UHGV virus genome: UHGV-1685692 | Direction: 5' to 3' (one strand) | Source: a virus | Length of the DNA stretch: 43,420 nt | In this document: positions 1 through 43,420 of the stretch, piece by piece | Layout of the letters: every line of letters begins with the position of its first letter | Position numbering within the stretch: position 1 is the stretch's first letter | Notes under the pieces: generated by a model | Seen by the model: the letters and a program-made list of their open reading frames with translations, nothing else | Told to the model about the DNA's origin: nothing | Database searches by the model: none | Translations under genes and position numbers: made by a program

Positions 1-20361: not shown

Positions 20362-21951
20362 ATGTCTCAATATTCAATTCAACAGTCATTAGGTAATGCA
20401 TCCAGCGTCGCGGTTAGCCCGATCAATGCCGATGCGACGTTATCTACCGGTGTTGCATTAAATAGCAGCTTATGGGCTGGTATTGGCGTATTTGCGCGTG
20501 GCAAGCCGTTTACTGTTCTTGCGGTTACTGAGTCCAATTACGAAGATGTTCTCGGCGAACCGCTGAAGCCGTCTTCCGGCTCACAGTTCGAACCAATTCG
20601 CCATGTGTACGAAGCTATTCAGCAAACGTCTGGTTATGTTGTCCGTGCTGTTCCGGATGATGCGAAGTTCCCGATTATTATGTTCGATGAATCAGGCGAA
20701 CCGGCTTACAGTGCGTTGCCATACGGTTCTGAAATTGAACTTGATAGCGGCGAAGCCTTTGCTATCTACGTTGATGATGGTGATCCGTGTATTTCACCTA
20801 CCCGTGAGTTAACCATCGAAACGGCAACAGCGGACAGCGCAAGTAATGAACGCTTCATCTTAAAACTGACCCAGACGACTTCGCTTGGTGTGGTAACGAC
20901 CCTGGAGACACACACTGTGTCTTTGGCGGAAGAAGCGAAAGATGACATGGGCCGCTTGTGTTATCTGCCTACGGCTCTGGAAGCTCGTTCTAAATATCTG
21001 CGCGCGGTTGTTAATGAAGATCTGATTTCTACAGCGAAAGTAACAAACAAAAAATCGTTGGCGTTCACTGGTGGTACCAACGGTGATCAGTCGAAAATCT
21101 CAACCGCTGCGTACCTGCGTGCGGTGAAAGTGCTGAACAATGCGCCGTACATGTACACCGCTGTTCTTGGCCTGGGCTGCTATGACAATGCGGCTATCAC
21201 CGCATTAGGTAAAATCTGTGCAGATCGCCTGATTGATGGCTTCTTTGATGTCAAACCGACATTAAGGTACGCAGAAGCACTAACAGCTGTTGAGGGTACC
21301 GGTTTACTTGGTACCGATTATGTAAGCTGTTCTGTCTATCACTACCCGTTCTCCTGCAAAGACAAATGGACCCAATCCCGTGTGGTCTTCGGTCTGTCTG
21401 GCGCGGCGTATGCGGCGAAAGCTCGTGGCGTCAAGAAAAACTCTGATGTCGGCGGTTGGCATTACTCACCGGCTGGTGAAGAACGTGCCGTCATTGCTCG
21501 TGCGTCAATTCAACCGCTGTATCCGGAAGATACCCCGGACGAAGAAGCAATGGTCAAGGGCCGTCTCAATAAAGTATCTGTTGGCACCTCTGGTCAGATG
21601 ATCATCGACGATGCTTTAACTTGCTGCACGCAGGATAACTATCTGCACTTCCAGCACGTCCCATCCCTGATGAATGCAATCAGCCGTTTCTTTGTCCAGT
21701 TAGCCCGACAGATGAAGCATAGCCCGGACGGTATTACTGCGGCTGGCCTGACTAAAGGGATGACCAAACTTTTAGATCGCTTTGTCGCCTCCGGCGCTCT
21801 GGTGGCTCCTCGTGATCCCGATGCTGACGGTACAGAACCGTATGTGCTGAAAGTTACGCAGGCGGAATTCGATAAATGGGAAGTAGTCTGGGCCTGCTGC
21901 CCGACTGGCGTAGCCCGTCGTATCCAGGGCGTACCGCTGCTTATTAAGTAA
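20362..21951 (+). CDS. contractile tail sheath protein
   Basis: 529 aa; N-terminal GVFARGKPFTVLAVTESNYEDVLGEP...GYVVRAVPD parallels the T4 gp18 N-terminal pattern GKFQWGPAFQIKQVT...FGQP...LRVVRAVDR (recalled). Confidence 0.6.
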   Translation: MSQYSIQQSLGNASSVAVSPINADATLSTGVALNSSLWAGIGVFARGKPFTVLAVTESNYEDVLGEPLKPSSGSQFEPIRHVYEAIQQTSGYVVRAVPDDAKFPIIMFDESGEPAYSALPYGSEIELDSGEAFAIYVDDGDPCISPTRELTIETATADSASNERFILKLTQTTSLGVVTTLETHTVSLAEEAKDDMGRLCYLPTALEARSKYLRAVVNEDLISTAKVTNKKSLAFTGGTNGDQSKISTAAYLRAVKVLNNAPYMYTAVLGLGCYDNAAITALGKICADRLIDGFFDVKPTLRYAEALTAVEGTGLLGTDYVSCSVYHYPFSCKDKWTQSRVVFGLSGAAYAAKARGVKKNSDVGGWHYSPAGEERAVIARASIQPLYPEDTPDEEAMVKGRLNKVSVGTSGQMIIDDALTCCTQDNYLHFQHVPSLMNAISRFFVQLARQMKHSPDGITAAGLTKGMTKLLDRFVASGALVAPRDPDADGTEPYVLKVTQAEFDKWEVVWACCPTGVARRIQGVPLLIK

Positions 21952-21960
21952 GGGAATACA

Positions 21961-22776
21961 ATGAGCAAAAACTTTTTTCAATCCGGGGCATTTTTGGGGA
22001 ATGGACTGTCCCGTTTCGCTTTGAACTCTGATCCTGTGCAGCTGATGGAGTCTGCCCGAGCAAGCGCCGAACCGCCAACAGATCCGGTTATTAATAATAA
22101 TCCGGAACCGGCGGCACAGACTAACGATAACGTTCCATCTGCCCCGGCTCCAGAGCAAATCCTGGAAGGGAAAGACGGTAAAGAATGGACCGTCGAACAG
22201 GCGCACCAGATGATTCTGGAAGCTGCAAATCGAAGTGCTATGCAGAATGCGTTGAGTGATGCGGCCGACGCCGTTTTCTCCTGGGCTGATAGCGGTGATC
22301 TGACTTTCGACTCCCTTGATGGTTTCGTTCAGGCTATCGCTGGTATCTCTGATGACGACGACTCCGAAGTTACAGAAGAACAGGACGATGCCTATAACGA
22401 AGCATGGGCAAATGTTGCTGACTTCCTCGCAGCATGCGGTGTAGATGATGACCTGATCGAAGCACTGGCTGACGATGAAGACGACGACGCAGCTGCTGAT
22501 GTTGGTGCCTCTATCGCTGGTTTAGATAGCGACGACCGCGACGAACTGGAAGCGGCGTTTGTTGTTGCTGGCACTTCTGATGAAATGCTGACTGAAGCAT
22601 TTAAGAAGGTTGTTCGTAACGGTGAGATCAAACTCATCCGTAAACGCCTGCGTAAAAAACGTCTGACTGCGGCTCAAAAATCGGCGCTGAAAAAAGCGCG
22701 TCGAAAAGCCCAGACCGGCGCGGCAAAACTTGCCCGCAAAAAGTCAATGAAACTGCGCCGTAAGCGCCTTGGCTAA
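21961..22776 (+). CDS. hypothetical acidic protein with strongly basic Lys/Arg-rich C-terminus
   Basis: 271 aa; Asp/Glu/Ala-rich low-complexity centre (DDDDSEVTEEQDD, ADDEDDDAAAD) and KRLRKKRL...KLRRKRLG tail; followed by hairpin ggccggag-aact-ccggcc. Confidence 0.45.
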   Translation: MSKNFFQSGAFLGNGLSRFALNSDPVQLMESARASAEPPTDPVINNNPEPAAQTNDNVPSAPAPEQILEGKDGKEWTVEQAHQMILEAANRSAMQNALSDAADAVFSWADSGDLTFDSLDGFVQAIAGISDDDDSEVTEEQDDAYNEAWANVADFLAACGVDDDLIEALADDEDDDAAADVGASIAGLDSDDRDELEAAFVVAGTSDEMLTEAFKKVVRNGEIKLIRKRLRKKRLTAAQKSALKKARRKAQTGAAKLARKKSMKLRRKRLG

Positions 22777-22811
22777 AGGAGGAGGCCGGAGAACTCCGGC
22801 CTTTAACTTGA

Positions 22812-23393
22812 ATGGCACCTATACCTTATGGGGTTTACAGCCAGGCTGACGGTGTATCGCCATTTCTGAAAGTTACTTTAACGAACTCTCAGTACCAGGT
22901 TACCGGATATATCAGCCAGGGGGCAGCAATGAACATGGCCCAGAATTGGGAAGCGCCGTTTACCGGTATGTCCATGGGGTCTGTTGCTGGTGCTTTCAGT
23001 GGTTTTGCGCAGGTTGGTACTGAAACAACGTCGGTGGCCCGTTGGAACAGCTTAATGGTTTGGGAGGGGGGAACACCGCCGACTTTCACGCTGCCAGTAA
23101 CTTTCATCGCTTTGTTTGACCCATTCACTGAGGTTTCAGGAGCTATCGCCGCATTGTCAGCGATGATTAGCCCGGAACTTAAAGATGCCAGCATTGGTGG
23201 TCGAATCCCGGAGCGTGTGACGCTAAACATTGGTCGCCGGATCAACATCATTGATGTCGCTATCCAGGACATAAGTTTCGATCTCGATGCGCCCAGGGAC
23301 AGCAATGGGCATTTCCTGAAAAACACCGTCAACCTCCAGTTGACCGGTTCTTCGATATATAACAGCTCCGATATTGTTCGGGCGTTCCAGTAA
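22812..23393 (+). CDS. phage tail structural protein (tube or tube-associated candidate)
   Basis: 193 aa (about 21 kDa) downstream of the sheath gene; no diagnostic motif. Confidence 0.4.
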   Translation: MAPIPYGVYSQADGVSPFLKVTLTNSQYQVTGYISQGAAMNMAQNWEAPFTGMSMGSVAGAFSGFAQVGTETTSVARWNSLMVWEGGTPPTFTLPVTFIALFDPFTEVSGAIAALSAMISPELKDASIGGRIPERVTLNIGRRINIIDVAIQDISFDLDAPRDSNGHFLKNTVNLQLTGSSIYNSSDIVRAFQ

Positions 23394-23404
23394 AAGGATT
23401 TTAT

Positions 23405-23914
23405 ATGGGGCACAATAACACTAAGGGAAACCGTAAATTTATTAAGGGCCGCTATACTGCCAACGCGGCCAAAGGCGAACGACTGGTATCTTCTGAATTC
23501 CAGCTCACTTTTGCAGGCCATGAAGATATCAGCGTACTGGTTCGCACGTCGCAAATTCCTGAAATGACCCGCGAGGATGTGGAGGACTATGGTCCGAATG
23601 GTGTGAAGTTCAACCAGCACGGTCCAATTCGAAACTCTGGGGAAATCCAGGTCCAGTGCGTGGAGACTATCGAAGGCGATATTCTTCAGTTCATTAAAGA
23701 TCGCATTGCGGCGAAGGACTATGTTGATATCACGATGGCTGCGACCCCTGAATCCAAATCTTCCGGGGTTAACGCTGTGACAAAAGCTGCTACAACAATT
23801 GAAATGTTGGACTGCAAAATCTACAGTGATGCAATCGACTTTAGTACCGAAGATGTGACTGCCGCTGTGCGCCCGTCACTTCGTATCGTCTACAACTGGA
23901 TTGAGTGGGATTAA
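23405..23914 (+). CDS. tail tube-like protein candidate
   Basis: 169 aa, a typical tube-protein size; C-terminal ...RIVYNWIEWD is loosely reminiscent of the T4 gp19 C-terminus; weak evidence. Confidence 0.35.
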   Translation: MGHNNTKGNRKFIKGRYTANAAKGERLVSSEFQLTFAGHEDISVLVRTSQIPEMTREDVEDYGPNGVKFNQHGPIRNSGEIQVQCVETIEGDILQFIKDRIAAKDYVDITMAATPESKSSGVNAVTKAATTIEMLDCKIYSDAIDFSTEDVTAAVRPSLRIVYNWIEWD

Positions 23915-23932
23915 GAGTCATCCCTTGTATTT

Positions 23933-23957
23933 TAAAGCTCCTTCGGGAGCTTTTTTG
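23933..23957 (+). terminator. rho-independent terminator ending the structural operon
   Basis: aaagctcc-ttcg-ggagcttt followed by tttt. Confidence 0.55.
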
Positions 23958-23997
23958 TGCTTAAATCATGTCAATATAGCGAAATTTTGAGCATATT

Positions 23998-24294
23998 ATG
24001 GAAATTGATTTTTCATACTCTCCTGAAACGATAGAACGAAGATTCGAAATAATTGGATGCAAAACTATTTCCGAGGAGCATTATTGGATTCTCTATGATG
24101 CCAATACATGGTTATGTGCCTTAGCAGAATGTCAGCCATCGTTATGTGTAGGGGAGGGGGCTTTTCGACATAAGGTGCTGGCTACACTTGAAGTGAACAC
24201 GTTACGATATTGGTGTGTAGAAATACTTAGTGATAACAAAGAATTGCACTTATTATTGCTGAATAAGTGTGCTTCTCTGCGCAGAAAAGCATGA
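23998..24294 (+). CDS. hypothetical small protein in the AT-rich island (convergent with the DUF3800-like cassette)
   Basis: 98-aa ORF, no clear RBS, AT-rich codon usage; a plus-strand hairpin with T-run lies at about 24420-24460. Confidence 0.3.
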   Translation: MEIDFSYSPETIERRFEIIGCKTISEEHYWILYDANTWLCALAECQPSLCVGEGAFRHKVLATLEVNTLRYWCVEILSDNKELHLLLLNKCASLRRKA

Positions 24295-24459
24295 AAAAAC
24301 CCAACCGCTCTCCCGGAATTATCAGAAGAATATGTGCGGAAAGTTATAGCTAGCTATTGAAAAGCTAAAGTAGATCGGTTAGATTTGCATTACTCATCTA
24401 CCATGTGTAGAAAGAGCGATCGAACCCGATACATAGCAATATGTGTCGGGTTCAGCTTT

Positions 24460-24924
24460 TTATGTCCCAAGTGCTCTTTTTCTGCTTTGTTTGAGTGTTC
24501 TGATTTTACTGTCATAGGTTACAACATAGGCTGTTTTGAGAAGCCAATAGTCTCTACGTGCGGATAGCACAACAACGTAGTTTTCACACTCATTCCAGAT
24601 TACCCACTCTTCAGTTGGTCCTCGTCTTTCAGACCAACATGATATATCGCAATGGTTATAATTCCTTATCATGTGCGCGATCCAGCGAATTCGCTTGCAC
24701 CGTTCAAGATCGGGTATACGTTCTTCTTCTATTTTTCCCTCTGATACTAAATGCCAAAATCCGAATTCTTTCCCATTATATTCCGGTGAATAACGTAATC
24801 GAACAGGGAGACCCTTAAACGTTATATTAGATATTAAAATATCTTCTCTAACAACATCATATACATCGTCTATATACTCTTGCCAACTTCCATTGAAGTA
24901 CAATAAATCTGGCATTTGAAGCAT
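24460..24924 (-). CDS. hypothetical protein, second gene of the AT-rich cassette (translationally coupled)
   Basis: ATG at 24922-24924 overlaps the upstream stop (TGATG) and is preceded by GGGAGG; about 154 aa; contains RIRWIAH / RNYNH segments (possible R-x4-6-H, weak); no confident domain. Confidence 0.5.
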   Translation of the reverse strand: MLQMPDLLYFNGSWQEYIDDVYDVVREDILISNITFKGLPVRLRYSPEYNGKEFGFWHLVSEGKIEEERIPDLERCKRIRWIAHMIRNYNHCDISCWSERRGPTEEWVIWNECENYVVVLSARRDYWLLKTAYVVTYDSKIRTLKQSRKRALGT

Positions 24925-25628
24925 CAGCGAGCCTCCCACACGAAAATATTAAATTTACTTTCTGTTGGAAGAGTACTTTTTAGTAACTCCCTGTTTGTAT
25001 GTGATTTTATTCTGTTTATGACTTGGATTTTTCCCGCGTTGCTATTCATTCCTCGATGAACGTAGCCTAACGCGCCAATGAAAAGATCCGTTAGCTGCAA
25101 TTGCTGCACTTCATGAGATCGTATATGTTGAATTCTGTTTATCGACTCATGATTGTAATCATAGCGATCATTGTGAAGAACCCCTCTTAATTTCTCAATT
25201 TTTTCAATACCTAAAGTATCTTTTATATCTAGGTAGATATTGTATGTGTTGTTACTTTCTATTATGTTTTTTAAGACATAAAAAAACATCTTATAATAGA
25301 AAGTATTATGATCTTGATGGAATCGAGCATGGTCCAGTTGCTCTTTATCAGGAACAACAACACCTCTAAAGCGCAATGCAGGGTTGCTGAAGAAGTAATC
25401 TACGACATCTAAGTAAAATTCAACTTTGGACGCAGATACTTTAGTCCACTTGATTTCGAAATCAGGTTTTAGATTGTGTTTTAATTTTAATTCCTTGATG
25501 TCTCTAGCAATTTTTTTTGTGATAGTGCCGGGACACCAAAGCGCACCCAATACCATGACTTTATTATGATCATTTAGTAGGTGACAGGATTCATCGCAGA
25601 ATACATTAAATGTTCTTCGGTTCAACAT
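24924..25628 (-). CDS. DUF3800-like protein (N-terminal DES motif), first gene of the AT-rich cassette
   Basis: 234 aa; FNVFCDES near the N-terminus and QLQLTDLFIGALGY near the C-terminus fit the DUF3800 pattern as I recall it; AGTGGAG RBS; visibly AT-rich relative to flanking phage genes. Confidence 0.55.
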   Translation of the reverse strand: MLNRRTFNVFCDESCHLLNDHNKVMVLGALWCPGTITKKIARDIKELKLKHNLKPDFEIKWTKVSASKVEFYLDVVDYFFSNPALRFRGVVVPDKEQLDHARFHQDHNTFYYKMFFYVLKNIIESNNTYNIYLDIKDTLGIEKIEKLRGVLHNDRYDYNHESINRIQHIRSHEVQQLQLTDLFIGALGYVHRGMNSNAGKIQVINRIKSHTNRELLKSTLPTESKFNIFVWEAR

Positions 25629-25764
25629 GTTAACTCCACTTATTGTTAGGTAGAATTGTCCGTTAGTTGTTTATTAATTGCAATAATGGGGCGTCCAGTT
25701 TTGGCAACAGTGTCCTCTTACCAGGACACCTATGAGTTTGCCTCATGGCAAACTAGAGGTGTTG

Positions 25765-25781
25765 AAAGTATGCATGGTTAT
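25765..25781. promoter_or_regulatory. degenerate C1-operator-like sequence in the promoter region of the AT-rich cassette
   Basis: Minus strand reads ATTGCTCTAATTATAAC: first 11 nt identical to the operator consensus, 12/17 overall; located just after the repL stop. Confidence 0.25.
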
Positions 25782-25796
25782 AATTAGAGCAATTCA

Positions 25797-26642
25797 TTAC
25801 CCTCTGAATCCTGCCGGTATACCCCATTGTTCGTTATCTTTATTTTTGGCTAAAACCGCATTAAGAGCTTCGTTTACCGTCATGCAATGCGGCAGATTAT
25901 CGAAGTTTGATACCCCGCCAATATCAGGAGAACGCTTGTTCTTCAGGTAAGCATATTTCCGCGCTGCCGCCTCTACTTTCTGCTTGAACTCATGTTTTTG
26001 TGCGCGTTTTTTGGATAACCGCAGATTGTCAGCCTTTGCTTTTGCCTCAGCGATCCATGAAGTCAATTTTTTGAGTCTGGTCGTTCCGGCACCGCCGGAA
26101 ACTGATCTTTTTGTTTTTTTAACTTGTGACTTCTTATTCTTTATTGCCACGTCATCCTGACAGGGGGAGGGGGTATCATTTTGACATGGGGGTGTGGATA
26201 AAAAATTAAATAAAGCCAATGTCTTAGCGAGAACAGCTTTAACCTTGGTTGCCGCTGAAGAGATCTTTAATTTGCTTTCAATCAGCGCATTTTTGGCTTG
26301 TTGTGCGAAGGCCAAAAAGGATGGCGTAAACCGGTACAGGTTAGCGCGACGTTCACGGTGATCGCCGATAACAATCTCTACAGACAGAATTCCTTTGTTT
26401 ACAGCTTCACGGAATGCACGAACGACGGTTGATTGGCTATAACCAGTTTCTGCCGCGATCAGGCGGTGGGGCTTGTGAATGAAGTATTCACTGGTTGTTG
26501 CCGCGAGATTTGCACATTGCGACAGGATATGCCCGGCGCTACGGGATAGACCGGAGTGTGTTACAAAGAAGGCCAATTCATAGCCAGAAAAAGTAAAATC
26601 GCTCATCGTTATACAGCTCAGGAAAGTGACTTTAGCCAGCAT
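25797..26642 (-). CDS. repL: lytic replicon initiator RepL-like protein
   Basis: 281 aa (the length I recall for P1 RepL); helix-turn-helix-like segment TGYSQSTVVRAFREAVNKGIL; basic C-terminal region; immediately downstream of kilA under a C1 operator. Confidence 0.55.
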   Translation of the reverse strand: MLAKVTFLSCITMSDFTFSGYELAFFVTHSGLSRSAGHILSQCANLAATTSEYFIHKPHRLIAAETGYSQSTVVRAFREAVNKGILSVEIVIGDHRERRANLYRFTPSFLAFAQQAKNALIESKLKISSAATKVKAVLAKTLALFNFLSTPPCQNDTPSPCQDDVAIKNKKSQVKKTKRSVSGGAGTTRLKKLTSWIAEAKAKADNLRLSKKRAQKHEFKQKVEAAARKYAYLKNKRSPDIGGVSNFDNLPHCMTVNEALNAVLAKNKDNEQWGIPAGFRG

Positions 26643-26671
26643 TACAATGCTGGTGGTTCTTACTACGTCTG

Positions 26672-27472
26672 TTAGCGCGTTGCCGCGACAGGTACCAGCA
26701 CACCAGCATCAAGCAATCGCTTCATCAGCCACTGCTGACCTTTGCCGGTTATACGAGTCGTGAAAGAAATCCTGCTTCCATTGCTTGTATCGATCACGGT
26801 TTCTTTAAGGGTGAAATACCCACGGGATATGTATTCTTGTTTGGGGACGTTCCTGCGTTCACCGGTTGCGATCAGAATTCCGTTATCACGCAACCAGGTG
26901 AAGAGATAGTTTTGGCCCAGGCCGAGCACTTTGGCATAGTTGCCGATTAGAACCCCGCTGGCGGTAGCAACGCGTTCGGCGAATTCGACTTTAGGTGCAT
27001 CCATCAGCATTTTTTGCTCCAGCCGTTGCTTTTGCTCTGCCAGGTCAGCAGCCAAACGGAGAGCTTCTGGGAGGCTCTTCGGAATAGCAGGTTGTAATCT
27101 TCCGGCTCGATAGTCGATAAATGTCTGGTTTACCTTCAGCCGAAACGCGGGAGAAATCCAGCCTGCGTACTCCACTGCGAGCAATTCATGGGCAAAAGTG
27201 CCGCCGCCACGGCCTTCGAACGAAACTATGCAATTCTGCATAGTTTCTTTTTCAAGCTCTTCGATGAGCTGTTTGGCTGACAGCGTTCTTAGCCATTGAG
27301 CTGGCGCTTTATGGGCACCGAGTCCGCTCGCTCTGTGTAGAGCATTAAGGTTGTAACGGCCAGCGCGGTCGGTCGTAATTTCAACACCACAAATAACGGG
27401 CAGAGTGGTTGAAGGATCGACATTTTGATGAAGGTTTGATATATTCATATCCGCATTGAATGTTTGTTGCAT
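26672..27472 (-). CDS. kilA: KilA (KilA-N DNA-binding domain plus Bro/KilA-C-type C-terminal domain)
   Basis: 266 aa; N-terminal KilA-N-like region; the C-terminal half is paralogous to the C-terminal half of the downstream Ant-like protein (LPEALRLAA(D/E)LAEQK...KV(E/D)FA(E/D)RV, GKGQQWL); C1 operator upstream. Confidence 0.7.
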   Translation of the reverse strand: MQQTFNADMNISNLHQNVDPSTTLPVICGVEITTDRAGRYNLNALHRASGLGAHKAPAQWLRTLSAKQLIEELEKETMQNCIVSFEGRGGGTFAHELLAVEYAGWISPAFRLKVNQTFIDYRAGRLQPAIPKSLPEALRLAADLAEQKQRLEQKMLMDAPKVEFAERVATASGVLIGNYAKVLGLGQNYLFTWLRDNGILIATGERRNVPKQEYISRGYFTLKETVIDTSNGSRISFTTRITGKGQQWLMKRLLDAGVLVPVAATR

Positions 27473-27541
27473 TTTTTCTCCAAATTTGCATCAACCTTCA
27501 ATCACCAGCTCGAAATGGTGATTCTTTGCACTTAGAAAACG

Positions 27542-27558
27542 AAATTTATTAGAGCAAA
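27542..27558. promoter_or_regulatory. C1-repressor operator controlling the kilA-repL operon (Op53-like)
   Basis: AAATTTATTAGAGCAAA is the reverse complement of the operator with one mismatch; lies about 85 nt upstream of the kilA start. Confidence 0.65.
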
Positions 27559-27636
27559 TTTTTCTGACTCGATCTAGATCGGGTTGGACGATCTGCTCAG
27601 AAACCTGCCAGTTTGCTGGCAGGTTTTTTTCTTTTG

Positions 27637-28680
27637 TTAACCTATTGCTACTGGTTTTAACAAACCAGCATCAAGTAGCTTGCGAGTTAACCACTGCTGG
27701 CCTTTACCCGTTAATTGGGGCGTCAGCCGTATCTGGTAGCCATTTTCATCATCCAGCACCACCTCTTTCACCGTGAAATACCCGGCGTTGATGTACTGTT
27801 GGCGCGGTACGTTTTTGCGCGCTCCAAAAGCCATGAGAATGCCGTTCTGGCGCAACCATGAGAAAAGGGCGTTTTGCTTAAGTCCAACGACCTTTGCAAA
27901 GTTCCCGATCAGGATTCCATTGGCCACTGATACCCGGTCGGCAAAATCGACTTTAGGGGCTGCGGCCACCAGCTGTTGTTCCAACTGCATTTTCTGTTCT
28001 GCTAACTCGGCAGCCAGGCGTAGGGCTTCTGGTAATGTCTGGGGGATCGATGGGGTAGGGGAGTTTGCCTGCTGCAATTCTTCCAGTTTGTCGATCAGCG
28101 AACGGCGGACAGCTTTTGATTCGCGCGCGGCGACTCGCAGGGCTTGTTTGTAGGTCATGGTTATGACAACCATAGGCGTACCGCCACCTGGCGGCACGGT
28201 TGCACTTTTTGTGTAACCGTCCTCACCTTCTAATTCGTCGAGTATCTTTTCGATGAATTTGTTGTTCCGAACGTCTGGTTCCCCACATAACTTACGCGCT
28301 TCATTGACCATCTTTAACAGTGTCTGGCTGTCGATTGAGTCTCCGGTGTTGGGGATGATATTCACGGCTGGTGCTGGCGTAGCTGAAGCAACAGGTGCTG
28401 GTTTTTCAACATTTAAATTATTACCGGTCATTCTATGTGCCTCCTTTCTCATTTCTGCTGCCACTGTTGCGTAACGTAGACGTCCTTGTTCAATCAAATA
28501 ATCCCTGATCTCGGCTATCAGTAGCCTGTTGATCACAGCCTTATCTGTTCGGGTATAAAAACGTCTGGTTATCATGAAATAGTTAGCAATTGCGCCGGGG
28601 ATCTCCCGTGTCGGCATACAGGTAGTATGCAAGGCGATCGCTTCGGCTATTTCATTACGGGTGATGAGAGGTGTTTTCAT
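27637..28680 (-). CDS. ant: antirepressor (Ant-like) with KilA-C/Bro-C-type C-terminal domain
   Basis: 347 aa; C-terminal domain shared with KilA; lies downstream of an icd-like ORF and a C1 operator, the arrangement of the P1 immI operon (recalled). Confidence 0.6.
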   Translation of the reverse strand: MKTPLITRNEIAEAIALHTTCMPTREIPGAIANYFMITRRFYTRTDKAVINRLLIAEIRDYLIEQGRLRYATVAAEMRKEAHRMTGNNLNVEKPAPVASATPAPAVNIIPNTGDSIDSQTLLKMVNEARKLCGEPDVRNNKFIEKILDELEGEDGYTKSATVPPGGGTPMVVITMTYKQALRVAARESKAVRRSLIDKLEELQQANSPTPSIPQTLPEALRLAAELAEQKMQLEQQLVAAAPKVDFADRVSVANGILIGNFAKVVGLKQNALFSWLRQNGILMAFGARKNVPRQQYINAGYFTVKEVVLDDENGYQIRLTPQLTGKGQQWLTRKLLDAGLLKPVAIG

Positions 28681-28898
28681 AAACCCCCCTGAACGTCGGC
28701 AGAGAAGGGGAGGCTCCAGTAACTAAGTGAATTGCGCGAGTTAGTTGAAAAACGGGCTGTAAAAATGCAGGGGCCATCAGGCAATTGAGAGCGTGCTTCG
28801 TCTTCTGTTGCTGCGATAACGAAGTGATAGTGGTGTTTTTTACAGGAATAGAAACGCCAGATGAATTCTGGGCGTGCGCAAGGATTGGCATTAACCAT
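28677..28898 (-). CDS. icd: Icd-like small protein overlapping the ant start
   Basis: ATG at 28896-28898 gives a 73-aa product (MVNANPCARPEF...), the size I recall for P1 Icd; stop overlaps the ant ATG (ATGA). Confidence 0.4.
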   Translation of the reverse strand: MVNANPCARPEFIWRFYSCKKHHYHFVIAATEDEARSQLPDGPCIFTARFSTNSRNSLSYWSLPFSADVQGGL

Positions 28899-28899
28899 A

Positions 28900-29200
28900 G
28901 TTACGGCCTCATTCGTAGGTTTAACAACCTGCGCCCCGCTGCTAAACGGGTGGCAGGACGTGACGGGGTTAGCAGACTGGCACGAATGAAACCAGCAGGC
29001 CGAAGCCTCCCCATCACGCCCCACCATAATTCGGGCGTAACGTGGTTTTACGGACACAAAAATACCGCAATATCGGATATCTGCGGTTGTCCGCATTCGT
29101 ATTCAGGCTGCTAAACCCGGTCGCAGAATTTGCTACGACGGCGGAACTATAAGCCTGAACGATTAAAAGGTCAATATGATGCGAAAAGATAGCATTTGCG
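28900..29200 (-). ncRNA. region expected to encode a c4-like antisense immunity RNA (boundaries not determined)
   Basis: Non-coding leader between the C1 operator and icd/ant; motif gctgctaaac occurs at 28932 and 29107 and ttagcaga at 28960, as expected for c4 and its target repeats; positional inference only. Confidence 0.25.
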
Positions 29201-29212
29201 ACTTAAAAATAC

Positions 29213-29229
29213 AAATTTATTAGAGCATT
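29213..29229. promoter_or_regulatory. C1-repressor operator (Op51-like) in the divergent region between the immunity operon and the secreted-protein gene
   Basis: AAATTTATTAGAGCATT is the reverse complement of the operator with one mismatch. Confidence 0.6.
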
Positions 29230-29325
29230 AATTGTATAACAAATACACAAATGGATCTAATAACCTCTTTTTTTTAAAGGCGAAAATATGTACCCTAAAT
29301 GGGTTATAAGGCAGGTGAGGTTATA

Positions 29326-39166: not shown

Positions 39167-39601
39167 ATGTCTGACGTCTCAACAAACCTCTATAAGAGTC
39201 AGTTGTTGGACTATTACTATCAGCGGCGCGCTGAATCGTCCATTAACAAAGGCTCTCGATTTTTAATCAGCAAGGCCGTTTTCGGTACCAGTTCACTGGT
39301 TACTAAGAAAGGAGATGGCACTTATGAGATTGGAGAACTGCCAAAGGCTTTCGAGCTGGCAGAACTGACCAGTAAATTTTGCACCATCAACCTCGTCCCA
39401 ACCTACTCAGGCGGGATAATTACTGTCCGAATGGACCTTGATCAAAGCCAGTTGCAGAAAGGGAAAAACTACCCATTCAACACTCTGGTTGTTCTGGATA
39501 ACGAGAACAAGCCAATCGCCATTATTTGTGTCCAGGAAGACTCGCTGTATGTGGGCAAAACATATACCGCAGTTATGGCCATAAACACGACTACAGCATA
39601 A
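39167..39601 (+). CDS. hypothetical tail-fibre-associated protein (position of P1 R upstream of the fibre gene)
   Basis: 144-aa ORF directly upstream of the fibre gene; no motif. Confidence 0.4.
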   Translation: MSDVSTNLYKSQLLDYYYQRRAESSINKGSRFLISKAVFGTSSLVTKKGDGTYEIGELPKAFELAELTSKFCTINLVPTYSGGIITVRMDLDQSQLQKGKNYPFNTLVVLDNENKPIAIICVQEDSLYVGKTYTAVMAINTTTA

Positions 39602-39612
39602 GGATATGCTTG

Positions 39613-42600
39613 ATGAATGACGTTACAGTTGTCACATCGGTTACTTACCCATCACCCGAGTCGTTGGCTCTGGTGGCTGATGTGCAATACCACGAACCAT
39701 ATCTGTCAGCCGCGCTAAACCGAAAATTCAGGGGAATTGTTGACCCTGGATTTTATGCCGGTTTTTTTCCTAAGCCTGGCGGTGGGATGAACCTGTTAAT
39801 CACCTCAGTGGATGGTGATAAAACCGCTGGCGCGGCGTCAGTGAATATTGGTGAATTCTACCAGGTAACTATTCAGCAGCGTAAGGATATTTCTCTTGCA
39901 CTTAGCGCAGGTAAGAAATATGCAATTGTGCTGAAGGGAAGATACCTCCTTGGAGAAGATTCTTATCAGGTTAATACCGCGTCACATATTCATGCGGCTG
40001 AATTTGTTGCCAGAACCTATACCGATTCATATCAGTTAGGAGATGGAGAACTGCTTGTTTGTACGGTGAATATCCCTGCTGGCGTATCTGCTATTACTAA
40101 GGAAATGATAGATGTATCCGACCGCATCGATCTCGCGATAGGCATTGAAATTTCCGACTCTGTAACCAGTACCAGAAGTGATGTCGCTGCAAGTTCGCTG
40201 GCGGTTAAAAAAGCCTACGATCTGGCTAAAAGCAAGTATACGGCGCAGGATGCAAGCACAACACAAAAGGGATTAGTTCAGCTCAGTAGCGCAACTAACA
40301 GCGACAGCGAAACAATGGCGGCTACCCCTAAAGCCGTTAAGTCTGTAAAAGAGCTGGCTGATACCAAAGCGCCAATAGAAAGCCCGAGTCTGACAGGAAC
40401 GCCAACCGCGCCGACGGCAGCGCAAGGTACAAACAGCACGCAGATCGCAAATACAGCCTTTGTTAAGGCAGCTATAACGGCACTTATCAACGGTGCACCT
40501 GGCACTCTGGATACGCTTAAAGAAATAGCTGCTGCGATCAATAACGACCCGAATTTCAGCACAACTATCAACAATGCTCTGGCTCTTAAAGCTCCTTTAG
40601 CAAGTCCTGCATTAACGGGAATACCTACTGCGCCTACCGCTGCACAGGGTACGAATAACACGCAGATTGCTACGACCGCTTATGTAAGAGCTGCTATCTC
40701 TGCATTGGTCGGCTCATCACCTGAAGCTCTTGATACCCTGAATGAGCTTGCAGCAGCACTGGGCAATGACCCGAACTTTGCGACAACAATGACAAATGCG
40801 CTGGCAGGCAAACAGCCTCTGGATGCAACTTTAACCGCGCTTGCTGGTCTTGCGACAGGCGCAAATAAATTGCCGTACTTTACCGGTACAGACACTGTTT
40901 CCCAGACTGATTTAACGTCAGTCGGTCGCGATATCCTGGCTAAAACAAGCACACTGGCTGTTATCCAATACCTTGGTTTAAGAGAAATCGGAACCAGCGG
41001 CGAAAAGATCCCCCTGTTGAGCACAGCTAATACCTGGAGTTCTCAACAGACTTTCAAAGGTAAGACAGCGTTTTCAGCCGCTGCTACATTCAGTGCCGGG
41101 ATAGCAGGAGCCATCGAGCCGGAAGCCATTGACGGCCGGACTATTGATTTAAACGACTTGATTATTGCTAATACAGAAGCTGGATCCGTTAAATACTATC
41201 AATGCAAAACTGTCGCAGGTGGTGCAAATATTACCAATAAGCCTGACGGCGTAAGCGGTAACTTTTTGGTTCGTGTAGAGTCGATTCGTAAGACTACGGG
41301 ATCAGATTATGCGAACATGCAAACGCTGATTAACAGCGATACAAAACGTATATACGTTCGCTTTGTTGTTAATGGAAACTGGACAGCGTGGAGTCAGGTT
41401 GTTGTTTCCGGATGGGGTCAGGATGTAAGTGTTAAGTCTCTTAGTGCCGTGGCTCTTAGTGGATCTTTGACAGGTAATGCATCCACCGCCACAAAACTGC
41501 AAACAGCACGCACAATCGGCGGAGTGTCGTTCGATGGTAGTGCCAATATCGACCTGCCGGGCGTGAATAAAGCAGGTAATCAGAGCACTACCGGTAATGC
41601 TGCAACCGCTACGAAACTGCAAACAGCCCGCACAATCAACGGTGTTAAGTTTGATGGTTCTGCGAACATTTCGATACCAACAATTACGTCCAGAGGGCGT
41701 GTTACTGCGCTCACCGATGCAACACAAGGTGCTGCTACTGGATTGCAGATGTATGAGGCGTACAACAATAGCTACCCGACCGCGTATGGCAACGTATTGC
41801 ACATGAAAGGTGCGAGTGCTGCTGGTGAGGGCGAGTTGCTTATTGGCTGGAGTGGTACGAGCGGTGCACATGCGCCGGTTTTCATTCGCTCCCGAAGAGA
41901 TTACGCTGGTGCGGCATGGTCAGCGTGGGCGCAGGTATATACATCAAGGGACTCCATTCCTGGTGTGAATGCCACTGGCAATCAGAATACAACTGGCAAT
42001 GCAGCAACTGCTACAAAACTACAGACGGCAAGAACTATCGGCGGAGTTAGCTTTGATGGTACTGCGAATATTAATTTGCCAGGTGTTAATACGACTGGTA
42101 ATCAGAATACAACAGGTAATGCGGCTACTGCTACGAAGTTGCAGACTGCGCGTACTATTAATGGGGTGTCGTTTGACGGTTCTAAAAACATTGAGCTAAC
42201 TCCAAGGTCTATAGGCACGATCAACTCAACAACAATGTCTTTTAGTGGCGGTACTGGATGGTTCAAGCTGGCAACTGTAACCATGCCACAGTCCAGTTCC
42301 GTGGTTTACATAAGCCTGATTGGTGGTGCAGGGTATAACGTTGGCTCCCCGCAGCAAGCTGGTATATCTGAACTTGTTCTTCGTGCGGGAAATGGAAATC
42401 CAAAAGGTCTTACTGGTGCGTTATGGCGACGGGCATCGGTTGGATTTACTAATTTTGCATGGGTGAATACATCCGGTGATACCTATGATGTTTATGTTGA
42501 AATAGGTAATCACGCTATAGGTGTAAATATCCAGTGGGATTATACCAGGAACGCCAGCGTAACGATTCATACATCACCAACTTATACAGCGGATAAACCA

Positions 42601-43420
42601 ACCGGTCTTACTGATGGAACGGTATATGTCATTTACAGTTCGCACATTAAACCGACTGCCACGGATGTCGGCGCATTACCAATAACCGGAGGAAATCTCA
42701 AAGGCGGTTTAACGGCTACTGGTGAGATCATTTCAAAATCGGCGAATGGTCTGCGCATTGCCTATGGGAGCTACGGATTCTTTATCCGAAACGATGGTTC
42801 AAACACATATTTCATGTTGACCAATTCGGGTAATAGCCTGGGAACCTATAATAATTTAAGGCCGCTTATCATTAACAATGCCAATGGTACTGTTACGATC
42901 GGTAATGGACTCAATGTTACTGGCGGCATCAATGGTAGTTTGAACGGTAATGCTGCAACTGCAACAAAACTGCAAACAGCACGCACAATAGGCGGAGTGT
43001 CATTCGATGGTAGTGCCAATATCGACCTGCCAGGTGTGAATAAAACAGGTAATCAGAGCACTACCGGCAATGCTGCAACTGCAACAAAACTGCAAACAGC
43101 ACGCACAATAGGCGGAGTGTCATTCGATGGTAGTGCCAATATCGACCTGCCGGGCGTGAATAAAGCAGGTAATCAGAGCACTACCGGTAATGCCGCAACC
43201 GCAACGAAACTACAGACTGCACGCACTATCAACGGTGTTAAGTTTGATGGTTCTGCAAATATTACTTTAACTGCTGCTAACCTTGGCCTGAGCGATTCAA
43301 GCGGATATGTTGGGCGTTTGGTGAATACCCGGGTTTTCACTTCATCAGGTACGTATACCCCAACCCCAGGAACAAAACGGATCAGGGTCACAATAACGGG
43401 CGGCGGTGGCGGAGGGGGCG
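39613..43420 (+). CDS. tail fibre protein (S/gp37/gpH-like), 3' end beyond the window; not listed in the ORF track because no stop is reached
   Basis: Hand translation from ATG 39613 is open through 43419 (more than 1269 codons); contains the fibre motif QKGLVQLSSATNSDSETMAATPKAVK, seven Phage_fiber_2-type repeats (GNAATATKLQTARTI.GV.FDGSANI) and a terminal ...GTKRIRVTITGGGGGGG. Confidence 0.8.
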   Translation, partial: MNDVTVVTSVTYPSPESLALVADVQYHEPYLSAALNRKFRGIVDPGFYAGFFPKPGGGMNLLITSVDGDKTAGAASVNIGEFYQVTIQQRKDISLALSAGKKYAIVLKGRYLLGEDSYQVNTASHIHAAEFVARTYTDSYQLGDGELLVCTVNIPAGVSAITKEMIDVSDRIDLAIGIEISDSVTSTRSDVAASSLAVKKAYDLAKSKYTAQDASTTQKGLVQLSSATNSDSETMAATPKAVKSVKELADTKAPIESPSLTGTPTAPTAAQGTNSTQIANTAFVKAAITALINGAPGTLDTLKEIAAAINNDPNFSTTINNALALKAPLASPALTGIPTAPTAAQGTNNTQIATTAYVRAAISALVGSSPEALDTLNELAAALGNDPNFATTMTNALAGKQPLDATLTALAGLATGANKLPYFTGTDTVSQTDLTSVGRDILAKTSTLAVIQYLGLREIGTSGEKIPLLSTANTWSSQQTFKGKTAFSAAATFSAGIAGAIEPEAIDGRTIDLNDLIIANTEAGSVKYYQCKTVAGGANITNKPDGVSGNFLVRVESIRKTTGSDYANMQTLINSDTKRIYVRFVVNGNWTAWSQVVVSGWGQDVSVKSLSAVALSGSLTGNASTATKLQTARTIGGVSFDGSANIDLPGVNKAGNQSTTGNAATATKLQTARTINGVKFDGSANISIPTITSRGRVTALTDATQGAATGLQMYEAYNNSYPTAYGNVLHMKGASAAGEGELLIGWSGTSGAHAPVFIRSRRDYAGAAWSAWAQVYTSRDSIPGVNATGNQNTTGNAATATKLQTARTIGGVSFDGTANINLPGVNTTGNQNTTGNAATATKLQTARTINGVSFDGSKNIELTPRSIGTINSTTMSFSGGTGWFKLATVTMPQSSSVVYISLIGGAGYNVGSPQQAGISELVLRAGNGNPKGLTGALWRRASVGFTNFAWVNTSGDTYDVYVEIGNHAIGVNIQWDYTRNASVTIHTSPTYTADKPTGLTDGTVYVIYSSHIKPTATDVGALPITGGNLKGGLTATGEIISKSANGLRIAYGSYGFFIRNDGSNTYFMLTNSGNSLGTYNNLRPLIINNANGTVTIGNGLNVTGGINGSLNGNAATATKLQTARTIGGVSFDGSANIDLPGVNKTGNQSTTGNAATATKLQTARTIGGVSFDGSANIDLPGVNKAGNQSTTGNAATATKLQTARTINGVKFDGSANITLTAANLGLSDSSGYVGRLVNTRVFTSSGTYTPTPGTKRIRVTITGGGGGGG
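41461..43260 (+). repeat. seven copies of an about 120-bp tail-fibre repeat unit (two as a near-identical tandem pair)
   Basis: Units begin near 41461, 41581, 41985, 42105, 42940, 43060, 43180; the copies at 42940 and 43060 are almost identical at the nucleotide level; they also generate spurious antisense ORFs sharing AEPSNLTPLIVRAVC. Confidence 0.75.

Follow-up and report, generated by a model that had tools for sequence, protein, structure and literature searches.

The rlfA-rlfB operon of phage P1: a horizontally acquired pair encoding an RNase H2-like nuclease and a conserved partner, and a candidate anti-phage module

Introduction

The anticodon nuclease PrrC is encoded between hsdS and hsdR in the prr locus. 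Nucleases of the DUF3800 family have been associated with retron type VII and with Cas12a2/Cas12a3 loci (PMC7736814; PMC10910872; PMC13594972). The PADLOC PDCs are defence candidates nominated by 'guilt-by-embedding' (PMC12881386). One of them, PDC-M04, is the subject of this work; some other PDC candidates failed on testing (PMC12409345).

Here the rlfA-rlfB pair of phage P1 is compared with these systems. The DNA analysed is a viral genome of 43,420 nucleotides (UHGV-1685692, referred to below as the window), which is phage P1 at 100% identity. A sequence-only reading had singled out positions 23960–25730 as a two-gene cassette and as a candidate for an undescribed system. The latter description does not apply, since both genes are already annotated in P1 and the pair is already present in PADLOC-DB as a candidate. 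P1 is among the most used model phages, and rlfA and rlfB have stood under a placeholder 'replication-linked' label since 2004, the year from which their annotation in the P1 genome reportedly dates.

Results and Discussion

Identity and boundaries of the interval

The interval 23960–25730 is 100% identical to AF234172/NC_005856 and corresponds exactly to the rlfA/rlfB slot of P1, the location that had been proposed for it. It contains rlfA (a DUF3800 protein of 234 aa), rlfB (154 aa) and the convergent pmgF. Its GC content is 0.373, compared to 0.472 for the whole window (sd 0.028 among windows of equal size). Only 0.2% of the equal-size windows have a GC content this low, and the minimum of the GC profile of the window is at start position 23911. 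The windowed profile confirms the drop that had been read as an AT-rich island, and the proposal of foreign, low-GC cargo is upheld. Low GC content and variability of this slot have been described before in P1-like phage-plasmids (PMC9603915; PMC6906374); a paper on phage-plasmid recombination gave nothing specific on it.

Both edges of the slot were placed by comparison with P1-like phages that do not carry the cassette. On the left, homology stops at 23956, past the bplB terminator. This terminator is a hairpin at 23934–23953 (+ strand), identified by the terminator scan and also covered by a partial Rfam match, and it forms the left limit of the variable cargo slot. On the right, homology picks up at ~25780, within the C1 repressor operator Orlf/Op55 (ATTGCTCTAATTATAAC; 25777–25793, − strand, based on annotation and sequence), which adjoins the repL stop codon. 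Between P1 and RCS47, homology restarts at the operator core ATTAGAGCAAT. Orlf/Op55 is a backbone element and the right limit of the cargo slot. The interval contains the P1 rlfA-rlfB operon, flanked by the bplB terminator on one side and, where repL ends, by the C1 operator on the other. In RCS47 and SJ46 the slot carries different cargo, for which PADLOC gave no match. One of the slot genes of SJ46 encodes an Ail/Lom outer-membrane protein.

The ORF list places pmgF at 23998–24294 on the + strand; its 98-aa product belongs to PHROG 7349, of unknown function. The convergent 98-aa ORF described earlier does exist opposite the pair; however, it is not a member of the cassette, as no pmgF homologue is found beside any non-P1 rlfAB pair. 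Over its N-terminal 65 aa, PmgF shares 43% identity with a protein of 198–210 aa encoded at the equivalent position in SJ46 and RCS47. With its N-terminus related to a different backbone gene of other P1-like phages and no homologue in any non-P1 locus, pmgF was ruled out as a third component of the cassette. It is a neighbour within the variable slot, outside the RlfAB module.

Operon organization and transcription signals

The two genes of the pair, rlfA (24924–25628, − strand) and rlfB (24460–24924, − strand, 154 codons from ATG), overlap by 1 nt at the junction gtgtGGGAGGctcgcTGATGctt. This junction contains both the ribosome-binding site GGGAGG and the overlapping stop and start codons (TGATG), in agreement with the tight coupling claimed for the pair, and rlfB is translationally coupled to rlfA. 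A sigma-70-like promoter, PrlfA (TTGCAA, 17 nt, GACAAT; 25655–25683, − strand), is predicted in the AF234172 annotation. It is located ~95 bp downstream of the C1 operator, with no overlap between the two. Homologues of rlfA in unrelated enterobacterial contexts are preceded, at equal distance, by a conserved TTGCA-N17-GAnAAT/GAAACT element, and PrlfA is accordingly predicted to function as the cassette's own promoter.

The repL-rlfA intergenic transcript contains two neighbouring hairpins, with the stems AGTTTGCC/GGCAAACT and GTGTCCT/AGGACAC (25709–25754, − strand, based on sequence and RNA fold). Folding of 25629–25796 (− strand) resulted in a minimum free energy of −42.4 kcal/mol (z = −3.5 versus shuffles). 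Since these hairpins fold well but are specific to the P1 copy, with no conserved counterpart ahead of other rlfA homologues, they are taken as a local regulatory structure, possibly one that insulates rlfA from repL or terminates transcription between them. Another hairpin, with a 14-bp stem, was found by the terminator scan and in the sequence at 24422–24453, directly 3' of the rlfB stop codon. Its T-run is on the + strand, and it looks like a terminator common to the convergent rlfAB and pmgF transcripts. A search for the DUF3800-associated ncRNAs of Rfam (DUF3800-I to -XI) gave no match in 23300–26800 at E values up to 10, and no gathering-score match in seven homologous loci.

RlfA is an RNase H2-like nuclease

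The 234-aa protein had been described as DUF3800-like from its motifs, and the Pfam search bears this out. RlfA matches DUF3800 (PF12686) with a score of 54.2 bits (gathering cut-off 21), spanning profile positions 1–148 of 149. The predicted DES and QLxDLFIG motifs are both present, as D12-E13-S14 in the N-terminal and Q178-L-T-D181-LFIG in the C-terminal part, and they are invariant in 28 homologues. Across 98 homologues, D12-E13 and Q178-L-T-D181 are at least 94% conserved. A score above the gathering threshold, the DE motif, the QxxD motif and an RNase H-like fold are all found in RlfA. The candidate catalytic residues are D12, E13, D134 (with D137) and D181 of the Q178-x-x-D181 motif. The D-E-D-D site of this RNase H2-like (DUF3800) nuclease is intact.

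RlfB, a sequence orphan with an invariant histidine

RlfB has no match in Pfam (E values up to 10, 25 homologues searched), NCBIfam or the PDB sequences. It is named 'replication protein' by PHROG and NCBI, and an 'oxidoreductase' label has also been propagated; the former name derives from gene position only, as there is no family match behind it. Alignment of 245 sequences shows 100% conservation of H58 and at least 97% conservation of R69, R75 and R78, and residues F56, R69, R75, R78, W81 and W97 are near-invariant. The conserved H58, R69, R75 and R78 suggest a putative active or binding site.

The R-x4-6-H segments from which a HEPN-like RNase had been proposed gave no support to that assignment. 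The histidine concerned, H84, is not conserved among homologues. With the motif unconserved and an alpha/beta fold instead of the all-alpha fold of HEPN RNases, the HEPN reading was rejected. Structurally, RlfB comes closest to type II toxins and colicin/CdiA RNases. This resemblance is weak, and the Foldseek search against the PDB returned nothing significant. RlfB is possibly a BECR-type (RelE/colicin D-like) enzyme with putative RNase activity.

Pairing and genomic context of homologues

RlfA is encoded directly upstream of RlfB in 97 of 98 non-P1 loci. The two genes are on the same strand, with rlfA upstream and overlapping or abutting rlfB, at 79 of the 80 genome loci and at all 18 non-identical viral loci. 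The pair is present in 477 species genomes from many phyla, and the relatives of RlfB form ~1800 clusters at 50% identity. The A-B pairing is strict across phyla. A fusion of the two proteins was considered as evidence of their interaction and rejected, because the sole candidate (L124) is a deletion joining RlfA 1–114 to RlfB 15–153; there is one such deletion fusion among the 18 viral loci. The longer representatives P0195 and P0237 have N-terminal extensions of low complexity, and the long ORFs at L055 and L076 are probably ORF-extension artefacts.

Type I restriction-modification (R-M) genes are co-oriented with the pair within 6 kb at 39 of the 80 genome loci, as confirmed with Pfam and PADLOC. 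The typical order is hsdM-hsdS-rlfA-rlfB-hsdR, and in at least 12 of these 39 loci the hsdS stop codon overlaps the rlfA start. Such an arrangement would be expected if RlfA and RlfB were auxiliary subunits of type I R-M that modulate restriction, process DNA ends or alleviate restriction, with the P1 copy as an orphaned remnant. However, half of the pairs, among them those of P1, of prophages and of selC and ssrA islands, lack neighbouring hsd genes and yet retain both genes intact with invariant catalytic residues. An intact pair at ≥95% identity is also retained in 121 E. coli genomes, nearly all of them carrying it on P1-like plasmids. A subunit role is therefore very unlikely.

Elsewhere, some rlfAB copies immediately follow tRNA-Sec or tmRNA genes (the selC and ssrA islands), and others are located past a prophage integrase or within a lambdoid prophage. 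P4-like satellite genes are near the pair at one locus. Some copies adjoin RhuM and SymE, and the SymE toxin recurs as a neighbour. A retron-like linkage to a reverse transcriptase was seen at only one (L126) of the loci examined. No RepL or KilA homologue was found in the 96 non-P1 loci examined. The presence of RlfAB within R-M operons, together with prophage cargo sites elsewhere, makes an anti-phage module likelier than a replication function.

The same contexts could be explained by a toxin-antitoxin or addiction cassette, with RlfB as a RelE-like RNase toxin and RlfA as an enzymatic antitoxin. Post-segregational killing by the pair would then stabilize P1, genomic islands and R-M operons, with no dedicated anti-phage role. 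An upstream partner followed by a downstream toxin with a 1-nt stop/start overlap, the toxin-like structural matches of RlfB (weak as they are), the occurrence of the pair on plasmids, islands and prophages, and the recurring SymE neighbour are consistent with this explanation. However, RlfA, at 234 aa, is an enzyme whose nuclease site is fully conserved and in which no DNA-binding antitoxin domain (HTH, RHH or AbrB) was found; P1 already has the phd-doc addiction system; and co-transcriptional placement between hsdS and hsdR is typical of defence accessories. We consider an addiction cassette unlikely as the whole explanation, although a toxin-antitoxin role and defence can coexist.

The cassette in P1 and P1-like phages

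The P1 cassette sits just downstream of the C1 operator and the C1-controlled kilA-repL operon. During P1vir infection, rlfB is transcribed by 10 min and is listed among early lytic replication factors, and the transcriptomic data group rlfA/B with the lytic replication genes (bioRxiv 10.64898/2025.12.28.696737). Based on this location and grouping, the cassette may act mainly in the lytic phase rather than in protection of the lysogen.

An accessory role in P1 lytic replication has to be considered in this context. RlfA would generate a primer by processing the transcript or R-loop at oriL, within repL, and RlfB would serve as a cofactor. The position directly downstream of repL/oriL and beside Op55, the RNase H2-like fold of RlfA, the behaviour of rlfA/B with lytic replication genes in P1vir infection and the 'replication protein' name of RlfB all point in this direction. 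On the other hand, rlfA, rlfB and pmgF are dispensable for P1 plaque formation as determined by CRISPRi (PMC10695390), and the cassette is missing from 11 of 19 P1-like phage records, all 11 of which retain repL. The wide distribution of the pair in species genomes, with a RepL homologue in none of the non-P1 loci, also argues against this role, and the name of RlfB is positional only. We regard a replication function as quite improbable.

The early expression of rlfB and the location of the pair in the C1-controlled early region beside Op55 could be accounted for by a counter-defence or phage-competition factor. Here, an early-expressed nuclease pair would destroy an immune nucleic acid of the host (such as retron msDNA, RNA:DNA hybrids or guide RNAs) or host RNAs, to the benefit of P1. 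Immune molecules made of RNA-DNA hybrid could be targets of an RNase H-like activity, and P1 has other anti-restriction functions, DarA and DarB. However, the homologues are for the most part chromosomal and transcribed together with type I R-M genes of the host, the opposite of what would be expected for an anti-defence gene. The pair is found in only 32 of 2.9 million viral contigs, and its conserved promoter is its own and is not overlapped by the operator. A counter-defence function consequently appears to have a low probability.

Proposed function of RlfAB

We propose, with modest confidence, that rlfAB is a nuclease-based defence or abortive-infection cassette. The earlier suggestion of a 'candidate defence or abortive-infection module' is favoured by comparative genomics, namely the PDC-M04 matches, the R-M embedding and the prophage and satellite cargo sites. 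The literature searched contains no report of an anti-phage or toxic phenotype of rlfAB.

In the proposed mechanism, RlfA would recognize or cut RNA-containing duplexes made by an invader, for example RNA:DNA hybrids arising in replication or transcription. RlfB would cleave tRNA or mRNA, or else gate RlfA. Within type I R-M operons, in which it is integrated like the PrrC anticodon nuclease, the pair may provide a second line once restriction fails. No type I R-M genes are present in P1 and the P1 copy has no hsd neighbours, so an R-M-coupled mechanism cannot apply there as such. The P1 pair would shield the lysogen, or P1's own lytic cycle, against competing phages. A more specific version of the defence proposal is that RlfAB is a two-enzyme abortive-infection system, in which RlfA, as an RNase H2-like sensor-nuclease, senses RNA:DNA hybrids or other replication intermediates of the invader and licenses RlfB, as a RelE/colicin-D-like RNase, leading to translation shutdown. 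Such a system would be a fail-safe for type I restriction in many phyla, PrrC-like in function but unrelated, and captured by P1 to exclude rival phages. This detailed version is tentative, and in its entirety rather doubtful.

If rlfAB is a defence module, a function could be assigned to a widespread family that is readily accessible to experiment in E. coli and P1, and the first stand-alone context for a DUF3800 RNase H-like nuclease would be defined. The misannotations of RlfB as 'replication protein' and 'oxidoreductase' would be corrected. As the cassette is found on P1-like phage-plasmids in ~2% of complete E. coli genomes, it could also shape the phage susceptibility of clinical and veterinary isolates.

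Comparison with known systems

The PADLOC check suggested in the sequence-only reading showed that both proteins match candidate PDC-M04, RlfA to PDLC04353 (A) with an E value of 1e-95 and RlfB to PDLC04355 (B) with an E value of 1.3e-51. The matches to the A and B profiles are end to end, and the two genes lie side by side on one strand, as the PDC-M04 model demands. The rlfA-rlfB pair corresponds to PDC-M04 and is an accessory cassette of two genes, obtained by horizontal transfer and with a predicted promoter of its own. The embedding of rlfAB in R-M operons, found here independently, agrees with the 'guilt-by-embedding' nomination, whereas the P1 copy is embedded in no defence system. No publication, phenotype or mechanism for PDC-M04 was found in the literature searched. 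The genes annotated in P1 as rlfA/rlfB and in P7 as rapA/rapB, 'possibly associated with lytic replication', are the same genes with identical sequence. Their 'replication-linked' label reflects position only. Outside P1-like elements the comparative data show no association with RepL, and P1 does not require the genes for plaque formation.

Many rlfAB homologues hold the position between hsdS and hsdR that prrC occupies in hsdM-hsdS-prrC-hsdR, and in this they resemble restriction-linked ORFs of type I R-M operons more generally. By this parallel, the predicted RNase partner suggests a possible latent RNA-cleaving back-up to restriction. [quoted passage not shown] The P1 pair also differs in not being located between hsdS and hsdR and in having no type I R-M partner.

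The BECR fold, shared by RNase toxins such as RelE/ParE, colicin D/E5 and CdiA-CT, consists of helices packed against a 4-stranded antiparallel sheet. The similarity of RlfB to the BECR-fold RelE/ParE/YafQ/HigB toxins and colicin D/CdiA-CT tRNases is weak, with neither Foldseek nor sequence-profile support. RlfB has ~50 extra residues at its N-terminus, and its partner is an enzyme rather than a small antitoxin. [quoted passage not shown]

The nuclease domain is shared with retron type VII and with the TPR-DUF3800 proteins encoded beside Cas12a2/Cas12a3, all having an RNase H2-like DUF3800 domain with an N-terminal DE motif. However, retron type VII combines the DUF3800 gene with an adjacent reverse transcriptase and an msr/msd ncRNA; the P1 slot has no reverse transcriptase ORF and no Rfam-recognized ncRNA, and RlfA has neither a TPR domain nor a CRISPR neighbour. 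The DUF3800 proteins of retron type VII lack the Q and have a DEED site (PMC7736814), while RlfA retains the canonical QxxD and DEDD. The RlfB partner is unique to the DUF3800 subfamily of RlfA.

Identity and composition of the rlfAB slot

The window is bacteriophage P1, and positions 23900-25800 have 100% identity to AF234172/NC_005856 (record positions 51568-53468, reverse strand) and are ~97% identical to P7. The sequence-only reading had described an AT-rich island with a coupled gene pair and a convergent ORF, and its 234-aa, 154-aa and 98-aa ORFs are present exactly as described, corresponding to rlfA (24924-25628, minus strand), rlfB (24460-24924, minus strand) and pmgF (23998-24294, plus strand). 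The sequence of the rlfA/rlfB junction, GGGAGGctcgcTGATG, bears out both the proposed ribosome-binding site and a 1-nt overlap of the stop and start codons. The low GC content is borne out by the windowed profile, with a value of 0.373 in 23960-25730 vs 0.472 in the window; this is the lowest for that length anywhere in the 43 kb, 0.2% of same-size windows being equally low. When the cargo edges were set by alignment with P1-like phages without the rlfAB genes, the left edge was placed at 23956, directly past the bplB terminator hairpin, and the right edge at ~25780, within Op55, a C1 operator directly adjoining the stop codon of repL. The island as first delimited is therefore essentially the cargo slot.

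Two other stretches of the window also have GC below 0.40. The one at 17951-18700 (500-nt windows) presumably falls near parB and gene 23, judging by P1 map position. The other, at 29051-30450 (~46.9-48.3 kb of the P1 record), corresponds to the P1 superimmunity genes simA-simB-simC together with the c4 promoter region, and is variable in P1-like elements according to reports.

Slot cargo, regulation and the replication hypothesis

In P1-like phage-plasmids this slot is known as a variable region of low GC (PMC9603915; PMC6906374), and in RCS47 and SJ46 it contains unrelated cargo. We rejected pmgF as a part of the module, as it is absent from every non-P1 locus and is related to another P1-like slot protein. 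Over its first 65 residues PmgF has 43% identity to the N-terminal part of a 198-210-aa protein, of unknown function, that SJ46 and RCS47 encode at the corresponding place (compared loci L083:6151-6783 and L082:6187-6783); PmgF could represent a truncated or diverged version of it.

The cassette carries its own promoter-like element, PrlfA (TTGCAA-17-GACAAT; 25655-25683, minus strand), which is conserved ahead of rlfA homologues in unrelated enterobacterial settings. Op55 lies ~95 bp farther upstream and does not overlap it. Between the two, the minus strand has a pair of adjacent hairpins (25709-25754), and the 168-nt intergenic RNA folds far better than its shuffles (z -3.5). The two-hairpin structure shows no conservation ahead of rlfA homologues in other contexts, and may be a repL terminator or insulator. 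A terminator with a 14-bp stem is located directly 3' of rlfB.

During P1vir infection rlfA and rlfB are transcribed and grouped with replication genes, and the same study places rlfB among the early lytic replication factors (bioRxiv 10.64898/2025.12.28.696737). A lytic-replication function, the original idea for this pair, is nevertheless the most weakened of the rival explanations: rlfA and rlfB, as well as pmgF, are non-essential for P1 plaque formation by CRISPRi (PMC10695390), the pair is patchily present among P1-like phages, and the RepL linkage is wholly missing elsewhere, no RepL or KilA homologue being found beside the pair outside P1-like elements. A role of this cargo in counter-defence by P1 is another rival reading.

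Putative activities of RlfA and RlfB

The DUF3800-like assignment of the 234-aa protein was correct. RlfA scores above the Pfam DUF3800 threshold and carries the family motifs D12-E13 and Q178-x-x-D181. The four carboxylates expected at an RNase H2-type site, D12, E13, D134 and D181, as well as D137, do not vary among 28 RlfA homologues, and their conservation in a set of 98 is at least 94%. Based on these residues and motifs, RlfA is probably an active nuclease. Enterobacterial rlfA homologues seem to begin at a conserved TTG (TTGAAC, Leu-Asn), and in P1 an ATG directly precedes this codon (25620-25628), so that the true rlfA start may be either one.

RlfB has no relative among Pfam, NCBIfam or PDB sequences. 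Its predicted model is confident (pLDDT 92), with an N-terminal helix, short helices bearing the invariant residues and an antiparallel sheet of four strands, and gave zero significant Foldseek matches in the PDB. Conservation across 245 family members is 100% for H58 and at least 95% for F56, R69, R75, R78, W81 and W97, a pattern that would suit a metal-independent RNase or a phosphate-binding pocket. A HEPN-like RNase signature had been suggested for this partner, but the histidine of its sole R-x-H arrangement is not conserved and the predicted fold is not all-alpha; the HEPN reading was rejected. Homologues of RlfB are labelled 'replication protein' (PHROG 16230, RefSeq P1/P7) or 'oxidoreductase' (NCBI); because neither name is backed by any Pfam or NCBIfam model, both look like propagated misannotations. 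In many RefSeq E. coli plasmids the RlfB homologue is unlisted under the match. Another misannotation, by position, is the rlfAB-slot gene of Salmonella phage SJ46 named 'replication protein RepL' (L083:7274-7789, minus strand), which is an Ail/Lom-family outer-membrane beta-barrel (Pfam E 1e-22 to 2e-24).

Pairing, distribution and genomic neighbourhood

Relatives of RlfB form ~1800 clusters at 50% identity and occur in 477 of 185,579 species-representative genomes, in phyla including Proteobacteria, Nitrospirota, Planctomycetota, Chloroflexota, Cyanobacteria, Acidobacteriota, Verrucomicrobiota and Saccharibacteria. In 79 of the 80 fetched loci, RlfB is directly preceded by a co-oriented RlfA homologue that overlaps or abuts it; the lone unpaired locus is cut by a contig end. 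The same arrangement was found in non-identical viral contigs (18/18) and in three look-ups that started from RlfA. In E. coli, the cassette is present at ≥95% identity in 121 of 5426 complete genomes, nearly all copies residing on 70-130 kb plasmids. RlfA and RlfB are one unit, and a mobile one; a pure addiction (toxin-antitoxin) module is a rival reading of such a unit. In an IMG/VR contig (L124:5695-6555), RlfA residues 1-114 and RlfB residues 15-153 run together in one 286-aa ORF, apparently through an internal cassette deletion and not as a functional fusion. In two alphaproteobacterial genomes the RlfA domain is C-terminal in ORFs of 1045 aa (L055:6818-9955) and 1838 aa (L076:4440-9956), probably an ORF-extension artefact in high-GC DNA, although a real N-terminal fusion may be the alternative.

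Outside P1, when 120 neighbouring ORFs were scanned with Pfam and PADLOC, HsdM, HsdS and HsdR were by far the most frequent. Type I R-M genes lie ≤6 kb from the pair in 39 of the 80 genome loci, on the same strand every time; the arrangement seen repeatedly is hsdM-hsdS-rlfA-rlfB-hsdR, with an hsdS stop codon that overlaps the start of rlfA in at least 12 loci. A role as an R-M accessory is a further rival reading. One Bacteroidota metagenome contig (L126, 3183-14617) carries a dense immune island in the order HsdM/S, reverse transcriptase, DUF3800, RlfB, HsdR, x and Piwi. Here HsdM/S is a fusion, the reverse transcriptase has 502 aa, x is a 325-aa unknown protein, and a Piwi-domain (pAgo) protein and a helicase are present. 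The reverse transcriptase adjoining DUF3800 recalls retron type VII, but among the loci examined this is the only one with a reverse transcriptase.

Enterobacterial copies are found directly past tRNA-Sec (selC) or tmRNA; flanked by RhuM and SymE, with P4-like satellite genes nearby at one locus; directly past a prophage integrase; inside a lambdoid prophage, separating its replication module from its Q module; and at a prophage end. These are classic cargo and defence positions. In the selC islands of Citrobacter and related genomes (L084-L088, ~7988-11400), RhuM-family and SymE toxin genes flank the pair. A RhuM-domain candidate, PDC-S05, reportedly protects from T4, T5 and T7 (PMC12881386).

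Comparison with known defence systems

Both P1 proteins match the PADLOC candidate PDC-M04 (RlfA, E 1e-95; RlfB, E 1.3e-51), an unpublished and unvalidated candidate. Nomination of PDC systems follows 'guilt by embedding' in known systems (PMC12881386), and our locus survey independently reproduced such embedding for this pair. The locus had been put forward as a candidate for an undescribed system, but since both genes are already annotated and the system already has a candidate label, it is not newly discovered.

A nuclease-based defence or abortive-infection cassette is the best-supported interpretation of rlfAB. In the mechanism we propose, RlfA would act on an RNA-containing duplex made by the invader, and RlfB could either cleave RNA as an effector or gate RlfA. 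P1/E. coli offers a cheap test system for this hypothesis, which would also shed light on the still unexplained DUF3800 nucleases found in retron VII and Cas12a2/a3 loci. The domain combination of RlfAB matches no validated system, and we class it with the R-M-linked or prophage-borne nuclease defence cassettes. The R-M-embedded pairs may serve as a back-up for restriction in the manner of PrrC.

What the first reader, a model, noticed from the sequence alone, without database searches (positions are those of the whole stretch)
25765..25781. Operator-like half-site placed between repL and the AT-rich cassette
Right after the repL stop and inside the promoter region of the cassette lies ATTGCTCTAATTATAAC, whose first 11 nt are identical to the conserved half of the C1 operator. 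If functional, the cassette would be wired into the lysogeny/lysis decision separately from the upstream kilA-repL operon. A hairpin gtttgcc-tcatg-gcaaac (25736-25755) precedes it.
Basis: inference. Interest (0 to 1): 0.4.

Follow-up and report, generated by a model that had tools for sequence, protein, structure and literature searches.

The report
Known P1 C1 operator Op55 (Orlf)
The flagged sequence is real but already catalogued: it is phage P1's C1-repressor binding site Op55 (Orlf), just after the lytic replication gene repL, so the finding is a correct re-discovery and not something new.

Summary
The window is a P1-like phage-plasmid, 99.3% identical to phage P1 here. ATTGCTCTAATTATAAC exists once, on the minus strand at 25777-25793. 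That is 12 nt from the stated 25765-25781. It starts 3 nt after the repL stop codon. It coincides base for base with the curated P1 feature "monovalent C1-controlled operator Orlf; former Op55", and with P7's Op(rap).

Its 11-nt core is a perfect match to the C1 operator consensus. Its last 6 nt score no better than random sequence. A matrix built from the other 19 annotated P1 half-sites gives it 15.2 bits, rank 18 of 20, next to the accepted lpa operator Op94.

New context from this work:
- The core is the last conserved stretch before a known low-GC cargo hotspot (23957-25782).
- In 58 of 64 viral contigs, and in all but three of the rlfAB-less plasmid rows displayed (98 of 515 matching plasmids carry rlfAB), homology stops exactly after the core.
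- Other cargo, such as a Hok/Gef toxin, then replaces rlfA-rlfB-pmgF.
- RlfA and RlfB match PADLOC candidate defence families PDC-M04A and PDC-M04B.

No convincing promoter overlaps the site, and no terminator separates repL from rlfA. How the site acts on rlfAB is therefore still inferred. Verdict: already known, low interest.

The parts
25777..25793 (-). C1 operator Op55 / Orlf: ATTGCTCTAATTATAAC
   Evidence: Single exact match. Maps base for base to the P1 record protein_bind feature 51575-51591, 'monovalent C1-controlled operator Orlf; former Op55', and to P7 Op(rap). PWM score 15.2 bits, rank 18 of 20 annotated half-sites.
25783..25793 (-). 11-nt operator core ATTGCTCTAAT, on the conserved backbone side of the cargo junction
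   Evidence: 11 of 11 match to the consensus, 19.3 bits. Kept in 68 of 69 P1-like sequences. Homology to rlfAB-less relatives ends at 25783.
25777..25782 (-). 3' six bases of the operator (TATAAC), which belong to the rlfAB cassette side
   Evidence: Replaced by CTGGAG or CTGGGG in 59 of 69 sequences. Right-half score -4.2 bits, the 27th percentile of random 6-mers.
25797..26642 (-). repL, the lytic replication initiator gene that contains oriL; its stop codon lies 3 nt upstream of the operator
   Evidence: ORF list; P1 annotation; tblastn finds 98-100% identical RepL in P1-like phages and plasmids.
25735..25754 (-). Hairpin 1: AGTTTGCC-ATGA-GGCAAACT, 8-bp stem, no following T-run
   Evidence: Present in the MFE fold. 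Not called as a terminator. P7 has a stem mismatch with no compensating change.
25710..25729 (-). Hairpin 2: GTGTCCT-GGTAAG-AGGACAC
   Evidence: Read from the sequence and lies within the folded region. This is the most variable part of the intergenic region among rlfAB-type loci.
25655..25683 (-). PrlfA as predicted in the P1 record: TTGCAA-17-GACAAT
   Evidence: P1 annotation. My weighted score is 9.07, which equals the mean best score of shuffled sequence, 8.8. Not found by the consensus scan.
24924..25628 (-). rlfA (DUF3800; PADLOC PDC-M04A)
   Evidence: Pfam DUF3800, E = 3.5e-14. PADLOC PDC-M04A, E = 1e-95. P1 annotation.
24460..24924 (-). rlfB (PADLOC PDC-M04B)
   Evidence: PADLOC PDC-M04B, E = 3.5e-52. 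PHROG 16230, labelled 'replication protein', which is a name only.
23957..25782 (.). Variable low-GC cargo segment (pmgF-rlfB-rlfA plus leader) between repL and bplB
   Evidence: blastn against RCS47, phi456 and SJ46. GC profile. Described as variable region 5 of P1-like phage-plasmids in PMC9603915 and in PMC6906374.
27542..27558 (-). Op53 / OrepL, the operator overlapping the kilA-repL promoter P53; 1765 bp upstream of Op55 and in the same orientation
   Evidence: TTTGCTCTAATAAATTT; P1 annotation.

Best explanation
The site is Op55 (renamed Orlf), one of the roughly 20 scattered asymmetric operators of the phage P1 C1 repressor. It is present here in a P1-like phage-plasmid and its sequence is identical to P1's. 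This part is shown.

It is a core-only operator. The 11-bp ATTGCTCTAAT carries all the recognisable information and the 3' six bases carry none. This resembles the accepted operators Op94 (lpa) and Op99c. It is therefore probably a low-affinity site whose occupancy depends on the C1 level and the co-repressor Lxc.

The proposed mechanism is inferred. In the prophage, C1 bound 3 nt after the repL stop stops transcription arriving from the repL side from entering rlfA-rlfB. That transcription could start at a weak promoter overlapped by the operator, or it could be read-through from kilA-repL or its internal promoters. When C1 is inactivated, rlfAB are transcribed early, largely as the distal part of lytic-replicon transcription.

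I put the identity as Op55 at about 0.95. I put the mechanism at about 0.5.
For: Identity:
- The region is 99.3% identical to P1, and the intergenic sequence is identical to P1.
- The coordinates map exactly onto P1 Orlf/Op55 and P7 Op(rap).

Quality of the site:
- Perfect core; 15.2 bits; rank 18 of 20. It sits next to Olpa/Op94 at 15.7 and above Oc1c at 8.3.
- It is the 6th best site in the window, after five orthologues of established operators.

Orientation:
- It points the same way as rlfA. Most monovalent P1 operators point the same way as the gene they control.

Mechanism:
- No terminator-like site lies between repL and rlfA.
- In P1vir RNA-seq, rlfA and rlfB reach 6.36 and 6.02 at 10 min. 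That is on a declining gradient from kilA (8.55) and repL (7.55), above late structural genes (about 3-5), and similar to the C1-controlled lpa (6.6) and ban (6.9).
- Weak promoter candidates overlap the operator: TTCAGA-17-AATTAT and TTGCTC-16-TACTTT. TTGCTC serves as the -35 in the annotated ban, pmgR and pmgT promoters.
Against: - I could not reach any primary binding data. The Lobocka 2004 and Velleman 1987 papers are not held. "C1-controlled" therefore rests on the GenBank annotation.
- No promoter candidate overlapping the site scores above chance. The annotated PrlfA is about 95 bp downstream, too far for simple occlusion by a monomer.
- A single monomeric repressor is a weak roadblock.
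- The RNA-seq comes from the virulent mutant P1vir in lytic growth, so it says nothing about repression in a lysogen.
- The slot holds accessory cargo elsewhere (Hok/Gef, an Ail/Lom protein, a candidate defence system). Such genes are often expressed in lysogens.
- The site is no better conserved than its surroundings. One natural variant carries a core mutation.
- SJ46-type elements keep Op53 and Op51 but have no operator after repL.
Confidence: 0.55

Rival explanations
1. C1 binds the site, or can bind it in vitro, but this has no regulatory consequence. The 11-mer persists only because it lies on the conserved repL side of a single ancestral cargo junction.
For: - The 3' half is random-like.
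- In most P1-like elements the 3' half is CTGGAG, among the worst 3% of 6-mers.
- There is no excess conservation relative to neighbouring sequence, and one locus has a core mutation.
- SJ46-type elements lack the site but keep the other operators.
- rlfA, rlfB and pmgF are dispensable for plaque formation (PMC10695390).
Against: - A perfect 11-mer core is expected about 0.02 times per window by chance. In this window the other two exact copies lie in functional operators.
- Accepted operators with equally poor 3' halves exist: Op94 and Op99c.
- The site is oriented with rlfA, and rlfAB show early expression.
Confidence: 0.2
2. The classical reading of the annotation and of the first reader. 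Op55 is the operator of a separate rlfA-rlfB operon that is driven by PrlfA. C1 at Op55 represses that promoter independently of P53.
For: - The P1 and P7 records name it the operator of rlf/rap. P7's note says it regulates the two downstream genes.
- The distance from operator to start codon is 165 nt. That is within the 36-195 nt range of other P1 operators.
Against: - PrlfA is only a prediction and scores at chance level.
- Its -35 is about 95 bp from the operator, with two hairpins in between. All other P1 operators with an assigned promoter overlap or abut it.
- No terminator isolates rlfAB from repL.
Confidence: 0.12
3. Op55 serves the lytic replicon and not the cassette. It would either be an auxiliary operator that loops with Op53, 1.77 kb away, to tighten repression of kilA-repL/oriL. 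Or it would repress an antisense promoter that reads back into repL/oriL.
For: - Op53 and Op55 bracket kilA-repL in the same orientation.
- A perfect -10 hexamer TATAAT lies on the plus strand at 25779-25784, inside the operator and pointing into repL.
- P1 already has an antisense promoter in kilA, PaskilA.
- C1-mediated looping between the Op99 operators is described in the older literature. This is from my own knowledge (Heinzel et al. 1994, J Biol Chem) and was not checked here.
Against: - The antisense -10 has no acceptable -35 or TG extension.
- Four of its six bases come from the cassette-specific part of the operator, so it is absent from the majority CTGGAG form.
- SJ46-type elements run the same replicon without the site.
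- There is no direct evidence for looping here.
Confidence: 0.08
4. The site is a chance resemblance with no relation to C1.
For: Only 12 of 17 positions match the consensus, and the 3' half is random-like.
Against: - The exact 11-mer core is expected about 0.02 times per window.
- The site is orthologous to a curated and previously named operator.
Confidence: 0.02

Closest known systems
Phage P1 operator Orlf (former Op55), NC_005856 51575-51591; P7 Op(rap), AF503408 54292-54307
   Same: Identical 17-mer, identical position 3 nt after the repL stop, and identical flanking intergenic sequence to P1. It is the same element in a close relative.
   Different: Nothing at the site itself. P7 differs from P1 and the window only in the stop-codon region and in the hairpins downstream.
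P1 Olpa (Op94) ATTGCTCTAATGTATTG and Oc1c (Op99c) ATTGCTCTAACGCTTTA, core-only operators
   Same: A perfect or near-perfect 11-nt core with a non-consensus 3' half, and similar PWM scores: 15.7 and 8.3 against 15.2.
   Different: Olpa's 3' end overlaps the -35 of the proven promoter Plpa. Op55 has no convincing promoter next to it.
P1 OrepL (Op53), the operator of the kilA-repL promoter P53
   Same: Same repressor, same orientation and same replicon module. Present in the window at 27542-27558.
   Different: Op53 has a consensus 3' half (24.5 bits) and its core TCTAAT is the -10 of P53. Op55 sits at the end of that operon, not at its promoter.

Membership tests
P1 C1-controlled operators | Match to the asymmetric 17-bp consensus ATTGCTCTAATAAATTT, especially the conserved first 11 bp | tested here: met
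   The core matches 11 of 11. The whole site scores 15.2 bits on a PWM built from the other 19 annotated half-sites, rank 18 of 20. In the 3' half only 1 of 6 bases matches and the score is random-like, as in accepted operators Op94 and Op99c.
P1 C1-controlled operators | Orthology to a named operator of the P1/P7 reference genomes | tested here: met
   Maps base for base to Orlf/Op55 of NC_005856 and to Op(rap) of AF503408.
P1 C1-controlled operators | Resides in a genome that uses the C1 repressor system | tested here: met
   c1 itself lies outside the window. The window does carry the orthologues of Op53, Op68 and Op72a/b, plus a consensus site (29213-29229) at the position expected for Op51, with 0-2 mismatches. 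It is 99.3% identical to P1 across 24800-26800.
P1 C1-controlled operators | Overlaps or abuts the promoter it controls | tested here: inconclusive
   The consensus scan finds no promoter. My weighted scan finds only chance-level candidates overlapping the site, at 6.85 and 6.07 against a shuffle mean best of 8.8. The same scheme gives the proven P53 only 3.55, so the test has little power. The annotated PrlfA is about 95 bp away.
P1 C1-controlled operators | Physical binding by C1 and C1-dependent repression in vivo | not testable with these tools
   This rests on the GenBank notes ('C1-controlled', 'former Op55'). The primary papers are not in the held library.
Intrinsic terminator at the end of the kilA-repL operon (considered for the hairpin) | GC-rich stem-loop followed by a T-run | tested here: not met
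   The 8-bp stem is present, but it is followed by CATAGGTG and not by a T-run. The terminator scan finds nothing in 25550-25950.
PADLOC PDC-M04 candidate defence system (the cassette downstream) | Adjacent genes that match the PDC-M04A and PDC-M04B profiles | tested here: met
   RlfA matches PDC-M04A at E = 1e-95 and RlfB matches PDC-M04B at E = 3.5e-52. The two genes are adjacent and overlap by one base. Anti-phage activity itself is untested, and no paper mentioning PDC-M04 was found.

The most novel reading that the evidence does not exclude
The 11-bp operator core is a backbone feature that marks the exact left edge of a cargo slot after repL. Whatever cassette lands there is placed under C1 and lytic-replicon control. 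In the rlfAB lineage this would mean a candidate two-gene defence system (PDC-M04, DUF3800) is kept silent in the prophage and switched on only at induction. That would be a defence or exclusion function serving the lytic phase and not the lysogen.
Probability: 0.15. Interest if true: 0.45.

Novelty: already known. Interest (0 to 1): 0.1.

Why it matters
For the operator itself it matters little.

The modest added value is context:
- The site is a core-only operator.
- Its core coincides exactly with the conserved edge of a known cargo hotspot of P1-like phage-plasmids.
- The cargo in the P1 lineage, rlfAB, matches a candidate anti-phage defence system.

Whether that cargo is C1-repressed or expressed in the lysogen is a small, directly testable question. 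It is relevant to how phage-plasmids regulate accessory genes.

Tried and rejected
- Literature. Searches for Op55, for Op53/Op72/Op99 and for PDC-M04 returned nothing relevant. Two searches failed because a term was too short. The P1 genome paper and the 1987 PNAS operator paper are not held. The old lytic-replicon record X15639 annotates no operators.
- Terminator reading of the hairpin. Rejected: no T-run and no scan hit.
- Known RNA family in the leader or cassette. None found in Rfam at E up to 1.
- Promoter prediction. The consensus scan finds nothing. My weighted scan cannot separate any candidate from shuffled sequence, and it under-scores the proven P53. It therefore cannot decide the mechanism.
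- Conservation as evidence of function. The sequences are too similar, with only 5 distinct intergenic sequences among 11 rlfAB-type loci. The operator is no more conserved than its flanks.
- Distant comparison. The only divergent RepL in the phage collection is D6 at 27% identity. Its gene order differs, with repL followed by the immI region, so it is not comparable.
- Cassette in another context. In the plasmid rows displayed, the rlfAB cassette never appeared without repL next to it. I could therefore not test whether the cassette brought its own operator.

Full report
**1. What is in the sequence**

The 17-mer ATTGCTCTAATTATAAC occurs once in the window, on the minus strand at 25777-25793. 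The finding gave 25765-25781, which overlaps the real site by only 5 nt.

repL is the 281-codon minus-strand ORF at 25797-26642. The site therefore begins 3 nt after the repL stop codon...GGG TAA TGA ATTGCTCTAAT....

The hairpin is real. In the transcribed orientation it reads AGTTTGCC-ATGA-GGCAAACT, at 25735-25754. It has an 8-bp stem and a 4-nt loop, and it is part of the minimum-free-energy fold. In the direction of repL and rlfA transcription it follows the operator instead of preceding it.

A second hairpin, GTGTCCT-GGTAAG-AGGACAC, lies at 25710-25729. Folded as RNA, the 172-nt intergenic region has a z-score of -3.6 against shuffles.

**2. Is it more than chance?**

Yes.
- The exact 17-mer is never seen in shuffles.
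- The 11-mer core with at most one mismatch occurs 5 times against 0.89 expected.
- The other four copies lie within the 17-mers that match the full consensus with at most 1 mismatch: 8178-8194, 11454-11470, 27542-27558 and 29213-29229.
- Three of these map to operators annotated in the P1 record: Obana/Op72a, Odmt/Op68 and OrepL/Op53. The fourth (29213-29229) sits where I expect Op51; that stretch of the P1 annotation was not fetched.

**3. Identity**

- Window 24800-26800 is 99.3% identical to phage P1 and 98.2% identical to P7.
- The curated P1 record has a protein_bind feature at 51575-51591: [quoted passage not shown]. It maps base for base onto window 25777-25793.
- The P7 record has the same feature, "Op(rap); regulates expression of upf50.5 and upf51.2(P1)".
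- The window, P1 and P7 have identical 17-mers. The window is identical to P1 across the whole intergenic region.

The finding is therefore a re-discovery of a catalogued operator. PMC8546580 states that C1 binds 22 dispersed operators with the asymmetric consensus ATTGCTCTAATAAATTT. I could not open the primary binding papers or the P1 genome paper. "C1-controlled" therefore rests on the database annotation.

**4. How good a site is it?**

I extracted all annotated P1 half-sites. I then scored each with a matrix built from the others.
- Op55 scores 15.2 bits: 19.3 bits from the perfect 11-nt core and -4.2 bits from the last six bases.
- It ranks 18 of 20. It sits next to Olpa/Op94 at 15.7 and above Oc1c/Op99c at 8.3 and Oc1b at -4.6.
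- In the window it is the sixth-best site, after the five strong consensus sites. The next unannotated site scores 11.5.
- Sites at 15.2 bits or better are expected 0.185 times per shuffled window.
- The 3' half TATAAC is no better than 27% of random 6-mers, or 40% on an AT-rich background.

"Half-site" is therefore a fair description. By sequence this should be a weak, core-only operator.

**5. Surroundings**

Downstream on the minus strand lie rlfA (24924-25628) and rlfB (24460-24924). pmgF (23998-24294) is on the other strand.

GC content falls to 31-41% here, against 47-52% in the flanks.

blastn against RCS47, phi456 and SJ46 shows that window 23957-25782 is a replaceable segment with conserved flanks. 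The literature already lists rlfA-rlfB-pmgF as a low-GC variable region of P1-like phage-plasmids (PMC9603915 and PMC6906374). It also lists these genes as non-essential for plaques (PMC10695390).

What I add is the exact junction.
- Homology ends at 25783, between operator positions 11 and 12.
- Among 69 P1-like sequences (64 IMG/VR contigs, phage records and the window), the core is intact in 68.
- The last six bases are TATAAC only where rlfAB follow, in 10 sequences. They are CTGGAG or CTGGGG in the other 59.
- In PLSDB, 98 of 515 matching plasmids carry rlfAB. In the rows displayed, all but three of the others match only up to the last base of the core.
- The CTGGAG form scores 2.5 bits overall. 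Its right half is among the worst 3% of 6-mers.

The alternative cargo differs by lineage.
- The majority form has a small membrane protein plus a Hok/Gef toxin (Pfam E = 2.4e-22).
- SJ46 has an Ail/Lom-type outer-membrane protein.
- SJ46 diverges already inside the 3' end of repL. It has no operator-like site after repL, yet it keeps the Op53 and Op51 orthologues.

RlfA is DUF3800 (Pfam E = 3.5e-14). RlfA and RlfB match the PADLOC candidate defence families PDC-M04A (E = 1e-95) and PDC-M04B (E = 3.5e-52). PHROGs adds only the label "replication protein" for RlfB.

**6. How does it work?**

The P1 record predicts PrlfA as TTGCAA-17-GACAAT at 25683-25655. That is about 95 bp downstream of the operator, with both hairpins in between. 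Every other P1 operator with an assigned promoter overlaps or abuts it.

The consensus scan finds no promoter or terminator in 25550-25950 on either strand. My weighted scan gives these scores:

| Candidate | Score |
|---|---|
| PrlfA (annotated) | 9.07 |
| Mean best score of shuffled sequence | 8.8 |
| TTCAGA-17-AATTAT, sense, overlaps the operator | 6.85 |
| TTGCTC-16-TACTTT, sense, overlaps the operator | 6.07 |
| P53 (experimentally proven) | 3.55 |

The plus strand also carries a perfect TATAAT at 25779-25784 with no usable -35. Because the proven P53 scores so low, sequence alone cannot settle the promoter question.

Two indirect observations favour transcription entering rlfAB from the repL side.
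- There is no terminator-like site after repL.
- In P1vir RNA-seq (PMC8201110, Table S1), WT log fold change at 10 min declines smoothly: kilA 8.55, repL 7.55, rlfA 6.36, rlfB 6.02. Late structural genes sit at about 3-5. The C1-controlled lpa and ban are at 6.6 and 6.9.

rlfAB therefore behave as early genes. The data come from a virulent mutant in lytic growth and say nothing about repression in a lysogen.

The operator points the same way as rlfA, as do most monovalent P1 operators relative to the gene they control.

Conservation is uninformative. Eleven rlfAB-type loci give only five distinct intergenic sequences. Variation clusters in the hairpin region (25687-25744). The operator has one variable position, a core C-to-T change in a single locus. 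The stretch from PrlfA to the rlfA start is invariant. No Rfam family matches the region.

**7. Best explanation and rivals**

I take as shown that this is Op55/Orlf.

I infer, at about 0.5, that C1 bound here with help from Lxc keeps transcription from the repL side out of rlfAB in the prophage. Loss of C1 would then let rlfAB be expressed early, largely as the tail of lytic-replicon transcription.

The rivals are:
- A binding site with no regulatory consequence, kept only because it lies on the conserved side of a single ancestral cargo junction (about 0.2).
- The classical separate operon, with PrlfA repressed from 95 bp away (about 0.12).
- A role for the replicon itself, by looping with Op53 or by repressing an antisense promoter (about 0.08).
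- Chance (about 0.02).

The accessory nature of the cargo in this slot argues somewhat against simple repression in the lysogen. That is why the mechanism stays at moderate confidence.

**8. Comparison with what is known, and novelty**

The element is the known operator. It meets the sequence and orthology criteria of the C1 operator family. The promoter-overlap criterion is inconclusive. Physical binding cannot be tested here.

Novelty is "already known". The only new points are contextual:
- The site is a core-only operator.
- The hotspot junction coincides exactly with the end of the core.
- rlfAB match PDC-M04.

Interest is low, at 0.1. The most novel reading not excluded is that the core acts as a regulated docking point which puts whatever cargo follows repL, here a candidate defence system, under C1 control. 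I give that a probability of about 0.15 and moderate interest if true.

Noticed in passing
window 24460-25628 (minus strand): RlfA (DUF3800) and RlfB, long annotated as 'replication-linked functions', match the PADLOC candidate defence families PDC-M04A (E = 1e-95) and PDC-M04B (E = 3.5e-52). No paper mentioning PDC-M04 was found.
   Followed up: partly
window 25782/25783; variable segment 23957-25782: The repL-side junction of the known rlfA-rlfB-pmgF variable region falls exactly between operator positions 11 and 12. 58 of 64 viral contigs, and all but three of the rlfAB-less plasmid rows displayed (98 of 515 matching plasmids carry rlfAB), lose homology right after ATTGCTCTAAT.
   Followed up: yes
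L005 (phage phi456) 2882-3037 and 3219-3395, minus strand: In the majority arrangement the slot after repL holds a Hok/Gef-family toxin peptide (Pfam E = 2.4e-22) and a 58-aa membrane protein in place of rlfAB-pmgF. The Hok/Gef ORF is not annotated in that record.
   Followed up: partly
L006 (Salmonella phage SJ46) 2826-3341, minus strand: The gene after repL is annotated 'replication protein RepL' but is an Ail/Lom-type outer-membrane beta-barrel protein (Pfam E = 1e-22 to 2e-24). This is probably a mis-annotation. SJ46 has no operator-like site after repL.
   Followed up: partly
L004 (RCS47) 1185-1201 plus strand; L006 (SJ46) 1671-1687 plus strand: An unannotated operator-like site, AATGTTCTAATAAACTA (12 bits), lies about 30-50 nt upstream of the plus-strand cargo gene that replaces pmgF in these elements.
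   Followed up: no
window 25779-25784, plus strand: A perfect -10 hexamer TATAAT sits inside the operator and points antisense into repL/oriL. It has no acceptable -35 or TG extension. It is absent from the CTGGAG form.
   Followed up: partly
window 3623-3639, plus strand: The best operator-like site in the window that is not an annotated operator is ATTGCATTAATAATCCT (11.5 bits). It maps to the dbn/gene 5 boundary of P1, where the record lists no operator.
   Followed up: no
window 25710-25729 and 25687-25744: A second perfect hairpin (GTGTCCT-GGTAAG-AGGACAC) lies in the rlfA leader. This stretch is the most variable part of the intergenic region. P7 shows one double (compensatory) change, one wobble and one mismatch in the stem.
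   Followed up: partly
one IMG/VR locus of the rlfAB type (L033 or L045; not resolved which): A natural variant has a mutation in the operator core, ATTGTTCTAAT. Position 5 is C in 18 of the 19 other P1 half-sites.
   Followed up: no

Follow-up and report, generated by a model that had tools for sequence, protein, structure and literature searches.

The window, by which is meant the whole 43,420-nt stretch of viral DNA that was analysed (UHGV virus genome UHGV-1685692), carries on its minus strand a non-coding leader followed by overlapping genes. The first of these, icd (28677..28898), encodes a 73-aa cell-division inhibitor that is identical to P1 Icd at 71/73 residues; it matches no Pfam model, while NCBIfam NF033153 does match (E 4e-14). 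Its TGA overlaps the ATG of ant1 in the sequence ATGA (28680-28677). This is the ORF that the first-pass annotation, made from the letters alone, had described as icd-like and overlapping the ant start codon; a 73-aa ORF ending in ATGA is present in 78/102 related modules with a parsed ORF. The anti-repressor gene ant1 (27637..28680) encodes 347 aa, is 94% identical to P1 Ant1 and includes a KilAC/ANT domain (PF03374, E 1e-30). A nested in-frame gene, ant2 (27637..28431), probably starts at Met84 of ant1, where the start is preceded by AGGAGG; this placement follows the position of ant2 in P1 by homology. A KilA gene lies 3' of ant1 (27472..26672).

The surrounding DNA resembles that of P1-type phages. 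Megablast searches of positions 20000-43420 and 1-20000 against annotated phages returned P1, P7, RCS47, JL22 and other Punavirus at 96-98% identity along most of the sequence, and the 43-kb window is collinear with complete P1-type phages, with matches spanning >20 kb. Within 28600-29300 on the minus strand, identity reaches 94.0% to P1 over all 701 nt and 97.9% to phage vB_EcoM-813R1, with icd, ant1 and c4 as the annotated features underlying these matches. Every immI element annotated in P1 (AF234172) could be placed base for base on the minus strand of the window (alignment A1), and order and spacing from the operator Oc4 through ant1/ant2 are common to the window and P1 (AF234172 / NC_005856). 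The architecture is also that of P7 (AF503408), the classic heteroimmune partner of P1, which is ~95% identical to the window from the operator onward, whereas upstream of the operator the two have unrelated sequences.

On that divergent side the window has a different two-gene cassette in the place held by simABC in P1 and by upf50.5/upf50.0 in P7. The cassette is 99.5% identical to phage Ro157c2YLVW, a carrier of P7-type immI, so the window is a mosaic.

Operator, promoters and repeated leader elements

The C1 repressor operator Oc4 (formerly Op51; 29213..29229, minus strand, AATGCTCTAATAAATTT) is identical to the P1 operator at 17/17 positions, in agreement with its earlier description as Op51-like, and departs from the C1-operator consensus at a single position (16/17 matches). 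It lies 331 nt from the icd ATG. Across the window, 5 C1-consensus-like sites were found against 0.34 expected; another of these, at 27542-27558, is located upstream of kilA, in the place of its P1 counterpart Op53. Tandem sigma-70 promoters are predicted upstream of c4, with all four hexamers as in P1. P2c4 (formerly P51a; 29186..29214, minus strand), mapped from AF234172 via alignment A1, has its -35 hexamer TTGTAT at 29214-29209 and its -10 hexamer TATCTT at 29191-29186; it overlaps Oc4 and differs from its P1 counterpart by one spacer change. The second, P1c4 (formerly P51b; 29146..29174, minus strand), consists of TTGACC, a 17-nt spacer and TATAGT, agrees fully with the promoter annotated in P1 and matches 10/12 consensus positions in a promoter scan.

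Downstream of these promoters, two short elements are repeated. The 10-mer GTTTAGCAGC (gctgctaaac on the plus strand) occurs exactly twice in the 43-kb window, on the minus strand at 28938-28947 and 29107-29116; its chance expectation is 0.08, and two copies were reached by 1/100 shuffles. Both copies had been noticed at first pass, the one at 29107 exactly and the other 6 bases off, at 28932 instead of 28938. A related ttagcaga, likewise reported there, was located at 28969-28976 and is the reverse complement of the a' element of the C4 RNA described below. That annotation saw just this "a" element and named no strand (it is the minus strand), and it missed a second, "b" element: ACGAATG is present at both 28910-28916 and 29094-29100, and the complement of this 7-mer lies at 28982-28988. 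As a 7-mer, ACGAATG is found 6 times in the whole window against 6.2 expected, which is chance level, and the b element was therefore established from co-variation, not from counts.

Together these repeats make up four candidate C4 targets on the minus strand, all mapped from the P1 annotation. The upstream pair consists of a1 (UUAGCAG, 29108..29114), which is complementary to C4 a' and covaries with it, and b1 (ACGAAUGC, 29093..29100), which is complementary to the C4 b' loop. In the downstream pair, a2 (UUAGCAG, 28939..28945) begins 4 nt past the 3' end of C4 and also covaries with a', and b2 (ACGAAUGA, 28909..28916) extends into the icd Shine-Dalgarno sequence GAGG (28910-28907), 8 nt before the ATG. 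Both b1 and b2 covary with b' at six/six variable positions. The leader also includes the structured c4-a1b1 motif (29100..29152, minus strand; Rfam RF03163, 56.2 bits vs a gathering score of 46.7, E 1e-11), a pair of hairpins of which the second carries a1 in its loop. In the minimum free energy (MFE) fold of the full 261-nt leader, a long-range helix joins the a1 region with sequence following a2, at an ensemble frequency of 0.0035, too low for the helix to be given weight.

The C4 RNA and its recognition elements

Between the two target pairs lies the C4 antisense RNA, whose 77-nt processed form is placed at 28949..29025 (minus strand) by homology to P1 c4, a misc_RNA to which it was aligned. 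The Rfam model RF01695 (C4) matches at 29031..28946 (minus strand) with 71.9 bits vs a gathering score of 45. A c4 candidate of about 77 nt had been put forward for structure prediction, and the 77-nt sequence does fold stably: its MFE is -45.7 kcal/mol (z -6.3), and equally stable shuffles numbered 0/200. The predicted fold has a long closing stem, a hairpin capped by UUCG and a second hairpin whose 9-nt loop contains the recognition element b' (C plus AUUCGU, 28982..28988, minus strand), identified from alignment A1, the fold and the allele survey. The other recognition element, a' (CUGCUAA, of P7 type, 28969..28975, minus strand), rests on the same three lines of evidence and forms a 7-nt internal single strand. 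Both elements are perfectly complementary to the window's own upstream (a1, b1) and downstream (a2, b2) targets.

At the level of RNA families, the window shows no difference from known C4 systems. It matches both RF01695 and RF03163 (clan CL00128) over their full length, with the consensus three-stem structure. These families span many Proteobacteria and their phages, and the window falls in a narrow P1/P7 subgroup with an invariant scaffold.

Where the window does depart from P1 and P7, the substitutions fall together in three short, mutually complementary patches instead of being spread along the alignment (A1). Apart from the recognition elements and one stem base, the P1 C4 scaffold is that of the window. 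In P1, b' is ACUAAC, with GUUAGU in b1 and b2, and a' is CUGUCAA; this differs from the window (b' AUUCGU, b1 and b2 ACGAAU, a' CUGCUAA) at 4/6 positions of b' and at two positions of a', and b1, b2, a1 and a2 are changed to match. P7 has the same a', a1 and a2 as the window (a' CUGCUAA), whereas its b' (ACAAUC) differs at 5/6 positions, with matching b1 and b2 (GAUUGU). The window thus lies outside the P1 specificity group, defined by b' ACUAAC and a' CUGUCAA, and outside the P7 group, with which it agrees in a' and not in b'.

Predicted duplex energies of the isolated elements follow the same pattern. Window b' pairs with its own b2 at -11.7 kcal/mol, against -3.5 with that of P1 and -3.2 with that of P7; for a' and a2 the corresponding values are -9.0, -5.3 and -9.0 kcal/mol. 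When whole C4 was cofolded with the a2-b2 leader (RNAcofold), the gain from interaction was zero, whether the combination was cognate or non-cognate. This result is uninformative because kissing between loops or internal loops on a folded scaffold is a pseudoknot that cofolding cannot represent, and the isolated duplex energies were used instead.

As the P1 c4-icd-ant logic proposed at first pass would have it, the segment 28677-29229 (minus strand) is an orthologue of the P1/P7 immI operon in a Punavirus phage-plasmid, and we predict from its sequence, with a probability of roughly 93%, that it is an intact and functional secondary immunity operon; no feature of the sequence speaks against this.

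Recognition alleles among P1-like elements

IMG/VR was searched by exact match to a 25-nt core of C4, which retrieved at least 120 stretches. Among the modules listed, the 77-nt C4 scaffold is essentially invariant. The recognition elements vary, and among the same matches there are at least seven loop hexamers (ACAATC, GTAAGT, ACTAAC, ATTCGT, ATGTAC, ACAAGT and TTGAAC), at least two forms of a' and at least 12 combinations of a' and b'. Despite this variety, in 103/103 of the listed modules with complete flanks all four targets (b1, b2, a1, a2) show perfect complementarity to the C4 of the module itself, and as a control, a non-cognate hexamer was present both upstream and downstream in 0/618 cases. 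The lone mismatch among the matches listed is found on a 4.9-kb contig (L044) that is probably a chimeric assembly; its genome has a second module. At least seven IMG/VR contigs carry two or three modules of c4-icd-ant type, in which b' is always different and a' is often common.

A second alignment (A2) was built from one representative per allele combination (11 allele representatives). Here, both partners have changed in 8/15 intermolecular pairs, and in no pair has just one partner changed; the 8 are made up of the six b positions and the two variable a positions. Pairing is preserved in 98.2% of cells for the downstream targets and in 100% for the upstream targets, compared with 25-52% once the partner has been shifted by 1-3 columns. 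What is observed directly is the set of parts and the order in which they stand, the RNA fold, the complementarity, and this strict co-variation across relatives. In 103/103 modules the six b positions vary together at three places, which implies selection on b pairing.

Several described phages and plasmids can be assigned to this allele series. P1 carries b' ACTAAC with a' CTGTCAA; P7, RCS47 and Ro157c2YLVW carry ACAATC with CTGCTAA; JL22 has ACAATC with CTGTCAA; SJ46 has GTAAGT with CTGCTAA; and D6 has GTAAGT with CTGTCAA. The pair found in the window, ATTCGT with CTGCTAA, is also present in vB_EcoM-813R1 (ON470617) and vB_EcoM-673R5 (ON470615), which are 97.7-97.9% identical to it over the module. 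The two phages differ from the window on the sim side, which is P1-like in both, and by frameshifts in icd (813R1) and a GG insertion in b1 (673R5), possibly sequencing errors, whereas the window is intact. In both records c4 is unannotated, as it is in the listed public records that carry the window's allele.

The exact 86-nt C4/a2 stretch of the window was found in 37/414 matching PLSDB plasmids and in 48/408 matching records of complete E. coli genomes, so this allele is common, not rare, and it is present in ~10% of sequenced P1-like elements. P1-type c4 as such is present in 403/5426 complete E. coli genomes, and a scan of species-representative genomes returned 3 loci only. In the literature that was searched, no description of the C4 allele series was found; Gilcrease & Casjens 2018 and the P1 genome paper may cover part of it. 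Judged by its sequence, the recognition hexamer AUUCGU appears to be a third, frequent and uncharacterised specificity beside those of P1 and P7.

Regulation and immunity specificity

The immI system itself is already textbook, and its C4 RNA is a small antisense RNA that represses anti-repressor synthesis. Reportedly, RNase P matures C4 (Hartmann et al. 1995), and once icd translation is blocked, transcription is said to terminate prematurely, in a Rho-dependent manner, before it reaches ant (Biere, Citron & Schuster 1992). In P1 and P7, C1 acts at Oc4 to repress the operon, C4 is also needed for full repression of ant and pairs with sites near the ribosome-binding site, expression of ant requires icd, and C1 is inactivated by a complex of Ant1 and Ant2 (AF234172 notes; PMC8198154; PMC8546580; PMC12197685; Weinberg 2010 supplement). 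Processing of C4 to 77 nt and repression of icd and ant in trans are known for the same two phages from Citron & Schuster 1990 and 1992, as cited in PMC8198154, PMC8546580 and the Weinberg 2010 supplement.

By analogy, transcription in the window would start at the two tandem promoters, the upstream one being covered by the C1 operator, and would yield a transcript ordered a1, b1, C4, a2, b2, icd and ant1/ant2. From this transcript C4 would be excised as a 77-nt RNA, as in P1 and P7. Its b' element (C-AUUCGU, in the hairpin loop) and its single-stranded a' element (CUGCUAA) would then pair with b2 and a2 of such transcripts. Because b2 abuts the icd ribosome-binding site, this pairing is expected to block icd translation. 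If ant is coupled to icd both translationally, through the ATGA overlap, and transcriptionally, the anti-repressor would consequently not be made, and the C1 repressor would hold the prophage silent. Processing, the translational block, coupling and anti-repressor action are all carried over here from work on P1 and P7. The upstream a1/b1 pair may serve as a second binding site that competes for C4, a role that is itself a published proposal rather than a demonstrated fact (Weinberg 2010 supplement).

Other readings of the locus were weighed. The repeats might act at the level of DNA, as iterons bound by a protein, or might have arisen by chance, given that a 10-mer occurs twice and a 7-mer three times within 300 nt and that the window count of the 7-mer is at chance level. 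However, the third copy of each element is a reverse complement and is unpaired in a very stable RNA fold, changes between C4 and its targets always preserve complementarity and never identity, and both Rfam models are matched; this reading was rejected on the compensatory co-variation between C4 and targets, and we give it practically no credence. Somewhat less remote, yet still highly improbable, is that the module is a decayed, non-working immI remnant of the kind seen in P1-like plasmids without phage functions. Deleted or rearranged immI regions are documented in such plasmids (PMC6906374), and close GenBank relatives show the icd frameshifts (813R1) and the GG insertion in b1 (673R5) described above. 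In the window, however, every component is intact, from the operator and the two promoters through C4 and its four targets to icd (with its Shine-Dalgarno sequence and the ATGA overlap), ant1 and ant2, and all of them match one another; on these grounds decay was rejected, and the surrounding 43 kb are collinear with complete P1-type phages.

A more serious question is whether this intact operon could nevertheless be co-immune with P7, if pairing of a' with a2 alone sufficed and the new b hexamer conferred no new specificity. With a' and both a targets identical to those of P7, and a predicted duplex of -9.0 kcal/mol in each, the idea has some substance; indeed, since a' and a2 are common to the two, partial cross-repression by a P7-type C4 is possible. 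Full co-immunity nonetheless seems unlikely. It is b2, not a2, that adjoins the icd ribosome-binding site, and among the matches listed all six b positions co-vary at three places in every one of the 103 modules. Genomes with several modules always differ in b' while often sharing a', and natural recombinants of a and b occur in at least 12 combinations among those matches. Given the divergence of b' from both phages, the C4 of P1 or P7 should not repress this operon through b. On the basis of nearest-neighbour duplex energies calculated for the isolated elements, the operon is predicted to have an immI immunity specificity different from that of either.

At a minimum, the analysis assigns a strand and coordinates to C4, to each of the four targets and to icd and ant in a P1-like phage-plasmid, and the series of alleles matched at three sites offers a natural set of orthogonal antisense/target pairs. 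The alleles of b' and a' are also a testable predictor of superinfection immunity and of co-residence among P1-like plasmids in Enterobacteriaceae. More tentatively, and at somewhat less than even odds, immI of the P1 family may work as an RNA 'address code' with many alleles used in combination, instead of as a two-state P1/P7 system, with AUUCGU/CUGCUAA marking an immunity group heteroimmune to both. If so, diversification of the hexamer would govern superinfection and co-residence of P1-like phage-plasmids, a group in which resistance genes are present in many members.

Co-resident c4 modules

Some P1-like phage-plasmids carry more than one copy of the c4 immunity module. Among the IMG/VR matches listed, two or three modules per contig were found in at least seven P1-like contigs (loci L015/L078/L107, L018/L053/L102, L056/L065, L068/L094, L057/L100, L101/L114 and L109/L113). 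Across these seven, modules that share a contig never have the same b' hexamer, the C4 element complementary to targets b1 and b2. One hexamer, ATGTAC, occurs in six of the seven contigs, and the module that carries it therefore looks like a 'second-site' module. In L078, the extra module comprises c4, an Icd-like ORF (73 aa) and an Ant-like protein (372 aa). The window, which spans under half of a P1-size genome, contains one C4.

Irregular modules and records

Among the modules listed, L044 (IMGVR_UViG_2565956613_000015, 4.9 kb) is the only one in which b2 fails to match its own C4 and b1: b2 is of the P1 type (GTTAGT), while C4 and b1 are of the ATTCGT type. A second module of this genome, L076, lies at the end of a contig. 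Either the assembly of L044 is chimeric, or L044 is a recombinant of natural origin that would be expected to evade control by C4. A P1-type c4 module with matching targets (allele GTAAGT/CTGCTAA) lies on a short contig of a metagenome bin labelled 'MAG: Bacillota bacterium' (L125; JAFAFU010000019.1, 2.9 kb), and is most likely a mis-binned fragment of an enterobacterial phage-plasmid.

Two phage records also show irregularities. In 673R5 (L127), b1 is interrupted by a GG insertion (ACGGGAAT), while in 813R1 (L003) the homopolymer runs of icd contain single-base and 2-base deletions; both are probably sequencing errors. Neither record annotates c4, and the 417-nt 'Icd' annotated in 813R1 starts within it. 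In the window itself, Ant1 residues ~153-172 (~28165-28225, minus strand) form the only non-conservative stretch relative to P1 Ant1 (GEDGYTKSA-TVPPGGGTPMVV vs GE-FYTKSAKSHGTRAGRSFEV in P1). The sequence flanking this patch of ~20 aa is identical, and the patch itself has the appearance of a compensated double frameshift.

Features in and around immI

A compound hairpin (29050-29093, minus strand; GCGGACA-ACCGCA...UGCGGU-AUUUUUG-UGUCCGU) begins at the 3' end of b1, lies between b1 and C4 and includes a U-run. It is conserved, almost invariant, across relatives. It might serve as an attenuator, or might affect b1 accessibility or C4 processing.

Elsewhere in the window, matches to the C1-operator consensus include an overlapping inverted pair (8167-8194), a single site at 11454-11470 and another at 27542-27558, upstream of kilA in the position of P1 Op53. 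The window also has three tRNA genes (5283-5355, 7359-7431 and 7437-7509, minus strand), in agreement with what is expected of a P1-type genome.

Beside the immI operator, two plus-strand ORFs of 224 aa (29299-29973) and 158 aa (30025-30501), each with a signal-peptide-like N-terminus, occupy the slot that holds simA/simB/simC in P1 and upf50.5/upf50.0 in P7. A family search of this cassette returned no families at the curated cut-off (PTPlike_phytase scored 26.4 against a cut-off of 27). The cassette shares 99.5% identity with phage vB_EcoM-Ro157c2YLVW and ~73% with Cronobacter phage JK004, whereas likeness to the P1 simA region is limited to the first ~230 nt beside the operator. The two-ORF cassette beside immI is a variable cargo slot.

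Follow-up and report, generated by a model that had tools for sequence, protein, structure and literature searches.

The closest described counterparts of the fibre gene analysed here are the S genes of phages P1 and P7, which occupy the same place, after sit-bplB-bplA-16-R. P1 has an invertible distal segment, the Cin-invertible C segment, in which Sv/U and Sv'/U' lie between cixR and cixL, together with cin, and P1-like plasmids with C-segment loss and truncated cin have already been reported (PMC6906374). A second point of reference is the fibre gp24 of cyanophage Pam3 (7YFW, 7YPX), a minimal 280-aa fibre with an alpha-helical shaft, a C-terminal, distal domain of the Gly_rich_2 family (PF21722), and a chaperone gene (gp25) directly after its own. 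The distal domain of gp24 has been proposed to recognise the host receptor, and its GGGGxGG motifs are elements of a packed lattice, not linkers (PMC9608196); mutations that alter host range have been mapped to the corresponding domain in the fibre of a Klebsiella phage (PMC12671077). T4 gp34 and the Mu fibre protein S share a single module with the gene, and the S16 gp38 adhesin and the glycine-rich domain of ALK/LTK are likewise listed among the closest known systems.

We examined the end of a 43,420-nt stretch of viral DNA (UHGV virus genome UHGV-1685692; "the window" denotes this whole stretch). Positions 39613-43420 very probably represent the 5' 88% of S, the gene for the tail fibre, from an Escherichia coli phage-plasmid of the P1-like (Punavirus) group, encoding a modular fibre in which the C segment has been replaced.

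Results

Translation of 39613-43420 on the plus strand gives a single open frame of 1,269 codons with 0 stops, which runs off the window and comprises the first 1,269 of what would be 1,435 codons. The original prediction of a very long tail fibre gene missed by the open reading frame (ORF) track was thus correct, and the frame was left out of the listing solely because ORFs running off an end are omitted. The antisense ORFs listed in this region had been dismissed as repeat artefacts; they have no Pfam match, but several (40036-41024) lie outside the 120-bp repeat units, and they are most simply taken for shadows cast by the long frame on the sense strand.

The preceding ORFs (32726-36466, 36463-36822, 36819-38252, 38249-39088 and 39167-39601) follow the order sit-bplB-bplA-16-R-S annotated in P7, and the tail operon of identical relatives carries the Pfam marks SLT, Phage_P1_Gp16 and Phage_P1_tail_fiber_R. 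The last of these ORFs (39167-39601, plus strand) is gene R, encoding the 144-aa P1 tail-fibre attachment/assembly protein (PHROG 2032, E 8e-84; PF26881, Phage_P1_tail_fiber_R, in relatives). Homology to the annotated P7 promoter places the late promoter LPs upstream of R-S at 39118-39137 (plus strand): window positions 39080-39180 and P7 positions 5468-5568, which hold the annotated -22 and -10 elements of LPs, agree in 98% of columns. By analogy with the P7 annotation, R and S would be transcribed together from LPs.

Over its first 1,448 nt, a stretch that takes in the b1/b2 repeats and a cixR without differences, gene S is 93.4% identical in DNA to that of P1 and 94.7% to that of P7, the P7 value having been measured on the identical copy of a relative (L010, GCA_014903925.1). 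Beyond about 86 nt past cixR the window sequence diverges from both. The proximal portion corresponds to Sc, the constant, baseplate-proximal N-terminal part of P1/P7 gpS (39613-40974, plus strand; P7 Sc, 6001-7361 of L016, and P1 Sc). Within it, a Pfam Phage_fiber_2 repeat (PF03406, E 2.7e-27; 40255-40374, plus strand; best stretch aa 215-254) holds the conserved fibre motif that had been recognised in the frame, KGLVQLSSATNSDSETMAATPKAVK, at aa 219-243 (nt 40267-40341). Two 74-aa (222-nt) units follow at 40381-40824 (plus strand), 69% identical in amino acids and 63% in nucleotides, which are the b1 and b2 repeated elements annotated in the P1 record M81956.

The distal portion contains seven units of 40 aa (120 nt), as originally counted, starting at nt 41473, 41593, 41995, 42115, 42946, 43066 and 43186 and grouped 2+2+3. 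On the plus strand, cluster 1 (GNAsTATKLQTARTIgGVsFDGSANI...) occupies 41473-41712, cluster 2 41995-42234 and cluster 3 42946-43305; one copy of the unit is also present in P7 gpS. The units had further been taken for Phage_fiber_2 repeats, which would have required seven matches to PF03406; two stretches only were found, and the 40-aa units (aa 621-1231) did not belong to this family when compared with its profile. A domain at 42640-42873 (plus strand) is homologous to the C-terminal trimerisation domain of T4 gp34 and to part of Mu S (PF21446, Gp34_trimer, aa 1010-1087, E 1.3e-27, 97.1 bits against a gathering cut-off of 27). Its sequence matches in the PDB are 5YVQ (Mu S, E 7e-35) and 4UXE, 5NXF, 5NXH and 9X3R (T4 gp34, E about 1e-20); the rest of the protein has no sequence-level match to gp34 or Mu S. 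No family was assigned to the globular inserts between the repeat clusters.

Two adjacent units of cluster 3 differ at 4 of 120 nt (96.7% identity), in agreement with the near-identity noted earlier, although their codon-aligned starts are 42946 and 43066, about 6 nt from the 42940 and 43060 first given. Tandem Repeats Finder reports this region (42945-43226) with period 120, 2.3 copies, 93% matches and a score of 494, and a repeat search of the window returned a 201-nt family of four copies. The distant unit at 41473 is 92-93% identical to both members of the pair, and the final unit of each cluster is far more diverged (55-68% over 120 nt). Recent duplication or gene conversion, as proposed from the near-identical pair, fits the differences in unit number among near-identical relatives. 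Cluster 1 has 2, 3 or 4 units in these, and clusters 1 and 3 can also be fused into one of 5 units; among plasmids with an identical 1,246-aa Sit, arrangements of 2+2+3, 3+2+3, 4+2+3 and a single 5-unit cluster were found (5-9 units in total), and fibre length ranges from 1,024 to 1,515 aa among otherwise near-identical plasmids.

It is possible, though the less probable reading, that the count of seven is itself an assembly artefact: short-read assembly may have merged further units of cluster 1, or the contig may simply end in the repeats or the G-rich run. Over the 18.9 kb upstream, the complete plasmid NZ_CP020522.1 (L009) agrees with the window at 99.99% identity, yet it has four cluster-1 units against two here. 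In two draft scaffolds (L010 and L012), gaps of 100 N fall precisely in cluster 1, the remainder being about 100% identical to the window; in window coordinates the gap flanks overlap by 89 and 119 nt. Four draft contigs of relatives (L011-L014) stop inside or just past S. However, another complete plasmid (L002, NZ_CP034959.1) also has 2+2+3, which shows seven units to be a natural state, and the frame is unbroken through all clusters. An artefact would in any case touch unit number alone, leaving the nature of the gene unaffected. As unit number varies (5-9) and drafts break here, the count of seven needs confirmation from reads.

The window ends in ...GTYTPTPGTKRIRVTITGGGGGGG, so that the description of a sequence ending in poly-Gly holds for the window but not for the gene, which goes on in relatives. 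Wherever L010 has been sequenced, over about 19 kb, it matches the window at 100% identity; its gene S runs 166 codons beyond the window edge, to ...GICIIEEFA and a stop, for a total of 1,435 aa (975 aa in P7, from a gene of 2,928 nt). Downstream lie a Caudo_TAP gene of 136 aa, a remnant of the 5' end of cin (78% identical) and then holin genes. The RefSeq annotation of two complete relatives gives the same sequence of a tail fibre gene, a tail-fibre-assembly gene, a recombinase pseudogene "missing C-terminus" and holins. We infer from its relatives that the gene in the window would continue as in L010, with the same 3' end, chaperone and cin remnant.

A decaying gene in a defective plasmid prophage, truncated for example in the glycine-rich domain, would be quite unlikely. 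A more distant relative, the viral contig L005, does have a premature stop in that domain, 32 codons past the equivalent of the window end and followed by unrelated DNA; in another (L008) an IS-type transposase gene lies just downstream, and P1-like plasmids often carry damaged tail-fibre regions (PMC6906374). On the other hand, the 1,269 codons are free of stops, the late promoter and the tail genes ahead of S are intact, and four relatives, including the 100%-identical L010 (with L003, L009 and L011), have intact fibre genes with a chaperone gene. The 3' end of gene S is thus likely to be intact, judging by these relatives.

The poly-Gly stretch (43399-43419, plus strand) is the first glycine-rich motif of a C-terminal Gly_rich_2 domain, whose first 26 codons, placed by the PF21722 match of relatives, occupy 43342-43420 (plus strand). 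In relatives this domain starts about 19 residues before the poly-Gly and reaches to the stop. PF21722 spans residues 21-209 of the 212-aa C-terminal segment of L010 and aa 1283-1471 of the 1,474-aa L003 protein. Scores are 55 bits for the L010 continuation, 41.7 for L003, 44.6 for L002 and 56.7 for P0100, a fibre of an E. coli prophage, and 26 for a Pam3 gp24 fragment (gathering threshold 24.3 bits); the window's own 26 domain codons gave no PF21722 match. P7 gpS as examined has no such tip.

A profile built without Pam3 sequences matched the Pam3 fibre (7YPX/7YFW) across the whole domain (E 5e-12), at about 28% identity to the tip here. [quoted passage not shown] This was a monomer model from an alignment that included four Pam3-like sequences; an earlier model of a protein nearer to the window had low confidence (pLDDT 44). 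Close relatives thus provide both the domain family and the fold of the tip. Among 35 homologues, conserved glycine motifs alternate with variable stretches. A structural match of the tip to S16 gp38 (PDB 6F45), a polyglycine-II sandwich adhesin, was sought and not found.

It had been suggested that the poly-Gly is a flexible hinge before a separate receptor-binding tip, perhaps with an invertible segment and recombinase beyond the window. Hinges do occur in long fibres, P1 itself has its invertible distal segment, and, as the window stops at the glycine run, nothing in it alone contradicts a hinge. The genes of all relatives that reach this point intact nevertheless end 166 codons past the window edge, and the remainder is one Gly_rich_2 domain; the homologous GGGGxGG motifs of Pam3 gp24 are packed rather than linking, and the relatives have neither an intact invertase nor a second cix site. 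A hinge is therefore extremely unlikely, and the glycine run belongs to the structure of the tip. By analogy with Pam3, the terminal glycine-rich domain is probably the receptor-binding tip of the fibre.

A solitary cixR, ATCCAATACCTTGGTTTAAGAGAA, lies in frame at 40963-40986 (plus strand), encodes ..IQYLGLRE.. and is identical to the core of P1 and P7 cixR. No second cix site was found in the window, in the loci of relatives or in the complete 95-kb plasmid NZ_CP020522.1. In each of three relatives (L010, NZ_CP127308.1 and NZ_CP020522.1), a single cix site accompanies one TAP gene and what is left of cin, a stump or a pseudogene. The relatives thus differ from P1 and P7 in having no Sv'/U' alternative, no cixL and only a stump of cin. 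An invertible C segment, with inverted cixL, alternative Sv'/U' and intact cin, would lie past the window end and was not found in the relatives; the recombinase of an invertible segment, which the original prediction proposed to look for downstream, is absent there, a cin remnant and one cix site being all that is left.

In the junction to the tip module (..NLGLSD..; 43279-43296, plus strand) a cix-like half-site, AACCTTGG, is present in degenerate form. Elsewhere, too, this in-frame LGL junction stands ahead of the tip module: other fibres read VIQYLGL and then SDASGYVGRW, and a Mu-like prophage fibre has a good cix-like site, TCGAAAACCTTGGTTTGGGAGAT. The junction octamer alone is not rarer than chance (4 found against 1.4 expected). 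We consider that the LGL junction may be linked to site-specific recombination.

If the solitary cixR were still active, a Cin-family invertase acting in trans could recombine it with cix-like sites elsewhere and so swap the distal module. Its 24-nt core is perfectly conserved in the window and all relatives, including the otherwise different fibre gene of L005, and the tip module elsewhere starts at an in-frame cix-like site. But cixR lies within coding sequence (..VIQYLGLRE..), which may be the sole cause of its conservation; neither the window nor the complete relative plasmid has an inverted partner; the half-site at the window's junction is degenerate and its octamer unexceptional; and no isomeric arrangements occur among the relatives examined. 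Continued activity of cixR is thus very unlikely.

The module is found outside P1-like plasmids. In the 308-aa fibres of E. coli prophages with a Mu-like baseplate (P0100 and relatives), the tip is 88% and the downstream TAP 87% identical to those here, and the module starts at the same in-frame ..NLGL.. junction; the tip and TAP cassette there forms a complete 308-aa fibre. These fibres differ in being short, with a Mu-S-like N-terminus and no 40-aa repeat clusters, and in belonging to chromosomal prophages with Mu gp45-48-type baseplate genes. Public records carry wrong names for homologous fibre genes: "carbohydrate kinase" (often, for the P0100 type) and "beta strand repeat-containing protein".

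Discussion

We propose that gpS would form a modular trimeric fibre, in which Sc (aa 1-454) joins the fibre to the baseplate and a long shaft follows, with clusters of 40-aa units alternating with globular inserts of roughly 95-135 aa and a T4-gp34/Mu-S-like trimerisation domain. A C-terminal TNF-like and glycine-rich (Gly_rich_2) domain would cap the fibre, the poly-Gly at the window edge being its beginning. By analogy with Pam3 gp24, the glycine-rich motifs would pack on one another as a rigid lattice, with the intervening variable loops forming the distal surface that binds the receptor. The same domain that ends a minimal fibre in Pam3 here caps a shaft of about 1,240 aa, and the chaperone gene is of the Caudo_TAP type (lambda Tfa/Mu U), whereas Pam3 gp25 is built differently, from two domains.

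The Cin-invertible C segment of P1 appears to have been replaced by a single fixed distal region. As a solitary cixR and a cin stump are left, the fibre would not be varied by inversion, and shaft length would now be changed by homologous recombination between near-identical 120-bp units. More speculatively, and in our view improbably, variation may have moved to unit recombination, which tunes shaft length and keeps or drops inserts, together with exchange of the tip-chaperone cassette at in-frame cix-like ..LGL.. sites between unrelated prophages, with invertases acting in trans. If true, the solitary cixR, with its perfect conservation, would still be in use as a docking site and no fossil.

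The finding is real but ordinary, and matters little beyond correct annotation. Because short-read assemblies break or collapse at the repeat clusters, fibre lengths taken from draft genomes are not to be trusted. Gene S would determine the host range of its P1-like phage-plasmid, and such phage-plasmids spread resistance genes among Enterobacteriaceae. The cassette of tip and chaperone offers itself as a module with which delivery particles based on P1 could be retargeted. As a fixed glycine-rich tip stands in for the Sv/Sv' tips between which P1 can switch, the host range is predicted to be single and to differ from that of P1.

A P1-family tail fibre gene

The very long fibre gene anticipated in the original prediction is borne out by a frame of 1269 codons with zero stops on translation (39613-43420, plus strand), which the ORF list skipped only because it excludes ORFs running off an end. 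The conserved motif KGLVQLSSATNSDSETMAATPKAVK lies at residues 219-243. Upstream are the P1 tail genes sit, bplB, bplA, 16 and R, and at 39118-39137 the window retains the late promoter that precedes R in the P7 annotation. The window also codes for a DnaB-type helicase, a double DNA methyltransferase, RdgC, a Rep initiator and ParA, and is part of a P1-like phage-plasmid. Gene S, the tail fibre gene of P1 and P7, shares 93.4% (P1) and 94.7% (P7) nucleotide identity with the first 1448 nt of the frame, a part that also holds the b1/b2 222-nt repeats of the P1 constant region; similarity to both phages turns patchy beyond about 86 nt past the crossover site cixR. The long distal region is common all the same: it occurs at a coverage of at least 80% in 23 PLSDB plasmids, and its 3' 2.5 kb does so in 43 of 5426 complete E. 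coli genomes. We conclude that the tail fibre gene is real and that its repeats are as first described.

Pfam matched none of the other ORFs tested in this region (seven antisense, two out-of-frame), and the sense frame is supported over its entire length. The antisense ORFs are best read as shadows of the long sense frame; calling them repeat artefacts was only partly right, since several fall outside the 120-bp units.

Elsewhere on the minus strand, three tRNA genes (anticodons CAT, TGT and GTT) lie at 5280-5355 and 7356-7509. The same set is found in a complete relative plasmid, and the CAT gene is annotated as tRNA-Ile in the near-identical plasmid NZ_CP020522.1. The BplA homologue beside the fibre gene is named 'bleomycin hydrolase' in RefSeq relatives.

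The 3' end and loss of inversion

The original prediction had called for the gene's 3' end to be sought beyond the window. A window-specific 75-mer had no match among the genome contigs searched and matched two metagenome contigs (L006 and L007), neither identical to the window. An exact 73-mer from the window end matched one viral contig, L005 (IMGVR_UViG_2579778873_000001), which was ruled out as the window's contig: it belongs to another phage, whose fibre N-terminus differs. Its related fibre gene (7313-11758, minus strand) has extra 74-aa b-unit copies and 3+2+4 units of 40 aa; a premature stop interrupts its glycine-rich domain (..TPTQNS), unrelated DNA with a 148-aa ORF lies beyond it, and its tip looks truncated by rearrangement or insertion.

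Looking up the 1246-aa upstream tail protein Sit recovered seven P1-like contigs encoding an identical protein. One of these, the gapped scaffold GCA_014903925.1 (L010), is 100% identical to the window across all of the roughly 19 kb of sequenced overlap, counted over its sequenced parts and reaching the window's last base. There the frame runs for 166 further codons to ...GICIIEEFA and a stop, giving a full protein of 1435 aa. The 3' end is thus located in a relative, and the statement that the gene ends in poly-Gly holds for the window but not for the gene itself, which goes on past the edge.

In L010 the fibre gene is followed directly by a 136-aa Caudo_TAP chaperone gene, then by a remnant of the invertase gene cin (about 260 nt sharing 78% identity with its 5' end), then by holin genes. 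RefSeq gives the same order in two complete relatives: tail fibre, tail-fibre-assembly gene, 'recombinase family protein, missing C-terminus' and holins. A scan of a complete 95-kb plasmid found one cix site only and no intact invertase. In the relatives, the invertible-segment recombinase that had been suggested is thus reduced to a 5' stump of cin, beside a solitary cix site, and in this lineage one fixed distal region has replaced P1's invertible C segment. Truncated cin and a missing C segment are frequent in P1-like plasmids, as already published (PMC6906374).

The remaining site, a 24-nt cixR identical to the crossover site of P1 and P7, lies inside the fibre gene at 40963-40986, kept although the relatives lack a partner site and retain no more of cin than a stump. 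This 24-mer also occurs in the otherwise different fibre gene of L005 (10082-10105, minus strand).

Repeat units and their number

A motif scan (GNAaTATKLQTARTIgGVsFDGSANI...) recovered the seven predicted 40-aa (120-nt) units, in clusters of 2+2+3 starting at 41473 and 41593; 41995 and 42115; and 42946, 43066 and 43186. Units were defined by this motif, and BLAST self-comparison of the protein gave nothing useful. With Tandem Repeats Finder, 42945-43226 scores 494 as an array of period 120 (2.3 copies, 93% matches), and a repeat search returned a 201-nt family in four copies. As predicted, two adjacent units are nearly identical, those at 42946 and 43066 differing at 4 of 120 nt; the unit at 41473, some 1.5 kb away, shares 92-93% identity with each of them, and the final unit of each cluster is much more diverged.

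The Phage_fiber_2 label given to these units did not survive: that family matches only two stretches of the protein, the better at residues 215-254, and therefore cannot cover seven units. No family was found for the 40-aa unit in Pfam, NCBIfam or solved structures, where the best hit, the phage L Dec protein (E 0.06), was not significant; NCBIfam had no match for the fibre or chaperone. P7 gpS contains one copy of the unit. Segments of about 95-135 aa between clusters match no family, and a 'knob' label for residues 501-620, 701-794 and 875-1010 was dropped as no result supported a family. Residues 1010-1087 are homologous to the T4 gp34 trimerisation domain and to part of Mu protein S. From general fibre biology, the units may form a trimeric, beta-structured shaft.

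Comparing unit counts across relatives, another check proposed at the outset, showed that they differ among plasmids encoding an identical Sit protein. The window has clusters of 2+2+3 (inferred length 1435 aa), L011 has 3+2+3 (1475 aa) and the complete plasmid NZ_CP020522.1 (L009) has 4+2+3 (1515 aa). In L008 (GCA_029194705.1, 16888-21973) the whole stretch between clusters 1 and 3 is missing, and one five-unit cluster joins the glycine-rich tip directly (1024 aa). This loss and the differences in unit count are the outcome expected of unequal homologous recombination between units that are nearly identical, and the length variants thus support the recent duplication or gene conversion originally proposed. 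Downstream in L008, an IS-type transposase gene (rve domain) sits where the chaperone gene would be.

The count itself calls for some caution. Over 18.9 kb L009 matches the window at 99.99% identity, and it differs by exactly two units. Two draft scaffolds otherwise 100% identical to the window, L010 (gaps at 3978-5088, 9067-9166 and 18864-18963) and L012 (16305-16404), have a 100-N gap exactly in cluster 1 of S; the flanks overlap in window coordinates, and the gaps are probably unresolved repeats and not missing sequence. Several draft contigs also terminate within or just after S. Weighing these observations against the complete plasmid L002, which is likewise 2+2+3, we regard seven units as plausible for the window. 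The fibre of L002 (NZ_CP034959.1, 9001-13701; 1566 aa) also carries, after its last repeat unit and ahead of the glycine-rich tip, an additional unassigned domain of roughly 130 aa (..PASPTGWLKTGNNGESITTAQL...YNTKNKPTTTD).

A glycine-rich tip

The C-terminal ~190 residues of the relatives' fibres belong to PF21722, Gly_rich_2 (41.7-56.7 bits against a Pfam cut-off of 24.3). In a single-sequence search of PDB sequences, the glycine-rich segment gave a weak (E 0.1) end-to-end match to the tail fibre gp24 of cyanophage Pam3; the Pam3 fragment itself belongs to PF21722. A profile including Pam3 sequences matched by construction and was discarded; a Pam3-free profile of 35 homologues matched the Pam3 fibre over the whole domain (E 4.8e-12). 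A search seeded with the Pam3 fragment returned four proteins only.

For structure we used P0100, a complete 308-aa fibre 88% identical in the tip domain, whose AlphaFold model has pLDDT of 90-98 across most of that domain. The model of P0024, a protein nearer the window's fibre, reached pLDDT 44 from a 29-sequence alignment of mostly near-identical members, and its Foldseek matches lend weak support only. Neither model had S16 gp38, the textbook polyglycine adhesin, among its best structural matches, and we cite it just as a more distant analogue of the glycine-rich tip.

In Pam3 the domain forms the fibre's distal end, a TNF-like beta-sandwich extending into loops whose GGGGxGG motifs stack as a lattice and whose less conserved distal tips are proposed receptor binders (PMC9608196). 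Host-range mutations of a Klebsiella phage fall in the equivalent domain of its fibre (PMC12671077). Across the 35 homologues, conservation falls on the glycine motifs and variation on the stretches between them. The original prediction placed a glycine hinge before the tip, but Gly_rich_2 begins at 43342, some 19 residues ahead of the glycine run; the run at the window edge is therefore no hinge but the tip's own first structural motif.

In chromosomal prophages the same domain occurs in complete 308-aa fibres, encoded downstream of baseplate genes of the Mu gp45-48 type, and the chaperone gene there is 87% identical to that of L010; in metagenome contig L007 it adjoins the sheath gene of a different phage type. 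Such prophage fibres (P0100 and about 80 similar clusters; L017, 6001-6927) are widely entered in public databases as 'carbohydrate kinase', which, like 'bleomycin hydrolase', looks like a misannotation.

In every case the tip module starts at an in-frame ..LGL.. junction (VIQYLGL/SDASGYVGRW in other fibres). At this junction the Mu-like prophage has a good cix-like site, TCGAAAACCTTGGTTTGGGAGAT, and the window a degenerate half-site (43279). The tip cassette may have been captured at a Din-family crossover site, a reading kept tentative because the junction octamer AACCTTGG alone is not rarer than chance within the window. Capture of this kind is in line with the classical view, reportedly due to Sandmeier, Iida and Arber from work on Min and Cin, of tail fibre genes as mosaics joined at such sites. 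A near-perfect 20-nt palindrome, GTGAATACCCGGGTTTTCAC (43321-43340, codons ..VNTRVFT..), lies where the glycine-rich module begins and has a core, ATACC-CG-GGTTT, similar to Din-family crossover sites; it may simply be conserved coding sequence.

Public records already contain identical or near-identical sequences, loss of the inversion system has been described in print, and Pam3 provides the precedent for the tip's domain family and fold. Mildly new are the documented polymorphism in unit number and the explicit link of a widespread E. coli fibre tip to the Pam3-type domain. The gene is an ordinary gene S of the P1 family, from a lineage in which a fixed glycine-rich tip and its chaperone have taken the place of the invertible tip.
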